Source: a virus
Direction: 5' to 3' (one strand)
Length of the DNA: 64,000 nucleotides
IMG/VR virus record: IMGVR_UViG_3300017917_004222
Location: 1 to 64,000 of that record
Below are positions 1 through 64,000 of the stretch, piece by piece. How positions within the stretch are numbered: the stretch's first letter is position 1; the number at the start of each line of letters is the position of its first letter. The notes beneath the pieces were generated by a model. The model searched no databases and had not been told where the DNA came from. It was given only the letters and a program-made list of their open reading frames with translations. A program made the position numbers and the translations under genes.

Positions 1-2
1 AT

Positions 3-77
3 GGGCTGTAGGTGTTGTAGGGGGCACACGGGCTTTGCAAGCCTGAAGGAACGGTTCGATCCCGTTACGGTCCACCA
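3..77 (+). tRNA. tRNA-Ala(TGC)
   Basis: GGGCTGT/ACGGTCC acceptor with G3:U70, loop TT-TGC-AA, TTCGA T-loop, encoded CCA. Confidence 0.85.
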
Positions 78-87
78 AAGTTTTTTT

Positions 88-166
88 CTGTGTGTATTGT
101 CAGTCAGGTCAGACGGCCGGCCTTGGAAGTCGGAGGTCGCAGGTTCGAATCCTGCCACACAGACCA
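88..166 (+). tRNA. tRNA-Pro(TGG)
   Basis: CTGTGTG/CACACAG acceptor, loop CT-TGG-AA, CCA. Confidence 0.9.
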
Positions 167-171
167 ATCAA

Positions 172-269
172 TCCACTGTAGGCTTGGTGCCCGGGTTGGC
201 GCGCACCCCGAAGAAACGGTTCGATTCCGTTCAATGTGGTTACTTGGGTTCGATTCCCAAGACAGTGGG
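172..269 (+). ncRNA. tRNA-like element with two tandem T-arms
   Basis: TCCACTGT/ACAGTGGG closing stem; two GGTTCGATTCC hairpins; no CCA. Confidence 0.6.
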
Positions 270-278
270 CTTTTTCAT

Positions 279-353
279 ATACCCTTGGTGTTAACGGCAG
301 CATGTCGGTCTCCAAAACCGCGGGAGAAGGTTCGAATCCTTCAGGGTATGCCA
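279..353 (+). tRNA. tRNA-Trp(CCA)
   Basis: ATACCCT/AGGGTAT acceptor, loop CT-CCA-AA, G73, CCA. Confidence 0.9.
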
Positions 354-358
354 GTTTT

Positions 359-414
359 AGGTTCCTTTCAGCAAGCAAAAAACTTTTATCGAAAAAAAGC
401 AAAAGCGGAACCTG
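359..414 (+). ncRNA. CAGCAA-motif armless tRNA-like RNA, copy 1 (loop AT-CGA-AA)
   Basis: AGGTTCC/GGAACCT+G stem, TTTCAGCAA, CTTTT/AAAAG hairpin with 7-nt loop. Confidence 0.7.
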
Positions 415-425
415 TTGATTTTTGT

Positions 426-499
426 TGGGGTATTATGTAATGGTAGCATATCAGACTTTGACTCTGAGAGCGTAGGTTCGATCCCTACTACCCCTACCA
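426..499 (+). tRNA. tRNA-Gln(TTG)
   Basis: cloverleaf, loop CT-TTG-AC, CCA. Confidence 0.9.
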
Positions 500-506
500 A
501 GTTTTT

Positions 507-581
507 GCCTCCATAGCTCAGTGGTAGAGCACCGTCTTGATAAGGCGTAGGTCCTTGGTTCGATCCCAAGTGGCGGCACCA
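507..581 (+). tRNA. tRNA-Ile(GAT)
   Basis: cloverleaf, loop TT-GAT-AA, CCA. Confidence 0.9.
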
Positions 582-590
582 AATTTCCAT

Positions 591-667
591 GGTGTCGATA
601 GTGTAGTGGTCTGCACGGGTGTCTGTGAAACACTCAGTGGCGGGTTCGATCCCCCCTCTTCACCCCA
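591..667 (+). tRNA. tRNA-His(GTG)
   Basis: G-1/C73, loop CT-GTG-AA; some stem mismatches. Confidence 0.85.
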
Positions 668-675
668 TGACATTT

Positions 676-751
676 CCCGCTCCAGCTAACCTGGTGGAAG
701 CGCTGCGCTGAAAACGCAGAGGGACTGGTTCGAAACCAGTGGGCGGGACCA
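676..751 (+). tRNA. tRNA-Phe(GAA)
   Basis: cloverleaf, loop CT-GAA-AA, CCA. Confidence 0.9.
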
Positions 752-759
752 GATTTTTG

Positions 760-789
760 TTGACTGCTGACTGCAGTTGACTATATAAT
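760..789 (+). promoter_or_regulatory. sigma70-type promoter inside tRNA array
   Basis: TTGACT-N18-TATAAT. Confidence 0.6.
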
Positions 790-798
790 GTAGACATT

Positions 799-888
799 GG
801 TGCGGTCCCATAATGGTATTGGAGCGGATTGCTAATCCGTCGATCGGTGAAAGCCGGTTTCTGAGTTCGAGTCTCAGTCGCACCGCCA
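799..888 (+). tRNA. tRNA-Ser(GCT)
   Basis: long variable arm, loop TT-GCT-AA, G73, CCA. Confidence 0.92.
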
Positions 889-896
889 AACAACAT

Positions 897-979
897 GCTG
901 GAGTCGCATAGCGGCGATTGCAACGGTTTTGTAAGCCGTCGGGAAACCCACGTGAGTTCGAGTCTCACCTCCAGCACCA
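897..979 (+). tRNA. tRNA-Thr(TGT) with atypical long variable arm
   Basis: ACGGT/GCCGT stem, loop TT-TGT-AA, V-arm GGG-AAA-CCC, G1:C72/C2:G71. Confidence 0.75.
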
Positions 980-987
980 AGTTTTAT

Positions 988-1062
988 TCCGGAGTAGCAC
1001 AGCGGTAGTGCAGTTGACTGTTAATCAATTGGTCGTAGGTTCGATCCCTGCCTCCGGAGCCA
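988..1062 (+). tRNA. tRNA-Asn(GTT)
   Basis: canonical cloverleaf, CCA. Confidence 0.95.
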
Positions 1063-1068
1063 AACAAT

Positions 1069-1143
1069 GCGGGATTAGCTCAGTGGTAGAGCGAAACGTT
1101 GCCAACGTTTAGGCCATCGGTTCGAATCCGATATTCCGCTCCA
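1069..1143 (+). tRNA. tRNA-Gly(GCC)
   Basis: canonical cloverleaf, U73, CCA. Confidence 0.95.
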
Positions 1144-1150
1144 GACAAAC

Positions 1151-1224
1151 GCTCTTGTAGTTAAGTGGCATAACAAATCCATGGTAAGGATTAGTCGACA
1201 GTTCGATTCTGTACTAGAGCACCA
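1151..1224 (+). tRNA. tRNA-Thr(GGT)
   Basis: loop AT-GGT-AA, CCA. Confidence 0.9.
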
Positions 1225-1230
1225 AACAAT

Positions 1231-1320
1231 AGTGAGTTGCCAGAGAGGCCTATTGGCGCATCTTGGAAAGGTGATGGTCCCGCACGGGGCACGAGAGTTC
1301 GAATCTCTCACTCACTGCCA
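1231..1320 (+). tRNA. tRNA-Ser(GGA)
   Basis: long V-arm, loop TT-GGA-AA, G73, CCA. Confidence 0.9.
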
Positions 1321-1393
1321 TGTAAAAACACATTACGGTCTGAAACAAACCTGCCGGCGGGAATCAGTAGGGTCCTAGTGTGTTACTATATGG
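1318..1393 (+). repeat. conserved long stem, copy A (CATRTAAAAACACATT...AGTGTGTTWCTATATG family)
   Basis: inverted arms near-identical to those at 1800, 2107 and 2232. Confidence 0.65.
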
Positions 1394-1477
1394 AAGGTTA
1401 TCTAGGCTGGGCCTGGGACTGCTTCGAACGCAGAACGATCCGCAAGGGTTGGGGTTCGATTCCTCAGCCTTCCTCCA
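1392..1477 (+). tRNA. tRNA-Ser(CGA), 8/4-type non-canonical cloverleaf, U73
   Basis: GGAAGGTT/AGCCTTCC acceptor, long D-stem with tiny loop, long V-arm. Confidence 0.8.
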
Positions 1478-1479
1478 AA

Positions 1480-1570
1480 CAAGCCCATACCCACCCCTGA
1501 CGTGACTTGAGTCACTGGGCTTGCTCATACAATTCCATACCCCAGACAGACGTGGGCGAGTCCCTGGAAT
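1480..1570 (+). ncRNA. tandem pair of small structured motifs (CCATACCC..GACGTG..GAGTC.CTGG)
   Basis: two copies, 1480-1523 and 1532-1570, with different but paired closing stems. Confidence 0.55.
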
Positions 1571-1579
1571 CTTTTTCAT

Positions 1580-1657
1580 ACCACCTTAGTTCAACTGGAT
1601 AGAACACCGGCCTACGAAGCCGTGAGGTTGGGAGTTCGAATCTCTCAGGTGGTGCCA
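1580..1657 (+). tRNA. tRNA-Arg(ACG)
   Basis: loop CT-ACG-AA, CCA. Confidence 0.92.
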
Positions 1658-1665
1658 GTCAGCAG

Positions 1666-1694
1666 TTGACAACAATCAACTGGTGTGCTACAAT
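1666..1694 (+). promoter_or_regulatory. sigma70-type promoter
   Basis: TTGACA-N17-TACAAT with TG extended -10. Confidence 0.8.
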
Positions 1695-1719
1695 GCAAGC
1701 ATGTTAAGAAATTAACACA

Positions 1720-1732
1720 CGCTCTTTAACAA
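1720..1732 (+). promoter_or_regulatory. rrn-type boxA antitermination site
   Basis: CGCTCTTTAACAA about 25 nt downstream of the -10. Confidence 0.8.
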
Positions 1733-1799
1733 TCTAGCACACAGCAGTCTGAAGGCGCCCAGCAGGGCCGTCCGCTTGCGACAAGCCGACACTTCAGAC

Positions 1800-1842
1800 G
1801 CTATATTAGAACGCATTGATCCTCAGTGTGTTCCACTATAGC
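1800..1842 (+). repeat. conserved long stem, copy B
   Basis: GCTATA-TTA-GAACGCATTGA / TCAGTGTGTTC-CAC-TATAGC. Confidence 0.55.
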
Positions 1843-1862
1843 ATGTTCAAAAGGAGAACAAC

Positions 1863-1892
1863 ATGAAACGTGGTAAATCTGCCAAACGTTAG
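1863..1892 (+). CDS. 9-aa basic micropeptide MKRGKSAKR
   Basis: strong AAGGAG SD with normal spacing before ATG; followed by a hairpin. Confidence 0.45.
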   Translation: MKRGKSAKR

Positions 1893-1953
1893 TGTCATCC
1901 TGGATCCCCGTATGGTCCTGGATGGCACGTAAAAGACAATTGTTACGATCCAT

Positions 1954-2030
1954 CCCTTGCTGGCGTTAATGGTTAGCGTACCGGACTCTTAATCCGCGAG
2001 GTCTCAGTTCGAATCTGAGGCAAGGGACCA
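1954..2030 (+). tRNA. tRNA-Lys(CTT)
   Basis: loop CT-CTT-AA, CCA. Confidence 0.9.
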
Positions 2031-2033
2031 TAT

Positions 2034-2109
2034 GGGGCTATGGTGAAACGGTTATCACAGCGGACTTTTAATCCGTCAATTCAGGGTTCGAATCCCTGTG
2101 GCCCTACCA
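2034..2109 (+). tRNA. tRNA-Lys(TTT)
   Basis: loop CT-TTT-AA, CCA. Confidence 0.9.
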
Positions 2110-2231
2110 TATAAAAACATTTTTGACGCGCACAGCCCGCAATTGGAGCGGGTGTTGTCTGCGGTCTCCTGGCAGAGGCGAAAGGTTCTGTGTGCCAGCG
2201 CAGAGCTGATATTGAAAGTGTTTCTATATGG
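2107..2231 (+). repeat. conserved long stem, copy C, enclosing about 90 nt of GC-rich structure
   Basis: CCATATAAAAACATTT / AAAGTGTTTCTATATGG. Confidence 0.65.
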
Positions 2232-2309
2232 TCATGCAAAAACACATTCTTTGAGGTCTTGGTCGTTACCAGCGTGGCAAAAACGGCGACAGAGTGTGTT
2301 TCTATATGA
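2232..2309 (+). repeat. conserved long stem, copy D
   Basis: TCATGCAAAAACACATTCT / AGAGTGTGTTTCTATATGA. Confidence 0.65.
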
Positions 2310-2385
2310 GTGTGCACTGTGCTACAACTGCCAGGCCTGGGCGAGAGCCAGGCGAACCGCAGACGAACGTGCACAGGGCTTGATT

Positions 2386-2460
2386 GGTGCTATGCGATAG
2401 ACGGATGTCGACGGGTTTCATAAGCCCTGGAGGAAGGATCGATACCTTCTAGCACCACCA
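2386..2460 (+). tRNA. tRNA-Met/Ile2(CAT), atypical T-loop ATCGATA
   Basis: GGTGCTA/TAGCACC acceptor, loop TT-CAT-AA, CCA. Confidence 0.75.
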
Positions 2461-2468
2461 GTTTCAGT

Positions 2469-2545
2469 AGGGGATTCGCCAAGTTGGTTAAGGCACCTGA
2501 TTTTGATTCAGGCATTCGGTGGTTCGAATCCATCATCCTCTGCCA
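2469..2545 (+). tRNA. tRNA-Gln(TTG)
   Basis: loop TT-TTG-AT, G73, CCA. Confidence 0.92.
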
Positions 2546-2552
2546 TAGTATT

Positions 2553-2627
2553 CGGTCCTTGGTGAAATGGATATCATGCTGGTCTTCGAAACCAGCGGTG
2601 GGAGTTCGATCCTCTCAGGACCGGCCA
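2553..2627 (+). tRNA. tRNA-Arg(TCG)
   Basis: loop CT-TCG-AA, CCA. Confidence 0.92.
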
Positions 2628-2632
2628 AGTTT

Positions 2633-2697
2633 AGGATAGGTTCAGCAACCAAAATGCATTCAACTTGTAATTGAAACCGCAAACAACTATCCTGCCA
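2633..2697 (+). ncRNA. CAGCAA-motif armless tRNA-like RNA, copy 2 (loop CT-TGT-AA, ends G-CCA)
   Basis: AGGATAG/CTATCCT+GCCA, GTTCAGCAA, TTCAA/TTGAA hairpin. Confidence 0.75.
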
Positions 2698-2698
2698 T

Positions 2699-2774
2699 GC
2701 TCTTGTAACTCAGTTGGTAGAGTAACGTCTTGATAAGGCGGCGGTCCCTGGTTCGAGTCCAGGCGAGAGCACCA
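2699..2774 (+). tRNA. tRNA-Ile(GAT)
   Basis: loop TT-GAT-AA, CCA. Confidence 0.92.
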
Positions 2775-2775
2775 A

Positions 2776-2946
2776 TCAAAATTGTCCGAGCCAGGCGCGA
2801 GCCTGCTCCACATCAGTGAAGAATCTCATGGTGAGCTGTTCACTATAAATATCGTAGACATAGATGTAGCACACGGTGCGATCTGGGTTGAGGCTGAGAT
2901 GCACATGACCCGCCCCGTTGTTGAACACAAAGTCTCTGGTAATCAT
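2776..2946 (-). CDS. hypothetical protein (56 aa), antisense within tRNA array, late promoter
   Basis: fills the gap between two tRNAs; TAAATA 5 nt upstream of ATG. Confidence 0.7.
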   Translation of the reverse strand: MITRDFVFNNGAGHVHLSLNPDRTVCYIYVYDIYSEQLTMRFFTDVEQARAWLGQF

Positions 2947-2958
2947 GCAAGTATTTAA

Positions 2959-3036
2959 GCGGGTAGATTGTGGCAAGGGGCGCCCAGCGGTCTTCCAAAC
3001 CGATAATGCGGAGTTCGACTCTCCCTACCCGCTCCA
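2959..3036 (+). tRNA. tRNA-Gly(TCC), irregular D-arm
   Basis: loop CT-TCC-AA, U73, CCA. Confidence 0.8.
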
Positions 3037-3092
3037 AGACGTCTCCATTACACACGGAGTACATTAGGAAAAATAGTGTGTAACGAATTCAT

Positions 3093-3167
3093 GCCTGGTT
3101 AGCTCAGCGGTAGAGCAGCGCCCTTACAAGGCGACGGTCGGCGGTTCAATCCCGTCACCAGGTACCA
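3093..3167 (+). tRNA. tRNA-Val(TAC)
   Basis: canonical cloverleaf. Confidence 0.95.
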
Positions 3168-3173
3168 AACAAA

Positions 3174-3244
3174 TGCGGGGAGTCAGGCGAGGGGTCAGTC
3201 TCATAAGCTCGGCCCAGGAGGTTCGAATCCTTCCCCCGCAACCA
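3174..3244 (+). tRNA. initiator-like tRNA-Met(CAT) with reduced D-arm
   Basis: TGCGGGG/CCCCGCA+ACCA as in fMet; loop CT-CAT-AA; D-arm shortened. Confidence 0.6.
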
Positions 3245-3249
3245 ACTTT

Positions 3250-3323
3250 CTCGGTGTAGTGAAATGGTATCACCCGTGCTTTGGGAGCATGTAGCGCAAG
3301 TTCGATTCTTGCCACCGAGACCA
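3250..3323 (+). tRNA. tRNA-Pro(TGG)
   Basis: loop TT-TGG-GA, CCA. Confidence 0.9.
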
Positions 3324-3332
3324 ATTGACAAT

Positions 3333-3352
3333 GCACAGGTACCAGAGTGGTC
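3333..3352 (+). pseudogene. 5' fragment of a disrupted tRNA (probably Cys)
   Basis: GCACAGG-TA-CCAGAGTGGTC; acceptor pairs with CCTGTGC-T-CCA at 4166-4176. Confidence 0.75.
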
Positions 3353-3414
3353 TTGAAAACTAGGTTTTCGGAATCGAGGTGTGGTTTAACTACTCTGCTT
3401 TCCGCCAAAGTTAT

Positions 3415-3490
3415 GTAGATGTGACCCGAATGGCCAGGGACCGGATTGCAAATCCGGTATATGCAGGTTCAAATCCTGTCATCTACTCCA
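3415..3490 (+). tRNA. tRNA-Cys(GCA)
   Basis: loop TT-GCA-AA, U73, CCA. Confidence 0.93.
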
Positions 3491-3528
3491 TTTTACGAAC
3501 TTATGCTATATATAAAGCGAGAGTTCAA

Positions 3529-4152
3529 ATGTTTTGTGAAAATTGTAAAAAAGAGCACAACGGTAGTTACGGATCAGGAAGATTTTGCGGAGCTAAGTGT
3601 GCTCGCGGGTTTTCTACTAAAAATAAAAGAGTGGAAATAAATCGAAAAGTTTCTGCCAAAATGTCTAATAGGTCGTTGTCAGATGAACACAAGAAAAACA
3701 TAGAACAAGCAAACAATTTTAATCGAAAAGAGAAAATTACAAAAAATTGTTTGAATTGTAACACTACAATGCTATGTCGGCCATCAGATCACAGGAAATT
3801 TTGTACATCAAAATGCTGGGCAAACTACACAGAAAAAAATAAAGAACCTTTTTTGTTATACAGACAAAGATGCAACTTTGATTTCAAGTTTGAAGATCAT
3901 CCAGATAAATTTGATTTATCACTAGTAGAACAATTTGGATGGTATAGCCCGAGCAACAAAGGAAACAATTTAGATGGTGTTTCTAAAGATCACATGGTCA
4001 GTGTTAGGACCGGGTTTGAGTTGGGGATAGACCCTGAAATTATTAAACACCCGGCCAACTGTAAATTAATGTTACACCGACAAAATCAAAGTAAAAACCA
4101 AAAAAGCTCAATTAGAGTCGAGGAATTAATCGAAAGAATAAAAAATTGGTGA
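3529..4152 (+). CDS. HNH-type homing endonuclease with Zn-finger/NUMOD3-like N-terminus
   Basis: CxxC..FCxxxC motifs, SKDHMVS...HPANCKLMLHRQNQSK HNH-like core, AT-rich. Confidence 0.85.
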   Translation: MFCENCKKEHNGSYGSGRFCGAKCARGFSTKNKRVEINRKVSAKMSNRSLSDEHKKNIEQANNFNRKEKITKNCLNCNTTMLCRPSDHRKFCTSKCWANYTEKNKEPFLLYRQRCNFDFKFEDHPDKFDLSLVEQFGWYSPSNKGNNLDGVSKDHMVSVRTGFELGIDPEIIKHPANCKLMLHRQNQSKNQKSSIRVEELIERIKNW

Positions 4153-4176
4153 GTTCGAATCTCACCCTGTGCTCCA
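4148..4176 (+). pseudogene. 3' fragment (T-arm plus acceptor) of the disrupted tRNA
   Basis: GGTGAGTTCGAATCTCAC-CCTGTGC-T-CCA; overlaps the endonuclease stop codon. Confidence 0.8.
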
Positions 4177-4181
4177 ATCAT

Positions 4182-4271
4182 GGAAGATAGGCTGTATGGT
4201 GCAGACGCGGTCTTGAAAACCGTCCCGCTGTTGAGGAAACGGCGACAGTTCGATTCTGTTATCTTCCTCCA
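4182..4271 (+). tRNA. tRNA-Ser(TGA), 8/4-type non-canonical cloverleaf, U73
   Basis: GGAAGATA/TATCTTCC acceptor, ACAG/CTGT T-stem, long V-arm. Confidence 0.82.
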
Positions 4272-4289
4272 CTAACAAGGAGAACGTGC

Positions 4290-4466
4290 ATGAAAGCCGT
4301 GTATTTTGAAAACCTACGCAACCGCGAACGTTTCTATTGCACTGATGTCAAGGACGTTCGCATGATCGACGGTGTAGAATATCTGCGTGTGTTCCGTGAA
4401 GGTACCCAGCGTGATTGCTTGGTCAAACGGGAACTGTTGCGCAGGATACCTGCACCAAGTAAATAA
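4290..4466 (+). CDS. hypothetical protein (58 aa)
   Basis: AAGGAG SD, ORF MKAVYFENLRNRERF... Confidence 0.75.
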   Translation: MKAVYFENLRNRERFYCTDVKDVRMIDGVEYLRVFREGTQRDCLVKRELLRRIPAPSK

Positions 4467-4467
4467 C

Positions 4468-4498
4468 GCCGCGGTAGCTCATCAGGTAGAGCAGCAGA
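4468..4498 (+). pseudogene. 5' half of a truncated tRNA (Phe-like)
   Basis: GCCGCGG-TA-GCTC-ATCAGGTA-GAGC-A-GCAGA, then an abrupt break before the anticodon loop. Confidence 0.75.
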
Positions 4499-4516
4499 GT
4501 AGGCATAAATAGACTT

Positions 4517-5107
4517 ATGCTAACCTGTAAATACTGCCAAAAAGAATGCAAGAGCGAGAACTCTTTAAGAAATCACGAACGTTGTTGTCCGCATAATCCG
4601 TCTAGAGTATACAAAAACGGCATGCTAGGAAAAAAAGGATCCAACCAGTTTACCTTGGCGAAGCGATTAGGGAATAATGTCCCTGCCGCATGGAACAAAG
4701 GTTTGCCGGGGTTCTTTGCAGGTAAAAAACACAGCGACGAATCTAAAAGAAAAATTAGCGAAAAACTTTCAGTCAACAACAAAGGCGGAAGAGCCAAGTG
4801 GTATGACGTTGCTGGGCAACGAGTTCAAGGTACCTGGGAAAGAGATATAGCATCGAAGTTGACTGATCTCGGAGTCCCGTGGATAAAGTTAAAGACAAAC
4901 AAAGATACACTGAAGTATGTTATGAACGGGAAAGAGCGTTCATATACTCCTGACTTTTATCTTCCTGAATTCGATATGTACCTTGAGATCAAAGGTTTTT
5001 GGTGGGGAGATGATCGAGAAAAGATGCGTATTGTACTCGAAACGCACACCGACAAACGTATTGTAATAATAGAGAAACAAGAGTACGAACAAATTTTGCT
5101 GCTTTAG
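4517..5107 (+). CDS. homing endonuclease: Zn-finger + NUMOD3 + PD-(D/E)XK nuclease
   Basis: CKYC..HERCC, AWNKG..KHSDESKRKIS, YTPDFYL...LEIKG; AT-rich. Confidence 0.85.
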   Translation: MLTCKYCQKECKSENSLRNHERCCPHNPSRVYKNGMLGKKGSNQFTLAKRLGNNVPAAWNKGLPGFFAGKKHSDESKRKISEKLSVNNKGGRAKWYDVAGQRVQGTWERDIASKLTDLGVPWIKLKTNKDTLKYVMNGKERSYTPDFYLPEFDMYLEIKGFWWGDDREKMRIVLETHTDKRIVIIEKQEYEQILLL

Positions 5108-5173
5108 CTGATGTGGTCATAGCAACGGACTGAAAATCCGAGGAACCCTGTTCGATCCGGGGAGGCAGCACCA
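5098..5173 (+). tRNA. tRNA-Phe(GAA), overlapping the endonuclease 3' end
   Basis: GCTGCTT/AGGCAGC acceptor, loop CT-GAA-AA, CCA. Confidence 0.9.
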
Positions 5174-5186
5174 ACAAGGACTGTGT

Positions 5187-5600
5187 ATGAAACATTTGAT
5201 TTTGGCTCTGGCTCTGTTGTTGGCAGTTCCAGCACAGGCACAAGACATTCCTGCTCGCTTTGATGTGCATACTGACTTGAGGCCGTTTGTGACTTGGATT
5301 GCCCAGCACACCCGGTTCCGGGATGCAGATCGCATCACCAGTGATGAAGTGCCAGAAATTGTGTTTCTCAACGGCAGCGACTACATGCGATTGGTTCGTG
5401 TGTGGGGGCTGGCAGCATACTCTCCAGAGATCAACACCATTGCGGTGAACATGGATCTGGATGGCAATCGAGCAGATGTGCTCATACACGAGTTGATTCA
5501 CTTTTATCAATGGCGTCAAGAATCCTGGGACCGAGGAGACAACGATTCCCGTGAGCGCGAAGCACAACAAATACAGCGCCAGTTTTTGACACGTCAATGA
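5187..5600 (+). CDS. secreted zincin-like metallopeptidase
   Basis: signal peptide ending AQA; LIHELIH HExxH motif. Confidence 0.7.
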   Translation: MKHLILALALLLAVPAQAQDIPARFDVHTDLRPFVTWIAQHTRFRDADRITSDEVPEIVFLNGSDYMRLVRVWGLAAYSPEINTIAVNMDLDGNRADVLIHELIHFYQWRQESWDRGDNDSREREAQQIQRQFLTRQ

Positions 5601-5605
5601 TCACA

Positions 5606-5680
5606 CTCCCCGTAGTTCAATGGATAGAACCACCCTCTCCTAAAGGGTAAATGGCAGTTCGATCCTGTCCAGGGAGACCA
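5606..5680 (+). tRNA. tRNA-Arg(CCT)
   Basis: loop CT-CCT-AA, CCA. Confidence 0.9.
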
Positions 5681-5685
5681 ACACA

Positions 5686-5761
5686 GGACGATTAGCTCAG
5701 TTGGTAGAGCGCCTCCTCGACACGGAGAAGGTCAGTGGTTCAAATCCACTATCGTTCACCA
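5686..5761 (+). tRNA. tRNA-Val(GAC)
   Basis: loop TC-GAC-AC, CCA. Confidence 0.9.
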
Positions 5762-5766
5762 CACAT

Positions 5767-5844
5767 GCCCCGATGGTGGAATTTGGCAGACACGCTGCGT
5801 TCAGGTCGCAGTTTCTGAGGGTTCGAGTCCCTCTTGGGGTACCA
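5767..5844 (+). tRNA. tRNA-Leu(CAG) lacking the long variable arm
   Basis: Leu-type D-loop GGCAGACAC, loop TT-CAG-GT, V-loop only TTTC. Confidence 0.85.
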
Positions 5845-5850
5845 AGTTCA

Positions 5851-5911
5851 AGGATGCATTCAGCAAACAACTTTTTTCACTTTTTGGCTGTGAAAAGCAA
5901 ACTGCATCCTG
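5851..5911 (+). ncRNA. CAGCAA-motif armless tRNA-like RNA, copy 3 (loop TT-TTG-GC)
   Basis: AGGATGC/GCATCCT+G, ATTCAGCAA, TTTTCAC/GTGAAAA hairpin. Confidence 0.72.
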
Positions 5912-5922
5912 TCGTTTTTGAA

Positions 5923-6007
5923 GCCTTTGTGGAGGAATTGGTAGACTCGCAGCGTTGAGGTCGCTGTGCCGAAAGGCGTGCAGGTTCGAGTCCTGTCAAA
6001 GGCACCA
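5923..6007 (+). tRNA. tRNA-Leu(GAG)
   Basis: long V-arm, loop TT-GAG-GT, CCA. Confidence 0.95.
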
Positions 6008-6015
6008 TTATTAAT

Positions 6016-6087
6016 TGGCTCACTCTGGCAGATCTCGTGGGGTCCAAACCCGTCGAGTCCCAGGTTCGATTCCCGGAGGGCCAGCCA
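6016..6087 (+). tRNA. degenerate tRNA-Trp(CCA)-like
   Basis: loop GT-CCA-AA, T-loop, G-CCA end; poor D-arm. Confidence 0.5.
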
Positions 6088-6092
6088 TTTTT

Positions 6093-6252
6093 GTAGCAAC
6101 CAGTCCCGCGATAATCCAGCTGTGGAGACACTGTCCGGACCGTGGTAAAGGTACTGTGTAAAAGGCGTTGCGAGAGTTGTGTGCGCTCACTGATCACACA
6201 AGCTGCTAAAGATCGAAGCGCAAACTAATAGAGTTGTGTCTCTGCCTGCTAC
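6093..6252 (+). ncRNA. candidate structured ncRNA (about 160 nt)
   Basis: GTAGCA/TGCTAC, GAGACAC/GTGTCTC and TTGTGTG/CACACAA stems; possible TGCGCT/AGCGCA pseudoknot. Confidence 0.5.
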
Positions 6253-6259
6253 CCTTTTT

Positions 6260-6475
6260 TGCAAACAGAAAAACGTGCGGGGGCAATACCCCTTGGAGCT
6301 CTGGCCCTGGTAAGGCAACTGCATCTCCTATGGATCAGTTGGACGGATGAGAGGTCCGTCACTGTTGCCGGTGTAAAGAATTATCTATTGTGGAATGCCG
6401 CGTGATGCCTTTGTAGTGCAAACCCCGCATCGATGGTTCACAGCCACACGCCCCGGCGAAACCGGACTGTTTGCA
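6260..6475 (+). ncRNA. candidate structured ncRNA (about 215 nt)
   Basis: TGCAAACAG/CTGTTTGCA closing stem; TGCGGGG/CCCCGCA, CAACTG/CAGTTG, GACGGA/TCCGTC, CCGG/CCGG. Confidence 0.55.
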
Positions 6476-6488
6476 CCCGAAAGAATGT

Positions 6489-6698
6489 ATGTACAAGATA
6501 GATGAAAAAGAATTCGCTGACCTAGAGTCAGCAATGGCGCATGCCCGAACACTAGATCAGTTTGTGACCATTGAGGGTCCAGATTTTGAAGTGTGCGGGC
6601 GCTTTGGTGTCGACACCATCCGTGACGGGCTTTGCCCAGACGGAGTGGCGTATGACTGGAACAAAGCCAGCCGTATTGGTGCTACCCGGCGCCGATGA
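6489..6698 (+). CDS. hypothetical protein
   Basis: ORF MYKIDEKEFADLESA... between RNA genes. Confidence 0.7.
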   Translation: MYKIDEKEFADLESAMAHARTLDQFVTIEGPDFEVCGRFGVDTIRDGLCPDGVAYDWNKASRIGATRRR

Positions 6699-6707
6699 AC
6701 CAAATAT

Positions 6708-6782
6708 GGGGGCAGCAGAGGGCTGCGGCGTTGCCTGGCAGGCATCGTGTCTAGAGGGGATCGTTACCCCCGGCCTCCACCA
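6708..6782 (+). tRNA. degenerate tRNA-Ala(GGC)
   Basis: G3:U70, A73, loop CT-GGC-AG, T-loop ATCGTTA. Confidence 0.6.
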
Positions 6783-6787
6783 AGTCA

Positions 6788-6892
6788 AGGATGACTACAG
6801 CAACATAAAACTTCTCCAACCACTTTTCTGGAGGCCAGCCCAGTAGGGGGCGTGTCGTGGGTTCGACTCCCGGCTTTAGACACATCATCCTG
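6788..6892 (+). ncRNA. CAGCAA-motif RNA, copy 4 (long form with T-loop arm)
   Basis: AGGATGA/TCATCCT+G, CTACAGCAA, internal hairpins including GGGTTCGACTCCC. Confidence 0.7.
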
Positions 6893-6902
6893 TCATTTTC
6901 AA

Positions 6903-6979
6903 CTCCGTATGGCGCAGCCAGGTAGCGCACTTGTCTGGGGGACAAGGGGTCGCAGGTTCGAACCCTGCTACGGAGACCA
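6903..6979 (+). tRNA. tRNA-Pro(GGG)
   Basis: loop CT-GGG-GG, CCA. Confidence 0.92.
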
Positions 6980-7072
6980 ACATGGTTTACATAAACCAAG
7001 AATTCAAGTAGACTATATACTTGAACAACCCGCCCGGTGGTTGCGATCCCGGGCACATTCAGAAAGCACCAT

Positions 7073-7543
7073 ATGAAAAAGCTAGATCTCGACGAAGTCA
7101 AACGATTCATCGACGCTCAATCCCCGGAGACCAAAATCTACCTGGGTTGCGACAGTGAACGACTCAAAATCGATGGCAAATGGTACGCGGACTACATCCT
7201 GGCCGTCGTGGTGCACATCAACGGCAACAACGGTTGCAAAATTTTCGGTGAAGTGCAGCGCGAACCTGTGTGGGATGCCAAGCCCGGCAAACCTGCCATG
7301 CGACTCATGACAGAAGTTTACAAAGTGTCCGAACTGTATCTCAAGCTGGCCGAAGTGCTGGATGGGCGACAGGTGGAAGTGCACTTGGACATCAACCCTG
7401 ATGAAGAATTCGGCTCCAGCTGTGTGATCAGCCAGGCCGTGGGCTACATCAAGGGCACCTGCAACGTGGTTCCATTCGTGAAGCCGCATGCATTTGCTGC
7501 CAGCTACGCTGCCGATCGATTCAAAGGTCTGCGAGCAGCCTAA
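7073..7543 (+). CDS. RNase H-like YkuK/DUF458 family protein
   Basis: IYLGCDS...E...VHLDIN...AASYAADR motifs. Confidence 0.8.
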   Translation: MKKLDLDEVKRFIDAQSPETKIYLGCDSERLKIDGKWYADYILAVVVHINGNNGCKIFGEVQREPVWDAKPGKPAMRLMTEVYKVSELYLKLAEVLDGRQVEVHLDINPDEEFGSSCVISQAVGYIKGTCNVVPFVKPHAFAASYAADRFKGLRAA

Positions 7544-7554
7544 AAACTATTATG

Positions 7555-7600
7555 GCCCCCGTCAGTTGCCTACCAGGGACTGCTCGGGGGTTTTTCTTTG
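7555..7600 (+). terminator. probable intrinsic terminator
   Basis: CCCCCG...CGGGGG stem followed by a T-tract. Confidence 0.55.
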
Positions 7601-7628
7601 GCCGCAGTGACCACCACCAATGACACGC

Positions 7629-7692
7629 ATAGACAATCCCAATAGAAAAACCTAATATTTCGCTTGCTTTCATTGCTATATACTATTACAAT
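7629..7692 (+). promoter_or_regulatory. ahpC promoter with possible OxyR/LysR boxes
   Basis: ATAG-N7-CAAT and ATAG-N7-TAAT upstream of TTGCTT-N17-TACAAT. Confidence 0.4.
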
Positions 7693-7742
7693 ATCAACAC
7701 AGTGTTAGCGCACTGATCTACATTCATCAACCAAGGAGAAAC

Positions 7743-8285
7743 ATGAAAACAGTAGGACACAAACTTGACAACTTCGTCGTGACCGGCGTTCGCCCAGGCC
7801 AGCCTGAGGACGCATTCTTTGACATCAACCAAGACAGCTTCCCTGGCAAGTGGAAGGTGATCGTTTATTACCCCAAGGATTTCACATTCGTGTGCCCCAC
7901 TGAAATCGTGGCATACGACCGGCTGGCCGGTGACTTTGAGGACCGTGATGCTGTGCTGTTGACTGGTTCAACTGACAACGAGTTCTGCAAAGTGGCTTGG
8001 CAAAACGCCCATGCCGACCTCAAGAAGATCACCCACACTCAGTTTGCCGATACCCAACGCGGTGAATTGAGCCTTGCTGAACAATTGGGCGTGTTCTACG
8101 CTCCAGCCGGTGCTGCACTGCGCGCCACTTTCATTGTTGACCCAGACAACGTGATTCAACACGTGACTGTAAACAACCTCAACGTGGGCCGCTCACCAGA
8201 AGAAACATTGCGTATTCTTGATTCTCTACAAACGGGAGAGTTATGTCAGTGTAACAGAAAGATTGGCGAAGCGACCTTAGGCTAA
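7743..8285 (+). CDS. ahpC: peroxiredoxin, alkyl hydroperoxide reductase C
   Basis: YPKDFTFVCPTE peroxidatic motif; GRSPEETLR..GELC. Confidence 0.97.
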   Translation: MKTVGHKLDNFVVTGVRPGQPEDAFFDINQDSFPGKWKVIVYYPKDFTFVCPTEIVAYDRLAGDFEDRDAVLLTGSTDNEFCKVAWQNAHADLKKITHTQFADTQRGELSLAEQLGVFYAPAGAALRATFIVDPDNVIQHVTVNNLNVGRSPEETLRILDSLQTGELCQCNRKIGEATLG

Positions 8286-8304
8286 TAGATTATTGGGTTG
8301 GGAA

Positions 8305-8371
8305 TAAATAAAGTTGTAGTTCGCGGGATTGCCGTCCCCAACTACTCTAATGCTAAAGAGGAGCACCAGCA
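8305..8371 (+). promoter_or_regulatory. late promoter plus structured leader of homing endonuclease
   Basis: TAAATA; GTAGTT/AACTAC hairpin; CTCT/AGAG and TGCT/AGCA pairings over the SD. Confidence 0.6.
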
Positions 8372-9166
8372 ATGATATTTATTCCCAACCGTCACACTCG
8401 TATCTATTATTCAATAGTTGAGAAGGCACAACAACGATCTACTCTAAAATCTGTTTATACAGAATCTCACCATATAATCCCAAAATCATTGGGCGGTAGC
8501 GATGATAAAACTAACTTGGTAGATTTAACTTACAAAGAACACAGGCTCTGTCATAAACTCTTAGTAAAAATGACTCAAGGAAAAGCAAAGGGCAAAATGG
8601 CTTATGCTTTACTATTTTTTAGAGTTAGCGAATCAACCAAAAAAAGTTTAGTAAAATCTTTTAGCGATTATCGTAAAAGTTTGATACCTATAACTAATGG
8701 AATCGTAGATAAGTGGATACCTAAGGAAGAAGAAATACCACAAGGCTTTTGCCAAGGGTTCTCTCCTGCTATAGTTAAAAAGCACGGAGACGGTAACAGA
8801 GGTAAAAAATGGATTACTAATGGTATTGTATCGTATCAGATAAAAGATAACATCTTGCCAGAAGGATTTTATTGGGGTCAAGCAGAATACCATAAAGAGA
8901 AGAATAGCAAATCATTAAGCGGTGAGTTAAATCCTATGTATGGAAAACAAGGACAAGAACACCCAGCGTATGGTTACAAACATACCGACGATATGCTACA
9001 GTATCTTTCGCAGTCAAAACAGGGAAATAAAAATCCTATGTATGGAAAACTGCCCCATAATGCTAAGGCCATTGAAGTGAATGGTGTTTTATACAAATCC
9101 GTTTCAGAAGCAAGGCAGAAAACTGGTTTGTCAAGAAGAACAATAGAAAAACTTTACAAGGAATAA
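8372..9166 (+). CDS. HNH homing endonuclease with NUMOD3 repeats
   Basis: ESHHIIPKSLGGSDDKTNLVDLTYKEHRLCH; NPMYGK repeats; AT-rich. Confidence 0.93.
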   Translation: MIFIPNRHTRIYYSIVEKAQQRSTLKSVYTESHHIIPKSLGGSDDKTNLVDLTYKEHRLCHKLLVKMTQGKAKGKMAYALLFFRVSESTKKSLVKSFSDYRKSLIPITNGIVDKWIPKEEEIPQGFCQGFSPAIVKKHGDGNRGKKWITNGIVSYQIKDNILPEGFYWGQAEYHKEKNSKSLSGELNPMYGKQGQEHPAYGYKHTDDMLQYLSQSKQGNKNPMYGKLPHNAKAIEVNGVLYKSVSEARQKTGLSRRTIEKLYKE

Positions 9167-9170
9167 CAAA

Positions 9171-9686
9171 ATGACCCAATGGGTAGACCAACTGAAAGAA
9201 ACCATCCCTGACTATGCCAAGGATGCTCGGCTCAACATCGACGCTGTGATCAAGCGCAGCACCTTGCCAGTGGAGGAAGCCGAAGCTGTGGCCTTGGCTG
9301 CTGCATTTGCCACTGGCAACACCAAGTTCTGGACTTGGTTGCACAGCGTGGTCGCCAACCGTGTGGAGGCCGATGCTGCAGTCACTGCTGGCAGCATCAT
9401 GGCTCAAAACAACACCTGGTACCCCTATGTTGAAATGGCCGACGATGAGCAACTCAAGGGACTGCCAGCTCAGCTGAGAATGAATGCCATTGCCACTCAC
9501 GGTGGAACCACAAAGGCTCGTTTTGAAGCCTACAGCCTGGCAGCGTCGATTGTGGGCAAGTGCCATTTCTGCGTCAAGGCTCACTACGAGACCTTGAAAC
9601 AGGAAGGTTACACGGTGGAGCAACTGCGTGACATCGGTCGCATTGCTGCTGTGATCAATTCGGTAAGCCGAGTGCTTGCTGGCTGA
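9171..9686 (+). CDS. ahpD: alkylhydroperoxidase AhpD
   Basis: IPDYAKDARLN; SIVGKCHFCVKAH CxxC. Confidence 0.93.
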   Translation: MTQWVDQLKETIPDYAKDARLNIDAVIKRSTLPVEEAEAVALAAAFATGNTKFWTWLHSVVANRVEADAAVTAGSIMAQNNTWYPYVEMADDEQLKGLPAQLRMNAIATHGGTTKARFEAYSLAASIVGKCHFCVKAHYETLKQEGYTVEQLRDIGRIAAVINSVSRVLAG

Positions 9687-9743
9687 CACAATATCTGCTA
9701 CAATAGTGAAACAGTCACCGCACTGTTTCACTGTTGGAGTAAC

Positions 9744-10001
9744 ATGAGCAACAAACTGGCAAAATTCATCAACAGCCGTCGACGACACAAAACTGATGTG
9801 GCCATTGCCCGGCAACTGAGAATCGCCCAACAACGCACCTCTGATCCCAACCACCCTGGAGTTCGACAGCCGCATCGTCATGCCAAACGGCATGCTATGG
9901 ACTGTGGCAATCCCCGGTGTTTCCTGTGTGGTAACCCGCGCAAGATTCACAAGGATCGCTTGACCTATCAGGAAAAGAAACTGTTTCAACCACTTGATTG
10001 A
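9744..10001 (+). CDS. basic Cys-containing hypothetical protein
   Basis: CGNPRCFLCGNPR; SD present. Confidence 0.75.
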   Translation: MSNKLAKFINSRRRHKTDVAIARQLRIAQQRTSDPNHPGVRQPHRHAKRHAMDCGNPRCFLCGNPRKIHKDRLTYQEKKLFQPLD

Positions 10002-10010
10002 CCATTGACC

Positions 10011-10265
10011 ATGAACAAACAAATTTACAAGAGTGACCCCACTGACGGTTTGTCCAACGAGGAGGCAGTGTCTGCCGTTGGCAACCGCTATGACCTGGTG
10101 CTGATTGCTGCGCGTCGAGTTCGAGAACTGGCACATGGCGGCTATCGACCCAAGATCGCAACACCACATGGTCCGGTGTTGACTGCACTGAAAGAAATCG
10201 AACAGGGCAAAGTGGATCGGTCATATTTGCTCAAGCCAACTGAGCTGGCACAACGCAAAAGGTAA
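10011..10265 (+). CDS. rpoZ: RNA polymerase omega subunit homologue
   Basis: AVSAVGNRYDLVLIAARRVREL...ALKEIEQGKV matches the omega signature. Confidence 0.88.
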   Translation: MNKQIYKSDPTDGLSNEEAVSAVGNRYDLVLIAARRVRELAHGGYRPKIATPHGPVLTALKEIEQGKVDRSYLLKPTELAQRKR

Positions 10266-10268
10266 CGC

Positions 10269-10673
10269 ATGACTCGTCGCTTGTGGGATAGCATTGATGG
10301 TTCCCTGCTAAAGAGCCTGCCAAACGCGGCAAGGGGCTACGAGCAACGAATCACCATTCCTGAGTTTACATTCCTTGGGGTCAAGGACCAACCCGATTTT
10401 GGCCACATCACCATTTGGTTTTATGGCCGTGATCGCACCATTGAACTCAAAAGCCTCAAGGAATATCTGTTTCAGTATCGAGATACTGTGATCAGTTACG
10501 AACGAGCCGCCGATGTGCTGTTCAAGCACCTCATGGCAGCATATGAACCGGATCGCATCAGACTTGAAATTGAATTTAGGCCACGAGGTGGCATCAGCAG
10601 TCGTATGACTGTGGACAGTGACTGGGGCCATTTGGGTGGCACAGACTCACTGTGGCAACATCACAAAAACTAA
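10269..10673 (+). CDS. queF: QueF-like T-fold protein lacking the catalytic Cys
   Basis: [16 protein letters not shown] QueF motif, RGGI; no Cys in the protein. Confidence 0.8.
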
Positions 10674-10674
10674 C

Positions 10675-11958
10675 ATGGATTACAAAGTAGCTGACATTGG
10701 ACTCGCAGACTGGGGTCGCAAAGAAATCACCATGGCCGAGCATGAAATGCCCGGTCTCATGGCAATACGCCAAGAGTACGCAGGACAAAAGCCACTGAGT
10801 GGCGCCCGCATCGCAGGGTCATTGCACATGACCATTCAAACAGCGGTGCTGATTGAGACCTTGGTGGAACTGGGTGCCAGTGTGCGCTGGAGTTCGTGCA
10901 ACATCTTCAGTACTCAGGATCACGCTGCCGCCGCCATTGCCGCTGCAGGAATCCCAGTGTTTGCCTGGAAGGGCGAAACCGAACAAGAATATTGGTGGTG
11001 CATTGAGCAAACAGTGTCGGGACCCGACGGCTGGCGACCAAATCTGTTGTTGGACGATGGGCACGATCTCACCCACTATGTGCACGAGCACCGTCCCGAT
11101 CTGTTGCGTGATATCCGTGGCGTGAGTGAAGAGACCACAACTGGAATTCACAAACTCATGGAACGTGTGGCCGCTGGTACCTTGGCCATCCCTGCCATCA
11201 ACGTCAATGACTCGGTGACCAAGAGCAAGTTCGACAACCTCTATGGCTGCAGAGAAAGCCTTGTGGATGCGATCAAACGTGCAACCGACGTCATGATTGC
11301 CGGCAAGATTGCTGTGGTGGCCGGGTACGGCGACGTGGGCAAAGGATCAGCACAGGCCCTGCGAGCCTTGAGTGCACAGGTCTGGGTTACTGAGATTGAT
11401 CCCATTTGCGCATTGCAAGCGGCCATGGAAGGCTTCCGTGTGGTAGACATGGATCAGGCCTGCCGCGAAGCTGACATTTTTGTCACTGCAACTGGCAACA
11501 TCAACGTGATCACAGCACAGCACATGTTGCAGATGAAACACAATGCTATTGTGTGCAACATTGGTCACTTTGACAGCGAGATTGACATTGCTGGCATTCA
11601 GGACGCACACTGGGACGAAATCAAGCCATTGGTGGATCAAGTCACCCTCAGCAACGGTCGCAAGATCATCATCTTGGCCAAAGGCCGCTTGGTGAACTTG
11701 GGCTGTGCAACTGGGCACCCCAGCTATGTCATGAGCAACAGCTTTACTAACCAAGTGTTGGCACAGATCGACTTGTGGCAGAATGGCAAAACCTACCAGC
11801 CTGGAGTGTACCTGCTGCCCAAGCACCTTGACGAAAAGGTTGCTCGACTGCACCTGGCGCAACTGGGTGCACAGCTGACCCAGCTGACTCCCGAACAGGC
11901 AGCCTACATCGGGGTAGACAGCAACGGTCCGTTCAAGCCCAACACCTATCGCTACTGA
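10675..11958 (+). CDS. ahcY: S-adenosylhomocysteine hydrolase
   Basis: [46 protein letters not shown]. Confidence 0.98.
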
Positions 11959-11960
11959 TC

Positions 11961-11989
11961 TTGACACAAAATCTCCTTGAGTGTACAAT
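11961..11989 (+). promoter_or_regulatory. early sigma70-type promoter
   Basis: TTGACA-N17-TACAAT. Confidence 0.75.
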
Positions 11990-12007
11990 GCACACAAGGA
12001 GATCAAC

Positions 12008-12448
12008 ATGCCTTGGATTCAAAATATTCCCTTGGCTGCTGTGGCCAAAAGGCATCACATCGCAGCCAAACCCAACTCCATGCTGATTCAGATCGTGGAT
12101 CCAGGAACCCCATTCCCGGTGCCAGCTCACGAGTTTCGCGAAGTGCATCAGTTTGAGTTCTTGGATGTGGAAGAGGACGGCATGACCAATGACGGATCAG
12201 GCAACTGGGTGGACTGCAGTGATCAAGCCTGCACCCCTGCCCAAGCTGCCGAGCTGGTGCGGCTGTTGCAGCATGCCTTGGACAACCGCATGGACGTGAT
12301 TGTGCACTGCCATGCTGGCATCTGCAGGTCTGGTGCTGTGGCCGAAGTGGGTGTGATGATGGGGTTCTGGGACACCAACACCTATCGTTCGCCCAACCTC
12401 TTGGTCAAACGGCTTATGATGCAGCACCTGGGCTGGACTTACGACTAA
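12008..12448 (+). CDS. CX5R (PTP/dual-specificity-like) phosphatase
   Basis: VHCHAGICRSG P-loop. Confidence 0.88.
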   Translation: MPWIQNIPLAAVAKRHHIAAKPNSMLIQIVDPGTPFPVPAHEFREVHQFEFLDVEEDGMTNDGSGNWVDCSDQACTPAQAAELVRLLQHALDNRMDVIVHCHAGICRSGAVAEVGVMMGFWDTNTYRSPNLLVKRLMMQHLGWTYD

Positions 12449-12505
12449 ACCAGTTTGCCCAAAACAGCACACACGAATGTCAGTGTGCTGTATAATGTGT
12501 TTTTA

Positions 12506-12562
12506 AGGATGCATTCAGCAACTTTTAAATTTCACTGCAAATGAAACCAAAAGCGCATCCTG
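12506..12562 (+). ncRNA. CAGCAA-motif armless tRNA-like RNA, copy 5 (loop CT-GCA-AA), in leader of DUF2828 gene
   Basis: AGGATGC/GCATCCT+G, ATTCAGCAA, TTTCA/TGAAA hairpin; TATAAT at 12491-12496. Confidence 0.75.
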
Positions 12563-12589
12563 TTGCATAATTCATAGAAAGGAAAAGCC

Positions 12590-14014
12590 ATGCAATTCGC
12601 AAACGCAATCGACAACCAAAAGACTCGTACCGCCAACGGCATGAAGGCTCGCGTGAGTTCGGCCAACGCCTGTGTTGACCTGTTCTACAACGTGGGTGCC
12701 AGCCGCGGCAAGGACATCATCCCTGCATTCACTGCGGCCTATGTGGAAAACAGTGACCTTGCCCTGCGAATCATGGCTTGGGCCCGAGACGTGCGCGGCG
12801 GTAGTGGCGAACGCCAACTGTTCCGTGACGTCATGGCGCACTTGGAAAACACTAACCCAGCGGACGCTGCTCGACTGATGGCTGTGGTCCCTGAATTGGG
12901 TCGCTGGGACGACTTGTTTGTGTTCAAGACCGATGCCTTGAAGCACAAGGCATACACCATGTTGGGTGACGCACTTCGCGCAAACAATGGCTTGGCTGCC
13001 AAGTGGACTCCTCGCAAGGGTGCTGTGGCTCGCGAAATTCGCGAATTCTTCGGTATGACTCCCAAGCAATACCGCAAGAGCTTGGTGGCCTTGACCAACG
13101 TGGTTGAAACTCAAATGTGTGCCCGTGACTGGGACAACATCAATTACAACCATGTGCCCAGCTTGGCGCATGCACGTTACAAGAAGGCGTTTGGTCGTCA
13201 CGGTACTACCTACGCTGAATACGTGGCCAAGCTGGCCAAGGGCGAAGCTGGTGTCAAGATCAACGCAGGTGCGGTGTTCCCGTACGATGTGTTGAAGGGT
13301 GCAGTGAGCGCTTACGGTATGAAAGCCCTGAGCAAGACCGAACAAGACGCCATGCAAGCCCAATGGGATGCATTGCCCGACTATGTTGGTGACGCTGACG
13401 TGTTGCCTATGGTTGACAGTTCGGGTTCCATGTCTTGCCCAGCAGGCGGCCACAGTTCCAAGTCTGGCTTGACTTGCTTGGAAGTGGCGTTGAGTTTGGG
13501 TCTGTATTTTGCAGACAAGAACCGGGGCAAGTTTGCTGACTGTTTCTTGACTTTCAGTAACCGTCCCAAGCTGGTGAACTTGAAGGGTAACATCATTGAA
13601 AAGATGAACCAAATGAACACCGGCGAAGTTGCTAACACCAACTTGAATGCGGCGTTTGACTTGATCCTTAAGACCGCTGTTGACAACCAGGTGCCTCAGT
13701 CAGAAATGCCTGGCACACTGTTGATCCTGAGCGACATGCAGTTCGACGGGGCCGTAGATGGTCGTGACGAATCTGCCTTGAAGATGATCCGGCGCAAGTA
13801 TCAAGACGCTGGGTACGAAATGCCTCGCGTGGTGTTCTGGAACTTGAATGCCGCATATGGCAACACTCCTGTCAAGTACGACAAGAGTGGAACTGCACTG
13901 GTCAGTGGCTTTGCCCCTGCATTGGCGCAGTCGATCATGGCTAACGATCTTGACGACTTCACCCCAGAAGCTGTCATGCTCAAAACCGTGATGCAGGCGC
14001 GCTACAACGTGTGA
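12590..14014 (+). CDS. DUF2828-family Ro60/TROVE-like helical domain + vWA protein
   Basis: WARDVRGGSGER, GRWDDL, LAAKWTPR; vWA MIDAS DSSGSM, ILSDMQFD, VFWNL. Confidence 0.85.
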   Translation: MQFANAIDNQKTRTANGMKARVSSANACVDLFYNVGASRGKDIIPAFTAAYVENSDLALRIMAWARDVRGGSGERQLFRDVMAHLENTNPADAARLMAVVPELGRWDDLFVFKTDALKHKAYTMLGDALRANNGLAAKWTPRKGAVAREIREFFGMTPKQYRKSLVALTNVVETQMCARDWDNINYNHVPSLAHARYKKAFGRHGTTYAEYVAKLAKGEAGVKINAGAVFPYDVLKGAVSAYGMKALSKTEQDAMQAQWDALPDYVGDADVLPMVDSSGSMSCPAGGHSSKSGLTCLEVALSLGLYFADKNRGKFADCFLTFSNRPKLVNLKGNIIEKMNQMNTGEVANTNLNAAFDLILKTAVDNQVPQSEMPGTLLILSDMQFDGAVDGRDESALKMIRRKYQDAGYEMPRVVFWNLNAAYGNTPVKYDKSGTALVSGFAPALAQSIMANDLDDFTPEAVMLKTVMQARYNV

Positions 14015-14015
14015 T

Positions 14016-14048
14016 AAAATGCCCTGCTAGACAGGGCATTTTTTTTTG
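14016..14048 (+). terminator. intrinsic terminator
   Basis: AAAATGCCCTG/CAGGGCATTTT plus T-tract. Confidence 0.85.
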
Positions 14049-14064
14049 ACTTGGAATACACATC

Positions 14065-14526
14065 ATGAACTACACAGACCACCCACTGGACAATCTAGCT
14101 GCGGCCATGGCCCACGCTGCCTACGAGGCCTTTTCGGAATACCACTACCGAGATCGCGACTGGTCACGGGTCGAACAATGGCGAGCCACCCTGACCCCGG
14201 AACAACGCAGGACCGCAGTGATTCCAGACGAGTGCTTGGTGGAAAAAACACGCCGACACTGTATGAACGACATCACAGTGGTGGGCATGTTCCCGCAGAC
14301 CTGGGGCAGCACTGCTCTGGGGTTCGGCGGCGTTGGTGGCCAGGCCATCACCACTGCCTACACCATTGTGTTGGAATCCAATCTCACAGGCGAACATGCG
14401 GTGTATTTTGGCGGGCGGTTGGCCTACGTGATTCGCCGTGCCACGCCGTTGTTTTTTGAACACATGGCTGCTCGCAACATGCACCGGGTGGCTGGGGCTG
14501 TGGAATTGTATCAGCTGCCCACTTGA
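14065..14526 (+). CDS. hypothetical protein
   Basis: ORF with conserved-looking FPQTWGSTALGFGG. Confidence 0.8.
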   Translation: MNYTDHPLDNLAAAMAHAAYEAFSEYHYRDRDWSRVEQWRATLTPEQRRTAVIPDECLVEKTRRHCMNDITVVGMFPQTWGSTALGFGGVGGQAITTAYTIVLESNLTGEHAVYFGGRLAYVIRRATPLFFEHMAARNMHRVAGAVELYQLPT

Positions 14527-14578
14527 CCAAAATGGCATGTGGTGCTATAATACATAGACAACAGCAACACATGAACCA

Positions 14579-14728
14579 ATGCAATACACACTGATCACAG
14601 CTCGTGGCAAGGTTTTTCAATTCTTTTTGAAGTCGGCTGCTGAACAGTTTCAGCAAGCATACGGGGGTGTTGTGTTTTCACAACAGGTGTTGCAGCAAAA
14701 TCAAAATCAAACTAAAATAACACAATGA
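14579..14728 (+). CDS. hypothetical protein (49 aa)
   Basis: downstream of promoter 14523-14551; ATGA overlap with the next gene. Confidence 0.6.
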   Translation: MQYTLITARGKVFQFFLKSAAEQFQQAYGGVVFSQQVLQQNQNQTKITQ

Positions 14729-15267
14729 CAACTTGGATTACTTCTGACCTTCACTTTGGTCACAAAAACATCATGAAATTCTGTCCTGCCACTCGCGGGC
14801 ACTTTCGTGATATCGACCACATGCATGCTGAAATGATCAGTGCGTGGAACGAGCGAGTTCAACCCGATGATGTGGTGTACGTCTTGGGTGACGTGGCATT
14901 CTTGCCTGCTGCTGAAGCGGTGAAGATTCTCAACCGCTTGGCGGGTCGCAAAATCCTTGTCAAAGGCAATCACGACCGCAAATTGCTTGAGGACCCTGCG
15001 TTCCGCGCATGCTTCGAGGAAGTGCATTCTGACTGGACTGGCCGCGTCAACGGTACCTATGTTCACATGTATCACTTCCCGATTCAGGAATTTGATCAAA
15101 TGCACCGCGGCGCTGTTCACTTTCACGGGCACGTTCACGGCAAGCCCACTGGCTTGGAACGGTATCGCATTCGTGACGTTGGTTATGACGCTACTGGTCA
15201 TGTGGTTGTCAAGATTGACGACATGATTGCTGATGCATTGCGGGGCGAGATTGGCTCTCACCACTAA
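14725..15267 (+). CDS. calcineurin-like metallophosphoesterase
   Basis: DLHFGH, GD, GNHD, HGHVH. Confidence 0.92.
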   Translation: MTTWITSDLHFGHKNIMKFCPATRGHFRDIDHMHAEMISAWNERVQPDDVVYVLGDVAFLPAAEAVKILNRLAGRKILVKGNHDRKLLEDPAFRACFEEVHSDWTGRVNGTYVHMYHFPIQEFDQMHRGAVHFHGHVHGKPTGLERYRIRDVGYDATGHVVVKIDDMIADALRGEIGSHH

Positions 15268-15276
15268 GGAATAACA

Positions 15277-15690
15277 ATGTCTATCGTAAATCAAATTCGC
15301 GAAAAGTCCATCCAGGCTCGTAAAGCAAAAGACAACGAAGCCGCAAGTCTGTTGGTCACTCTGTTGAGTGAAGTCTCTATGGTTGGTAAAAATTCCAACC
15401 GTGAAACCACAGATGCAGAAGCTGTTGCTGTTGTTCGAAAATTCATCAACAACAACCGCGAAACGTTGGGTGTGGCTCTCAAACTCGACCAAGCTCGTGC
15501 CAACGCATTGGTTCGAGAAAATCAGATTCTGGAACAGTTCATGCCACGCCAACTGGGCGAGTATGAACTCAAGGCAATCGCAGTAGGCCGTTCAAACATG
15601 CCTGACTTTATGAAATATCTCAAAGAGCATTTCAACGGTCAATACGATGGTAAGTTGGCTGCTCAGGTGGCCAAGGAAATCTATCAATAA
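15277..15690 (+). CDS. GatB/YqeY domain protein
   Basis: ARKAKD...ENQILEQFMPRQL...GQYDGK YqeY pattern. Confidence 0.8.
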   Translation: MSIVNQIREKSIQARKAKDNEAASLLVTLLSEVSMVGKNSNRETTDAEAVAVVRKFINNNRETLGVALKLDQARANALVRENQILEQFMPRQLGEYELKAIAVGRSNMPDFMKYLKEHFNGQYDGKLAAQVAKEIYQ

Positions 15691-15699
15691 GGAATCATC

Positions 15700-16164
15700 A
15701 TGCCTCGTTGCTATCAATTGATTGGTGTACCTGGCTCGGGCAAAAGCACCTGGGTGGCCAATCAAGACTGGACTGGTGCCTGCGTGATTGTCAGCACTGA
15801 CGCGCATGTTGAAGCCTATGCGGCTGAACAGGGCAAGACCTACAACGAGGTGTTTCATGACTACATGAAGACTGCCACTGCCCTCATGACCGAGGACGTG
15901 CATCGTGCCCGTGAAGCAGGCCTGGATGTGATCTGGGATCAAACTTCCATGAGCGTGAAAAGCCGCCGCAACAAGTTTCGTATGTTACCCAACTACGAAC
16001 ACATTGCCGTGGTGTTTCGCACTCCTGATCGTGAGGAACATGCACGACGATTGGCCAACCGTCCTGGCAAGCTGATTCCCGAGTCAGTGATTGCCAGCAT
16101 GATCGCCAACTACGAGGAGCCTTCTGAAGCGGAAGGCTTCTCTGAAATCTGGTTTGCAGCCTGA
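15700..16164 (+). CDS. P-loop kinase (AAA_33, polynucleotide kinase-like)
   Basis: GVPGSGKST, VSTD, WDQT, RLANR lid. Confidence 0.88.
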   Translation: MPRCYQLIGVPGSGKSTWVANQDWTGACVIVSTDAHVEAYAAEQGKTYNEVFHDYMKTATALMTEDVHRAREAGLDVIWDQTSMSVKSRRNKFRMLPNYEHIAVVFRTPDREEHARRLANRPGKLIPESVIASMIANYEEPSEAEGFSEIWFAA

Positions 16165-16168
16165 GACC

Positions 16169-16516
16169 ATGACACGGATTGAACTTAGAGATTTTGCTGT
16201 GTGGATGCTTAGGCGTCCGTTTCGTGCCCTGCGGCTTGTGGGTCCTGTGCTGGGCTGGGGTTACCGTGTGATCGCCCACGTGGAGCTATTCCTGCTGGTG
16301 CCGGCAGTAGCACTGTTGGGCGCCGTGATGGTGGCAGTGTATGACTCTGCGTTTCTCAACGGTGCGTGGGATCTGTCCCTGCTTCAACAGTTTGGGATTC
16401 ATCGGGTTCCGTTGTATGCAAGCTGGGCAGTGATCCTGTTGGCGTTATTTTTGATCCGCAGCCTGGCCACATTCCGGCGCGAGCGCGAACAACTGCTGCG
16501 GCATCTGCGAGGCTAA
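16169..16516 (+). CDS. membrane protein
   Basis: two hydrophobic segments. Confidence 0.65.
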   Translation: MTRIELRDFAVWMLRRPFRALRLVGPVLGWGYRVIAHVELFLLVPAVALLGAVMVAVYDSAFLNGAWDLSLLQQFGIHRVPLYASWAVILLALFLIRSLATFRREREQLLRHLRG

Positions 16517-16577
16517 ACGGTTGCCCGAAATTGCCACCTGTGCTATAATAACCACATAGCACAGCAAGGAGCAAGTC

Positions 16578-16847
16578 ATGTCCGCACCTCAACAAACAAT
16601 CAAACTCTACACACAAGCCTGTGAATTTGCCTACGCTGAGTGCAAAAAGCATGGACGCACGGGCGGTCCCAGTGATCACGTCTGGCTGGCGCTGTCAACA
16701 GGACGATTTGCCGAGTTGCTTGTTCGAGCCTGTGCTGATGCAGCCGACGAGGCGCATGCGGCTGGTTGCGAATACGCAGGCGACTTTGTTGCTGAACACA
16801 TGGGCTTCGGTGAACAAGGTGGCGTGGCTGCTTGGAGAGCAAAATGA
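16578..16847 (+). CDS. hypothetical protein
   Basis: promoter 16521-16549, AAGGAG SD. Confidence 0.75.
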   Translation: MSAPQQTIKLYTQACEFAYAECKKHGRTGGPSDHVWLALSTGRFAELLVRACADAADEAHAAGCEYAGDFVAEHMGFGEQGGVAAWRAK

Positions 16848-17023
16848 CCGGCACTTACGAACGCATCGCTGAAACCCTGCTCCGTGGGCAGCCCCGGCCA
16901 CGCCGACTTGCACGATTTGTTGACGGGCGCATGCTGACGGGCACTGCCAGTCTGCACCTCACACCGCAGAGCCGTCGCTGGCGCCTGTTCTGGCGACTCA
17001 AATACAACCGACCCAAAAATTGA
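16844..17023 (+). CDS. hypothetical protein
   Basis: ATGA overlap with the upstream gene. Confidence 0.55.
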   Translation: MTGTYERIAETLLRGQPRPRRLARFVDGRMLTGTASLHLTPQSRRWRLFWRLKYNRPKN

Positions 17024-17073
17024 CAATAAAACAGTTTGGGCATATAATCTAGTTTTAGATGAAAGGGTTGTGC

Positions 17074-17283
17074 ATGAGAAACGCCGATCAACTGCTGGCC
17101 GCAGCGCTCAAGACCCAAGACCCAACTGAGTTGTTTCAATTGGTGCAAGAGGCCGTGGATTGCATTCGATTTGTTGAAGCTCGGGAAGCATTTACCAAAA
17201 CCCGTGAAACTCGATTGCAGGACCAAGTCAAGCGTCAAAGCGCAATGATTGAGAACTTGGAACGCACCCTCTGGAAGAAGTAA
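17074..17283 (+). CDS. hypothetical coiled-coil protein
   Basis: promoter 17020-17048. Confidence 0.7.
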   Translation: MRNADQLLAAALKTQDPTELFQLVQEAVDCIRFVEAREAFTKTRETRLQDQVKRQSAMIENLERTLWKK

Positions 17284-17294
17284 GGATCTGCACT

Positions 17295-17702
17295 ATGCCC
17301 AACATCAAAGTAAAACAACTGGAATGGTACATGCAAGATGACCATGAAGAACTGACGGACCAGGCAGTTGGTCCCGAGTTTGTGTTGATTGGTCGCGATG
17401 GTTACTACTGTCAAGGTGACGTGGTCTGGTTTGAGTATGAGGGCCGCGGTTACCTTGCTTACCCGTCGTCCACTCGCAAGCGCGCACGGGAATACTTCTG
17501 CCATACACTCACAGTCAACGACGAAGCAATCCTGCCCCAACGTGAAGTTGAAGCCATGCGTGAAGTCTTGAAAACTTGTCGCGATGCTGGTGTTCGCCGT
17601 GCTATCACCCGGCGTTTGCAATTGCACGACAATGCACAAGCCCTGCGAGAAACTGGCCGCTGCGCTCGTATTGCACGCCGTCGAATCTTGGGCAAATTCT
17701 AA
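17295..17702 (+). CDS. hypothetical protein
   Basis: SD, operon position. Confidence 0.7.
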   Translation: MPNIKVKQLEWYMQDDHEELTDQAVGPEFVLIGRDGYYCQGDVVWFEYEGRGYLAYPSSTRKRAREYFCHTLTVNDEAILPQREVEAMREVLKTCRDAGVRRAITRRLQLHDNAQALRETGRCARIARRRILGKF

Positions 17703-17773
17703 TGTCCAGGGCTGGAGTTGACAATAAATCAATTTGGGCATACAATAACAATATAGACAGTAAGGAGTTGGCA

Positions 17774-18307
17774 ATGGATGTGATTGAACGCGCTGATATG
17801 TTTGCAATGCATGCCCATGAAGATGTGGGTCAGCGCCGCAAATACACCAACGAAGCCTACTACTTTCACCCCCAAGCTGTGGCAGCAATGGTGGCAGCGA
17901 TTCCGGGTGCTACCCCGGCAATGATTGCGGCAGCGCATCTTCATGACGTGTTGGAAGACACTCGGGTGACCGAGCAGGAAATGCGTCAAGAGTTTGGTGA
18001 CGAAATCACTGACCTTGTGTTGTGGCTCACGAATGTGAGTCGCCCGGAAGATGGCAATCGTGCCGCCCGCAAGGCCATCGACCGCGCTCACACTGCGGCG
18101 GCTCCTGGTGCTGCACAGGATATTAAGATTTGTGACTTGATCGACAATATAAAGAGTATTGTGCAACACGACCCGGCATTTGCCCAAGTTTATCTAACAG
18201 AAAAACGAGCACTGCTGGACGTGATGACAAGGGCCAGGCCAGAGTTGCGAGCCGAAGGATATCAACTGTTAGATGACTGCGAAAAGATTTTGCAGCGGTC
18301 AAAATGA
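17774..18307 (+). CDS. HD-domain hydrolase, RelA/SpoT (Mesh1/small alarmone hydrolase)-like
   Basis: AH..Q.RK...Y..HP, AAHLHDVLEDT, IKICDLIDN. Confidence 0.85.
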   Translation: MDVIERADMFAMHAHEDVGQRRKYTNEAYYFHPQAVAAMVAAIPGATPAMIAAAHLHDVLEDTRVTEQEMRQEFGDEITDLVLWLTNVSRPEDGNRAARKAIDRAHTAAAPGAAQDIKICDLIDNIKSIVQHDPAFAQVYLTEKRALLDVMTRARPELRAEGYQLLDDCEKILQRSK

Positions 18308-19044
18308 TATCTTTTCATTCCCGAAACATCACCGCGTTTCCCACAGTGCGGGCATTCGACTTGAATTCGAGGATTCATTTTCCAATCCAATGGTCTACTA
18401 CTAACAGTCTCTTGAAACCTCTTTAATGATTCGGTCTTTGCTGGGCCGCGACTGCCTTTTCCTTTAAATCCGTTATTACCTCTCCGTTTTGATGATTCAC
18501 TAATTTTTTGTTTGTGGTCTGCAGTCAATGCCCGCCCTTTATGAGCTTGGCTTATTTTAATTCGGGTAGCTTGACTCATAGGCAGTCGTGGTTTTCCTCG
18601 GTTAGATTTACCGATTTTCTTTTTAGTTTCTTCTGAGAGCTTGCGGCCAGTCAAATGCTCGGAGATTTGCTGTCTACGTTCTGTCGATAAAGACTTCCCT
18701 CTCGAATGTTGGCCGAAATCTATGTTTATTTTGGCCTTTTCATAAAATCTCGAAGCTCCATTATAACGCTTGTGCGTTTTATAGATCATTTTGCTCATGC
18801 AACGTAATGCCATCCACATTTTCTTTTTATGGATAGGATCTAACACCATATGCGGCAATAGGAGATGAACAATATAGTGTTCTTTAGCTGTTAAATTTAC
18901 TATATTGCACGGTTCATTAGACCCGCCCAACGATCGAGGCACAATGTGATGCCGTTCTTTATAACCAACTAGAAGCGTTCTTGATTGTGCATTATGGACT
19001 ATGTTGTAATACCATTTGGTGTATTTCGATTGATTGAATAGCAT
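18262..19044 (-). CDS. HNH homing endonuclease with NUMOD3 repeats
   Basis: ERHHIVPRSLGGSNEPCNIVNLTAKEHYIVH; SEETKKKIG repeats; C-terminal CPHC; AT-rich. Confidence 0.92.
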   Translation of the reverse strand: MLFNQSKYTKWYYNIVHNAQSRTLLVGYKERHHIVPRSLGGSNEPCNIVNLTAKEHYIVHLLLPHMVLDPIHKKKMWMALRCMSKMIYKTHKRYNGASRFYEKAKINIDFGQHSRGKSLSTERRQQISEHLTGRKLSEETKKKIGKSNRGKPRLPMSQATRIKISQAHKGRALTADHKQKISESSKRRGNNGFKGKGSRGPAKTESLKRFQETVSSRPLDWKMNPRIQVECPHCGKRGDVSGMKRYHFDRCKIFSQSSNS

Positions 19045-19188
19045 TTCTGTGAAATATTAAAAAGGTTGTTATATCCTGCTTGATTTATTTAGCACAGACC
19101 ATCAAGTGTATTGACTCAACTTGACAGAAATTGATGATTGTGCTACACTACTGACAATGAAAAGCCGCACAATCAACCAGGAACAACG

Positions 19189-19707
19189 ATGAACTCACCA
19201 GTAGAACGATCAGCCAACATCTGGGCTAACCGACGCGAACAGCATCCTGACTTGGGCACAGTGTATGTGTTCACTCCCCAGGCGCTGGAGCAGTTTATGG
19301 AGCGTTTCCCCAAACCAGAACTGGCAGGACATTTCCTGGAAAACTTCGGTGGCGAAGGATACTGGCATCAGTGCAAACAAGCAATGCCTGGTATGACAGA
19401 ACCCCTCTATCGAATCCCAGTGGTACCGCAGCCCGTGTCGGAAGAACCCTCGCAATACGGTTCTGCTGAGTTGCAGGCCATGATTGTGTCGCGGGCCTGT
19501 GAAAAGGATCGTGCGGTGTCTGAGTTGAGCGACCAGAAGATCAATGACTTGGTAGTTGAGTATGCCACTGCCGTTGATCAATTGGCCGAGCTTGGCAGGT
19601 ATGTGGATTATGACCCCGACGTGGGTCGAGTGCCTGAGCATTGGGAGGCTGACCCCCGAGTAGTGGCGGCGGTGAAGTACGTTCTTGCCGCGCTGGACAA
19701 CAAATAA
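19189..19707 (+). CDS. hypothetical protein
   Basis: promoter 19121-19149, SD. Confidence 0.7.
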   Translation: MNSPVERSANIWANRREQHPDLGTVYVFTPQALEQFMERFPKPELAGHFLENFGGEGYWHQCKQAMPGMTEPLYRIPVVPQPVSEEPSQYGSAELQAMIVSRACEKDRAVSELSDQKINDLVVEYATAVDQLAELGRYVDYDPDVGRVPEHWEADPRVVAAVKYVLAALDNK

Positions 19708-19720
19708 CCCAGGAGTTGAC

Positions 19721-19951
19721 ATGAGTTTGCAAGGTGAAATGGACGGACCGTGCACCAGCTGGCGCTGCAGTGGACGGGCGGAAAAAACTCGTGCTACTTT
19801 TTGGAACCGGCGTGACCACAAATGGGTGTGCTACGATTGTGCAGTCACGCACAACCGTGACATAGTTTCCAGGCATTCACCGGAATTCATCAAAGAGTAT
19901 AAATGCGTCCCTGGCAAAGAACACATGTGGGAGTTGTTGACAAATGGCTGA
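19721..19951 (+). CDS. small Zn-finger-like protein
   Basis: CTSWRC...CYDC. Confidence 0.7.
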   Translation: MSLQGEMDGPCTSWRCSGRAEKTRATFWNRRDHKWVCYDCAVTHNRDIVSRHSPEFIKEYKCVPGKEHMWELLTNG

Positions 19952-20345
19952 TATGTCTGAGGAAGAATTCATCGGGCGCGCTCACTCCTTCATGCAGGCG
20001 CTGTCTCAGTTCTACGGTGCCGAGCGTGGACATGAGTTTTGGACTCAACTGGCGCCCATTGTAGGCGACGACATTCAAAATCAAATCTTTTGCCGCATGT
20101 TGCGGGGCGACAACATTGGCACTACTGTTCGATTCATGAGCCAGGGCGTGATACCTCCCAGCCTAGCAATTCTGGTTATCAAAGCCCTACGTCACGCCAC
20201 TGGCATGAGTCTCAAGGACGCCAAGTCAGCATGGGAAGATGTCTCCCGCGGGTATGATGTTACAGTGAAATGCACAGATGCCAGTTGGGCGCGAGAACTT
20301 GCTGGTGAATTGCGTGGGTTTGGGTTTGCGGTCGAGCGTGGTTGA
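19944..20345 (+). CDS. protein with ribosomal L7/L12 C-terminal-like domain
   Basis: VIKALRHATGMSLKDAK motif. Confidence 0.7.
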   Translation: MADMSEEEFIGRAHSFMQALSQFYGAERGHEFWTQLAPIVGDDIQNQIFCRMLRGDNIGTTVRFMSQGVIPPSLAILVIKALRHATGMSLKDAKSAWEDVSRGYDVTVKCTDASWARELAGELRGFGFAVERG

Positions 20346-20394
20346 CCCAAAACCCTGTTTCGTGTAAAATAGTGTTTTAGACAGCGAGAATACC

Positions 20395-21309
20395 ATGAAC
20401 AAAGATCAATTGCGAGAATTCGTTGAGTCCAATCCTCAGTTGGTGCGGGCTCGTGACGCCGGCAATGGTCTGCAGGTTCTCAAATACTCCAAGCGAGTGT
20501 TTTTTGACAACTTGTGGAACGAGTTCTTGGAAGAATGTCGCGGCACTATTGTGGATTCGGACTACAATCTTGTGACCCGTCCGTTCACTAAAATTTACAA
20601 CTATGGCATCGAAAGCCGTGCTCCTGTGTTGGCACCTGACACCCCTGTGACTGCGTATCGCAAGGTCAACGGGTTCATGGTTGCAGTAACCTGGTACAAC
20701 GGAGACATTCTGGTCAGCACCACTGGGTCCACTGACTCGCCTTATGTGGTTATGGCTCGTGAAATGATGCTGAAACACCAGTGCTGGGAAGATTGGCAAA
20801 TCGCAGTGCGCGGAGCCAAAGACTTCACCTTGATGTTTGAATGTGTGCATCCTGACGATCCGCACATCATCACCGAGGACCCTGGCATGTATTTCTTGGG
20901 CTATCGCGAAAACACTTGGGATAGCAAAGTCAAAATGTACGGCCGGGATATGGCTGACTGGTCGCGTGATTACGCAATGGGTCAACTCAAATGTTATTAT
21001 GCAGAACCTGAGTTCATGACTGTTGCAGAATTGGTTGAAAAGACCCGCTCTGTTCGTCACGAAGGGTTTGTGTTCTACACCGAGGACAACACCAGCGCCA
21101 AAATCAAGTCTCCCTACTACTTGACTGCCAAGTGGGTGGCTCGTAATCCTCGCACCGACAAGTTGGTGGATTTGAAAAACGATATCAAGAAAAATCTTGA
21201 CGAGGAATACTATCCATTGGTTGACGCTATCCGCGCCAACATCGAGTCTTACACTGCCATGGACGAGCAAGCTCGCCTGGCTTGGGTGCGAAACTTTGTG
21301 GGTGCATGA
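20395..21309 (+). CDS. RNA ligase, T4 Rnl1 family
   Basis: ECRG, RPFTKIYN, motif I KVNG, FECVHP, EGFV, KIKSPYY. Confidence 0.9.
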   Translation: MNKDQLREFVESNPQLVRARDAGNGLQVLKYSKRVFFDNLWNEFLEECRGTIVDSDYNLVTRPFTKIYNYGIESRAPVLAPDTPVTAYRKVNGFMVAVTWYNGDILVSTTGSTDSPYVVMAREMMLKHQCWEDWQIAVRGAKDFTLMFECVHPDDPHIITEDPGMYFLGYRENTWDSKVKMYGRDMADWSRDYAMGQLKCYYAEPEFMTVAELVEKTRSVRHEGFVFYTEDNTSAKIKSPYYLTAKWVARNPRTDKLVDLKNDIKKNLDEEYYPLVDAIRANIESYTAMDEQARLAWVRNFVGA

Positions 21310-21620
21310 TGGCTATTCGCAGCGGTGATTGTGTGGTTCGCATACGCGACCTACAGATTGGCTCAGTCGAAGTCAAGGACGTTTGGGGCGACCGCGCTTG
21401 GCTCGATCCCAAATATGAACCTTTCTGGGAGAATTTCCTTGCGCATGTCAGAAATGTGGCGCGAGGGATTCGAGAGCGCTACGTAGACGAGGATGTGATC
21501 ATCAACCAACAACTCAGTGCATTCAACGCCACGTTCAAACGCACCCGGCGTTGGGACGACAGTTACATCAAGTTCAAGTCAGCTGCCGACTATACCTTTT
21601 TTTTATTGAAGTGGTCATGA
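21306..21620 (+). CDS. hypothetical, C-terminal F-x-L-K-W family
   Basis: ends FKSAADYTFFLLKWS. Confidence 0.75.
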   Translation: MMAIRSGDCVVRIRDLQIGSVEVKDVWGDRAWLDPKYEPFWENFLAHVRNVARGIRERYVDEDVIINQQLSAFNATFKRTRRWDDSYIKFKSAADYTFFLLKWS

Positions 21621-21850
21621 AAGACGAATCACACTTGCCAATGAGCCAGCAAAGTCTGGTGTTCCGCTTGCGCCGTCGGGCACAAATACGCCGACAAATC
21701 CCCGGACGCAAGAGCGTGGAGGAGGGTGCGCCCGACCGCATCGCTGATTTGCTGGAGGAAGCTGCCGGTGAAATTGAACGCCTGCAGACTCTGGTGAACC
21801 GTTATGCGCCGCAACCTTACGACCCATTAGACAATCCGGGGCCAGGATGA
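21617..21850 (+). CDS. hypothetical protein
   Basis: ATGA-coupled; RIADLLEEAAGEIE. Confidence 0.7.
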   Translation: MKDESHLPMSQQSLVFRLRRRAQIRRQIPGRKSVEEGAPDRIADLLEEAAGEIERLQTLVNRYAPQPYDPLDNPGPG

Positions 21851-21960
21851 TGATAACCAACAAATATGGCACTGTTCAACTGCCCTGGCAACCGGGACTG
21901 TTGGAGTGGTTGCAAGCCCAATACCCCCACAGTGAATATAGGCTGGTGGAGACCACATGA
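21847..21960 (+). CDS. hypothetical protein (37 aa)
   Basis: ATGA-coupled at both ends. Confidence 0.55.
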   Translation: MMITNKYGTVQLPWQPGLLEWLQAQYPHSEYRLVETT

Positions 21961-22211
21961 TAGTTTTTTACTTGGAATTTGAAGGCGCCCAACAGCAAGA
22001 GTATGGTGCCAGATACATGCGGGTCGTGGTAGACGATTCTGTGCAAATGCCTGCAACACGACCCTTGTATGCTGCTGTCAGGGCCTGGCGCATGCATGAG
22101 GAGCATGGTCTGATCAAAATCAAAGATCGCTACACTGGACTGCCCGGGTTCGAAGAACCCACCCCCGAAACCACATTAATGATGTTGTCAGCGAAGGAAC
22201 TGGTGTTATGA
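21957..22211 (+). CDS. hypothetical protein
   Basis: ATGA-coupled. Confidence 0.7.
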   Translation: MIVFYLEFEGAQQQEYGARYMRVVVDDSVQMPATRPLYAAVRAWRMHEEHGLIKIKDRYTGLPGFEEPTPETTLMMLSAKELVL

Positions 22212-22516
22212 AAATGTATATCTGTATCAAAAACAGCGTGGCGCCGGGCATGGCAATGAATTCTGCTGCCCACGCTGGACTCATGTGCCACATGAAGTTT
22301 TGCGACGACGGGGACTACCTGGAATGGTTGGACAAGAGCTTCAAAAAGGTCACCTGCTCGGTCACTGAGGCTGAATTTGCCATGCTCAAAACTGTTGAGC
22401 ATCACTTGATTGTGACCGAAAGCCGGCTCAACAACGCCGAGGTGGCCATTGTGCTGAAACCTCGACACGACAACGACTGGCCAGAATTTGTGAGCCTGTT
22501 GCAGTTGTGGAAGTGA
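22208..22516 (+). CDS. peptidyl-tRNA hydrolase type 2 (Pth2)-like
   Basis: KMYICIK..PG..AAHA..W...KKVTC...P...LQL pattern. Confidence 0.7.
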   Translation: MKMYICIKNSVAPGMAMNSAAHAGLMCHMKFCDDGDYLEWLDKSFKKVTCSVTEAEFAMLKTVEHHLIVTESRLNNAEVAIVLKPRHDNDWPEFVSLLQLWK

Positions 22517-22519
22517 GCC

Positions 22520-22783
22520 ATGCGCTTCAAGCACACTCGTGACATTGCACGGGCGCCACGCGGCACCTTGGACAAATGCCGAGAAGAATTGGATGAACTG
22601 CAGGATGCTGACAGTCAGAACAACCGCTGGCATTCAGTGATTGAAGCTGCGGACCTGATCAACAGCACCTACACCTTTGTGTGGCGCAAGTATCGAGTTC
22701 CGTTCTTTGTTGTGATCCCGGTGGCTTTGTTGTCGGGTGTTTACAAGCCTGTGGTCAGGTGGATTCGGCGTCGACGGGGGTAA
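22520..22783 (+). CDS. small MazG/NTP-PPase-like protein with C-terminal TM helix
   Basis: KCREELDEL...IEAADL. Confidence 0.45.
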   Translation: MRFKHTRDIARAPRGTLDKCREELDELQDADSQNNRWHSVIEAADLINSTYTFVWRKYRVPFFVVIPVALLSGVYKPVVRWIRRRRG

Positions 22784-22790
22784 ATACACC

Positions 22791-23021
22791 ATGTTCAAGT
22801 GGCTCAAAAATTCATTCACACAGGGTGAGGTTCGTTTTGAATTCATTGCACTGGACGAAAACGACGAACCCTATCAAGACACTGCGACCTTGCAATACAG
22901 GGGCGCCTACGATGCGTTTGAAATGCAGAACAAGCTGAGAAAATTCCTGCGGGCTACCCGCAATCACTTGGTGGTAGAAATCACTGAACTGGATCGCCGC
23001 GAGTGGCAGAGTCTGAATTGA
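22791..23021 (+). CDS. hypothetical protein, late promoter
   Basis: TAAATA 4 nt upstream. Confidence 0.7.
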   Translation: MFKWLKNSFTQGEVRFEFIALDENDEPYQDTATLQYRGAYDAFEMQNKLRKFLRATRNHLVVEITELDRREWQSLN

Positions 23022-23230
23022 CTGTGCATGGGTAGCGTCTGGCCCTGCTCACTGGATTCCATAGCCAAGCCGACGGGAGAGTTGAAGAGCCGCTGACTCC
23101 AAAGGGCAGCCCGGGATTCGGTAATCCGGTAATACTTTCGTTGATCTTGTCCAACACTTTCAACTAATCGACAAAATAACAAAACTAACATATACTGTGG
23201 TTTTAGCAATTCAATCTGCTGAGGCCCCGA

Positions 23231-23428
23231 ATGTGTCGAATCTTGTTGTTGAGTGCGTTGATCCTGAGCGGGTGCGCCACTGCGCCACACTACGAACCCG
23301 GCGCAGGTAGCCACAGTGGTCAAGACTTTCGCTTGGCAGTGACCCTGTGCAGGATTGCATACTGTGCAGAAACTCGCGAACAAGCTCAGGCCTTGCATGC
23401 CGTAGCGCTTGACCAAAAATCCCAGTGA
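23231..23428 (+). CDS. putative lipoprotein
   Basis: signal peptide with LSGC lipobox. Confidence 0.55.
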   Translation: MCRILLLSALILSGCATAPHYEPGAGSHSGQDFRLAVTLCRIAYCAETREQAQALHAVALDQKSQ

Positions 23429-23466
23429 TGCTATAATACTCACATAGCAACACAAAACAGGAGTTG

Positions 23467-23673
23467 ATGATGGGATACCGTGTGCTGGGCGAGCGTGATG
23501 CAAAATGGCAACCCCGGGAAGGTCTAGAAGGTCCCTTCTTCTATCCCAACGGTCAGGTGTTGTATTACGATCCTCGCGAAGGTTCGTACTATGACCCCAC
23601 CACCGACTTCTATGTGAGCGATGAAGATGTTGCGGAATTGCAACAACTGTTTCTTGAAACGTTGACTCGCTGA
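23467..23673 (+). CDS. hypothetical protein
   Basis: promoter 23409-23437; YYDP repeats. Confidence 0.75.
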   Translation: MMGYRVLGERDAKWQPREGLEGPFFYPNGQVLYYDPREGSYYDPTTDFYVSDEDVAELQQLFLETLTR

Positions 23674-23740
23674 GTTGACACAAAATCCACCCTGTTGTAA
23701 AATAGAGTTTGTTAGTTAATCAACCCACTGAAAGGCAATC

Positions 23741-24826
23741 ATGAGCGATACCCGTACCGTCACCGCAACCCAAGCCCGTCGCAGCATCCTGACCGCGTTC
23801 AAGGCCCAGCGTCCCATCTTCCTGTGGGGCCCTCCTGGCATTGGCAAGAGCGAGCTGGTGGAGGGCATCACCCAGGACTTGGGTGGCTACATGATCGACC
23901 TGCGCTTGGGTCAGATGGAGCCCACTGACATTCGTGGCATTCCGTTCTACAACAAGGACCTGGGCAAGATGGACTGGGCTCCGCCTGTGGAACTGCCCGA
24001 CGCTGAACTGGCCAGCCAGTATCCTGTGGTTGTGCTGTTCCTGGACGAACTGAACTCTGCTCCGGCCAGTGTGCAGGCCGCTGCCTACCAGCTGATCTTG
24101 AACCGTCGCATTGGCAAATATGTCCTGCCCGACAACGTGGTCATGGTGGCTGCAGGCAACCGTGAATCGGACAAGGGCGTGACTTACCGCATGCCGACTC
24201 CGCTGGCCAACCGCTTTGTGCACCAGGAAATGAAGGTGGACTTTGCTTCGTGGCAGGACTGGGCCGTGAACCACAAGATCCACAAGGACGTGGTGGGTTA
24301 CCTGAGCTTTGCCAAGCAAGACCTCTACGACTTTGACGCCAAGAGCGCCAGCCGTGCATTCGCTACTCCGCGTTCGTGGAGCTTTGTGAGCCAGCTGTTG
24401 GACGACCAGGTGGACGACGAGACCCTGACCAACCTGATTGCAGGTACCGTGGGCGAAGGCCTGGCTGTGAAGTTCATGGCTCACCGCAAGATTGCCAGCA
24501 AGATGCCCGCACCGCGTGACATCCTGGACGGCAAGGTCACTGACCTGCAAGTGAAGGAAGTGAGTGCCATGTACTCGCTGGTGATCAGCATGTGCTACGA
24601 GCTCAAGGCCGAAGTGGAAGCCAAGGTGGACACTGCGGAGTTCCACAAGCATGCAGACAACTTCTTGGCCTACATGATGAAGAACTTCGAAACTGAACTG
24701 GTGGTGATGGGTGCGCGAATTGCGCTGACCACTTACGGTCTGCCCCTGCAGCCCACCAAGATGAAGACGTTCGACGAGTTCCACAAGAAGTTCGGCCACT
24801 ACGTGCTCAAGGCACAAGGCAACTGA
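23741..24826 (+). CDS. MoxR-like AAA+ ATPase
   Basis: GPPGIGKS Walker A, LFLDE Walker B, AAGN, LANRF, TPRSW. Confidence 0.92.
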   Translation: MSDTRTVTATQARRSILTAFKAQRPIFLWGPPGIGKSELVEGITQDLGGYMIDLRLGQMEPTDIRGIPFYNKDLGKMDWAPPVELPDAELASQYPVVVLFLDELNSAPASVQAAAYQLILNRRIGKYVLPDNVVMVAAGNRESDKGVTYRMPTPLANRFVHQEMKVDFASWQDWAVNHKIHKDVVGYLSFAKQDLYDFDAKSASRAFATPRSWSFVSQLLDDQVDDETLTNLIAGTVGEGLAVKFMAHRKIASKMPAPRDILDGKVTDLQVKEVSAMYSLVISMCYELKAEVEAKVDTAEFHKHADNFLAYMMKNFETELVVMGARIALTTYGLPLQPTKMKTFDEFHKKFGHYVLKAQGN

Positions 24827-24845
24827 TCACCCCGGGGTGACATTG

Positions 24846-24876
24846 GGGGCTGTGCTAATACCACAGCCCTTTTTTA
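24846..24876 (+). terminator. intrinsic terminator
   Basis: GGGCTGTG/CACAGCCC plus T-tract. Confidence 0.8.
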
Positions 24877-24877
24877 C

Positions 24878-25111
24878 ATGCACAAGATCGCACACTATCC
24901 TGGCGAAACATTTCCAGACCGCATTGAGTTCAACACGGGAGAGCACAGCGTGATCATGGCCTCTGTATATTGGAGTCAGGCTTGTCGAATTGCTCGCGCT
25001 GTGTTTGGAGCTGACGACACAGTGTGGATACAGGATTCCTGGCAGTTGACCATTGCATTTCGCAGCCAACAGGAATTGTCGTGGTTCCTGTTGCGTTACC
25101 GGCCATCATGA
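24878..25111 (+). CDS. hypothetical, F-x-L-R-Y family
   Basis: ends FRSQQELSWFLLRY. Confidence 0.7.
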   Translation: MHKIAHYPGETFPDRIEFNTGEHSVIMASVYWSQACRIARAVFGADDTVWIQDSWQLTIAFRSQQELSWFLLRYRPS

Positions 25112-25401
25112 AAATCACTGTAAAACATCGCTTGGTGATATTTCACCGCGAGCATGAATGGAATCAAGTGTATGCCCAGATTCGTCGGGATTATGGCATG
25201 AGAATGGCACTGCAATCTGCCCTGTGTCGTGAGCTGGGGTTCAGTGTGCGCCGACATCGTGCCCTGGTGCCCAACGAAGTCCAATACAAGCATGGCCCCA
25301 GCATGCATTACGAACAGCATGTTCACCTGGACTTTTTCAACGATGCTGCACAAAGCCTGTTCCTGCTCAAGTATGTGCCCGATCAGGAGAACCCGCAATG
25401 A
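25108..25401 (+). CDS. hypothetical, F-x-L-K-Y family
   Basis: ends DFFNDAAQSLFLLKY. Confidence 0.7.
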   Translation: MKITVKHRLVIFHREHEWNQVYAQIRRDYGMRMALQSALCRELGFSVRRHRALVPNEVQYKHGPSMHYEQHVHLDFFNDAAQSLFLLKYVPDQENPQ

Positions 25402-25682
25402 CATCTCGGTTCAGCCCCATCAGCAACCTGGACATTGTCCGGGGTGGTGGCCGATATTGGCCAGCAATGGCGGTGAACATATTGTTTTCGGCCTCGATTC
25501 TTGTGCCTATGGCACTGGCGTTGATAGCGGCTGAGCGTATCACTGTCATATTCAGAAAACGGGAACCCATCCGAGCCGGGTGGCGTGTTTACCACCGTGT
25601 GTTTAACTTCAAGGTTTGGGTAATACAAAGGGTTTACCTGGGCTGTGATCCGCAGTTGTGGGCAGCATTGACCCAGATTTGA
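25398..25682 (+). CDS. membrane protein
   Basis: hydrophobic helix; ATGA-coupled. Confidence 0.65.
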   Translation: MTSRFSPISNLDIVRGGGRYWPAMAVNILFSASILVPMALALIAAERITVIFRKREPIRAGWRVYHRVFNFKVWVIQRVYLGCDPQLWAALTQI

Positions 25683-25738
25683 CCAAAAATGCCCCAAATG
25701 CTATAATAACAACATAGCGTAAACAAACGGAACCTGCA

Positions 25739-26038
25739 ATGATTGAAATCCTGGGCTACATTTTTGCAACGATCCTGACTGCTGCGGCTGTGTGGTTTGT
25801 GTATCACATCATCCGCGGTGCTGTGCTGGGTTTTGACATGACTCGTTGGATGCTGATTGGTGTGAATTGGCAGCAAATCCGCAGCAACAAGAACTGGATG
25901 CGCAAACTGGTCCTGATGTTCCTGCACTGCTGGTATGAGTGCGTTGGCTACAACGGCGGCATCACTTACAGCCGCAACGGTCGCACCTGGTCCGGCTTTG
26001 GCACTGGTCGTGTGCAGGGCCAGGAAACACAAGACTGA
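25739..26038 (+). CDS. membrane protein
   Basis: promoter 25679-25707; N-terminal TM helix. Confidence 0.7.
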   Translation: MIEILGYIFATILTAAAVWFVYHIIRGAVLGFDMTRWMLIGVNWQQIRSNKNWMRKLVLMFLHCWYECVGYNGGITYSRNGRTWSGFGTGRVQGQETQD

Positions 26039-26099
26039 CTGTCGCACATAATTCATGATCTGTGCTATAATTGCACATCGCAACAAGGAGTTGATCTCG

Positions 26100-27374
26100 A
26101 TGACCGCAAAGACCACCGCAAAGAAAGAAGACCAGTTCAAGGACCTGTTGGGTCCCACTGACCCCAAGCTGGACCGTGAGGTTCGCGAAAAGCTGATCAC
26201 AGCCCGTGTGGGCCTGTTGCTCAAGGCCAGCTTCTTCGGCAACCTGGCAACTCGACTCAAGCTGATCAACGCTGACGAGTGGTGCAGCACCGCTGCCACT
26301 GACGGTCGCAACTTCTATTACAACACCCGTTTCGTCAACATGCTCAAGCCACGCGAGATTGAGTTCTTGTTTGGTCACGAGGTGTTGCATGCGGTGTATG
26401 ACCACATGGGCCGACGTGGTGATCGCGACCCGCAGATCCACAACATCGCCTGTGACTTTGCTGTGAACGCAGACTTGAAAAAGCACCGCGTGGGCGAATT
26501 CATTACCACTGTGCCTTGCTTGTATGACAGCAAGTATGAGGGCATGAGCTCGGAACAGATCTACGACGATCTCATGAAGAACGCCAAGAAGATCGACCTC
26601 AACAAGTTGATTCAGCAGATGCTGGACGAGCACTTGGACGGTGACGGTGACGGCGAAAGTGACGGTGACGGTGACGACAAAGAAGGCAAGGGCAAGGGTC
26701 GCCCCAAGCTGACCGAAGCTGAGAAGCAGGCCATTCGCGACGAGCTCAAGGAAGCTGTGCTGGCTGCGGCACAAACTGCCGACGGTGCAGGCAACATCCC
26801 GGCCAACGTGCGCCGCATGATCCAGGAGTTGACCGAGCCCAAGATGAACTGGCGCGAACTGTTGCGCATGCAACTGGAAAGCACCATCAAGAGCGACTAC
26901 ACCTGGATGCGAGCCAGCCGTCGTGGTTGGCACATGGACGCTGTGATGCCTGGCATGCAGAACGAGCCCATGATCGACATTGCTGTGGCCATTGATACGT
27001 CGGGCTCGATCCAAGACAGCATGCTGCGAGACTTCCTGGGCGAAATCCAGGGCATCATGGATTCGTTCCCTGCGTATCGCATCCATGTGTTCTGCTTCGA
27101 CACTTCGGTGCACAATCCTGCACAATACAACAGTGACAACCTGGACAGCATCTGTGAATACGAGCCCGGTGGCGGTGGCGGTACTGACTTCACTGCCATC
27201 TACGACTACCTCAAGTCGGAAGAGATTGAGCCCAAGCGCTTGGTGGTGTTCACTGACGGTTACCCGTTTGGCTCGTGGGGTGACGAGAACTACACTGATA
27301 CGGTGTGGATCTTGCATGGCACCACCAGCATTGTTCCGCCCTGGGGTCAATATGCCTACTACGAAGAAAAGTAA
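26100..27374 (+). CDS. DUF2201-type metallopeptidase + vWA protein (MoxR partner)
   Basis: TAATDG, HEVLH, DTSGS MIDAS, GGGGTDF, FTDG. Confidence 0.9.
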   Translation: MTAKTTAKKEDQFKDLLGPTDPKLDREVREKLITARVGLLLKASFFGNLATRLKLINADEWCSTAATDGRNFYYNTRFVNMLKPREIEFLFGHEVLHAVYDHMGRRGDRDPQIHNIACDFAVNADLKKHRVGEFITTVPCLYDSKYEGMSSEQIYDDLMKNAKKIDLNKLIQQMLDEHLDGDGDGESDGDGDDKEGKGKGRPKLTEAEKQAIRDELKEAVLAAAQTADGAGNIPANVRRMIQELTEPKMNWRELLRMQLESTIKSDYTWMRASRRGWHMDAVMPGMQNEPMIDIAVAIDTSGSIQDSMLRDFLGEIQGIMDSFPAYRIHVFCFDTSVHNPAQYNSDNLDSICEYEPGGGGGTDFTAIYDYLKSEEIEPKRLVVFTDGYPFGSWGDENYTDTVWILHGTTSIVPPWGQYAYYEEK

Positions 27375-27393
27375 CAGGCACTGACCCACTCAC

Positions 27394-27420
27394 AAGCCCG
27401 CACCTGATGCGGGCTTTTTC
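27394..27420 (+). terminator. intrinsic terminator
   Basis: AAGCCCGCA/TGCGGGCTT plus T-tract. Confidence 0.85.
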
Positions 27421-27454
27421 ATGACTGCAATGTCGGGCGGTGCTAAGTATGTCA

Positions 27455-27634
27455 ATGATTGACAAATTTATCAACTGGTTCCGATTCAATCAAGATGCAG
27501 TGTGCTGGTTCACCATTGGTTTTTGCTTGCATGCCATGTTCGCTGCACTGCAGAGCGGCCGCTATCTTTCGGTCATTGTGGCCCTGATCATCATGCGAGT
27601 CATGTATCGTCTGGCGCAAGCAAGGATCCGCTGA
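27455..27634 (+). CDS. small membrane protein
   Basis: two hydrophobic segments. Confidence 0.6.
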   Translation: MIDKFINWFRFNQDAVCWFTIGFCLHAMFAALQSGRYLSVIVALIIMRVMYRLAQARIR

Positions 27635-27873
27635 TGGGCAACCTATCCGACTATTTTGATCGCGAGGGCTACAAATCCACCTGGCGCATTGGCGACCGTG
27701 TGCGTGGCCGCTGGAACCGCATTCCGTTTGTGGGCACAGTGGGCAATGATCGCTTGGTGAGTCCTGCAGTTGGACCTCAAGTCACAGTGCACCTGGACCT
27801 GCCTATCCAGTATCAAGAGCAACTGGTGCGCATGATCACAGTGCGTCCAAGTGACCTCAAGGGTCTGGACTGA
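27634..27873 (+). CDS. hypothetical (SH3-like beta barrel?)
   Basis: IGDRVRG...GTV. Confidence 0.65.
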   Translation: MGNLSDYFDREGYKSTWRIGDRVRGRWNRIPFVGTVGNDRLVSPAVGPQVTVHLDLPIQYQEQLVRMITVRPSDLKGLD

Positions 27874-27936
27874 GCAGGTTGTCCGAAACCACCTCTAAAA
27901 TCTAAAAGGGCTGGCGGGCCAGCAGTAAATATCTAT

Positions 27937-28143
27937 ATGGAACAAACAACTTTGACTGTGTCTGACTTGATCGGACTCCGAGATATAATCAACATGGCCA
28001 CCAAGCGTGGTGCCTTTGACGCTAAAGAATTGTCCACAGTTGGCAGCATTTACGACAAGCTGAACAACTTTATTGAAACTGCCCAAAGGCAACTGCAGGA
28101 TCAAGAAACCCAGGCTCAACCACAAGGAGATGAACATGCTTAA
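27937..28143 (+). CDS. hypothetical protein, late promoter
   Basis: TAAATA 5 nt upstream. Confidence 0.75.
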   Translation: MEQTTLTVSDLIGLRDIINMATKRGAFDAKELSTVGSIYDKLNNFIETAQRQLQDQETQAQPQGDEHA

Positions 28144-28909
28144 ACACGTAGGACGACACGGCGACCGCAAGGTTGCAATTGTATTCAGAGAGATCCCAGG
28201 AGAAGACCACATGTGTCTGGTGGTATACCCTGAAACCCTGCCCACACACTTCCATGACGCCATCATGCGAGTACTTGAAAGTCCTGCTGGACAGCAAGAA
28301 AACACCTTTGCCAATGCACTGCATCGCAATCTCTTGCCCGACGGCCGAGTGATGCTGGAAGCATTGCACCGTGAAGGCATGCTGAAAAAGATCCCCACCA
28401 GCCAAGTGATCGTGACTCCCACTCCAGCCAGCACCGTCAAGCTCGACGAACTCAACCGCTTGGTACGTGAAATGGAAAGCGGCGATGAAGCTCGCAAGCG
28501 CATGGAAGAAATTGATTCCAGCAAGGGCTTGGTTGATCCCGCAGTCAAGCGAGATCAAGAGCGTGAGTTCAAGCGCCGACGTCTTGAAGAAGAAGCGCGC
28601 CGTGCTGCTGCTGGTCAACCCTTAGTCGCAGCCGAAGGCTCTGCACTAGATGATCAGGCGCTGGCGTCTACCATGCTGGCACAAGCCAAGCGCATGGAAA
28701 TCGAAGCACAGGGTCTGATTGCTGAGGCTGCTCGCATGAAAAAAGAAGCCGAGCGCATGCACCCCGGTGTGGTGGCCAAGGCCACTGCAACCACTGGGCA
28801 ATGGGCTCCTGTTTCTGAGACAGCGGCCGCTGCTGTGGCCGAGCCAGTGGCACCAAAAACACGCGGGCGCAGCAAATCCAAAGCCGTAGTGCCCAATGCA
28901 GTTCAGTAA
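28136..28909 (+). CDS. hypothetical phage protein
   Basis: AAGGAG SD; MLKHVGR...; coiled-coil C-terminus. Confidence 0.8.
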   Translation: MLKHVGRHGDRKVAIVFREIPGEDHMCLVVYPETLPTHFHDAIMRVLESPAGQQENTFANALHRNLLPDGRVMLEALHREGMLKKIPTSQVIVTPTPASTVKLDELNRLVREMESGDEARKRMEEIDSSKGLVDPAVKRDQEREFKRRRLEEEARRAAAGQPLVAAEGSALDDQALASTMLAQAKRMEIEAQGLIAEAARMKKEAERMHPGVVAKATATTGQWAPVSETAAAAVAEPVAPKTRGRSKSKAVVPNAVQ

Positions 28910-29207
28910 TGAATTCATTTCAAGATGGGAGCACATCATCAATGATGTCGACATCACCGATGTGCCTCTCACTTGCATCAAAAAACTTGTTATTCGGTTA
29001 GAAGATAAAAAACAGCGCACGGTCAATCTTTCGGTCTTGAGGAAACAAGGACTCACTGATGACGAAATTGAGGCTGTGATCAATCGAATTCTAACCGAGT
29101 TTGACACCAGCAACCAAGTTCTTGCCATATCGTTTGTTATTGATGTGGCCTTGATTGCAAACCTTGTTCAACCCGAAACTGATAAACTACTAAGCAACCT
29201 AAAATGA
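28896..29207 (+). CDS. hypothetical protein
   Basis: operon position. Confidence 0.75.
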   Translation: MQFSNEFISRWEHIINDVDITDVPLTCIKKLVIRLEDKKQRTVNLSVLRKQGLTDDEIEAVINRILTEFDTSNQVLAISFVIDVALIANLVQPETDKLLSNLK

Positions 29208-29890
29208 ATGTTCGTCTCGTCTCTTACTCACAACCAACTGCGGAATTTGCAGACCTGGGCCTGCACGATGCTCAAGAGCTCATTGCGTATTGCGCCCGTG
29301 TGTCCAACCCCGCCAATCAATTCAACACCGAAACCAGCGAGCGACTCATCAACTACCTGGTGCGACACCAACACTGGAGTCCACTGGAAATGGTGTCAGC
29401 CTGCGTGGAAATCACAACCACCCGGGACATTGCCCGACAGATTCTACGTCACAGAAGTTTCAGCTTCCAAGAGTTCTCCCAGCGATATGCTGATCCTACA
29501 GCTGAACTCGACGAAGCGTTTGTGCTACGTGAGGCAAGATTCCAGGACCTCAAGAATCGACAGAACAGTGTAGAGCTGGACATGTCGGACGAACATCAAC
29601 GTGGACTCAGTATCGAATGGGAACGTGCCCAGAAGCGTGTGTTGCATGTGGTCAAGCAGGAATACAAGTGGGCTTTGGACAATGGCATTGCCAAAGAACA
29701 AGCCCGCGCTGTGTTGCCTGAAGGTCTCACAGTGAGCCGCATGTATATGCAAGGTACGATTAGAAGTTGGATCCACTATATTCAATTGAGAAAAGAAAAC
29801 GGCACCCAAAAGGAACATGCCGAGATTGCTCTGGCTTGTGCCCGGGCCATTGCCGCTGTGTTTCCCATGAGCACCAACATGGTTGCATGA
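29204..29890 (+). CDS. thyX: FAD-dependent thymidylate synthase
   Basis: HWSPLE, RHRSFSFQEFSQRY, ARAVLP. Confidence 0.96.
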   Translation: MNVRLVSYSQPTAEFADLGLHDAQELIAYCARVSNPANQFNTETSERLINYLVRHQHWSPLEMVSACVEITTTRDIARQILRHRSFSFQEFSQRYADPTAELDEAFVLREARFQDLKNRQNSVELDMSDEHQRGLSIEWERAQKRVLHVVKQEYKWALDNGIAKEQARAVLPEGLTVSRMYMQGTIRSWIHYIQLRKENGTQKEHAEIALACARAIAAVFPMSTNMVA

Positions 29891-29902
29891 TGCGGCACAG
29901 TC

Positions 29903-30238
29903 ATGCTACACTATGGCATGGCTAGCACTGTTGACAATCCTTTTCGCCAGCACCGGCGCCCGCCCGAGACACGTGTGATCAATGGCGAGCCGGTGCTGTT
30001 CTCTGACGTTCGGGTGTATGAGTTCACACTGGATCCAGTGACCGCTTACCGAAACCGGGCATACGAACTCTTGGAACAGTGGTTGGCCAGTGAGCAGGGC
30101 AAATGGATACAAGCGCACAGCATCGCTCCGCTGCAGTGGCATGTGGAAGAATCGCCTGGCACATTTCTGCACCACTTTGGCATATACGCCAGACTCAGCG
30201 AAGCTGATCAAGTGTTTTGGAGTTTGAGATGGAAATAA
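29903..30238 (+). CDS. hypothetical, L-R-W family
   Basis: ends LSEADQVFWSLRWK. Confidence 0.7.
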   Translation: MLHYGMASTVDNPFRQHRRPPETRVINGEPVLFSDVRVYEFTLDPVTAYRNRAYELLEQWLASEQGKWIQAHSIAPLQWHVEESPGTFLHHFGIYARLSEADQVFWSLRWK

Positions 30239-30483
30239 AATACACAGATGCAGTGCCTGAGCCTCGTGTTCCTGTACGCAAACAGATATGGAATGGCCAG
30301 GAATTTGTGCCGGTTACCATGTATCGCATCACGGGACGTCTAACCAAAGATCAAAAAGACTGGCTGTATGACGTGTTTGGGCGACCTGGAGCGCGGTGGG
30401 ACTATGCCAGTTCTGGCAGTTACTGGACTGCTGACGAACAAACGTTGATGATGTTTACACTGCGCTGGGGCAGCCAGCATTAA
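30229..30483 (+). CDS. hypothetical, F-x-L-R-W family
   Basis: ends DEQTLMMFTLRWGS. Confidence 0.7.
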   Translation: MEIKYTDAVPEPRVPVRKQIWNGQEFVPVTMYRITGRLTKDQKDWLYDVFGRPGARWDYASSGSYWTADEQTLMMFTLRWGSQH

Positions 30484-30617
30484 CGCTCACGAGGTGTGGG
30501 TTGCGATGGGTCTGAATCCAGTGGCAGCTTGCTGGGTCTATACAGTGCCCAGCCGATGATGGCATAGATTAGGACAACAAAAGCAAGCGCAATCAATATC
30601 GGTGTTGCTTCAGACAT
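30480..30617 (-). CDS. small membrane protein (45 aa)
   Basis: GGAGG SD; MSEATPILIALAFVVLIYAIIGW. Confidence 0.6.
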   Translation of the reverse strand: MSEATPILIALAFVVLIYAIIGWALYRPSKLPLDSDPSQPTPRER

Positions 30618-30640
30618 AACTCACCCTCCATTTCCTGTAC

Positions 30641-31288
30641 TTATGTTGCCCGGGCCTGACATTGAGTCCACCAAGCCTGCAGTTCAGGAAAGGTCTCGGC
30701 CAAACTTGTACCGTGAGTTGCATCATGCTGTGTGGTCCACTGATAAAACTTGGCCTGCTGCTGACTCCAATCATGTTGCTGACCCTGACGCATCCATGCA
30801 ATGATTTGATCCAGCTGTTGAATTTCGTGTGATTGAAATCCGTGAATGCCGTCCTCGGGACGTTCAATCTGCCGTATCATCCAGGCCCAGAGATATTCCA
30901 AGTGCTCGGCATACGACTCAGGCAACATCTGCAGACTCAACCAATCAGGAGTGGATGGTGCAGATACCTGTAGCTCAATGCGCTGACTGTTGTGGTTGTG
31001 TACTCTGCGCAGTCCCAGTACTCCGGCATAGAGATTTTCAACACTGGTGACCGACAACACTTGCAAGTCTACTGCAATGGTCAACCGGGTGTGATTGTCA
31101 GTGCTGAGATACTGGTTGATTCTATCCCATACTAGATAAAAGTCAAGTCCGGGCTGTATATACTCGGCCTGCTGGGCCCATGCCGGCAGTGATATCACAG
31201 GTGCGTGAATCACTGGCGAGTCAACAAACTGTTGCCATTGAGCCTCGGGCATGCAGAAATCAATCAATCCCGGCATGGCGGCAATCAC
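30641..31288 (-). CDS. hypothetical (resembles C-terminal parts of phage radical-SAM-like proteins)
   Basis: ends LAETFPELQAWW; no CxxxCxxC. Confidence 0.55.
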   Translation of the reverse strand: MIAAMPGLIDFCMPEAQWQQFVDSPVIHAPVISLPAWAQQAEYIQPGLDFYLVWDRINQYLSTDNHTRLTIAVDLQVLSVTSVENLYAGVLGLRRVHNHNSQRIELQVSAPSTPDWLSLQMLPESYAEHLEYLWAWMIRQIERPEDGIHGFQSHEIQQLDQIIAWMRQGQQHDWSQQQAKFYQWTTQHDATHGTSLAETFPELQAWWTQCQARAT

Positions 31289-32136
31289 ACAGTATCGGAA
31301 TCTTGCCTGACCATGACGCCACGATTGCGCCAGTCACTGCGATAGTGAAATTTGAAGAAAGCCGACTGCTCGTTTTCAAGTATGGCCATGGGCAGGTCTA
31401 ACTGGGCACCCAATTCTGGGCCCAGCTTGTTAGACAACAGCCGTGGCTCGCTATGTTCAACAGTTTGCCAGAGATTGCACACTGCATCGTGGTCATGCAC
31501 TTGTGCATGATCCCAGTTGGTGAGCATGGTCATGTATGTGCCTTGCCTTGCACCAGCCATGGCCCATTCTCCGTTCTCTACGTCGGCGCCGATGTTGTGC
31601 CATATGGTCAGGTGGTCCAGGTTACGCAACACCTGCGTCTTGAACTCGTCCACTGTGGGGCGACGGCCCTGCATCAAACACAACTCAACTCCGGCCACAA
31701 ACCCTGCATGCCATGCCTGGCGTGGTGTGCTGTTGGGGTATCGTGTGCCAAGGCAGTCGTGCATGAGCCAACTGTGCTTGGTGTTGGGAGTGCCAGATTT
31801 TGCACTGTTGCGGGTGTATGAGCTGATGCCTGTGGTGGCAATCACACCATTGACATGATTGCGAGAGTTCCAATGCAGTGCCACGTCGTGATCAGGCAAG
31901 GTCAGAGTTTGCGAGAACATCGTGGGATCGGGAACACAGTCGCTGCTGATCAATAAAAACCGTTCAGTTGAACTGGCATCAGCTGCGGCTGCGATAGCGT
32001 CAGCCCCGGTGCCTACGGCGTTGACCAACAGTGCTTGGGGCACTATGTTTTTGATTTTGGCCCAGACATCGGGTGAGATATCACTGTGTCCGGCCAAGAC
32101 CACACAGTCCATGATCGATATGTCAATTTTTTTCAT
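31285..32136 (-). CDS. degenerate glycosyltransferase-like protein
   Basis: STERFLLISSD..WNSRNHVNG..AWHAGF..GVEL; DxD eroded. Confidence 0.55.
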   Translation of the reverse strand: MKKIDISIMDCVVLAGHSDISPDVWAKIKNIVPQALLVNAVGTGADAIAAAADASSTERFLLISSDCVPDPTMFSQTLTLPDHDVALHWNSRNHVNGVIATTGISSYTRNSAKSGTPNTKHSWLMHDCLGTRYPNSTPRQAWHAGFVAGVELCLMQGRRPTVDEFKTQVLRNLDHLTIWHNIGADVENGEWAMAGARQGTYMTMLTNWDHAQVHDHDAVCNLWQTVEHSEPRLLSNKLGPELGAQLDLPMAILENEQSAFFKFHYRSDWRNRGVMVRQDSDTV

Positions 32137-32167
32137 AGTTCATTTTAACAAAAACACAGGCAAAAGT

Positions 32168-32188
32168 AAAGGGCCCACGGGCCCTTTA
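32168..32188 (-). terminator. probable terminator after fibre genes
   Basis: AAAGGGCCC/GGGCCCTTT hairpin, T-rich on the - strand. Confidence 0.6.
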
Positions 32189-32205
32189 GATTGAAGCGCA
32201 CCAAT

Positions 32206-33906
32206 TTAGAGAGTCGCAACTGGCGGTGGTGGCGACATCACTATTTGAGAATCACTTGCAACTGCAATCAGTTGTCCGCCTCCCCAGACTATCTCATTCA
32301 GATTAGAAGCGGTGTTACTGGTTACCGAGCTCCATGTAATTCCATCTGTGCTAGTAATTATGGTACCGCCTGTGCCCACAGCGTAAAATGCTGTGTTGGA
32401 CCATACCACCGAATACAACGGGGCAACCACGCCGCTGGTGCGGGAAGTCCAAGTTATACCATCGGTGCTACTGCGAATAGTTCCAGTATCGCCAGTGGCA
32501 ACAAACGTATTACCTGATGCAGCTACCGCCCAGAATGTAGTGGATCCTGCACTTCTAGCCGTCCAAGTAACTGCGTCGGGACTGGTGCGAACTGCCCCAC
32601 TGTTGCCCACAACAACGTACTGACCGTTGGCAAAGACTACCCCTCTCAATGCCGATGTGGTGCCGCTAGACTGAGTGGTCCAAGTAATTCCGTCGGCGCT
32701 AGTTAGTATGGTTCCACTATTACCCACTGCCACAAAAATACTACCAGTCCAAGTCACAGCATTAAGAACGTTTGATGTGCCACTGGTTCTAGCAGTCCAA
32801 GTAATTCCGTCAGCGCTGGTTAGTATGGTTCCAGATCCGCCGACGACAACAAATACACTGCCCGACCATGCCGCACCATTCAAGACTTGTATTGTTCCGC
32901 TTGATCTCGAAGTCCACTCAAACCCACCTTGGCTGGTAACAATAGTACCTTCGGCACCTATTACAATATATTGGTTATTCCCATACCCAATACCAGTCAA
33001 CGTGAGGGTCGACCCTGTGACTCTCGATACCCAGGTCGCACCGTCTGTGCTAGTTGCCAAAGCTGGCAAGCCACCAAAGTACAGAAACCTATTGTTGGCC
33101 CATATTACTCCATTGATATCATTAGAGGTTCCGCTTGTCCTTGATGTCCACGGCCCTGCAGCGCTGGTGGCTGTAAACAGTGACCCAGTAATGCCTACTG
33201 CCACAAAAGTGGAGCCACTCCAGGCTATGTTGTTGAGCTGGCTTCCGATCCCACTAGTCTGCACAGCCCAAGTTACCCCGTCGCTAGAGGTTACTACCGC
33301 ACCCCCAGAACCCACAGCAACGTAGAGGCTACCCGTTGCAGTGATACCAAATAAATTGCTTGCAGTACCACTGGTTCTTGATGTCCAAGTAACACCATCT
33401 GGACTAGTAAGAATTGTGCCGGTGTTTCCTACTGCGACGTATTGGCCAGCAGAATAAACAATATCACGTAACAACACTGTTGTTCCGCTTGATCGAACAG
33501 TCCATGATGCTCCGTCAGAACTGGAAATGATTGTACCAGTTGCCCCAACTGCAACAAATCCTGTACCCGATGTTGCTACACGGTTGAGTGCGTTTGCAGT
33601 GCCGCTGGTCTGGAGGGTCCATACGTATCCGTTGGTGCTGGTAACAACTGTTCCACTTGCACCAACTGCAACAAATCTGCTGTTGCCCCATGTAACTCCA
33701 AATAGGTTAGAACTGGTTCCGCTGCTGCGTGTGACCCAAGTAACCCCATCGGTGCTGGCAATGATAGATCCAGAGAATCCAACTGCAATATATTGACTGC
33801 CGTCCCATGTTCCGTAGCCAAAAGCATTCGGCCGACTGAGTCGCTGCCCCCAGAGTTGGCCAGGGGCTTGCGACGATGCACTTAACACAATGCTACCAAT
33901 ACTCAT
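32206..33906 (-). CDS. BNR/Asp-box beta-propeller repeat protein (putative receptor-binding)
   Basis: about 14 repeats of 39 aa WTxRTSGT..L..V.W....FVAVG..GTI.TS.DG. Confidence 0.85.
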   Translation of the reverse strand: MSIGSIVLSASSQAPGQLWGQRLSRPNAFGYGTWDGSQYIAVGFSGSIIASTDGVTWVTRSSGTSSNLFGVTWGNSRFVAVGASGTVVTSTNGYVWTLQTSGTANALNRVATSGTGFVAVGATGTIISSSDGASWTVRSSGTTVLLRDIVYSAGQYVAVGNTGTILTSPDGVTWTSRTSGTASNLFGITATGSLYVAVGSGGAVVTSSDGVTWAVQTSGIGSQLNNIAWSGSTFVAVGITGSLFTATSAAGPWTSRTSGTSNDINGVIWANNRFLYFGGLPALATSTDGATWVSRVTGSTLTLTGIGYGNNQYIVIGAEGTIVTSQGGFEWTSRSSGTIQVLNGAAWSGSVFVVVGGSGTILTSADGITWTARTSGTSNVLNAVTWTGSIFVAVGNSGTILTSADGITWTTQSSGTTSALRGVVFANGQYVVVGNSGAVRTSPDAVTWTARSAGSTTFWAVAASGNTFVATGDTGTIRSSTDGITWTSRTSGVVAPLYSVVWSNTAFYAVGTGGTIITSTDGITWSSVTSNTASNLNEIVWGGGQLIAVASDSQIVMSPPPPVATL

Positions 33907-35831
33907 TTAACATCTCTTCCCAGTAGAAGTCCAGTCCAGGTGGTACCACCATCATATGTAAAGAATCCCAATACATCGCGCCCTGACGCTGTGAGTGCAG
34001 GTACTACTCCGCTGGGCCACTTCACCCCGCTCCACCAGGTAATAGCTGCACTACCGCCGTTGGTTAGATCTAGAATAAAGCTCACTGCAGTGCCAGTAGT
34101 GGGCACATTACTCACTGTCAGCGTCGTTGAACCACTGATAGTGCGAGAAAAATAGTTACCAGTCGCTAGGTCAATGTTGCTTGCTGGAACTGCAACACTG
34201 GTCTCGCGTGTGCCTATCAACCTAGGCGTAGTAAGCACGCCAGAAGTTGCTGCGGCAGCGCCAATTTCGCTCAACGACCAGGCCACGTTGGCCGATCCAT
34301 CAACGCTCTTGCCTGTAGATCCCAGAGTAATTGTTCTGGCGGTTCCCCAGGTAGCAGTAGTGATGTTGGCAGTACCGTTAAATGCAGTACCATTGATATT
34401 TCTAGCAGTGGTTAGACTTGCTGCAGATCCAGTAGTGTTGATGCCGAGCGTACCAGTTACATTGGCTCCTGGCACCGAAGTTAGGCCTGCGCCGCTGCCG
34501 TTGTATTGTGCAGCATACACTTGGTTGAAGTAACTGGATACTGATCCAATGTTGCCCACTGCGTTGGTTCCAGTTTTTGCAATGGATCCGGTGGCCAAGT
34601 TGGCATACAGTGTGGTAGCGTCCACAACAACCACGTTGGCGGTACCAGCCACCTGCATGGCGATGTTGCCGCCTGTGGCAGCAATCTGCACGTTTGATGT
34701 GCCATTTTCAATTTTGCTTACCGAAATGGCTGCATCAAGCCCAGTTAGTTGGCTGCCGTTACCAATAAAGTACTGTGCTGAAATATTGGCTGCCGACACA
34801 ATGTTGCCTGTGGCCGACACAATACCAGCTGTGATGATGTTGCCACCCGACACGTTGCCAACAACGTTGGCGATGCCACTGACGCTTAGGTTTGCGCCTG
34901 CTAGGTTTGCAGTGGTGGTGATGTTGCCTGTGGCCGATACAATACCAGCGGTGGTGATGTTGCCACCAGTTACGTTGCCTGTTGCAACCACACGTCCAGC
35001 GGTGACCAAGTTGCCACCTGACACGTTGCCTGTGGCCGCTACTGCACCGGCAGTGACCAAGTTGCCGCCTGACACGTTGCCTGTGGCTGTGACTGTGCCC
35101 GGTGTCGAAACATTGGCGCCAGCAATGTTGCCAGTGACGTTTAGATTGCCCAGCACGTTGCCGCTGAAGCTGGCGCCCACGCCGTTGAAGTAACTGCCGT
35201 TGACGTTGCCGGTAACAGTGATCACGTTGCCTGCGTATGTGGCGATTCCAGACATAGCCGAACTGAGTGTGACCCCAGTATACACATACGGAAAGCTGGT
35301 GCTGATTGGCGATGCTGGTGTAAACGCATCTTGACTCACAATTGCCACTCGAGCGTTATTCACATAGATCGACGTTACAAAATGCGGGGTCGCTGTGTTG
35401 TCGTTGATGGTTTCAGGGATGGCGCCTGCTGTGCCGCTGGCACTGGAATAAGCAGGACCGACCACCAAGAATGCTGCACCTGTCCAAATTTTCAACTGTT
35501 GATTGGCAGTGTCAAACCAGAGATCGCCAACCACGTTGTTGGAGGGAGCCGAGGCACCTGCAGTGGATGAGCTGATGACTTTCCACGCTGCACCTTGCCA
35601 AACTTTCATGACTGCATTTGCACTGTCCCACCACAGCTGACCAGTCAGTGGCGCAGGGGGTGCAGTGGTGTTGCTGGAATTTTCTAAGAGATGAACAAAG
35701 TTTTCGTCAAGGAATTCGCCATAGTTGGCAACGTTTTTGCCCACCAGCACCATGCTTGACGAGCTGTTGACTGTGCCGTCAGGAATGGTAGCAAAAATCG
35801 TACCGTTTGTTAGATTAATTGTATATGCCAT
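33903..35831 (-). CDS. tail fibre protein
   Basis: N-terminal LVGKN..YGE...ENF anchor, ATGNVSGGNL repeats, C-terminal fibre domain. Confidence 0.85.
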   Translation of the reverse strand: MAYTINLTNGTIFATIPDGTVNSSSSMVLVGKNVANYGEFLDENFVHLLENSSNTTAPPAPLTGQLWWDSANAVMKVWQGAAWKVISSSTAGASAPSNNVVGDLWFDTANQQLKIWTGAAFLVVGPAYSSASGTAGAIPETINDNTATPHFVTSIYVNNARVAIVSQDAFTPASPISTSFPYVYTGVTLSSAMSGIATYAGNVITVTGNVNGSYFNGVGASFSGNVLGNLNVTGNIAGANVSTPGTVTATGNVSGGNLVTAGAVAATGNVSGGNLVTAGRVVATGNVTGGNITTAGIVSATGNITTTANLAGANLSVSGIANVVGNVSGGNIITAGIVSATGNIVSAANISAQYFIGNGSQLTGLDAAISVSKIENGTSNVQIAATGGNIAMQVAGTANVVVVDATTLYANLATGSIAKTGTNAVGNIGSVSSYFNQVYAAQYNGSGAGLTSVPGANVTGTLGINTTGSAASLTTARNINGTAFNGTANITTATWGTARTITLGSTGKSVDGSANVAWSLSEIGAAAATSGVLTTPRLIGTRETSVAVPASNIDLATGNYFSRTISGSTTLTVSNVPTTGTAVSFILDLTNGGSAAITWWSGVKWPSGVVPALTASGRDVLGFFTYDGGTTWTGLLLGRDVK

Positions 35832-35851
35832 GGTATCTTACCTGTTCCTTG

Positions 35852-36457
35852 TTACACTGCATTGATGTTGCTGAGAGTTTGAATTCGTACAGTGTAATCG
35901 ATCTGAATTTGTCTGTTCAAACTCTTTTGTACCGGGTGAAACACCACATGTGTGATGAGTCTTAGGTCGTCGGGTGCCCCGTTCCAGGCCTTGAGACCCA
36001 GTTCGTCAAACACAAATTCCCCGTTGAAATCGGTACTGTTGTCAAACGCCTGTTGTCCTGCAGGTTCACCGTAGTCCAGCAAACAAGTGACCAAGACATC
36101 GCTGTACACCGTGCCAGCTGTGTGCAACACTGTGAGCTTGTTGTTTTCAGGGTCGGTATCAGCTGCTGAATTGTCGTTGACAACTTTTGCGTATGTTTGG
36201 TTGTACAAGGCAGCATTTTGCCCTGTGGTGTTGGGTGGCAAGTATGTGATCACACCAGTTGCATCCACCGAGCTGCCGCCGTTGCCAAATGCCATCTGAT
36301 AGATGTATCCCAGCTGACGATCTGCAAGGCTCTGGGCCAGCGCGATGCTCATGTTCTCATAGTGAATGGCATTGCGTTTGTCAACAAATACTTCGCCACT
36401 GTTGGGATCATGGATCTTAAGAAAACCTTCAATTTTGCACAGTCCTGACGTAATCAT
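35852..36457 (-). CDS. virion structural protein (baseplate/fibre attachment)
   Basis: FVFDELGL..LITHVVFHPVQKS; structural operon. Confidence 0.75.
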   Translation of the reverse strand: MITSGLCKIEGFLKIHDPNSGEVFVDKRNAIHYENMSIALAQSLADRQLGYIYQMAFGNGGSSVDATGVITYLPPNTTGQNAALYNQTYAKVVNDNSAADTDPENNKLTVLHTAGTVYSDVLVTCLLDYGEPAGQQAFDNSTDFNGEFVFDELGLKAWNGAPDDLRLITHVVFHPVQKSLNRQIQIDYTVRIQTLSNINAV

Positions 36458-36612
36458 CCTCGAGTCTCCACAATAGTCTTGTTTGTATTTGGATCAAAAA
36501 TTCTCATGTGAGCTTGCACACTGATTGACCCCAGTTCGTTGGGTCTGCGTGGTGCAGCCGGCTTGTTGGGCTCAGCCGGCTTTTTTTCCGAATTTGCTGG
36601 TATATTTGACAT
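36454..36612 (-). CDS. small late protein (52 aa)
   Basis: TAAATA upstream; HMRIFDPNT resembles the N-terminus of the next gene. Confidence 0.65.
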   Translation of the reverse strand: MSNIPANSEKKPAEPNKPAAPRRPNELGSISVQAHMRIFDPNTNKTIVETRG

Positions 36613-36630
36613 GGTCATTTATTTATCCGG

Positions 36631-39600
36631 TCATAAACCACGCAGAAACCTTGCTGGTGCTGTGTTGGTTTCTTGCAGCGCAACACCATTGCTGGGTGTG
36701 CTGATTCCAGGTGCATACCAAGTCACACCACGACGCTGCAGTATGGTTACTTCAACCCCAGCTGGCGGTGCTGCCAATTCAGGGCTTGCGCCCGAATCCA
36801 CAACAAATTCAACAGTGGCCGGGGTGCCCGAAGTCACATTGTAGCGATACTGGCTGACCGCCGAAGTATCGTCTTGCGCATATTGCCGGACTCCGCCTAC
36901 ATACACCTCAAGACTTCTTGCAAACTGCGAGAATGTTCCGCCAAAAGTTGCGGTGGATATATCGCTGGCCACAAACACTGTGTTAACACCATCTCCCAGT
37001 GCGGTGTTGCGCACCACATAGTCTTGGTACTCTGGTGCCAACAAGTTGCCCTGATTGATGTCAGTTACCACAGCGCCCACCGAGTGATCAGCTGCTGCTG
37101 TTCCTGCTGTGCCGCGCATGAGTCCACCAATGGTGTTGTTGACAATGTTGCGATCGCGATACATTATGCGCTCGCCGTCGATTGTGACCACACCAAAGAT
37201 GCCAGCAACAAGATCAGGTTCGGTCAACGCTGCGGCATTGTCAACAAAGATCACAGTGTCTGCTGAGGACACTGGGCGAGCAACCACAGTGGAAGTGGCG
37301 CTGGTGATTCTGTATGTTGCCTGCACTCCGCGCATGTCCTGGAAGATCCTAAACGCAATTGCTTCGGGTACCACATTCTCAGTGAACTCAGTGACCGCTA
37401 GGGTTTGAGCAATTGATATTGTGCCCGAGCTCAGGATCAGGTATTGCCCATCAATTGTGAAGTCAATACCTTCGCTGAGTCGATATCCATCCAATGTTAC
37501 CCACAAGCGGTTGGGCGACACTGTGCGGTTCAAGAAGAAGTTGTTGCTGGTTGTGACCACACCCACTTGATACGAGAACGATCCTGGGTCGCCAGTGACT
37601 GAGCCCTCGTCAAACAGTGTGGTATCGTAGCCTTGTTCAACACCCACAGTTTCAGTGACAGGTCCCCTGAACACCAGTGTGGCAATGTCTTGTTGCGCAG
37701 TATCGTTCCAGGTTGTGATTTCCACACGATCGTTAACAGACAAGATGGTGTTGATGTTCAAGAACTCGCCTGAAACATAGTAGTCGGCTTGTGTGCTCAC
37801 ACTGATGAGGACGGTTGCACCAGCTGGTGGCGCTGTAATGAACTCAACTTGTCGTCCTGGAACATTGCTTCCGTCCCAGTTTGTGACCACGTACTGTCCA
37901 GACACTGGTCCGATAGACTGCACCTGTAGCACACCGTCGACCCATACCAGCACATCGGTGGCCGAGTCAATGATTTGTTGGCTGAAGCCGCCGCGCTGGG
38001 GCAATCCAAATCTAACGGTGCTGTCGTCGCCAAACCACTCAATACATTCATAAGGGCGTAGTCGTCGACCGTTGACAGTGACCACCATGTTGGCTGGGTT
38101 GGTTCCGCCAACGTAGTTGGTCAGCTGAATGGTCTTGGACACCGCAGTGGCCGCATCAATCACAACCGACTGCACTTGCGGTGCACTCCAGCTGTACTGC
38201 ACTGGAGAAGTGGTGCCCAGTGCTGCAACAAACACACCATCTGATGGGTTGAACGTGCTGTTGAACTCGATCAGGGTCTGAGTTGTGGGCACAAAGTTAT
38301 CCCAGTAGTTGGTATCTGTGATGTCTATACCAATCGGCACATCAGCATTGGCTCGATAGTAGTCGTTGCCATTCTTGACCACGTCAAGGCGCAACCAACT
38401 CACAGTGTCTGACCACGGAGTGCTGGGGTAGTAGGCAGACCAAGTGGCTCCAGACTGGGCCAGGCCATTCACAATCACCGCCAGCTCTTGTATCTCGGCT
38501 GCATTGACTGGAATCACAACCGTTTCGGTGAACAAATCTGCACCCAAGTAGTTCTGTCTGAACAGTTCGCTACCGCCGCCCAGGCTGTAGATCTGGATGT
38601 TGATGACATCGCCATTGGTGGCGTTCAACACTGTCACGGTCTTGTTCTCGTAGTCAATGGTGTAATCGACGTCAAGTGCGAGATCCAGGCCAGTGGTTGC
38701 ATTGTAAACCAAAAGCACTACTGGGGCTGCTAGATCAACATCGCCCCAGCTGTAGGTGGGTTCTGCAGTGTCAAAAAAGTAGCGAGCGGTTTGAATTGCA
38801 AATCCGTGACCGTTGCTGGTCCAGTCGCTGCCCGGGCGAGTGTACACTCTGAAGTCCAAGGTGTCGTACTCTGAGCCGTTTACCAGTTCTTCTGGGGCAT
38901 GACCTTCGTATGGTCCCACAAACTCACCGCCTGCCACGTTGATGTCAGTTGGACGAGTTCCCAGATATTGGTCAGCAAAGCTGCTGGCGTACACTGCATC
39001 AATTGGAGTTGTGTCCATGAAGTCTGGACCAAACACCTGAACTCCGGGGTAATCGGTACCGTTGATCAGCAGTGGCAGATCCAAGCCAGGCTGATCAGCG
39101 GTTGGGTTGTAATAGCCCATGGTTCGATCCACGCCCGACAGTTCGGTTGCTGGCACCGGAACCCAGTTGTCAAGATCAAAAGTTGGTCCTTCCACTGCGG
39201 TGCTGCCATCGGTGTTTTCAGCGCGCCACACACTGTTGTTGTAACGAACCAATGTGCCGTTTTCATAAGTGACGTTGGGTTGCCACTCTTGGATCTGGCT
39301 CTGATATTCGTAGCGGTCAAATTTGATCACAGTCTTGATGCTGCGAACCACTGGATTCAGCATGACTGGGTATGCAGTGGCTCCTTGGCCGTTGCCGCCA
39401 GTGATGGTGATGACCGGAGTAGTCACATAACCTGATCCTGGGTTGACCACAGAGATAGCAATCACTTGTCCGCTGCTGTTTATTGCTGCCTGCAGCAGGG
39501 CTGGTTCTACTGCATCTCCAGTGACAGTCACCGTCGGAGCAGATGTATAGCCGCTGCCACCGTTGGTCACTCGAACACTGTCCACATGCAGTGTGTAATT

Positions 39601-42600
39601 TTCAAACCACTGACTCCATGGCCACTGTGTCCAAATTGTGTCAGACGCTGCCGCGCTGCTGGGCGATGTGCCTGGCGATGCAGTAGAAGCAGTGTAAGGC
39701 AACAGTACAGGGCTTGTGAACTGCGGCACCGGCAGTGTGCGATTCCAATAGGCCGGTAGATCAAAGTCCGACATGTCGCCAGCGAACTGATCCAGACCAT
39801 TGTAGGTGAGGTTGAATTCACGCACTTGCACATGGTATGGCTTGACTTCTTGGATGTAGTCGGTCACAAACTCTTGATTGTCCTGCACATAGTTGGGGAA
39901 AGGCAGTAGTTCGCGAATTCGGTGATCCACGTCAATCAAGCTGGTCTTGACCAGCCAATCAGGTGCACGGAACTGACTCAAGATGAAATCAAACATCGAA
40001 GTCAGGCTTCGGTTGCGTTCGATCTGCAGTTCTTCCACAAACAATTCTTGGTTGATGGCTTGTAGAATCTTTCGTGTTTCCACAACTGGATCCTGGTCAA
40101 AATACTGAGAGTCAAACACATCAGCATCAAAACCAAATCGTCCAATGGAGTAATCGTACAGCACTGCCGAGATAGCAATGGTACCGTCTTGCAGTGCAAC
40201 TCGGTCCCAGCCAGTGGCCGAGCGAATATAAATCTCCCACTTGCCTTGACTGTTGGATGTGACCTTGACACTGCTGCCCACAGGTGCTTGACTCAAGCTC
40301 AGAGAGCTCAAGTTGGCGTACAATGGAACTTCAGCGGCCAACTGCGAAGATGGGTTGTATCCCACTTGATACCAGTTGATATAACTCCAGTAGTCCGAAG
40401 TCACGTAATTTTGCACCTTGGTCAGCCGCAGCTCGCGCAAGGCTGGGTTGACTTGTGTGGGGCTCACAGTGTAAATGGTCCAGCGGCCGTTGTTGTCAGC
40501 GTCGGTGCTGACCAGGTACTTGTAGCCCATGGGCACTGCATAGATGTTCTGATAAGACAGTACTTCCAAGTTTGCCACTTCAAAATCCCACTCACCAGAG
40601 CTGGCAGTGGGTTTGGGGTCGCTGCTGTTCAACAACGAAAAGTTTCGGGTTTCCGATACTGGGAACTGAGCCAGCACACGGTTCACGCGGGTTATGTAGT
40701 TCTTGAGCGCCAAGAATCGATCCGCAAACATGCTCTGACGTGGGCGGAACTGCACACCGTAACGCTGGCTGATTGGCAGATTGGGGTCTGGCACAAGGTT
40801 GCCCGAAGTATCGACGCCGCAGAAGGAGTCCAGCAACTTACGGTACAGCGACGAGCTCAAGAATGCATCTGCACGACCTTGCGCGATCAACTCATATTCA
40901 GTGTGAACGTTGGCATCAGTCAACTGCTGATCAAACTCAATGCTGATCACAGTGTCTTGCGCTTCGATGAATCGCAAACCGTTGTAGATGGCAATGGTAC
41001 TGCTGTTGATCGGTGCCACATAGGATACACCGCTGCTGCGAGGATTGGCAATGTACTGCGCCACCGCTGCGGCGCTGAGTGTTTTGCCTTGCGATGTGTC
41101 AATTGTGGTAATACCTCGGACCCAGAAGTAGTAGGTGGTCTCGAAGATTCCTTCCTGAGTCAATCTGGTACCAATAGAGTAACTCACAGTACTCAACACA
41201 GTGCCTGGTCCAGTGTAGTTGGCAGGCGGTACACTGCTGCTGATCCACTGATACACATCAACACTGGAGCCAGGGAAAATCTGTCCCCAACGTCGGCTGG
41301 CATACACAATATCATCTTGGTTAGGGTCCAGGAATCGCACGGTACTGATATCCCACCAAATCTGTCCCACTTGTGTTTGACCCCAGGGCTGGCCAATGTT
41401 GTTGACTGGGCCCACGTTGTAGCCTGCAGGATCAACTGCACCAACAAAGTCAATGTTTTCTTGTGCAGCGCCCAGCACTTTGCCTTGCAATGGATCAAAG
41501 AAATCAAAGTACTCGGTGTTGGCACCAGTCACGCGATCATACATGAATACAGAATTCAGCAGGCGAATATCAATCACTGGCTGCTGTTGGTGAATCACTG
41601 CCCATGCTGGGCGCTGTGTTTCGTTGTCAAACAGGAATGCCGAGCCATATGCTGCGGCGCTGTCGCCGGCATCGTTGCCCGGTGCACCCACGGCCAACAG
41701 ACCCGAAGTGTAGTTCACTGCTATACCAAACTGATCGTACGGAAGAACCTTGTTGTTGCCAATCTGCTGACCAAACACATAGTTTCCAACACTGGTGATT
41801 TTGCTTGCATCAGCATCAGCCAAGAAGTCGTATGTGTAAACAGCACCGCTCTGAACTTCAAGTGAGTAGAACTCGGTTCCACCGCCATCAAATGTCGTGG
41901 CCGGAACCTGCAGAGTTGCATCAAAGTCAAAAGTCACTGGCAAATACAAGGAACCGTTGGGCGCGCCCACTACTAGAGTAGAGCCAGTGTTTTCGATACT
42001 GAGACTGTGTCCAAATGCAGCATAGTCAACTGCTCTTGGGCTGAAAATGGTCTGTGCGTACACAAATACTTCAAAGCCCAGGGCTGCCCATGCAGTGCCT
42101 ACCGAGCCAGGTTGCACTCGCAACTTGTTGCGTGGTGGTACTGACTCAAGATTCACAACCGAGATGGTCAGTCGCCCATCAGCGCTGGCGCTGGCAGTGA
42201 CGTTGGGAACCTGTGCAGAGATAGCTGCCGCCAGACTTGCTACAGTGGCTGCCAGTGGTACTGCAATCTCTTGTTCGTTCACACGGATGGTGTGTCCTGC
42301 AGTCAAAACTGGGTTGGTATTCTTGCTGGTAATGGTGCCAAACACTTGTGGCTGGTTCACCATCCACTGTACTGCGCCGCCTTTGAATGCTTGCTGGCTG
42401 TTTTGCGGTGCACCAATAAACACACTGCTGCCTGCTGCCACAATTTCAACCGACTGTCCAAAGTTGGTCATCTCAGTTGAGTTGTTGACCACAGTGCCCG
42501 AGCTGTCTACGGTTTGCTGGACCAGCTCTTGCATCAGCGCGAAGCGGTTGGTTTCAATCTCAATCACATCGCCAATTTCGAGGTCAGCGTAGATTGTGAT

Positions 42601-45600
42601 GTTGTTGCCAGACACTGTGAAGCTGTTGTCACGATTTAGTGTGGTATCAGCTTGGTTTACCAAGAACACGCCGTTGACGCTAACTGCCACAGGGGCAATT
42701 GGTGCCGAACCATCAACAGTGAATGTGGTTGAACTGGGATCTTGTCCGTAAATGAATTTCTGAACGTTGCGAGTGAACACATATGCTTTTCCAGCCTGTG
42801 TTTTGCCATCAACTGTTTGATTGCTGCATCCAACAATTATTTGACGGCCGTCTGACGTGCAATTTACACTGTGACCAAATCTAGATCCAGCGGGTAGCCC
42901 TGCTGGAGCAATACCTCCAGACATCAGTCTAAAATAGCTGTTGGCTCGCACCACAATTGCTGCACCCGCAGGCGGCACGTTGGAGAACGATATAGTAGCT
43001 GGGAACAGGATTGTGTCAGTGAAACCATAGTCGGTTCCTGCTCGCTGAATCACACCGTTTACATATACCGAGAACGAGTACAAGTTGTTGACTGTGAAGA
43101 AGTACGGAGCTATTAAAAATTCATGCGCCAACGCAGGCGGGGTGTAGCTGGTGACTGCAATGGACAAGATACCACCAGATGTGTCAACTGTGCTCACTGT
43201 GATCAAGAGATTGCTGGGGGATCCTGGGCCGTTACCGCCAAAGTCGTCTTTGTCGATGGTCAACACATCGCCCGCTGTGTACCCTGTACCAGGTGCAGAC
43301 ATACTGACACTACCAGCAGTGGCGCCGGGTTGGCCTACCTGGCCTCGCTGACGCACCACAGTGAACTCAGCATTGCTGCCGGTACCACCTGTTGCAGTAA
43401 CATTGCGATACACACCGTAATCCAACTGCTTGCTGGACACACGAGATATAATCACAGTAGATCCTGCTGCTGGCGGGGTATTGAATTGCACCGACGCAAA
43501 GTCGCCTGCCACAGTGTAGTCTGTGGGATTCTCCAACAGAGTAGTGTCCACGACCACAGTGAGTTGCTCATCGTCGTCAATTTGTATGGTGTCTGCGATG
43601 GCTACAGTTGTTTCGGTTCCAGTGGCAGTGAATCGAATCACTTGATCTTCCCAGTCCACACGGCCATATGCTACCAAACGGTTGTTGCCAGGTTGGCCCA
43701 CGTACAGCCACTTTTCATCCTGACTCATGGCAACCGAGTATCCAAATTCTACCGGAGGCAGTGCCCCAGCTGACACAGTGGGAGTAGAAAGCACTTGCCA
43801 GAATTGATATGGGTTAGACCCAGGTGCGCTGGCAGAAAAATCCTGGTGAATTATGGTAACCGCGCCCACGTTGGCTTCGCCTGCAGGACCAAGACTGCGA
43901 CTTGCGCCTGCTGCGGCCCAGTCTCTGAACCCTGCAGTTACCGAATTACCCAGCCCCAACACATTTGATGTGTTTAGAGTCATGACAATGTCAGTGGAGT
44001 CGCTGGCAGTTACTGGAGTGTATTGCGTTTCATTGCCCTTGAGGTACACATACACTGCACCACGCTGTGTACCAGTTCCGGCATCATAGCGCGGACTACC
44101 CACAAACAATGAATTTTTGTTCAAGGTTTGTGCAACGCTGGCGCCAAACTGTTCAGTTTCGTCCAACAACTTTGGACGCAACAGGTACTGAGGATCACGG
44201 AACACAAACGGATCTTGTTTCTCCAGCACTTGCCACAGACCAGCACCGTTGTTGTCCACCCAAACTCGGGTACCCGAAGCAATTCGTGATGCAAATGGCA
44301 GGTCAATGATGTCGCTGGCTTGCACCACACGCTGAGATTGCAGGGTGAATCCAAGCCCATTGCCGTTGATCACAGTCTGTCCGCCTGGTGGCAGCGCCAA
44401 TGCAATAGACAATTCAGTTGGCGAAGACACTGACAACACAGTGTACACTCCGTCCACCTGGCTGTCAAAGAATCGAATGATCAAGGGATCATTGGCTTTG
44501 AGGTTGTGCTGATCACTAAACACCACACGGCAAGTGAGGTTCAAGTTGTCGCAAATGTGTGTGATGCGACCTGGCACAGTTTGCACACGATACACATTCC
44601 AGTCATAACTGTTGACCTTGGCCACCCAGACTGATGCACCTGCAGTGACTTCGTCAATGTTGGCTCGCAAGTTGTCAAGATCGTCAATGCTGAACACTGT
44701 GATATCCACATCGTCGATGTTGACGTAACCAGCAGTGGGCAATGCAATATCAGTAGGCAGAGTGTAGGTTGTGGGCAGAATATCCGGCGAGGTCAGTTTG
44801 AAACTGCTTTTCCACACATCGCTCAACACCACTGTTTGATCAGCTTGGCTGGGTTGATCAGGATTGATTACTTGAACCAGGCATGGGTTGCTGTTGAGCA
44901 GGCTCTTGTTGAGTCTCAAGTCAAAATAGCTGCGGTTGGCGTTGGCGCCGTAAGTGGCACGCAAAATCGCCCAGTTTTCATACACTGTGTAGTCGGCAAC
45001 TTCTTTGCCAAAGTCGCCTGGCGACAGCAACTGCAGGCTGCCCAGAGTACCTTTGGTGGAAGTGAACTGCTTGTAGATGTTGACCTGGCTCACATCGTCA
45101 AGATTCAACGCTGCAAAATATGTGCGTGGGCGGAATCCAATCAAGCCATAACTGAGCAGATCGTTATCTACTTCAAGGTTGGCCACGTTGACATTGTAGC
45201 TGTTGGACAACTGATCTGCCTTGTTGGCAATGTTGGGCAGCAGGCCGCGCTCGACCATGGTGTAATCACTTTGTGCCCAGTCAGAGTAGTTGAATGTGGT
45301 GCCCGGCTGCACAATGTTCAGTGCGCTCCAGTACACGTTCTTGTACTTGACCAGCTCACCCTTGGTGTACTTTTTGGTGGGTTCCCACTCGGCAACAGTG
45401 TCCTGATTCAGGATAAAGCCCTGTGCATCCACAGTGCCGTTCCATTCCGATGACACGTTTCCAATCAACAACAGTCGGCTCTGGCGAGCGCCGGTCACAG
45501 GATCCAGCACAAGATCGCCAAACGCACTGGTGTTGTTGAACACCAGGATATGCTCATAACTGGTGTAACGCAGATCAGCAAAGCTCAGGGCCTGACCGTT

Positions 45601-48600
45601 GAGCGGCTGCAGAGTCAGTGTGTTGTCAATACGCACAATGTTGATGTCACGTACTGCAAACTCGTTTTTGTTTTGGTCAGTCAACAACTTTTGCTGAGTC
45701 TGAGTGCTGATCTTGTCAGCAACAGCTTGTTCTTTTGTGATTGTGAGTCCGTTGGCCAAGGGGTTGAGGTTGATCAATCCGCCCACGCCCCAGGCCTGTG
45801 CACTCCAATACAAGAACTCGTCCACCATTTGTGGCCAATCCAGCACGTAGCCGTTTTCGTAACCCTTGAATTCAAATCCCAGAGAGTCAAGGTACTTGCC
45901 ATAACTGAGCAAGAAGTCGGCCACTTGTTCGGTTGTGGCAAAGGTTTGTCCGTAGGGCACCTGTACCACTGTGTCGGTATAAGATGCCGGCACGCGCACG
46001 CTTGCGCCACCAGACAAGAAGGTCCTAAACACACCCACTGGAATACTCTGGAATGTGTTGAAGAATGGCTGTGTGCTGCTGTAGCCAAACACGCTGTAAC
46101 CGTTGGTTTCTTTACGAACGATCACGCTGCTGTAAACACTGCGATCAAACGGTTGGTTCTTGTAAACAAACAACTCGTAGGTGTCATCGGGCAACAACAA
46201 GCTGGTGTTGGTAGTGGTTGGACTTGACTTCTCGGTGTAGATCTTGAGGTACTGCTTGTCACTGAAGGCGCCCAGGCGATAGCACAGTCGCACATCGAGG
46301 TTCTGTAGATCTGCTGTGAGGTTGGCGGTGCTGTTCACACCCAGCACTCGGTTGTAATCCACAATCCAGTCAATGTAGCTGGCCTTGCTGACGCCATCGC
46401 CGTAGACTTCAATGCCGCCGGCATCCAGGCGATAGCGACCGTTGTACAAGAACTGATCAAACTCGGTGTTGAAGCGATACAAGTCGCGGTCTGCAAACAG
46501 TGCAAAGAACTTGGCTGGACGAGTCAACGCCAACAGTCGCATGACTGCAAACGGATAGTCACTGGAATTCCACCAGGATGCTTCAACTGGGCCGCCGTCG
46601 CCCACTGCCCAGTTTTGTCGGAATTGTCCGTTGGCATACGAACCCATGACTGACTGGAATGGCGGCAGCAACTCGCCGCTGGAGTCCACTGGGATCACAC
46701 GCAACAGGCTTGGTCTTGCATATTCAGGGCGAACTTGAATGTTGCCAGGTTCGCGCACGATACCTGCAGCAAGGTCTTCCCACAACACCAGGTTGTCGGC
46801 AGTGTAAGGTGCAGGACCATATGTGATTTCCCACCAGGTGGGCTTTTGAGTCAGTCCCAACATTTCCCACGGGGTTGATTGTGGTTGTTCAGTGTCGTAG
46901 AACCAACGGTTCACACTGCGCCATGCACCAGGAAGATTCTGATTGGAAATCTTGCTCTGGGCACTGCTGTAGTTGTAGGAGAACTGGTTGGCAGCATTGT
47001 ATTGCTGTGCGTTGTAATCCAGCTTGTTCCAGCTCACGTAGGACAAGAAGCTTTGGCCAAGAATGCCCATGACCGTTTGATAGCTGTATCCAGTGTTTCT
47101 GAATTCACCCGGGATCACATCCGCGGCAGTGAGTGGCACAGGGTTTCCATCCAGCTTGAGGTTGTTGAAGATTCGTGTTTCAAAGTTCAACAACACTTGA
47201 TCTCGCACATCACCAAAGATTGGTGTGATGCTGCCATCGTGTCCGCGGATCACCTGCTGAGTTCCATTAGTGGCTTGAACTGTGATGATTTCGGGTATCC
47301 AGCTTGGGTACAGACCCAGCTTGGTGGGTGTGTTTGGAACAAAGTTGCCGTATGTGGTGGCGTATTCTTGAATCAACAAAACATCGCCCAACACAAGATC
47401 AACAAGAACTGTGATGCGTGGACCATCTGTAGCCACAGTGTAATCACGCCCACGTGTGAGCAGCTGGTTGTTCAAGTACACGTTCATGCCCAGGAAGTTG
47501 GCGCTGGTGTAATTGTAGACCTGCAGGGTGTCAAATACTGATGTAGTGGTGTTACCAATCACATAAGTGGTATTGGTGACATCGCTACCTGCCGGGATCA
47601 TGTCACTCCAGTAGAATGGACTCTGTTGAATCTTGCCATGAATAACTTCGGCCATGGCCATGTCAAGAATCTGACCTGGGGTTTCAAAGTTGATGGTGAG
47701 TTTGGTCACGGCATTCAACAGTTGATTCTTGAACTTGACGTACTCTTGGCTGGCAAACTGTAGCGAATCAAAAATGTTGTACTTTTCACTACGCAGGAAG
47801 TATCCAGCCAGGGTCAGTGGCGCGCTCTGCTGCAGAATAGTTTGGCCGTAGGGCACAATGTTGCCTAGATCGCGAGTGTTGTTGGCACCGTTGATCACAC
47901 CTGAAAACGCATTCAAGTTTTGGCAGATGCTTTGGTAGTGAGTACGAATGGTGCCCAGGGTAAAGCTGCTGCTGTTGATGTTGAACGGGTTGTTTTCGAG
48001 GTTGGCAGGCACCTGATAAAAACCAGTCTTGCTGACCTGTTGACTGATCACCTCAACAATGATCGACGACTCCAGTGCAGGCTCAGTCACGAATGTGATT
48101 TGTGTGGTGTCGGCACCAATGTCCACGCGGAAGGTACTGGGGTCTTGATACACATTCTCAACAAATACCTTGACTGATGGCAGCACTGTTTCACGAGAAG
48201 CTGCCACGTCCAGTACCAGCGGACGTCCTTGATACACAAACTCCAGCTGTTGCGGCGACGCGCTGTCAGCTGCGGCTGTTTGCCAGCCCAGCAACGAAAC
48301 ATAGTTGGTTCGATCGCTGTATTCGCGTGGTGTGCCCACGCTGATGTTCTCGTCAACACTGCCTGCAGAGGTATTGTACAAGAAAGTGCTGGTGTAAAGG
48401 TCATTGTTGAACACAATGTCGCCAATGCTGCCCAGGGCACTGTATTCCAGCTGAAGTCCCAACACACTGTCAACAGCACCCGAACCCACAGCATAGCCAA
48501 ACAGTCGAGACCCAGCAAATGTGGAACTTGGATATTTGACTCGATTGGACAGGCTGATGCCAGCAGAATCGTACACATCAAACAGTGGAGCCTGCTGTAC

Positions 48601-51159
48601 CGAAGTTTTTTGTTGTGCCAGCTGCCATGTAGCGCCGTCGAACCAGTAGGTCAGTCCGGCTTGCTCGCCGCCAAGACACAGAGCACAGTTGTCAATTTCC
48701 GTCACACCGTCAGATTCCAGTGTGAGCACAATCACCGGCTGCGAAATCAACGGTGCAACCGAATCCGGAGACACAAATTGCACACGATAGATATTGTTGC
48801 GCACCTGGCTATCGCCATCGTTGGCAAAAATGATTCTGCTGCCTTCCACCAACGAGTATCCAGCCACGCTGTACGAAGTAGATCCTTCCACATTGCTGAA
48901 GGCATCAGTTTGCGTGAAATCAATAATGTCAACTGGCTGCTTGGCCTGAGTGCCCATGTTGAACAATCTAATGCCTGGGCGGAACTGCAAAATTGGACGC
49001 TTGGCGCGCTGATTGTTGTCTAGTACCATGTCTGAATTATTGTATTCAGCTGTGGCTTTGATCACGTCAATGTGGAACCAACGGTTGCTGCGACTCCATG
49101 CGTTTTGACTTTTTGCCGAGCGGTCAATGGTCAAGTAATCCTGCTGGGTGGGTTCGCCGCCTGCAGAAGAATCCTCTCCAGGGACCACATAGCTTTCGGG
49201 TGTGATAAAGTTGCTGACTGGCAGCAATTCAATGGCCGAGCCCACGCCGCTCACAAAGTATTCAAGGTTGAGACCAGCTGTGGCAACCATTTCACCAAGA
49301 GCACTTTCCAACTCAAACACTGCGCCGTCAGGCAGCAAGCTGATTGAGAATTGGGTGTTGCTGACCACTTGCTTGACATAGTACACTGCATTGGCAGTGA
49401 TGCCACCAAACACGTCGCCGCTGAATACCACTTGCTTTCCGGGGAATAGATTTTCAGTGCTAAGGCATGTGATCAAGTTGATGGTGCTGGTGGTCTCGGT
49501 ACAGGTAACCACTGTTTCTTGGCTGCTGAATGTGTTAGGCACAGTTTCAGCATCAAACCGAACCTTGAGACCGTTGGTGAACACCACGCCGTTGGGCGAT
49601 GTGTAGTTTTCGCTGCCAACAATTTCACTGATGAAGATCTTGCTTTGATCCTGAGGTTCAACCAAGCGGATGATACCGTAGAATCCTGGATTTTCACTGT
49701 CTTGGTAGTACAGGGTATCTTGCACTGCAGTCAACAACGGGATCTGACTGAACACACCCGAATTCAATTTGTACCACTGAGTATTGGCATAGGTTTCGCC
49801 AAACAGGATATCAAACTTCTGCTGAAGGCCAACAGTTGCCACGTTAGACAATTGCAGAACAACATTGCTACCAACGATTTGGTAGTTGATGCGCCACACT
49901 TGATAACGCAAGGACAACGGCACTGATCCCCAGCCACCGGTGCTGGTGAATACCACGGTGCGGCCTTGCAGGTTGGTGATACCGTCAATACCACCATATG
50001 TGGCGTTGAAAGTGTCTAGATCAGCACCATTGATTTGATCGTAGTTCAGTGTGGTCAACAGGTCCACAGAACCAAAGTAATCAAGATCATAGAAGAACTG
50101 CTGTGCAGTTTTGCTGGGTGCGTTGAATGTCACAGTACCGTAATCGATACCATTGTTGGTCACACCAAATACCTGTCGAACACCAATATTGGGTGTGGCT
50201 GGATCTTGGCCCGACACGCTGGGCTTGGTTTGAATCCAGAACTTGGGTCCGGTGTTGACTGCTGGATCAACGATGTTGAGTTGACCACGCATGGTAAACT
50301 GATTGCCAGCCTGGTAGTACAAGGTGTTGGGTGCATCAGTTGGCACCACAAATGTCACAACACCATCAACAGATCCGTTGTTTGAAACTCCGCTGGTGTA
50401 TTGATCACCAACACCCAAGGTGTACGCAGTCTTGATGTAGAATGGGAAGTCACCTTCGCAGTCGATGGTGAATGTGTAGCTGCTGCCGCGCACCAGTGTG
50501 AGTGTGGGGTTCTGTTGCTGCTGAATCAAGTATGCAACTGTGCCAGCATTGCTGACCACAAAGCTCTGATTCTGGCTAGGAGCTTGATTGATGTTGAAAC
50601 GATATGAACCGCCACGCACCAGGTTGATTGTGGGGTTGGTGCCAACCACGCCATCAAATTGATAACCAGTGGCAGCACGATTCACAGTGTATGTGGTGTC
50701 AAGGCTGAGCGAACCTGCTGTGACATCCACCACTTCGGGCCCGCTGGGCAGCCAGTAATACTGACTGTAATTCACAAAAGAATCGTAGTCAACAAACGGA
50801 TCAAATGTGTAATACTGACTGCTGTAGAGTTCAGATTGCTTGGCGACATCGGCACCGTTGGACGACAAAGCGTCAACCATGCCCGGGTATGTGATCACGT
50901 CACGCACTGTGCGTGATCCGGGATCCAGGCTTACAACACCAGGCTCCAGTTGATAGTTGCTGCGAACATCACTGGATTCTTGTACATAACGATCCCCGGG
51001 TGTGACTCCAGGTCCCAATTTACGTCCAATATAGCCCTGAGTACGACGAAACTTGGGCTCTTGAATCAGCTGATCAAGAGTTGCTGCCAAGAATTGCTTG
51101 TTGGCATCAGTTTGGAAGATTTCAGGTAGAAAGTTTACAGATCTTACTCGGGACATCAA
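36631..51159 (-). CDS. giant virion structural protein (4842 aa; baseplate wedge/fibre-like)
   Basis: uninterrupted ORF after gp6-like gene; FG-GAP-like, GSGY, cupredoxin-like and CBM-like modules. Confidence 0.85.
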   Translation of the reverse strand: MMSRVRSVNFLPEIFQTDANKQFLAATLDQLIQEPKFRRTQGYIGRKLGPGVTPGDRYVQESSDVRSNYQLEPGVVSLDPGSRTVRDVITYPGMVDALSSNGADVAKQSELYSSQYYTFDPFVDYDSFVNYSQYYWLPSGPEVVDVTAGSLSLDTTYTVNRAATGYQFDGVVGTNPTINLVRGGSYRFNINQAPSQNQSFVVSNAGTVAYLIQQQQNPTLTLVRGSSYTFTIDCEGDFPFYIKTAYTLGVGDQYTSGVSNNGSVDGVVTFVVPTDAPNTLYYQAGNQFTMRGQLNIVDPAVNTGPKFWIQTKPSVSGQDPATPNIGVRQVFGVTNNGIDYGTVTFNAPSKTAQQFFYDLDYFGSVDLLTTLNYDQINGADLDTFNATYGGIDGITNLQGRTVVFTSTGGWGSVPLSLRYQVWRINYQIVGSNVVLQLSNVATVGLQQKFDILFGETYANTQWYKLNSGVFSQIPLLTAVQDTLYYQDSENPGFYGIIRLVEPQDQSKIFISEIVGSENYTSPNGVVFTNGLKVRFDAETVPNTFSSQETVVTCTETTSTINLITCLSTENLFPGKQVVFSGDVFGGITANAVYYVKQVVSNTQFSISLLPDGAVFELESALGEMVATAGLNLEYFVSGVGSAIELLPVSNFITPESYVVPGEDSSAGGEPTQQDYLTIDRSAKSQNAWSRSNRWFHIDVIKATAEYNNSDMVLDNNQRAKRPILQFRPGIRLFNMGTQAKQPVDIIDFTQTDAFSNVEGSTSYSVAGYSLVEGSRIIFANDGDSQVRNNIYRVQFVSPDSVAPLISQPVIVLTLESDGVTEIDNCALCLGGEQAGLTYWFDGATWQLAQQKTSVQQAPLFDVYDSAGISLSNRVKYPSSTFAGSRLFGYAVGSGAVDSVLGLQLEYSALGSIGDIVFNNDLYTSTFLYNTSAGSVDENISVGTPREYSDRTNYVSLLGWQTAAADSASPQQLEFVYQGRPLVLDVAASRETVLPSVKVFVENVYQDPSTFRVDIGADTTQITFVTEPALESSIIVEVISQQVSKTGFYQVPANLENNPFNINSSSFTLGTIRTHYQSICQNLNAFSGVINGANNTRDLGNIVPYGQTILQQSAPLTLAGYFLRSEKYNIFDSLQFASQEYVKFKNQLLNAVTKLTINFETPGQILDMAMAEVIHGKIQQSPFYWSDMIPAGSDVTNTTYVIGNTTTSVFDTLQVYNYTSANFLGMNVYLNNQLLTRGRDYTVATDGPRITVLVDLVLGDVLLIQEYATTYGNFVPNTPTKLGLYPSWIPEIITVQATNGTQQVIRGHDGSITPIFGDVRDQVLLNFETRIFNNLKLDGNPVPLTAADVIPGEFRNTGYSYQTVMGILGQSFLSYVSWNKLDYNAQQYNAANQFSYNYSSAQSKISNQNLPGAWRSVNRWFYDTEQPQSTPWEMLGLTQKPTWWEITYGPAPYTADNLVLWEDLAAGIVREPGNIQVRPEYARPSLLRVIPVDSSGELLPPFQSVMGSYANGQFRQNWAVGDGGPVEASWWNSSDYPFAVMRLLALTRPAKFFALFADRDLYRFNTEFDQFLYNGRYRLDAGGIEVYGDGVSKASYIDWIVDYNRVLGVNSTANLTADLQNLDVRLCYRLGAFSDKQYLKIYTEKSSPTTTNTSLLLPDDTYELFVYKNQPFDRSVYSSVIVRKETNGYSVFGYSSTQPFFNTFQSIPVGVFRTFLSGGASVRVPASYTDTVVQVPYGQTFATTEQVADFLLSYGKYLDSLGFEFKGYENGYVLDWPQMVDEFLYWSAQAWGVGGLINLNPLANGLTITKEQAVADKISTQTQQKLLTDQNKNEFAVRDINIVRIDNTLTLQPLNGQALSFADLRYTSYEHILVFNNTSAFGDLVLDPVTGARQSRLLLIGNVSSEWNGTVDAQGFILNQDTVAEWEPTKKYTKGELVKYKNVYWSALNIVQPGTTFNYSDWAQSDYTMVERGLLPNIANKADQLSNSYNVNVANLEVDNDLLSYGLIGFRPRTYFAALNLDDVSQVNIYKQFTSTKGTLGSLQLLSPGDFGKEVADYTVYENWAILRATYGANANRSYFDLRLNKSLLNSNPCLVQVINPDQPSQADQTVVLSDVWKSSFKLTSPDILPTTYTLPTDIALPTAGYVNIDDVDITVFSIDDLDNLRANIDEVTAGASVWVAKVNSYDWNVYRVQTVPGRITHICDNLNLTCRVVFSDQHNLKANDPLIIRFFDSQVDGVYTVLSVSSPTELSIALALPPGGQTVINGNGLGFTLQSQRVVQASDIIDLPFASRIASGTRVWVDNNGAGLWQVLEKQDPFVFRDPQYLLRPKLLDETEQFGASVAQTLNKNSLFVGSPRYDAGTGTQRGAVYVYLKGNETQYTPVTASDSTDIVMTLNTSNVLGLGNSVTAGFRDWAAAGASRSLGPAGEANVGAVTIIHQDFSASAPGSNPYQFWQVLSTPTVSAGALPPVEFGYSVAMSQDEKWLYVGQPGNNRLVAYGRVDWEDQVIRFTATGTETTVAIADTIQIDDDEQLTVVVDTTLLENPTDYTVAGDFASVQFNTPPAAGSTVIISRVSSKQLDYGVYRNVTATGGTGSNAEFTVVRQRGQVGQPGATAGSVSMSAPGTGYTAGDVLTIDKDDFGGNGPGSPSNLLITVSTVDTSGGILSIAVTSYTPPALAHEFLIAPYFFTVNNLYSFSVYVNGVIQRAGTDYGFTDTILFPATISFSNVPPAGAAIVVRANSYFRLMSGGIAPAGLPAGSRFGHSVNCTSDGRQIIVGCSNQTVDGKTQAGKAYVFTRNVQKFIYGQDPSSTTFTVDGSAPIAPVAVSVNGVFLVNQADTTLNRDNSFTVSGNNITIYADLEIGDVIEIETNRFALMQELVQQTVDSSGTVVNNSTEMTNFGQSVEIVAAGSSVFIGAPQNSQQAFKGGAVQWMVNQPQVFGTITSKNTNPVLTAGHTIRVNEQEIAVPLAATVASLAAAISAQVPNVTASASADGRLTISVVNLESVPPRNKLRVQPGSVGTAWAALGFEVFVYAQTIFSPRAVDYAAFGHSLSIENTGSTLVVGAPNGSLYLPVTFDFDATLQVPATTFDGGGTEFYSLEVQSGAVYTYDFLADADASKITSVGNYVFGQQIGNNKVLPYDQFGIAVNYTSGLLAVGAPGNDAGDSAAAYGSAFLFDNETQRPAWAVIHQQQPVIDIRLLNSVFMYDRVTGANTEYFDFFDPLQGKVLGAAQENIDFVGAVDPAGYNVGPVNNIGQPWGQTQVGQIWWDISTVRFLDPNQDDIVYASRRWGQIFPGSSVDVYQWISSSVPPANYTGPGTVLSTVSYSIGTRLTQEGIFETTYYFWVRGITTIDTSQGKTLSAAAVAQYIANPRSSGVSYVAPINSSTIAIYNGLRFIEAQDTVISIEFDQQLTDANVHTEYELIAQGRADAFLSSSLYRKLLDSFCGVDTSGNLVPDPNLPISQRYGVQFRPRQSMFADRFLALKNYITRVNRVLAQFPVSETRNFSLLNSSDPKPTASSGEWDFEVANLEVLSYQNIYAVPMGYKYLVSTDADNNGRWTIYTVSPTQVNPALRELRLTKVQNYVTSDYWSYINWYQVGYNPSSQLAAEVPLYANLSSLSLSQAPVGSSVKVTSNSQGKWEIYIRSATGWDRVALQDGTIAISAVLYDYSIGRFGFDADVFDSQYFDQDPVVETRKILQAINQELFVEELQIERNRSLTSMFDFILSQFRAPDWLVKTSLIDVDHRIRELLPFPNYVQDNQEFVTDYIQEVKPYHVQVREFNLTYNGLDQFAGDMSDFDLPAYWNRTLPVPQFTSPVLLPYTASTASPGTSPSSAAASDTIWTQWPWSQWFENYTLHVDSVRVTNGGSGYTSAPTVTVTGDAVEPALLQAAINSSGQVIAISVVNPGSGYVTTPVITITGGNGQGATAYPVMLNPVVRSIKTVIKFDRYEYQSQIQEWQPNVTYENGTLVRYNNSVWRAENTDGSTAVEGPTFDLDNWVPVPATELSGVDRTMGYYNPTADQPGLDLPLLINGTDYPGVQVFGPDFMDTTPIDAVYASSFADQYLGTRPTDINVAGGEFVGPYEGHAPEELVNGSEYDTLDFRVYTRPGSDWTSNGHGFAIQTARYFFDTAEPTYSWGDVDLAAPVVLLVYNATTGLDLALDVDYTIDYENKTVTVLNATNGDVINIQIYSLGGGSELFRQNYLGADLFTETVVIPVNAAEIQELAVIVNGLAQSGATWSAYYPSTPWSDTVSWLRLDVVKNGNDYYRANADVPIGIDITDTNYWDNFVPTTQTLIEFNSTFNPSDGVFVAALGTTSPVQYSWSAPQVQSVVIDAATAVSKTIQLTNYVGGTNPANMVVTVNGRRLRPYECIEWFGDDSTVRFGLPQRGGFSQQIIDSATDVLVWVDGVLQVQSIGPVSGQYVVTNWDGSNVPGRQVEFITAPPAGATVLISVSTQADYYVSGEFLNINTILSVNDRVEITTWNDTAQQDIATLVFRGPVTETVGVEQGYDTTLFDEGSVTGDPGSFSYQVGVVTTSNNFFLNRTVSPNRLWVTLDGYRLSEGIDFTIDGQYLILSSGTISIAQTLAVTEFTENVVPEAIAFRIFQDMRGVQATYRITSATSTVVARPVSSADTVIFVDNAAALTEPDLVAGIFGVVTIDGERIMYRDRNIVNNTIGGLMRGTAGTAAADHSVGAVVTDINQGNLLAPEYQDYVVRNTALGDGVNTVFVASDISTATFGGTFSQFARSLEVYVGGVRQYAQDDTSAVSQYRYNVTSGTPATVEFVVDSGASPELAAPPAGVEVTILQRRGVTWYAPGISTPSNGVALQETNTAPARFLRGL

Positions 51160-54100
51160 ATAACTCCACTGCCAGGGGCGGTACGTAGATTGGTACTTGT
51201 CAATGCTTCAATCACTTCGATATTTTCGATCAATGCAGCATTTGCAAAAATTTCATTTGGTTCACAGCGAATTTCATACAGATCACCAAAGCTCTTTTGT
51301 GTATCCAGGGGAACTAGAACCACGCTGCTCACAATGGTTCCCAGCTGCTGGTGCAGGTATGCAGCCAACTCGCTGAAATAGAAGGTGTCGCCGAAGTTCC
51401 ACTTGTCAATGCTGAAGTAGTCGTTCATGGCCGACAGAACCGAGTTCTTGATTTCGCTCGAACTGGCTGTGGATCCTTGTGCACGGATCACTTTGACAGT
51501 TGCTCGCAAGCTGGCATCGGCTTTGGCGCCAAACAACGGCTTGAACGTCACACTGTTGAGAACGATGTTGTCACTCAGCATCTTGTAGTCTTGTAGTCCC
51601 TGGTAAGCTGTATTTAACTCGTCCATGGTGGGCACTTCTGGCTTGGCCACAGTGTTTGTGGTATCTCGCAGCCAGTTCTGATATGCTGTGTAGTAGGACT
51701 GTGTTACCACATAGATGTCAATGATGTTTGTGGTGCCTGGATCAATACGATTGGTCAAGGGCGAGTTGTGACGATACTGGAAGTACAGTCCCTGGCGTCC
51801 GGTCTTGGCAATCCACCCGGTCAGCGCTGTGAGCTGGCGTGCTCCAGTTGGTGTCAAGTCCAAGCGATAAAACACTTGGTCAGTTGTGGTGTAGAAAATT
51901 TGTCCCGGAGTCCATTCGGCCTTGGCCAACTCCAGCTGTGCCAAGGTGGCATAGTCATAGTTGACTCGGCCAGGCTCGACCAGCACATATCGTTGCAGGT
52001 TATCAAAGTCCACAATCTGTTCAAATGACACCAGCTTGCTGTTGGCGTTGACATTGGGTGCAACAATTTCGTCAAAGAAGTCTGGATTGTCAGGCACCCC
52101 ATCACTGTCGTTGTCGCGATAGCTGACCAGGACCTGGAAGTCATCCACATAGCCGTCGCTTTCAACCGGCTGACCCACAATGGTCATGTAGATGTCGCTC
52201 TGCAGCGGACTGGTGCTGTCGGGTTGGCTGTTCATGGCCAACACGTTCACATAGTCGCGAATCACAGTACCACTGCGGCTGTCGTAAATGGGCGAGCCAT
52301 CGTAGTAGAAGAATCTGGTTTGAAGCACACTGCCAAATGAGTAGGCTAGACCACGAGTGGTCACGGTGTAAATGTCGTTCTGTGCCACAAACTGCACCAG
52401 CCATGATGCATCCAGCACACCAGGAGTAGTGGAACCTGCATTGGCCAGACTCCATGCGGCATCAACTGCTAGGTTTGCACCTGGGATCAAGTACCAGGTG
52501 CCTGCAGTGCCAGTGACCACACCGTCGTTGTCGTATCCAATACCAAAATTTCTGTACAACAACATCTGTTCAACCATTTGTGTCTGCAATGCAGATGGCA
52601 GTGTTGTCACAAAAGCTGGAATGATGCTGTCAACCACAGCGCCAGTGGGCACAAAGTTGTTGAGTGTAACTGGACCTTGGCCGCTGGCAAGATTGCCTTG
52701 GCCGTTGTTGCTGCCATCGCCCACGATGCTGACTGGGGACGCCCAGATTTCCAGCTTTTCTTCGGGACGAGTGGGCACTCCGGTGCGGAGTCGATTGTTG
52801 GCGTCAAAGTAGTATCCTGCTGGCGGAACAAACTTGATCAAGCTGCGCGGAGCCACATACTGGAAGCTGGTGCTGCTGTAGGTGGGACCCACGGCCACTG
52901 GTGCCTCGGCTTGGTTCCTAAAGAAGCCAGTGGTCTCGTTGGTGAGTGTGGTGCTCTGCGACCAGGTGCTGCCAATAGTGGTGCCAGTGTTGACTGTGAT
53001 TCTTGGATAGTTAGCGTAGTAGAACTGCTTGACCACCTCCTTGAGCAGTTCGGGCTGCACCTGGTTGGTGATAAAGTTACTGATCTCGTTGCGGTTTGTG
53101 TAACTGAACAACAAGGTGGGAGTCACGTCTTCTTGCCACAATCCGCCGTCGCTACCAAATGTGTTGGTAGAGCTGTATTTGCCGGTATTGTCTACCAAGT
53201 CAAGATAACGACTGGTTCCAATGCTGGCACGGTTCACAGCCTTGCTCTTGATGATGCTGTTGTACTGAGTGTATGGGAACAGGTTGTAGTCTTCGCCGTT
53301 GACCATGCGGTTCTGGGTGTAGTAACGAGCAGGTGCACGTTGCTTGATTTGGTCCAGACTTTCACGAGCTTGTGAGTTTGTGACCGGCTGAGTGATACCG
53401 CAAGTGAATGTGATGGTTTGCAGGTTGCCGTTGCGATCAATATAGCTGATGGGCAGCACCACATTCTGCATTTCTTCAGGGTTGATGATGTACTGCAGGC
53501 CGTTGCTGCTGCGAACATATGCGCGGAATGTGCCCACTGGAATTTCGCTGAACACGCCGTCGCCAAACACCATGGTGATTTGATCGTTGGCGCGACTTGT
53601 GGTGGTGTAAATGGGTCTCAACTGTGTGGCCAACTGTTCAGCACCTGCGGCATAGATGTTTTCAACATAGGTCCACTCGCGGCTGATGTTGCCCACGTTG
53701 TCCAGCTGGAACAACCAACGATCGCTGTTGTTGATACCTTCAATGTTGATGTTGACTGTGCGGTTGGCAATGCGCTCGGGCAAGTTGAAGTCTTGGTTCA
53801 GCAGGGTGCCTTGCTTGAACAAAAAGAAGAAGCCGTTGTTGGCGCTGCTGTAGCCCAGGCTATCGTTGCGATACAACACGTTGAACGCAGAGTTTGGCAC
53901 CGGGCTGGGTTCATACACATAGTCTTCGCCCACGCTGGTGGATGTCACAGCCTCAAACGGCATGTTCACCCCGTCAACAATAGACGAGTATGGAATCACT
54001 GGAATGAAACCAGGCACCAAATTGATGGCGTACTCTTCGGTCCGCACGCCCAGGATGTTTTGACTGTTGCCCGGACGGCCCACACGCTGGCTGTCTACTA

Positions 54101-54590
54101 GGGATGCATTCACAATCGCGGTCCACTGTTCCAACCAATCGGGGTTGGTGGGATCAGCCCAGTTCACAGTGATGTTGCTGAGATTCACACCGTTGTAGTC
54201 CACCACGTTTTCGGTTGTGGTCACACTGAATGCTTTGAGATAGCCCGAAGCGCAGGTGTTGCGCTTGGGAGTATAGCTCACAAGATTGGCCAGGCGCACT
54301 GCTGAGTCACGACGTTCGGCAGTGTCAAGATAGTTTTCACGAGTGTTGAGGTCAGTACGGAATGCAAGGCTCTGACCCATGAATGCAATGATGTCCAACA
54401 AGGCAATGAATTCACTGCTCTCGATGTAGTCGTTGAATGTTTCGGGGTAGTACAGTCGAAGATAATCAACAAAGCTCTTGCGCAGAGTTTCAAAGTCATA
54501 GCTTTGGAAGTCTGCTTCGCGGTAGGTTTGATAGATCTGTTTCCAGTCTTCAACCCCAAAAATTGCTGTTTGTCGTGTGGTTTTTGCCAT
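51156..54590 (-). CDS. baseplate wedge subunit (T4 gp6-like)
   Basis: DFETLR..ENYLDTAERRDS..FGDGVF..ESLDQIK..AP..QNRMV..EDY. Confidence 0.88.
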   Translation of the reverse strand: MAKTTRQTAIFGVEDWKQIYQTYREADFQSYDFETLRKSFVDYLRLYYPETFNDYIESSEFIALLDIIAFMGQSLAFRTDLNTRENYLDTAERRDSAVRLANLVSYTPKRNTCASGYLKAFSVTTTENVVDYNGVNLSNITVNWADPTNPDWLEQWTAIVNASLVDSQRVGRPGNSQNILGVRTEEYAINLVPGFIPVIPYSSIVDGVNMPFEAVTSTSVGEDYVYEPSPVPNSAFNVLYRNDSLGYSSANNGFFFLFKQGTLLNQDFNLPERIANRTVNINIEGINNSDRWLFQLDNVGNISREWTYVENIYAAGAEQLATQLRPIYTTTSRANDQITMVFGDGVFSEIPVGTFRAYVRSSNGLQYIINPEEMQNVVLPISYIDRNGNLQTITFTCGITQPVTNSQARESLDQIKQRAPARYYTQNRMVNGEDYNLFPYTQYNSIIKSKAVNRASIGTSRYLDLVDNTGKYSSTNTFGSDGGLWQEDVTPTLLFSYTNRNEISNFITNQVQPELLKEVVKQFYYANYPRITVNTGTTIGSTWSQSTTLTNETTGFFRNQAEAPVAVGPTYSSTSFQYVAPRSLIKFVPPAGYYFDANNRLRTGVPTRPEEKLEIWASPVSIVGDGSNNGQGNLASGQGPVTLNNFVPTGAVVDSIIPAFVTTLPSALQTQMVEQMLLYRNFGIGYDNDGVVTGTAGTWYLIPGANLAVDAAWSLANAGSTTPGVLDASWLVQFVAQNDIYTVTTRGLAYSFGSVLQTRFFYYDGSPIYDSRSGTVIRDYVNVLAMNSQPDSTSPLQSDIYMTIVGQPVESDGYVDDFQVLVSYRDNDSDGVPDNPDFFDEIVAPNVNANSKLVSFEQIVDFDNLQRYVLVEPGRVNYDYATLAQLELAKAEWTPGQIFYTTTDQVFYRLDLTPTGARQLTALTGWIAKTGRQGLYFQYRHNSPLTNRIDPGTTNIIDIYVVTQSYYTAYQNWLRDTTNTVAKPEVPTMDELNTAYQGLQDYKMLSDNIVLNSVTFKPLFGAKADASLRATVKVIRAQGSTASSSEIKNSVLSAMNDYFSIDKWNFGDTFYFSELAAYLHQQLGTIVSSVVLVPLDTQKSFGDLYEIRCEPNEIFANAALIENIEVIEALTSTNLRTAPGSGVI

Positions 54591-54646
54591 GCTCGGTCAA
54601 CCTTGAGTTTTAGTCATGTATTTATTGACTCTAAAAACTGTGGGTT

Positions 54647-55021
54647 TTATACGTAGCTGGCGTTGCGAGTTTGTTGATCGAAAAATATGCTGAGTATCTC
54701 AGCGTTGGTTGTGCTGACCTGTTGCAACAACAGTTCAATCAGCACACCGTTGTCTTGTGGGAAGATGTTGATTTGACTCACAAAAAGTCTAGGGTCGCCG
54801 CCGGCCAAGCGCTGCACTTCACTCACAATGCCTTGACTGGTGGCTTCCACTTGGTTTTCAAACAAGAAGTCCCAGATCACAGTTCCGTAACCTGGGCGGC
54901 CCGGCAACTCGCCCTGCCGTATGTTAAAGGCATTGAGAAAGTCGCGTTTGATCAATTCAAAGTCAGTTAGGGTAAACTTTTTGAATTGGCCTTGTGTGTT
55001 GAAACCAATGTATGTAGGCAT
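54647..55021 (-). CDS. baseplate wedge subunit (gp25-like)
   Basis: GELPGRPGYGTVIWDFLFE..DPR. Confidence 0.88.
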   Translation of the reverse strand: MPTYIGFNTQGQFKKFTLTDFELIKRDFLNAFNIRQGELPGRPGYGTVIWDFLFENQVEATSQGIVSEVQRLAGGDPRLFVSQINIFPQDNGVLIELLLQQVSTTNAEILSIFFDQQTRNASYV

Positions 55022-55029
55022 ACTGATAT

Positions 55030-56547
55030 TTACCTGGCTTGATTGATGTAGACATCACCGGAGTTTCTCAGCACAATCTGCTGAACTTCTGCAAACAGTC
55101 TAGCAATGACTTCTTGTAATCTTGCAATCTCAGCTTCGGTTGAACTCTGGGCCTGTGTGAGCGTGCCAATCAAGCTGGTGCTTTGATCCCGCTGCAATGT
55201 TCCTTGTGCAATGGCTGCCAGTGTTTGCAACCTTGGACCAGACTGATACACAATTTGTAAATATTCCTCTTGCAGTGCGAACAACTGCTCGGGCGTGATG
55301 TTTCCGGTATCACGATACACCTGTAGTCGGTCTTGAATACTGGTGAGTGTGGCCACTGTGCTGGCGCCAAATCTAGACACAACATCAACAGCCAACACCG
55401 AACTGTTGACTTCTTTTGGCAGCGGATTCGGAATCTTGGCACTGGAAAGAATTCGTGCGGCAGCGGCGTTGACTGTGGCTCTGGAAATGGTGTTCACTGC
55501 CGGTACTGGTACTCGTGTGCCACGCTCGCCCCCACCGCCGCCAAACAGCGAGCCCACTAGATTTACTGCGAACCCAGCCATGCTGCCCAGCTTGCTAAGG
55601 GCACCAGACACACCCTGCACCAGGGGCGAATTCTTGACCCAGGCAGCGGCTTGTGCCACACCCTTGGATGCCACGCTGGCCAGGGCACCGATTGAGCTGG
55701 ATGCCATGTTGGCAATGCTGACACCCAGTTGCTTGATCTGCTGCACCCCTTCGGTCATGAGTTTTTGTTGAACAAACGACTGCAGGTTGCCATTGGACAA
55801 CATGCCTTCGATGTTCTTGATGCCATCTTTGCCGGTCCATACCGACGAACTGGACAGCACATCTGACAGTGGGTTTTTGCCGCCGGCCAAGAACTTGTCA
55901 AATGTGCCAGGCTTGAGATAACCAGCTGCTTCTAACTGGGTTGCATTCAGCGCATATTTGCCGATACCATTTTCGGTGACACTGTTAACAGCCTGTCCAA
56001 ACTCTTTTTGTACCCCTGCCATGGCTGCCGACAGTTGCTGTGTGGACAAATTTGGGATCTGTGATGTCAACCCCGAAACAGACTTGGCGTATTCGCCCAC
56101 AGTCAACGGATCCGGAAGTGCAGTGGTGTTGATTTTGATTCCAACAGATGCTGCTGATTTTGCTCCAGCATCTGCAAATGCAGCTAGGTTGGGCACAGAA
56201 TCCACAACTCTTGTGCTGACTTGACTGAGCAGTGTGGCTGGTTGCAGCGATGTCAACGTGGTTGAGATTCCCGACACTTGTTGCAACAACGGTGCTGCTG
56301 CAGAAATCAATCCGTCAGCCACTTGTGTTGCTGCACTGAGCACATTGCCTGACTTGAATCCCACAAGGCTGCCCGACTTGATCTGTTGTTCAAAAATTGC
56401 CTTGGCTTGGTCCAAGGTCATGCCAGCTGGGCCTTTGATTTCAAAAACACGTGACGAACCTGGTGTGGCCACTAGAGTCGCTGCCAACTGGGCCGACGAC
56501 GAATTCAGTGAACCCGGCTCTGGAAGTTGGAATGTAAATGATGCCAT
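55030..56547 (-). CDS. tail-associated structural protein
   Basis: between spike and gp25; IGKYAL...LEAAGYLK. Confidence 0.65.
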   Translation of the reverse strand: MASFTFQLPEPGSLNSSSAQLAATLVATPGSSRVFEIKGPAGMTLDQAKAIFEQQIKSGSLVGFKSGNVLSAATQVADGLISAAAPLLQQVSGISTTLTSLQPATLLSQVSTRVVDSVPNLAAFADAGAKSAASVGIKINTTALPDPLTVGEYAKSVSGLTSQIPNLSTQQLSAAMAGVQKEFGQAVNSVTENGIGKYALNATQLEAAGYLKPGTFDKFLAGGKNPLSDVLSSSSVWTGKDGIKNIEGMLSNGNLQSFVQQKLMTEGVQQIKQLGVSIANMASSSIGALASVASKGVAQAAAWVKNSPLVQGVSGALSKLGSMAGFAVNLVGSLFGGGGGERGTRVPVPAVNTISRATVNAAAARILSSAKIPNPLPKEVNSSVLAVDVVSRFGASTVATLTSIQDRLQVYRDTGNITPEQLFALQEEYLQIVYQSGPRLQTLAAIAQGTLQRDQSTSLIGTLTQAQSSTEAEIARLQEVIARLFAEVQQIVLRNSGDVYINQAR

Positions 56548-56551
56548 GATT

Positions 56552-58054
56552 TTACCTCGCTATGATTTCTACGCCGCCCGGCAGTGGTGTGGCACCTGGT
56601 GGCGGTGTTGGTGTTCCTTGTTCAAACTCCACGCTGACTTCAACACCTTTGTTGTGCCAGGGGTATGGTTCATGAGTGGGGGCTCGACTGACAATGCTCT
56701 GCAGCGATCCTGGTGCTTGTTGCCAACCCGAGCTGGTGTCAAACTTGGTGTCATCCAGCATGGTGGTTTCGGTTCCCTTGGGAGCAGTCACTGATGGGGC
56801 AGGGGCTGAATTGAGATCAATACCAGTGGCACTGAAAATCAAGCTACCGCCGCCGCTCCAGCTGCCAGCAGATGAACTTTGAAGAGCCAGTGTACCATCA
56901 GATTTTACACCAATGCCACTGCGGCTGTAGATGTTCAGCTTGTCTTGTGAAATCAAGTTGAGCTTTTTGGTGGCATCCAGTGTGATGTCGGCGTCGGCTC
57001 GCACATTGAAATTGCGCTTGGCATACATGTTGATGTCCTGGTCAGCATGCATGTTCAAGTCACCCTGTGTTCTAAGATTGATAGAGTTGGCTGCATACAC
57101 GTCCACAGTGCCCTCTGAACCCAGTTCAATCCAAGTCTGTCCGTTGGCATGAACAAAATACATGAAGTTGCCGCTGTCGCTCATGAGAATCTGATGCCCA
57201 GCCGATGTTCTGAATCGCATGAGCTTTTCATTGCCGTTGATGTCGCCATCGTCCATGACCAGGGTATGTCCACCCATGCGCCCAATCACTCGCATGTCGT
57301 TGGGAGTCAGCTGGCCAGCATCGGCACGAGATTTGAGGTTTTCCGGTGACATGCCACCTTGATAAATGGGGGTGCCTGGCGTACTGATACCGTAGCACTG
57401 ACTGGGACTTTCGCGCTGGCTGCTGGACATGATGGGGCCGCGCTCAAAATCGTTGATCAAGCCTTGTTGGAACATCACCGCAGCCACAGCACTTTGCACC
57501 GGACGAGGCTTGTCACTAAATCTACCCGAGCCCTCGTATGCTTGGTTGTTGATGTTGATTTCAGTCACAGGCAATCGGGCCGCTTGCGAAAAATACGCGG
57601 CCTGATTTGCATTCTCGGGCACAAAGTTGCTGCTGGCGCCAATTGCTGGCACCATGTAGCCCACGCTCTGCTCGGGTACTACGCCAATGTAAAACCCTTG
57701 GCTGCGGTCGCCGTTGGCAAAAATACACAACACAGTCAGCCCAACATCAGGGGGCGTAAACCACATGCCATAACTGTTGGGGTTGCCTGGGTAAGCACCG
57801 TCCCCGCTGTTGCCCGAGCTTGGCGGAGTGTAGCCAAAGAAGCTGGGCAAATAGCTGACTGTGGTCCACTTGCTGCTGTCGTCGGGATCGCCGTCGGCAA
57901 AGGTGGCAATGTACACTTGCAAGCGGCCGCTGCGGGTTGGGTCAATGTTGTTTTTGACTATGCCATAAAACGGACCAAATTCCGTGGGCACATCACCACG
58001 GTCCATTTTGTAGTTGACCGGGCGTCCACGACTGCGCTGATTATCTTGTGCCAT
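56552..58054 (-). CDS. baseplate spike, gp5/VgrG-like
   Basis: DPTRSGRLQV OB-fold, GHTLVMDD, RTSAGHQ, beta-helix, PTHEPY. Confidence 0.88.
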   Translation of the reverse strand: MAQDNQRSRGRPVNYKMDRGDVPTEFGPFYGIVKNNIDPTRSGRLQVYIATFADGDPDDSSKWTTVSYLPSFFGYTPPSSGNSGDGAYPGNPNSYGMWFTPPDVGLTVLCIFANGDRSQGFYIGVVPEQSVGYMVPAIGASSNFVPENANQAAYFSQAARLPVTEININNQAYEGSGRFSDKPRPVQSAVAAVMFQQGLINDFERGPIMSSSQRESPSQCYGISTPGTPIYQGGMSPENLKSRADAGQLTPNDMRVIGRMGGHTLVMDDGDINGNEKLMRFRTSAGHQILMSDSGNFMYFVHANGQTWIELGSEGTVDVYAANSINLRTQGDLNMHADQDINMYAKRNFNVRADADITLDATKKLNLISQDKLNIYSRSGIGVKSDGTLALQSSSAGSWSGGGSLIFSATGIDLNSAPAPSVTAPKGTETTMLDDTKFDTSSGWQQAPGSLQSIVSRAPTHEPYPWHNKGVEVSVEFEQGTPTPPPGATPLPGGVEIIAR

Positions 58055-58057
58055 GTG

Positions 58058-60811
58058 TTATGTCTCTTTGTTGATTTTTTGTGCTAGATTCGTCGCTGTG
58101 AGGCTGTTGGTTTCCAGCAATGCATTATTTGTCAGTCTTTTCACCACTGGTAGATCAAATGTGGCCACTACTTCTTCTGCTCCGCCTATGCCCGATGTTG
58201 GCGGTTGTGGTGGCGACGAGAAGTCCAGCGTGGGCGCAGGTTGTTGATTTGGCACGTTGGTTCCTTGCACTGTTCTAGCAGATGCAACCAGTGGTGCCGG
58301 CATCATGGGCAAGTTTGCCCTACCAAATTGCCCAGCTGATACCGATCCTGTGACCCCGCCAGTTGAAATTACAGAGGTGCCTGCAGCTCGTAGTCCCAGC
58401 CCTGTTGACTGAGGCAACGACAGTCGAGCCTGCCCCGAGTCTGCTCGTGCCACTGCTTGGGGCGAGCTTAGACCAAAGTTGGCCGATGCTTGCGGGTTGT
58501 TTCTTGATGAATCAGAGTTCTCTAGCAATGACGGTGTTTGAATCGAGTATGCTTTGTTTGTGGGATTGGGTTTGAGATACAAGTACAGACCACCCTCAAT
58601 TGTTTGTTCAAACTTGCCCTGCTTGAAATCATTTGTTACTTTGTAACATTGGTACACACGGGTTGCTACCGAGGATGTTTTTCCACGGGGATCAATAACT
58701 CCAGAATCCGCATTGTAATCAAACGGACGATTCCAGTTGATTTCAAACATCACCTGAGCGCTCTCATAATTGATGCTACCGTCAGGATTGAACGGTCCGC
58801 TGGGCTGAACCTGTCGGCCATATGCCAGACTACCTTGTTGAATCCATGCAGGATCGCCAAGAATTTTCATTTTGCATACAGCCAAGTCGCCTGGACTGTA
58901 CAAGCTGTCGGCCAGGCTGGCAGCCACTTCGTTGCCACGACCATCGCTACCTTGCCTAGATTCAGCGCTGGCGGGACTGTACTGATAGAATGGCTGATCG
59001 CGCTGAGCTTGTATTAGACTGCGGCGGGTCAGCTCGGCCAAGCTGTTGTTTGGATTGCTGCCACTGACAGTGATGTTGAACAATGTATTAAGCTGTTCTT
59101 GATAGTCCAAGACTTCAGTGTTTTCGCCAGTGAACCAATATTGATAGCTCTTGTGAACTCCTGGGAACTTGGGAGGCGCAAAATATTTACTTTCGTAGTT
59201 GGTCAGTTGATATTTGCTGATAACAAACGTCACCCGCTGAGCATAATCATTTCGCAGATCGTCGTAAGGTTCTATCTGTTCGCTGTAGGAAGTAATGTGA
59301 AACCAGCTTACTGGCTTTGTCTGCCCGTCTTTGGCTACTTCATCACCTGTTGTGGCATCAATTTGTGTTGTGGCTTGGTTGTAAACGTAGCTGCTGTTTC
59401 GAATGGCCAGTTCAATAGCTTGCACAATCTGCATGCCTGCTGTGATTGCATAATTTTTGCTGGTAGTGTCCTTGGACAAACGGTCCTGATTCACATTGCT
59501 GGGACTTTGGCTGGTTGGCGCAGCCATTGGTGTTTGTGCATCTTCTTTTTTGTTGCCCACCAATACCACTGTGGCGTCGCGAATTTCCTCAGCCCCTTCG
59601 GCAAACTCAATCCGATATTCGTCGGCAATGCGAGCCCTGGCGTTTGGCCCTACCAAGAGAGTGCGCTGAAACTCGTTCAGGGCGGCCATGAGACCTTGTT
59701 TGATATATCGTTTGGCACTAGGCGCCGAGTTGGCTTTTGAAGGATTGCCAGCTCTATCAAGTCCTCTCAACACACGTGGGTCTGACTCTGCTGTCTGTCG
59801 ACCTCGCTGGTCGACTGTGACCGAATCCGCATACACAGTGCCACCGCCCAGCAATTGTCCCACAGTGATTTCGCTCAACTGAATGTCGTACGGAATAGTT
59901 CCGCGCTTGGTTCCAAACCCAATGCCTTGCCCATACGGAAGGCACTCAAAATCATAGGTTACTGTTTTGTTTGATATGCCCCAGTTGATTTTTGCAATAC
60001 GGAAAGGAATGTACTTTTCCACAATTGCACTGGGGTCGGTGCGAGCACCTGCGCCGGGTTCAGAGATGCCAGTCACTAGGTTGCCGTTGGCGTCGTAGCC
60101 GTAAAATTTTAGCACCATGAGATATGCCGAGGCACCGTAATTTATAGTGCCACCAGCGCCCCGGGGCGCCTGATCTTGCACAGCTTGATATATGCGGTCG
60201 ATTAGACTGATACCATTGGGTTCTACTACCGTAAACTTCAAAGTAGCTGCCGAGTGTGCAGATCTAGTAGCCTTGCCAGCAGTGAGCGTCACTAGTTCAA
60301 TATCGTCAATGTAAAAATCAAGATCAAATGCCGGGTTTCTACCAGCATTGGCTTGATTTGCCTCGGTGGTGTCAGCTGCAATACTTTTGCTAGCCAGGGC
60401 CTTTTGGAATCCACCAACGTTGTCTGGTGCACCACCGCTTTGAAACAAAAGATTGTACGAATTCACAACCTTGCGATCGCCGCCCATGAAAGCGTTGTAT
60501 TGCCCCGGAGTCAACAAATAAACACTGGCTCGGTAGGTGTAACTGGCATAGTTAGACAACACATTGGGGCGAGGATCAACCCGGTCAATTGTTTGATTTC
60601 CTGCGGCGTTGACATTTAATTGACTGCCAACAAGGGTCGGTCCGGCGCTGTCATCGGCCTTGCGATTGTCTCCTGGTGCAGCCGCAGATGCAGCGCCAGG
60701 CACAGGTGAACTCACTGTGCTGATGCTGTTGCCGTTGGGACGGAAACTGGAACTTTTTACGCCCGGATCCGTCGCAGGATTGACCGGCTGCGGAGCATTG
60801 ATTTCACTCAT
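58058..60811 (-). CDS. baseplate hub-like protein
   Basis: FTVVEPNG, ILGDPAW, FKQGKFEQ; synteny. Confidence 0.7.
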   Translation of the reverse strand: MSEINAPQPVNPATDPGVKSSSFRPNGNSISTVSSPVPGAASAAAPGDNRKADDSAGPTLVGSQLNVNAAGNQTIDRVDPRPNVLSNYASYTYRASVYLLTPGQYNAFMGGDRKVVNSYNLLFQSGGAPDNVGGFQKALASKSIAADTTEANQANAGRNPAFDLDFYIDDIELVTLTAGKATRSAHSAATLKFTVVEPNGISLIDRIYQAVQDQAPRGAGGTINYGASAYLMVLKFYGYDANGNLVTGISEPGAGARTDPSAIVEKYIPFRIAKINWGISNKTVTYDFECLPYGQGIGFGTKRGTIPYDIQLSEITVGQLLGGGTVYADSVTVDQRGRQTAESDPRVLRGLDRAGNPSKANSAPSAKRYIKQGLMAALNEFQRTLLVGPNARARIADEYRIEFAEGAEEIRDATVVLVGNKKEDAQTPMAAPTSQSPSNVNQDRLSKDTTSKNYAITAGMQIVQAIELAIRNSSYVYNQATTQIDATTGDEVAKDGQTKPVSWFHITSYSEQIEPYDDLRNDYAQRVTFVISKYQLTNYESKYFAPPKFPGVHKSYQYWFTGENTEVLDYQEQLNTLFNITVSGSNPNNSLAELTRRSLIQAQRDQPFYQYSPASAESRQGSDGRGNEVAASLADSLYSPGDLAVCKMKILGDPAWIQQGSLAYGRQVQPSGPFNPDGSINYESAQVMFEINWNRPFDYNADSGVIDPRGKTSSVATRVYQCYKVTNDFKQGKFEQTIEGGLYLYLKPNPTNKAYSIQTPSLLENSDSSRNNPQASANFGLSSPQAVARADSGQARLSLPQSTGLGLRAAGTSVISTGGVTGSVSAGQFGRANLPMMPAPLVASARTVQGTNVPNQQPAPTLDFSSPPQPPTSGIGGAEEVVATFDLPVVKRLTNNALLETNSLTATNLAQKINKET

Positions 60812-60812
60812 G

Positions 60813-61115
60813 TCAATATCCTAGTGTCGATTTAAGGGTTGTGCCCTTGGGTAGATAGATGGTAACCCCTGCGGCAAAATCCAAAGGAGGTGCAGTGAGT
60901 GCGTTGGGGTTGCGTTGATAGAACACCCACCACAGGTTGCTGTTTTGATACAAGTCATGTGCCAGCAGGTCAGGCCTGTACTGATATGTTTGTGTGATGG
61001 TCCACAGCTGGTCATCGTTTTCTTTGGGTATGGGTCGATTCACCATGACATCAAGAAAGAACTGACTGTAGCCAGTGAGATAATACGGACTTGTGGCATC
61101 GTAATTTGCAGCCAT
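60813..61115 (-). CDS. baseplate wedge gp53/LysM-like protein
   Basis: YRPDLLAHDLY..LWWVF..RN. Confidence 0.82.
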   Translation of the reverse strand: MAANYDATSPYYLTGYSQFFLDVMVNRPIPKENDDQLWTITQTYQYRPDLLAHDLYQNSNLWWVFYQRNPNALTAPPLDFAAGVTIYLPKGTTLKSTLGY

Positions 61116-62368
61116 TACCAGAACCCTCCTCTAAGCAGACGTCCATTAGCAAACCCTTCCAGACTGAACTGCTGGCTCACTTGCGATCGTGTTTGAACCG
61201 GCAACAGAATCACGCTCACCTGCATTTTGGTAGGCACATACGTGGCGTTGGTGGTTGTGGGTGTGTTGACGTTTTGCGACAACACATCAGGTTCGGGCGG
61301 CCTAGGCACAGCGTTTGGAAACAAATTGGCGTTTTTGAGACGATTGGCCATGGACATGAACGGGCCTGCTTGAGTTATACCGCTGGACCTAGAGTTGCGG
61401 TTTTCCAAGTTCACACCAATTTGATTGGGTGCGTCGGCTCGTATGTAGTCCACATCTGCTGGCAGGCTGTAGGTAAAATTGGTCACCAAGCAGGGGTGAT
61501 TGTTGAAGTGATTGGGACCAAATCCCGAAATGTACACCAAGGGCGGCGGTGTGCCAGCCTGGGCATCCTTGCCGTAAAACATCTTGGTCACAGATCTAAA
61601 AAAGTGTATCACAGCCAGCAAATACTGTGCTTCCACTGTGTCTTGTGCTGTGAATTGCCCGGTCACTGTGATTTCGTTTACAGCGCTGTTCTTGTAGAAA
61701 TAACCACGGTAGTTGCTGTGTATGAGGTCATAGCGATCGTAGTTGGCCACATACTGTGTGTCAACTGTGGGTGTGTACGGAAAAATCACACCCTTTTCTT
61801 TGAGCGGGGCCAGAATGCCTGCATTAGACCCTGCATACAGATAATTGGCTCCCGGAGCCAACGTGATCCTGAAACGCCAATCATCGTTGTTGCCAATGTT
61901 TCTGCGAGCCGACAGCGTTTTTTGATTACGTGCTCGATCACGAGCAGCCGCTTCAGTAGCTGCAGCCTCGCGTTCGCGCTGTTCAGCATTCACCTGCTGT
62001 GCAGCTACTGAACCTGCAGGCAACTGTTCACCTGTTACTGGGTCAAACACAAATTCAGGATTGTTTGGCACGCTGGCTGCGGGCACTGGCTGGGGCGTAC
62101 TCACTTCTGCTGCTGGTGGCGGGGGCGCAGGCGGGGGCGGTGTTATTTGTGTGGTTGAGGGTGGTCTCACAGGATTTGCTGTGGTACCAGATGTGGCCCG
62201 CAACTGCTGGTATAGCGATTGCAGTCGCTTGTCAAGATCAAAGATCTGCAGGGTCAGCTGTGTTTGAGTAGTGGACCCAGGAGGAGCCACAGCCAACTGT
62301 TGCCGTAGCACTCGTAATGCATTCTCTATAGGAGTTATTTGTGATTCTATTTCTGAGCGTGTGGCCAT
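61115..62368 (-). CDS. tail tube initiator/baseplate protein (gp48/54-like)
   Basis: VIFPYTP, GTPPPLV, SLPADVDY. Confidence 0.7.
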   Translation of the reverse strand: MATRSEIESQITPIENALRVLRQQLAVAPPGSTTQTQLTLQIFDLDKRLQSLYQQLRATSGTTANPVRPPSTTQITPPPPAPPPPAAEVSTPQPVPAASVPNNPEFVFDPVTGEQLPAGSVAAQQVNAEQREREAAATEAAARDRARNQKTLSARRNIGNNDDWRFRITLAPGANYLYAGSNAGILAPLKEKGVIFPYTPTVDTQYVANYDRYDLIHSNYRGYFYKNSAVNEITVTGQFTAQDTVEAQYLLAVIHFFRSVTKMFYGKDAQAGTPPPLVYISGFGPNHFNNHPCLVTNFTYSLPADVDYIRADAPNQIGVNLENRNSRSSGITQAGPFMSMANRLKNANLFPNAVPRPPEPDVLSQNVNTPTTTNATYVPTKMQVSVILLPVQTRSQVSQQFSLEGFANGRLLRGGFW

Positions 62369-62424
62369 GTCTAGTTTCCTGTATCTTATTTACCCAAAAA
62401 ATTTTCGGCGTAGATTATGAAAGG

Positions 62425-62452
62425 TTGACAGCGCTTACTTTTGTGTTACAAT
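62425..62452 (+). promoter_or_regulatory. sigma70-type promoter for late sigma gene
   Basis: TTGACA-N16-TACAAT. Confidence 0.65.
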
Positions 62453-62477
62453 AATTACATAGGAGATATCTCAACCC

Positions 62478-63368
62478 ATGACCATACCCAAGACCTCGCC
62501 CCGGGTCAATTACCTCAACAACCGGGACATTCTCAAAGAAATTCACCTTAGCAAGAACACATACTGCTCATTCCTTGATCCTGTTAACGATCATCAATAC
62601 GACATAATTCTTGCCAGCGTTGACATGATCGGCCCGCGCACAGTGGCAGAAGCACAAAGCAATCGTGCAGACCGTATCAAGCGCGAGACCGGCGAAGCGG
62701 TTGACCCAGTTAGTATTCCCACCAGTGATCTAGTGTTTAGAGTCATGACCTGGGAACACATACCCATGGCGCCCAAAAAGCCGCCCAAGGCGGCCAACAA
62801 AAAGCGCAAAGTAGAAGACATTTTGGATCTTGACGACATCACCAGCGATGTGGAAGATCTAGTTGACGAGCCCATTGGAGATCCCACTCATGTGCGAGTA
62901 AACTTTCCGCCCTTTTTTCACTATCGGATTGACAGCAATCAACAGCCGTTCTTGGTTGGCAAGAGTCACTGGCAAGGCGATTTGCACACCGGGCACTACA
63001 GCCGAGAACATGGACAAATGACCAAGAAACTGGCCATGATGTTCATGAAGCTGTGCGAACGCTATGCCACTAGATCCAACTGGCGCGGTTACACCTACAA
63101 CGAAGAAATGCGCGGCCAGGCCCTGTTGCAGCTGAGTCAGATTGGCCTGCAATTTGACGAGAGCAAGAGTCAAAACCCCTTTGCTTACTACACCGCTGCC
63201 ATTACCAACAGCTTCACCAGGATCCTCAACATTGAGAAAAAGAATCAAAACATACGCGACGACATCTTGGAAATGAACGGGCTCAATCCATCATGGACTC
63301 GACAAAACTCCGGCGCACCCAGCATGGCTGACATGTCCGGACCGGTTGTTTCTAGCTTGGATGAGTAA
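62478..63368 (+). CDS. late-transcription sigma factor (T4 gp55-like)
   Basis: NYLNNRD, NWRGYTYNEEM, FDESKSQNPFAYYT; adjacent to gp47. Confidence 0.88.
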   Translation: MTIPKTSPRVNYLNNRDILKEIHLSKNTYCSFLDPVNDHQYDIILASVDMIGPRTVAEAQSNRADRIKRETGEAVDPVSIPTSDLVFRVMTWEHIPMAPKKPPKAANKKRKVEDILDLDDITSDVEDLVDEPIGDPTHVRVNFPPFFHYRIDSNQQPFLVGKSHWQGDLHTGHYSREHGQMTKKLAMMFMKLCERYATRSNWRGYTYNEEMRGQALLQLSQIGLQFDESKSQNPFAYYTAAITNSFTRILNIEKKNQNIRDDILEMNGLNPSWTRQNSGAPSMADMSGPVVSSLDE

Positions 63369-63380
63369 TATACTGTTGTG

Positions 63381-64000
63381 ATGAGTAACCTATTCCGCAA
63401 AGCTGCTATCTTCACAGACATTCATTTCGGGCTCAAGTCAAACAGTGTGGTTCACAACGAGGACTGTTTGGCTTTTGTTCAATGGGCCACTGCCACTGCC
63501 CGGGCACAGGGGTGTGAAACCTGTCTGTTCCTGGGCGATTGGCACAACAACCGCAGTAGCCTGAACATTGTGACCCTGAACTACAGCCTAAGGGCTCTGG
63601 AGCACTTGAATGCCAACTTTGATCGAGTGTATTTTATACCTGGCAACCACGATCTTTATTATCGCGATCGGCGTGACATACAGAGCGTTGAGTGGGCTAG
63701 ACATCTCCCCAACGTGGAAATTTGTAATGATTGGGTCACTAGCGGCAACGTCACTATCGCTCCTTGGCTGGTGGGCGATGATCACAAGCGTTTGACCCGG
63801 ATGTCTGGACAATACTTGTTCGGGCACTTTGAACTGCCAGGTTACCTCATGAACGCCATGGTGGAAATGCCCGATCATGGCGAGGTCAAGAAAGAAGACT
63901 TGTCGGGCTTTGGTCATGTGTTTACCGGACACTTCCACAAGCGTCAGACCAAGCGCAACATCACCTACATTGGCAATGCATTCCCGCACAACTATGCCGA
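63381..64000 (+). CDS. recombination endonuclease subunit (gp47/SbcD/Mre11-like), runs off the window
   Basis: translated by hand: TDIHFG, LGDWH, GNHD, GHFE, GHFH. Confidence 0.92.
   Translation, partial: MSNLFRKAAIFTDIHFGLKSNSVVHNEDCLAFVQWATATARAQGCETCLFLGDWHNNRSSLNIVTLNYSLRALEHLNANFDRVYFIPGNHDLYYRDRRDIQSVEWARHLPNVEICNDWVTSGNVTIAPWLVGDDHKRLTRMSGQYLFGHFELPGYLMNAMVEMPDHGEVKKEDLSGFGHVFTGHFHKRQTKRNITYIGNAFPHNYA

Follow-up and report, generated by a model that had tools for sequence, protein, structure and literature searches.

SegB of phage T4 is a free-standing GIY-YIG homing endonuclease whose gene lies in the phage tRNA gene cluster. Its target is inside the tRNA-Asn gene of T2L, a phage without SegB, and a T-loop motif forms part of the recognition site. 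When SegB homes, the tRNA region on either side is co-converted, and its homologues show a statistical link to tRNAs (PMC2330249; PMC13096335). Free-standing HNH homing endonucleases of the T-even phages, such as mobE, exhibit intronless homing, presence/absence polymorphism, and co-conversion of their flanks (PMC2790892; reviewed in PMC2988022). Two further arrangements have been described in which the endonuclease gene is coupled to another element: collaborative homing, in which F-CphI of cyanophage S-PM2 adjoins an intron-containing psbA (PMC6083498), and fractured genes, in which a homing endonuclease gene splits a protein gene and split inteins restore the product (PMC2677866).

Here we describe a viral locus in which a nuclease-like gene lies, together with a divergent tRNA-Cys gene, between the two ends of another tRNA-Cys gene. 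The DNA analysed (the window) comprises 64,000 nucleotides, positions 1 to 64,000 of IMG/VR record IMGVR_UViG_3300017917_004222, and every feature discussed is on its plus strand. An initial annotation had proposed that a homing endonuclease destroyed a tRNA gene here and delivered a replacement, and had pointed to free-standing endonucleases such as T4 SegB, which home in tRNA regions. Our analysis makes it quite probable that the insertion is a free-standing homing endonuclease cassette, directed at tRNA-Cys genes of phages and carrying a tRNA-Cys of its own.

The split tRNA-Cys gene and its replacement

The resident tRNA-Cys gene, intact in about 120 other viral contigs, has lost the stretch from its D loop through its variable loop to a mobile unit of about 750 bp, in which a divergent tRNA-Cys(GCA) is followed, after a hairpin-bearing spacer of 38 nt, by a 207-amino-acid open reading frame (ORF). 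The cassette occupies the ancestral tRNA-Cys position between two resident neighbours, tRNA-Pro(TGG) upstream (3250 to 3323; ARAGORN, Rfam 62.5 bits) and tRNA-Ser(TGA) downstream (4182 to 4271; ARAGORN). The order Pro, Cys, Ser recurs in the related contig L326, and Cys-Ser adjacency is found there and in many loci with an intact tRNA-Cys. A second endonuclease insertion, also with a tRNA fragment, lies 300 nt downstream.

What is left of the resident gene was read from the raw sequence. The 5' piece (3333 to 3352) consists of the acceptor 5' strand GCACAGG (3333 to 3339), TA, the D-stem strand CCAG, and the D-loop sequence AGTGGTC, which ends at 3352. The 3' piece (4148 to 4176) contains a complete T arm (GTGAG at 4149 to 4153, TTCGAAT at 4154 to 4160, CTCAC at 4161 to 4165), the acceptor 3' strand CCTGTGC (4166 to 4172), T at 4173 (U73), and CCA (4174 to 4176). 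As the initial annotation had noted, the acceptor strands are perfect reverse complements and the anticodon arm is gone. Each 7-mer occurs only about 10 times in the 64 kb, and the joined pieces amount to about 49 nt. U73, which had been taken as Cys-like, is indeed present; it is insufficient as a marker of tRNA-Cys, since the tRNA-Ser(TGA) at 4182 to 4271 of the same phage likewise ends in T-CCA. The identity of the pieces rests instead on intact relatives. Pattern scans recovered about 120 intact tRNA-Cys(GCA) genes of the split-gene type in viral contigs, 72 of them distinct, and the intact GCACAGG...CCTGTGC tRNA-Cys that relatives without the insert had been expected to carry was found in L296, L243, and others. 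The intact gene of L296 matches the 5' piece at 19 of 20 bases and the 3' piece at 28 of 28, as does the 3' end of L243 for the latter, and the 5' piece shares its D-arm type with the gene at the empty site of L326. Fragments deriving from different tRNAs, which would have contradicted the proposal, were not seen among relatives. Comparison with these genes identifies the two pieces as the two ends of one tRNA-Cys(GCA) gene. The resident allele belongs to the TACCAGAG subtype, with a variable loop unlike that of the main target type; the intact relatives of the 5' piece were retrieved with a degenerate pattern, the exact 18-mer having no match in viral_contigs. A blastn search against 50,697 GenBank phages found no close relative and gave only short, tRNA-level matches to T5-like phages over 4151 to 4295, which we rejected as a clue to the old tRNA because they reflect generic T-loop and tRNA-Ser similarity.

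Between the 5' piece and the carried gene lies the decayed 3' part of a tRNA-Ser(TGA) (3353 to 3407), another element of the initial annotation that was borne out. In local alignments with 30 tRNA-Ser(TGA) genes, it scored 46.5 against the 3' parts of those of related phages, compared with 21.1 ± 2.9 (maximum 32) for 200 shuffled sequences. The fragment retains the anticodon loop, the long variable arm, a degenerate T arm, and the terminus GCTTTCC-G-CCA; its T loop is decayed, and neither ARAGORN nor Rfam calls a tRNA here. We considered and rejected a reading of GGTCTTGAAAAC as the anticodon arm of the old tRNA-Cys carrying two substitutions, because a long variable arm and a separate G73-CCA end follow it, as in tRNA-Ser. 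The sequence GGTC (3349 to 3352) occurs both in the D loop of the tRNA-Cys and in the anticodon stem of the tRNA-Ser, which fits the microhomology joint that had been suggested. This left joint is atypical.

The intact, divergent tRNA-Cys(GCA) that had been reported between the pieces is called at 3415 to 3490 by both ARAGORN and Rfam (tRNA, 55.2 bits against a gathering score of 29). Its acceptor strands, GTAGATG and CATCTAC, pair at 7 of 7 positions, and it has the GCA anticodon and U73. A scan of the whole 147.8-kb record found no other tRNA-Cys. Among cassettes, the acceptor stems of the carried genes covary. Target and carried alleles have the same anticodon stem-loop, CGGATTGCAAATCCG, so any discrimination between them must use the D loop, the variable loop, or the T stem; the carried allele differs from the target in each of these and in the acceptor stem. 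No intact tRNA-Cys of the target type was found anywhere in six incomplete records that contain the cassette (G000 and five others), an indirect hint that the enzyme may cut such genes and spare its own locus. One apparent candidate, at 61795 to 61813 of record G005, turned out to match by chance within a coding sequence.

The nuclease-like reading frame and its leader

The ORF (3529 to 4152) is AT-rich, with a G+C content of 30 to 39% against about 50% in the flanks, and its TGA stop codon (4150 to 4152) falls within the 5' strand of the old T stem, as first described. It matches phrog_23051 (E = 6e-34) and has about 300 homologues. In 10 of 10 compared copies the frame is intact at 207 amino acids, and dN/dS is 0.05 to 0.19; the ORF is under purifying selection.

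The protein comprises two zinc-finger modules followed by a C-terminal domain. In alignments of 34 and 44 homologues, D154-H155, N177, and N186 never vary, and at least 90% of the sequences have H183. The predicted structure places the DH pair at the end of strand 1, N177 ahead of strand 2, and H183 and N186 on the next helix, and the conserved histidine (general base), asparagine, and His/Asn metal-ligand motif that characterizes the HNH superfamily is present. Some family members carry FCS-type zinc fingers and NUMOD3. Searches of the ORF and 34 homologues matched no Pfam nuclease family and no HNH family at E ≤ 1, and the PHROG matches labelled HNH endonuclease are weak and located on the N-terminal part; GIY-YIG families are absent from both the Pfam and the PHROG results. 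Sequence profiles, whether of the full protein or of its C-terminal domain alone, retrieved only zinc-finger look-alikes and noise from PDB sequences, and no solved structure for the domain. Fold comparison used Foldseek on the AlphaFold model of the whole protein (pLDDT 89) and on a model of the domain (pLDDT 89.2), with VIA-align in wide and second-look modes. Most top Foldseek matches of the domain are HNH nucleases (the Cas9 HNH domain, McrA, colicin E9, and Gme HNH), all weak (E ≥ 0.3), and the VIA-align matches are likewise weak (Z = 3.6 with an rmsd of 4.3 Å over 69 residues to 4h9d; Z = 3.5 to BrxU). Because HNH domains dominate these lists and no fold match is significant, membership of the HNH (beta-beta-alpha-metal) nuclease superfamily is likely, not proven. 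The initial designation of the gene as HNH is thus supported by its motif and receives neither a confirming profile nor a strong fold match.

The spacer hairpin (3497 to 3526) is conserved. In the window its folding energy is -11.2 kcal/mol (z = -3.0); elsewhere in the family, hairpins with differing stem sequences reach -19 to -22 kcal/mol (z = -5 to -6.8). Its 3' strand contains the Shine-Dalgarno-like GAGAG (3519 to 3523) and abuts the ATG, so that the hairpin covers the predicted ribosome-binding site of the ORF.

Recurrence, movement, and competing explanations

The empty site is present in L326, which was located through a neighbouring 58-amino-acid ORF (79% amino acid identity) and has the gene order of the window: Val(TAC), Pro(TGG), intact Cys(GCA), Ser(TGA), ORF58, Phe(GAA). 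No nuclease homologue was found in this syntenic contig. Related genomes are therefore polymorphic for the presence of the cassette at this locus, all relatives being metagenome fragments and the nearest with an empty site only moderately close.

The cassette is found in at least 15 other loci, each with a tRNA-Cys. In L131/L002, L132, L133, L004, L007, L337, L140, and L341 the 5' piece is followed by the tRNA-Cys, the conserved spacer, the ORF, and the 3' piece; in L148 and L158 the ORF precedes the tRNA-Cys. A nuclease homologue lies within 300 nt of 14 of the 15 carried-type tRNA-Cys genes and near none of 142 intact genes of the target type; at the fifteenth carried-type gene, in L232, the ORF has been lost, and the 5' piece and the beginning of the spacer survive. 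Where the nuclease is at least 60% identical, a tRNA-Cys adjoins the ORF in 8 of 8 loci. Distant members of the nuclease family adjoin tRNA-Ala or other tRNAs, which makes specificity for Cys the property of a subclade.

Two of these loci reveal movement directly. The cassettes of L131 and L133 are 97% identical over 738 nt, with 36 to 40 matches in each bin of 40 bases, and identity drops to at most 23 of 40 exactly at both cassette ends. The resident alleles differ (GGTTCGG/CCGAACC in one, GTACAGG/CCTGTAC in the other) and the flanks are unrelated, so the same unit has reached different alleles. Judged from these alignments, the cassette moves horizontally as a discrete unit, and the module keeps moving into new copies of the tRNA-Cys gene.

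How might such a unit spread? In the mechanism that we propose, the nuclease would, during mixed infection, cut the intact tRNA-Cys gene of a phage that lacks the cassette, and the cassette-bearing genome would serve as the template for repair of the break. The short remains of the old tRNA that flank the cassette would act as homology arms; crossovers would then occur within the D loop on one side and around the T stem or T loop on the other, which would leave the recipient with acceptor halves of its own. In return for its tRNA-Cys the recipient would gain a working allele; this allele presumably escapes cutting, since its D loop and variable loop, its T stem, and its acceptor stem all differ from those of the target. 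At the left joint in the window the exchange may have been illegitimate, through GGTC microhomology with the tRNA-Ser(TGA) of the donor; the Ser fragment, probably co-transferred from that donor, would have been dragged in and has since decayed. On a more specific proposal our judgment is evenly divided: that the widespread zinc-finger and HNH-like family specifically cuts phage tRNA-Cys genes and spreads by means of a diverged, cleavage-resistant tRNA-Cys, the stumps of each victim becoming the next homology arms, in what would be a natural "home-and-rescue" drive. If this is true, tRNA-Cys alleles would be turned over across many large-phage lineages, and a replaced allele would stay after the nuclease gene is lost, as in L232.

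The complementarity of the acceptor halves invites another explanation, in which the pieces are the exons of an interrupted but functional tRNA, a group I or other intron of roughly 800 nt is removed from between them in the transcript, and covariation reflects selection on the RNA. Despite differing stem sequences, the halves pair at 7 of 7 positions in many loci (seven of group A, two of them with one G-U pair, and L148), and group I introns with endonuclease ORFs are known in bacterial tRNA genes (PMC3984707). However, the joined pieces lack the D-stem 3' strand and the variable loop as well as the anticodon arm, and no intron family was found at E ≤ 1 within 2900 to 5300. Mismatched or half-deleted T stems occur in L007, L337, L133, L004, L132, and L137, those of L007 and L337 (GTGAG versus CCGAC) and of L133 being chimeric, and L009, L135, L136, L138, and L139 lack one or both pieces yet have an intact ORF. 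Derivation of both halves from one recently invaded gene accounts for the pairing without selection on the RNA, and the pieces in the window are nearly identical to intact alleles, whereas dS exceeds 1 between most cassettes. We find a functional interrupted tRNA scarcely credible. The near identity of the pieces to intact alleles points to a recent disruption, and it also bears on the notion of a static relic, an old tRNA-Cys duplication and rearrangement that decayed around an unrelated AT-rich gene, with nothing mobile today. Decay in the Ser fragment and in several relatives would suit this account, as would the lack of a near-identical copy of the window cassette, the best elsewhere having 77 to 78% nucleotide identity. 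It is nonetheless very unlikely in view of that recent disruption, the sharply bounded, 97% identical cassettes in different alleles and genome contexts, the empty site in L326, and the purifying selection that acts on the ORF.

Instead, a SegB-like nuclease with relaxed specificity might stimulate recombination at tRNA genes anywhere, with the tRNA-Cys a hitchhiker and the split gene a by-product of tRNA-to-tRNA recombination. The T-loop motif that SegB recognises is generic, and many tRNA genes are cut by it (PMC2330249); the enzyme also drives rearrangements of tRNA loci (PMC13096335). The placement of the right joint at the T stem or T loop would fit such an enzyme, as would left joints that vary by locus, distant family members beside other tRNAs, and the further insertion with its tRNA fragment downstream. 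Within the clade of at least 60% identity, however, the tRNA-Cys is beside the ORF at every locus, the surviving flanking relics are always pieces of tRNA-Cys and never of another tRNA, and the right joint is identical throughout; moreover, in L148 and L158, a distant lineage whose genes stand in the opposite order, the cassettes likewise lie inside a split tRNA-Cys. On balance we consider this explanation unlikely and favour a cassette that targets tRNA-Cys genes.

Comparison with described systems

SegB and the endonuclease-like ORF described here are both free-standing genes inside a phage tRNA array, each with a target (putative for the ORF) within a tRNA gene of phages that do not have it, and the resemblance is one of lifestyle only: SegB is a GIY-YIG enzyme, whereas the ORF encodes zinc fingers and an HNH-like motif. 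Neither a position of SegB within the two halves of its own target nor its carrying a second, divergent copy of the destroyed tRNA is described in PMC2330249 or PMC13096335. Cleavage by SegB has been demonstrated; that by the product of this ORF is putative. The mobE-type genes are likewise small, AT-rich ORFs inserted in or beside conserved genes, but mobE lies between protein-coding genes, disrupts no RNA gene, and brings no rescue copy, and the mobE group is HNH, whereas the nuclease domain in the window matches no HNH profile. In collaborative homing, too, the endonuclease and the protective feature are separate but linked and spread together; there, however, a self-splicing intron protects and the gene stays whole, whereas here the target gene does not survive, and a second, divergent copy takes its place. 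Fractured genes share the placement of an endonuclease gene between two halves of a host gene and a compensating device that travels along, but their halves are functional by trans-splicing, whereas those in the window are dead relics for which a whole replacement gene compensates.

Free-standing homing endonucleases in phage tRNA clusters are thus known from SegB; what is new is a selfish gene packaged with a substitute for what it destroys, inside the wreck of its target. The literature that we found on homing endonucleases of phage tRNA clusters describes the cutting and displacement of tRNA genes and does not describe repair of the loss. If cleavage of the target and resistance of the carried allele are real, they would show how a useful and very short gene can be invaded by an endonuclease even though no intron masks the damage, offer a mechanism for the turnover of alleles and the litter of fragments in phage tRNA arrays, and point to a new nuclease family of about 300 homologues with a compact, conserved DNA target. 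Annotators of phage tRNA arrays can read an orphan tRNA half next to a small AT-rich ORF as the footprint of such an event.

Synthetic cleave-and-rescue and home-and-rescue drives are engineered Cas9 systems in insects, which knock out a needed gene with the nuclease and supply, linked to it and inserted at the target locus, a copy of that gene that resists cleavage. The logic of the cassette would be the same, with the differences that it is natural, protein-guided, and found in a phage, and that both the resistance of its tRNA-Cys and the need for that tRNA are putative. Home-and-rescue logic has apparently been reached naturally, and for an RNA gene.

The split tRNA-Cys gene and its empty counterpart

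The IMG/VR record whose first 64 kb form the window is 147.8 kb long, with an estimated completeness of 43%, and its tRNA array of 30 genes (ARAGORN) occupies the first 7 kb of the window. No close relative was found among GenBank phages; the relatives are metagenomic contigs, several of them 250 to 470 kb in length, and the lineage is therefore one of large phages.

All of the features that the initial annotation described at the locus are present. The raw sequence contains a 5' piece (GCACAGG-TA-CCAG-AGTGGTC, positions 3333-3352) and a 3' piece (a complete T arm followed by CCTGTGC, T, and CCA, 4148-4176), of which the 7-mers GCACAGG and CCTGTGC are exact complements. Between them lie the decayed 3' part of a tRNA-Ser(TGA) (3353-3407), recognized by alignment to the Ser(TGA) genes of relatives (score, 46.5; shuffles, 21.1 +/- 2.9); an intact carried tRNA-Cys(GCA) (3415-3490; ARAGORN; Rfam, 55.2 bits); and an AT-rich ORF (3529-4152) with a TGA stop (4150-4152) inside the 5' strand of the old T stem. 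The Cys D loop and the Ser anticodon stem share the tetranucleotide GGTC (3349-3352), which fits a microhomology joint on the left. Other tRNA-like sequences were missed by ARAGORN: a Gly(TCC)-like gene with an oversized D region (2959-3037), scored in Rfam only as tRNA-Sec at a subthreshold 29.6 bits; a sequence whose anticodon is CAT and whose D arm is unusual (3175-3240); and, between tRNA-Pro and tRNA-Trp (about 205-265), a pair of orphan T-arm motifs.

Scanning viral contigs with GCAACGGTGGCAGAG, the form of the 5' piece present in two relatives, recovered more than 60 intact tRNA-Cys(GCA) genes of 78 nt (CCA included), and about 50 more came from a scan with a degenerate form of the 5' piece as it stands in the window. 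One of these contig loci, L296, reads GCACAGGTACCAGAGcGGTC...GTGAGTTCGAATCTCACCCTGTGCTCCA and matches the window's 5' piece at 19/20 positions and its 3' piece at 28/28; another, L243, has a 3' end identical to that of the 3' piece. The destroyed gene was therefore, as had been proposed, a tRNA-Cys, and its type is found widely among phages; the insert has replaced it from the D loop through the variable loop. The U73 previously read as a Cys-like mark is present but is not diagnostic alone, since the phage's tRNA-Ser(TGA) (4182-4271) also has U73 (T-CCA) in place of the usual G73, as do its counterparts at L003 (1534-1623) and in T5-like Salmonella phages.

The 58-aa ORF just downstream of the split gene (ORF58, 4290-4463) served as a handle for syntenic relatives and led to L326, on a 251-kb contig, at 79% amino acid identity. 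There the array runs Lys, Lys, ..., Arg(TCG), Ile, Gly(TCC), Val(TAC), Pro(TGG), Cys(GCA), Ser(TGA) and continues ..., ORF58, Phe(GAA), Arg(CCT), Val(GAC), Leu(GAG), which is the order in the window. Its tRNA-Cys is intact, with the same TACCAGAGTG D arm, and tblastn found no homologue of the nuclease-like ORF in the locus. An intact tRNA-Cys in related phages lacking the insert had been predicted.

A second endonuclease insertion lies nearby (4468-5173) and differs from the Cys case. A 33-nt tRNA 5' fragment (4468-4500) precedes a 196-aa ORF (4517-5107) that encodes a C2H2 zinc finger, NUMOD3, and a T7-endonuclease-I-like nuclease and whose TAG stop falls inside an intact tRNA-Phe(GAA) (5098-5173). 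This tRNA-Phe is the resident gene, because L326 has an orthologous tRNA-Phe 1 nt after ORF58, and the fragment either arrived with the insert or was made by it. Another fragment/ORF/intact-tRNA arrangement occurs in the array of a relative (L002, 5780-6388), comprising a tRNA-Leu 5' fragment (about 5783-5815), an ORF from 5871, and an intact tRNA-Leu(TAG) (6304-6388).

Recurrence and age of the insertions

Homologues of the ORF number 300 at E <= 0.001, and many of them are exactly 207 aa long. Those with at least about 60% identity form a clade in which each locus examined carries a tRNA-Cys(GCA) some 40 nt before the ATG, joined to the ORF by a conserved spacer (...ACGCTAAATATATATAAAGCGAGGGTTCAAATG), and most have the outer stumps of a second tRNA-Cys. 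The acceptor pairs of these stumps are GGTTCGG/CCGAACC (L131), GCACCGA/TCGGTGC (L132), GTACAGG/CCTGTAC (L133), GCAACGG/CCGTTGC (L004), AGTGCGG/CCGTACT (L007), and GTAGCGG/CCGCTAT (L337); one or both stumps are gone at L009, L135-L139, L339, and L341. The right joint always falls straight after the last Trp codon. The left joint is variable, with 5' pieces that stop at positions between 12 and 32. A distant lineage (L148 and L158, 37-40% identity) shows the same nesting in the opposite gene order: 5' piece, hairpin, ORF, tRNA-Cys, 3' piece. Across the nuclease family (loci L131-L210 in viral contigs), 57 of 67 distinct loci lie no more than 300 nt from a tRNA, with Cys present at 27 and Ala(TGC) at 21; the targets of distant subfamilies may be other tRNA genes.

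The cassettes of L131 and L133 are 97% identical over 738 nt, with 36 to 40 matches per 40-nt bin inside and at most 23/40 immediately outside, and their resident alleles and outer flanks differ. For most other pairs of cassettes dS is above 1, yet the stumps within each genome are still 7/7 paired, and those of the window are almost identical to an intact allele. Stumps that had drifted neutrally since the cassettes diverged could not have stayed in this state; the insertions are therefore much younger than the cassette lineages, which means that the cassette has repeatedly invaded new tRNA-Cys alleles. The preserved pairing might instead be attributed to selection on a spliced or paired RNA, but this explanation fails: the joined stumps would lack an anticodon arm, no intron family was detected at the locus, and the T stems are often chimeric (GTGAG opposite CCGAC in L007 and L337; GTAGG opposite CCGAC in L133) or half deleted (L004, L132, and L137). 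Chimeric T stems beside perfect acceptor stems are the trace expected of crossovers in the T loop and D loop.

The nuclease-like protein and its upstream hairpin

All ten ORFs compared are intact, with dN/dS values of 0.05-0.19. The N-terminal half holds two Cys4-type modules, which are FCS-type, treble-clef zinc fingers, and NUMOD3 scored in some family members. Within the C-terminal 100 residues, D154-H155, N177, and N186 are invariant and H183 nearly so; in confident AlphaFold models (pLDDT, 89) the DH pair ends a strand, N177 precedes the next strand, and H183 and N186 sit on the following helix, a modeled layout that is that of a beta-beta-alpha-metal fold. These residues and their arrangement agree with the earlier designation of the gene as HNH, but no Pfam HNH model matched the ORF or its homologues, and no PDB sequence match was found. 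HNH domains dominate the fold-match lists, weakly (E >= 0.3; Z = 3.6 to 4h9d), and the protein is likely, though not proven, to be HNH-like.

A conserved hairpin just 5' of the ATG (3497-3526; -11.2 kcal/mol, z = -3.0) holds a Shine-Dalgarno-like sequence within its 3' strand and an A/T run resembling TATAAATA in its loop. Hairpins of the same type occur in distant members (L148, 1447-1489; L146, about 1449-1505; L141, about 606-667), with energies reaching -19 to -22 kcal/mol, z values of -5 to -6.8, and different stem sequences. The 3' strand, (A/G)GGTTC(G/A)AAT-G, resembles the T loop of a tRNA. In T4, hairpins of this kind keep intron endonuclease genes silent until late transcription begins within the hairpin, and by analogy the same may apply to the cassette ORF; the hairpin may control translation or act as a late promoter, or it may be what remains of an earlier insertion site in a T loop.

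Allele linkage, possible target discrimination, and known systems

In a sample biased by the fetching of loci by pattern or by ORF, no ORF homologue lies near any intact target-type tRNA-Cys (0/142; at least 1 kb visible on both sides in 96), and 14 of 15 carried-type genes have one within 300 nt. The sole exception, L232 (5085-5225), has neither the endonuclease ORF nor a 3' stump, but it retains a target-type 5' stump and a carried-type tRNA-Cys followed by the initial 24 nt of the spacer. This resembles what would be left once the endonuclease gene had been lost and the replacement allele retained. The window's record contains no tRNA-Cys other than the carried gene, and five other cassette-bearing records, all fragments, contain no intact target-type gene.

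Since the anticodon stem-loop CGGATTGCAAATCCG is common to both alleles, any discrimination by the enzyme would have to read the four parts that differ consistently: the D loop (target, AGNGGYCCAAT; carried allele, GAATGGTTA), the variable loop (TAAA(A/G)CC against NNA-TG), the T stem, and the acceptor stem. The constant right joint, at the border of the variable loop and T stem, suggests that the cut would lie near there. Cutting of the target-type gene and sparing of the carried allele are inferred; the proposal of a cut-and-replace cassette is supported in every respect open to sequence comparison.

A literature search found no description of a cassette lying inside the stumps of its target with a substitute copy, which is not proof of absence. 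Synthetic home-and-rescue drives are conceptual relatives of the element. Collaborative homing (PMC6083498) and fractured genes (PMC2677866) are likewise related in concept. The closest system is T4 SegB, whose recognition site includes a T-loop motif (PMC2330249) and which shows a statistical association with tRNAs across phages (PMC13096335). The two share a lifestyle, but unlike SegB the present element belongs to a different nuclease family, lies inside two stumps of its target, and brings a divergent full copy of the gene that it destroyed.

Follow-up and report, generated by a model that had tools for sequence, protein, structure and literature searches.

A nuclease gene joined to a complete tRNA-Phe gene inside a broken resident tRNA-Phe: a probable cut-and-replace cassette in a phage tRNA array

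We analysed a stretch of 64,000 nucleotides (hereafter, the window) of a 147.8-kb IMG/VR virus record that is estimated to be 43% complete and contains T4-type baseplate genes. The source virus is a large T4-like phage. The first 7 kb of the window form a tRNA array, in which ARAGORN called 30 tRNA genes. Within this array, all on the plus strand, lie the 5′ remnant of a resident tRNA-Phe(GAA) gene (4468..4501), a T4-type late-promoter-like motif (4504..4511) contained in a hairpin that extends to the start codon (4503..4520), a gene for a 196-aa nuclease (4517..5107) and a complete tRNA-Phe(GAA) gene (5098..5173). The sequence-only reading of this locus had described a Phe-like 5′ tRNA half at 4468, a zinc-finger/PD-(D/E)XK nuclease ORF and an overlapping, complete and divergent tRNA-Phe(GAA) whose first 10 nt are formed by the last codons and TAG stop of the nuclease gene. 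All three elements were recovered at these positions, and the analyses below bear out the identity proposed for each of them. We consider it likely that the interval 4502–5173, comprising the late promoter, the nuclease gene and the complete tRNA-Phe gene, is a free-standing homing-endonuclease cassette located in the anticodon of the original tRNA-Phe gene of the phage. The nuclease is its single ORF, and it carries no integrase gene.

The remnant at 4468..4501 covers the acceptor 5′ strand, the D arm and the first (5′) strand of the anticodon stem, followed by a loop that has decayed and reaches nucleotide 34. Across positions 4468–4498, all 31 bases agree with the 5′ part of a tRNA-Phe(GAA) gene, here called type A, which is intact in 40 other viral contigs. 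A 24-base stretch of the remnant was present in 42 IMG/VR contigs; in 40 of these it formed the start of an intact tRNA-Phe(GAA) gene, and the remaining two carried insertions at the same spot. The 40 intact copies in other contigs rule out a chance resemblance of 4468–4498 to a tRNA. Typing of the remnant against the window's own tRNAs was misleading, with tRNA-Val as the top local match and Phe only sixth, and it was the outside contigs that settled its identity as Phe. The last three bases (4499–4501) resemble loop positions 32–34 with two substitutions when compared with a sister cassette, L001, in which the equivalent 5′ piece is intact to G34 and continuous with the flank of an empty-site contig, L033. 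We did not find an intact type-A tRNA-Phe gene in the window's own 147.8-kb record.

The nuclease gene (4517..5107) was characterized with Pfam, PHROG endonuclease families, a family profile searched against the PDB, and AlphaFold and Foldseek. Its product has an N-terminal CCHC zinc finger, a flexible linker with a NUMOD3-like repeat and a C-terminal PD-(D/E)XK domain of the T7 endonuclease I type. In Pfam, the protein matched Phage_endo_I (PF05367; E = 2.3e-8, 34.3 bits against a cut-off of 29.1 bits) and zf-C2H2_jaz (22.8 bits against a cut-off of 22.6 bits); NUMOD3 (PF07460, residues 68–81) scored 19.6 bits, slightly below its cut-off of 20.4 bits, and no GIY-YIG domain was matched at E values up to 1. 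The protein also matched endonuclease families of PHROG. A profile of 33 relatives matched T7 endonuclease I (1M0D) in the PDB at E = 4.8e-12 over profile residues 116–204. Residues E108, D146, E157 and K159 align with the four catalytic residues of T7 endonuclease I and are invariant or nearly so in the 33 relatives. By these comparisons, the nuclease is a homologue of T7 endonuclease I (PF05367, PD-(D/E)XK superfamily) with its active-site residues intact.

The AlphaFold model of the nuclease had a mean pLDDT of 82.6, with the zinc finger and the nuclease domain modelled confidently but not linker residues 31–70, and its structured part ended at about residue 195. The best Foldseek matches in the PDB were T7 endonuclease I (E = 2.4e-3, 33% identity) and the homing endonuclease I-Bth0305I (TM 0.52). 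All of the Foldseek E values exceeded 0.001, and the fold assignment leans on the sequence profiles. T7 endonuclease I is a structure-specific junction resolvase and is not sequence-specific, and we assume that the sequence specificity of the window's nuclease comes from its zinc-finger/NUMOD3-like half. This N-terminal half differs between nuclease clades, and two relatives (L010 and L011) combine the same zinc-finger head with a nuclease of the DUF559 (Vsr-like) type; such swapping of head and nuclease modules is typical of homing enzymes. The protein is predicted to cleave DNA, and the cleavage site and the homing that we ascribe to it below are likewise predictions.

The tRNA-Phe(GAA) gene at 5098..5173, which we refer to as the cargo tRNA, is of a second sequence type (type B) and is complete with CCA. 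It was called by ARAGORN, scored 51.1 bits with Infernal against a gathering score of 29 in Rfam, and had a cloverleaf as its minimum-energy fold. It would be expected to function as a tRNA-Phe and is presumably immune to the nuclease. The TAG stop codon of the nuclease gene (5105–5107) coincides with tRNA positions 8–10, and 10 bases, taken up by the last three codons and the stop, are common to the ORF and the tRNA. In type B the in-frame stop used is this TAG at tRNA positions 8–10; in a third type of tRNA-Phe, type C, it is a TGA at positions 20–22. The overlap measures 10–49 bases in close relatives; each of the 34 close Phe cassettes has its stop codon within the cargo tRNA, as do the cassettes with tRNA-Met, tRNA-Ile, tRNA-Lys and tRNA-Arg. 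The layout does not require a stop inside the tRNA, because the stop of distant relatives (L102, L106, L107 and L110) lies 0–2 bases ahead of the tRNA and that of T4 segB lies 5 bases ahead of tRNA-Arg. Judging from these gene ends, the constant feature across relatives is the zero-spacer juxtaposition of ORF and tRNA and not the overlap. The missing spacer fits either tight linkage of nuclease and cargo or formation of the message 3′ end by RNase P.

At the left end of the cassette, the motif CATAAATA (4504..4511) is of the ATAAATA type that recurs in related cassettes, and we take it to match the T4 late-promoter consensus at every base except the first. Most of these cassettes have an ATAAATA-type motif in the interval from the tRNA piece to the start codon. 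ATAAATA occurred six times in the window, against 2.3 occurrences expected; the same motif is found 29 bases upstream of the window's baseplate-wedge gene and also precedes T4 segB. The motif at 4504–4511 is predicted to be an active promoter. In the minimum-free-energy fold, it forms the 5′ arm of a hairpin of 6–7 bp (4503..4520) whose 3′ arm contains the ATG (−7.3 kcal/mol, z −2.5). The equivalent stem has 10 bp in L001 (z −4.3) and 11 bp in T4 segB (z −7.0). Promoter/start hairpins were found in about two-thirds of related cassettes, with sequences that differ and arms that covary. The hairpin is clearly a control element, and one that the sequence-only reading had not mentioned. In T4, a late-promoter/start hairpin reportedly silences translation from early read-through transcripts. 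The cassette would follow this T4 pattern: its late promoter would be part of a hairpin, and in read-through transcripts this hairpin would mask the start codon.

Filled and empty versions of the site were compared between contigs. The nuclease of L001 is 75% identical to that of the window, and L001 carries the same cargo type. L033 has an intact type-A tRNA-Phe, and the flanks of the two contigs are 95% identical on the left and 89% identical on the right. Identity between them ends after G34 and resumes at the CCA of the cargo; 675 bases, comprising the promoter, the nuclease gene and the cargo tRNA, replace the last 36. L049 is a second empty-site contig relative to L001. A further contig, L052, has the tRNA order of the window (Val-Cys-Ser ... 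Phe ... Val-Leu ... Pro, followed by a 168-aa ORF); its type-A tRNA-Phe is intact, and both nuclease genes of the window are absent. The right junction of the window was read from L001, because the 137-aa ORF downstream of the cassette has no relatives in IMG/VR and the window has no strictly syntenic empty partner. At the position corresponding to 4468, the empty relatives hold a tRNA-Phe and not a tRNA of another type. Phe-linked relatives of the nuclease were absent from all 40 records in which the type-A tRNA-Phe is intact; three of these records encoded distant relatives (34–39% identity) beside tRNA-Met or tRNA-Ser. The filled/empty pair, the absence of the nuclease where its target is intact and the matching of isoacceptors for five amino acids, as described below, all support the idea, put forward in the sequence-only reading, that the locus holds a cut-and-replace cassette.

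The same layout was found in other viral contigs. A first scan identified 11 viral contigs with relatives of the nuclease. In all ten that had a downstream tRNA, the ORF ended 10–49 bases inside it, and a 5′ tRNA piece and an ATAAATA-type motif lay upstream. A wider locus search with a seven-sequence alignment identified 68 loci encoding relatives. The ORF ended 10–49 bases inside a tRNA-Phe in 34 of these, abutted a tRNA-Phe in two and adjoined tRNAs for Ser, Leu or Tyr in four, and about nine loci with distant relatives lay directly downstream of a complete tRNA-Phe. The recurrence of the three-part layout in 10 of 10 first-found relatives with a downstream tRNA and in 34 of 68 loci of the wider scan indicates that it did not arise by chance. 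Cassettes with tRNA-Met (L007 and L009), tRNA-Ile (L008) and tRNA-Lys (L010) also followed a broken 5′ tRNA piece. Wherever anticodon bases survived in this piece in the cassettes for Met, Ile, Lys and Arg, they were those of the cargo's isoacceptor. Fragment types were assigned from motifs and by eye, because complete tRNAs nearby and D arms common to several isotypes partly obscured the automatic typing.

At six independent loci, a 3′ remnant followed the cargo tRNA, and its acceptor strand paired at 7 of 7 positions with the upstream piece, which shows that the cassette is nested in a split gene. Where both halves of the target were present, about 9–10 bases were missing, covering the loop's 3′ side together with the 3′ strand of the stem, a loss that simple insertion at one cut does not predict. 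The 5′ piece was nearly always kept and the 3′ piece was often lost. It is possible that the 5′ piece is kept as a homology arm or as an operator, by analogy with the autorepression of I-TevI.

Cultured carriers include phages of E. coli, Vibrio and Acinetobacter. Coliphage vB_Eco_F25 has a piece of tRNA-Arg(TCT), a nuclease gene and then a T4-type tRNA-Arg that the ORF overlaps by 38 bases, and this cassette occupies the position of segB in T4. In E. coli O157 phage PhaxI and Vibrio phage Kuja, the ORF overlaps a tRNA-Met by 10 bases, as is visible in the GenBank annotation, and a broken 5′ tRNA piece lies upstream of the nuclease gene. Spread among cultured phages was sporadic: genes of the F25 type, at a threshold of at least 95% identity, were present in only five records (four phages) of the phage collection, at the site that segB occupies in T4. 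A search of GenBank phages with the whole region as DNA returned tRNA-level matches only.

The tRNA types involved in these cassettes vary with the nuclease. Type B is the cargo of the window, L001 and L003, and type C is that of most other Phe cassettes; the differences of both from type A lie in the acceptor stem, D arm, anticodon stem and variable loop. A maximum-likelihood tree was built from 27 nucleases, with the ORF of L093 excluded from it and from the alignment. In this tree, each nuclease clade went with its own type of broken target. Members of the window's clade mostly lie in a broken type A and carry type B or C, those of the clade L059–L065 lie in a broken type B and carry type C, and other clades lie in further target variants. 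Type B is thus cargo in the window's clade and broken target in L059–L065, which suggests serial invasion of tRNA-Phe by successive cassettes. In another contig, L016, an unrelated HNH-like gene lies in a type A that is broken after nucleotide 31, with a type-B tRNA 4 bases past its stop codon. As this gene has the same layout, the cassette design is not tied to one nuclease fold.

We propose that, in a mixed infection, the nuclease would cut the type-A tRNA-Phe gene of a cassette-free phage in or near the anticodon stem-loop and that the break would be repaired by copying the cassette-bearing genome. The retained 5′ tRNA piece and the flank upstream of it would serve as the left homology arm, and the downstream flank or a retained 3′ tRNA piece would serve as the right one. 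The recipient would lose the 3′ part of its own tRNA-Phe and gain both the nuclease and the type-B tRNA-Phe, which presumably would not be cut because it differs from type A in the regions listed above. Such an invasion would have a low cost even without intron or intein splicing, because the phage keeps a tRNA-Phe.

One alternative to homing is that the nuclease is a domesticated helper that breaks tRNA genes in order to recombine, amplify or reshuffle the array, for example in evading tRNA-targeting host defences. SegB stimulates the segmental amplification of tRNA genes near it and commonly occurs together with tRNAs (PMC13096335), tRNA order varies greatly among related contigs, and the window has two unusual tRNA-Phe genes, all of which would fit such a role. 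However, no isotype preference was observed for SegB, whereas the nuclease cassettes are isoacceptor-specific and leave a broken copy of exactly that tRNA. Moreover, presence or absence between near-identical flanks, together with exclusion from genomes with an intact target, is what a homing element predicts. We regard the helper role as unlikely to explain the locus, and the two roles are compatible with each other. The recombination-prone nature of tRNA arrays also raises the question of whether the locus is a passive scar, in which ordinary recombination set a nuclease gene and a second tRNA-Phe beside a truncated tRNA-Phe, with tRNA genes not being substrates of the nuclease. This is highly improbable given that the break falls at the same point (after nucleotides 31–36) in dozens of contigs and five isoacceptors, that the type of fragment tracks the nuclease clade and that the unrelated HNH-like gene is arranged in the same way, within the same tRNA and at the same position. 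A functional interrupted tRNA, in which the 5′ piece is an exon and a nuclease-bearing intron is spliced out as for I-Ssp6803I in a tRNA-fMet intron, can be practically dismissed. We found no match to a group I intron or other ribozyme in positions 1–8000 of the window at E values up to 1, and no 3′ exon that pairs with the acceptor strand at 4468 follows in the window; a group I intron or split tRNA was rejected on these grounds. The 3′ pieces of relatives also lack about 9–10 bases and are separated from the 5′ pieces by a whole tRNA. These findings outweigh two points in favour of an intron: group I introns of bacterial tRNAs classically lie in the anticodon loop, as the insertion does, and the nuclease belongs to the same superfamily as I-Ssp6803I.

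A further alternative concerns the overlap of the ORF and the tRNA, which might be a device for control by RNase P. Cleavage between 5097 and 5098 would remove the last three codons and the stop codon, leaving a non-stop message on which ribosomes would stall and thereby limiting nuclease output. With the stop inside the tRNA in the 34 close Phe cassettes and in those for Met, Ile, Lys and Arg, the processed transcript must lack a stop; in addition, the modelled protein structure ends at residue 195, so the tail would be a dispensable run-on. By contrast, the stops that precede the tRNA, by 0–2 bases in L102, L106, L107 and L110 and by 5 bases in T4 segB, make juxtaposition the conserved trait. 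Overlaps of 10–49 bases are also what an ORF would give by merely continuing to its first in-frame stop, and a separate control element, the promoter/start hairpin, is already in place. On balance, we hold RNase P control to be rather doubtful; a dedicated non-stop switch is possible but is not indicated by sequence alone.

Homing by cut and replacement may extend beyond the window's cassette. We tentatively suggest, as a possibility, that phage tRNA arrays harbour a guild of splice-free 'gene-drive' cassettes, in which a nuclease is fused to an immune, re-spelled version of its target tRNA. The nuclease folds of this guild may include T7-endonuclease-I-like, DUF559/Vsr-like (L010 and L011) and HNH-like enzymes (L016, and 3529–4152 of the window). 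Successive cassettes may target the immune tRNA brought by their predecessor, proceeding from type A to type B to type C. The retained 5′ half may act as an operator or a homology arm, the fusion of ORF and tRNA may provide an RNase P-coupled shut-off, and the tRNA gene, extruded as cloverleaf DNA, might be what the junction-resolvase-type domain recognises. If such a guild exists, the odd D arms and swapped T loops of these tRNAs, as well as their shuffled order, would be due to homing endonucleases and not to the needs of translation.

Harmless entry of homing endonucleases into conserved genes has been thought to be limited to introns and inteins or to insertion beside the gene. The element in the window would instead enter the RNA gene itself and pay with a complete substitute that is presumably immune. 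The cut-and-replace tRNA cassette would be a new form of free-standing homing endonuclease biology. Full-text literature searches, which left most subscription journals outside their coverage, returned no published account of a nuclease fused to a same-isoacceptor replacement tRNA inside its broken target. If the proposed mechanism is true, it would explain the shuffling of phage tRNA arrays, the broken tRNA pieces within them that annotation pipelines miscall, and the non-canonical arms of many phage tRNAs. It would also offer a natural series of target and immune allele pairs in which to follow the co-evolution of nuclease specificity and tRNA sequence. Compact zinc-finger/endonuclease-I enzymes may have DNA specificity at the level of isoacceptors. 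Direct testing is feasible, because phages that carry members of this family and infect E. coli, Vibrio or Acinetobacter are in culture.

Among known systems, SegB of T4 comes closest. In T4 and T6, as in the window, a free-standing nuclease gene lies in a phage tRNA cluster directly before a tRNA gene, and T4 segB has the same late-promoter/start-codon hairpin. Homing of SegB carries neighbouring tRNA genes along, and SegB cuts the tRNA genes of SegB-less phages by recognising a shared T-arm motif and cleaving the 3′ ends of many tRNA genes without isotype preference (PMC2330249, PMC13096335). In T6, amplification of the array by SegB is tied to escape from tRNA-targeting host defences (PMC13096335). 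The two systems differ in nuclease fold, which is GIY-YIG in SegB and of the T7 endonuclease I type in the window. Cassettes of the window type, unlike SegB, are tied to one isoacceptor that is broken in the anticodon region with its 5′ half left behind, and their ORF is fused to a replacement tRNA of the same isoacceptor.

I-Ssp6803I is reportedly a PD-(D/E)XK homing endonuclease encoded in a group I intron of a cyanobacterial tRNA-fMet gene. It resembles the window's nuclease in being a homing enzyme of the PD-(D/E)XK superfamily associated with an insertion in a tRNA anticodon loop. However, I-Ssp6803I is encoded by an intron, and splicing restores its tRNA, whereas the cassette lacks a ribozyme and function is restored by a second complete gene. 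The window's nuclease also differs in its zinc-finger/linker architecture and its T7-endonuclease-I-type core. T7 endonuclease I itself (PDB 1M0D, 1FZR and 2PFJ) has a homologous catalytic domain, of which the window's nuclease keeps the four catalytic residues, but it has neither zinc finger nor linker and is a structure-specific Holliday-junction resolvase. It is, moreover, an essential enzyme of recombination and packaging, whereas genes of the window type occur sporadically and next to tRNAs.

I-TevI and the seg and mob enzymes of T4 are said to be modular and under late-promoter/hairpin control, with autorepression in the case of I-TevI. The window's nuclease shares with them the combination of nuclease and DNA-binding modules through a flexible linker, NUMOD3-like and zinc-finger elements, and a late promoter within a hairpin that occludes the start codon. 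It differs in that the order of modules is reversed, with the DNA-binding half at the N terminus, and in its nuclease fold. That the retained tRNA piece might act as an operator in the style of I-TevI is a guess by analogy.

Finally, a free-standing endonuclease insertion in the mitochondrial atp6 gene of Allomyces reportedly carries a duplicate of the 3′ end of that gene. Elements of this type and integrative elements that restore tRNA 3′ ends resemble the cassette in that they bring their own copy of the interrupted sequence, which keeps the invaded gene working, require no splicing and leave the displaced piece as a pseudogene. The Allomyces type, however, duplicates only the displaced part of a protein gene. 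Integrative elements use an integrase and duplicate the tRNA 3′ end, whereas the window's cassette is without an integrase and the piece left over is the 5′ half. In contrast to both, the cassette carries a whole RNA gene that has diverged in sequence.

We observed that cassettes resembling the one in the window can carry other types of nuclease. On the minus strand of viral contig L016 (6289-7090), a different cassette breaks the ordinary resident (type-A) tRNA-Phe after nucleotide 31. In this cassette, a sigma-70-like promoter is combined with an ORF that encodes 206 aa and contains an HNH-like motif, and with a tRNA-Phe of type B, the cargo type found in the window, which begins 4 bases past the stop of the ORF; searching this ORF against Pfam gave no match. 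Two further contigs encode nucleases (L010, 3001-3630; L011, 3001-3624) that have the zinc-finger N terminus of the main family, with a DUF559 (Vsr-like) domain replacing the endonuclease-I-type domain. The L010 nuclease is fused to a tRNA-Lys, and a broken tRNA-Lys lies upstream.

In L099-L105, L079, L081, L085 and L109, which encode more distant relatives of the nuclease, a complete tRNA-Phe precedes the nuclease ORF by 40-100 bases. In several of L099-L105, the spacer between the tRNA-Phe and the ORF contains a short D-loop-like repeat (TTGGTAG-type), either once or twice; these repeats may represent remnants of decayed tRNAs, or else binding sites.

A second broken tRNA is present in the window, at 3333-4271. 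The acceptor strand of its 5' piece (3333-3352) is complementary to that of its 3' piece (4148-4176). The two pieces flank a tRNA-Cys (3415-3490) as well as an HNH-like ORF (phrog_23051; 3529-4152) that runs into the 3' piece and ends at a TGA in the T arm of that piece. The tRNA-Ser(TGA) that comes next, at 4182-4271, is complete. Elsewhere in the window, we found an exact TATAAATA at 2844-2851 and, about 100 bases past it, a tRNA-like sequence with a 7-bp acceptor stem (2956-3036); ARAGORN did not call this sequence, and Rfam returned only a weak tRNA-Sec match (29.6 bits).

A second tRNA-Phe(GAA) is also present in the window, at 676-751; it is similar to the cargo tRNA carried by L097, a distant cassette. 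Its spelling is unusual, with C at position 8 and an odd D arm. Both tRNA-Phe genes of the record are therefore non-canonical, and a canonical one is absent. Some cargo tRNAs of other contigs (L054, 2082-2157; L056, 2079-2154; L008, 3580-3654) carry A54 and T58 in the T loop, with the two bases of the usual T54-A58 pair exchanged.

Among cultured phages, the layout of broken tRNA, nuclease and tRNA occurs in Escherichia phage vB_Eco_F25 (OP870144, 1440-2200), PhaxI (JN673056, 520-1297) and Vibrio phage Kuja (MN718199, 560-1339), where the isoacceptors are tRNA-Arg(TCT) and tRNA-Met. GenBank labels these nuclease genes 'endonuclease I' or hypothetical, and the annotated CDS of the Kuja nuclease starts upstream and reads through the tRNA piece.
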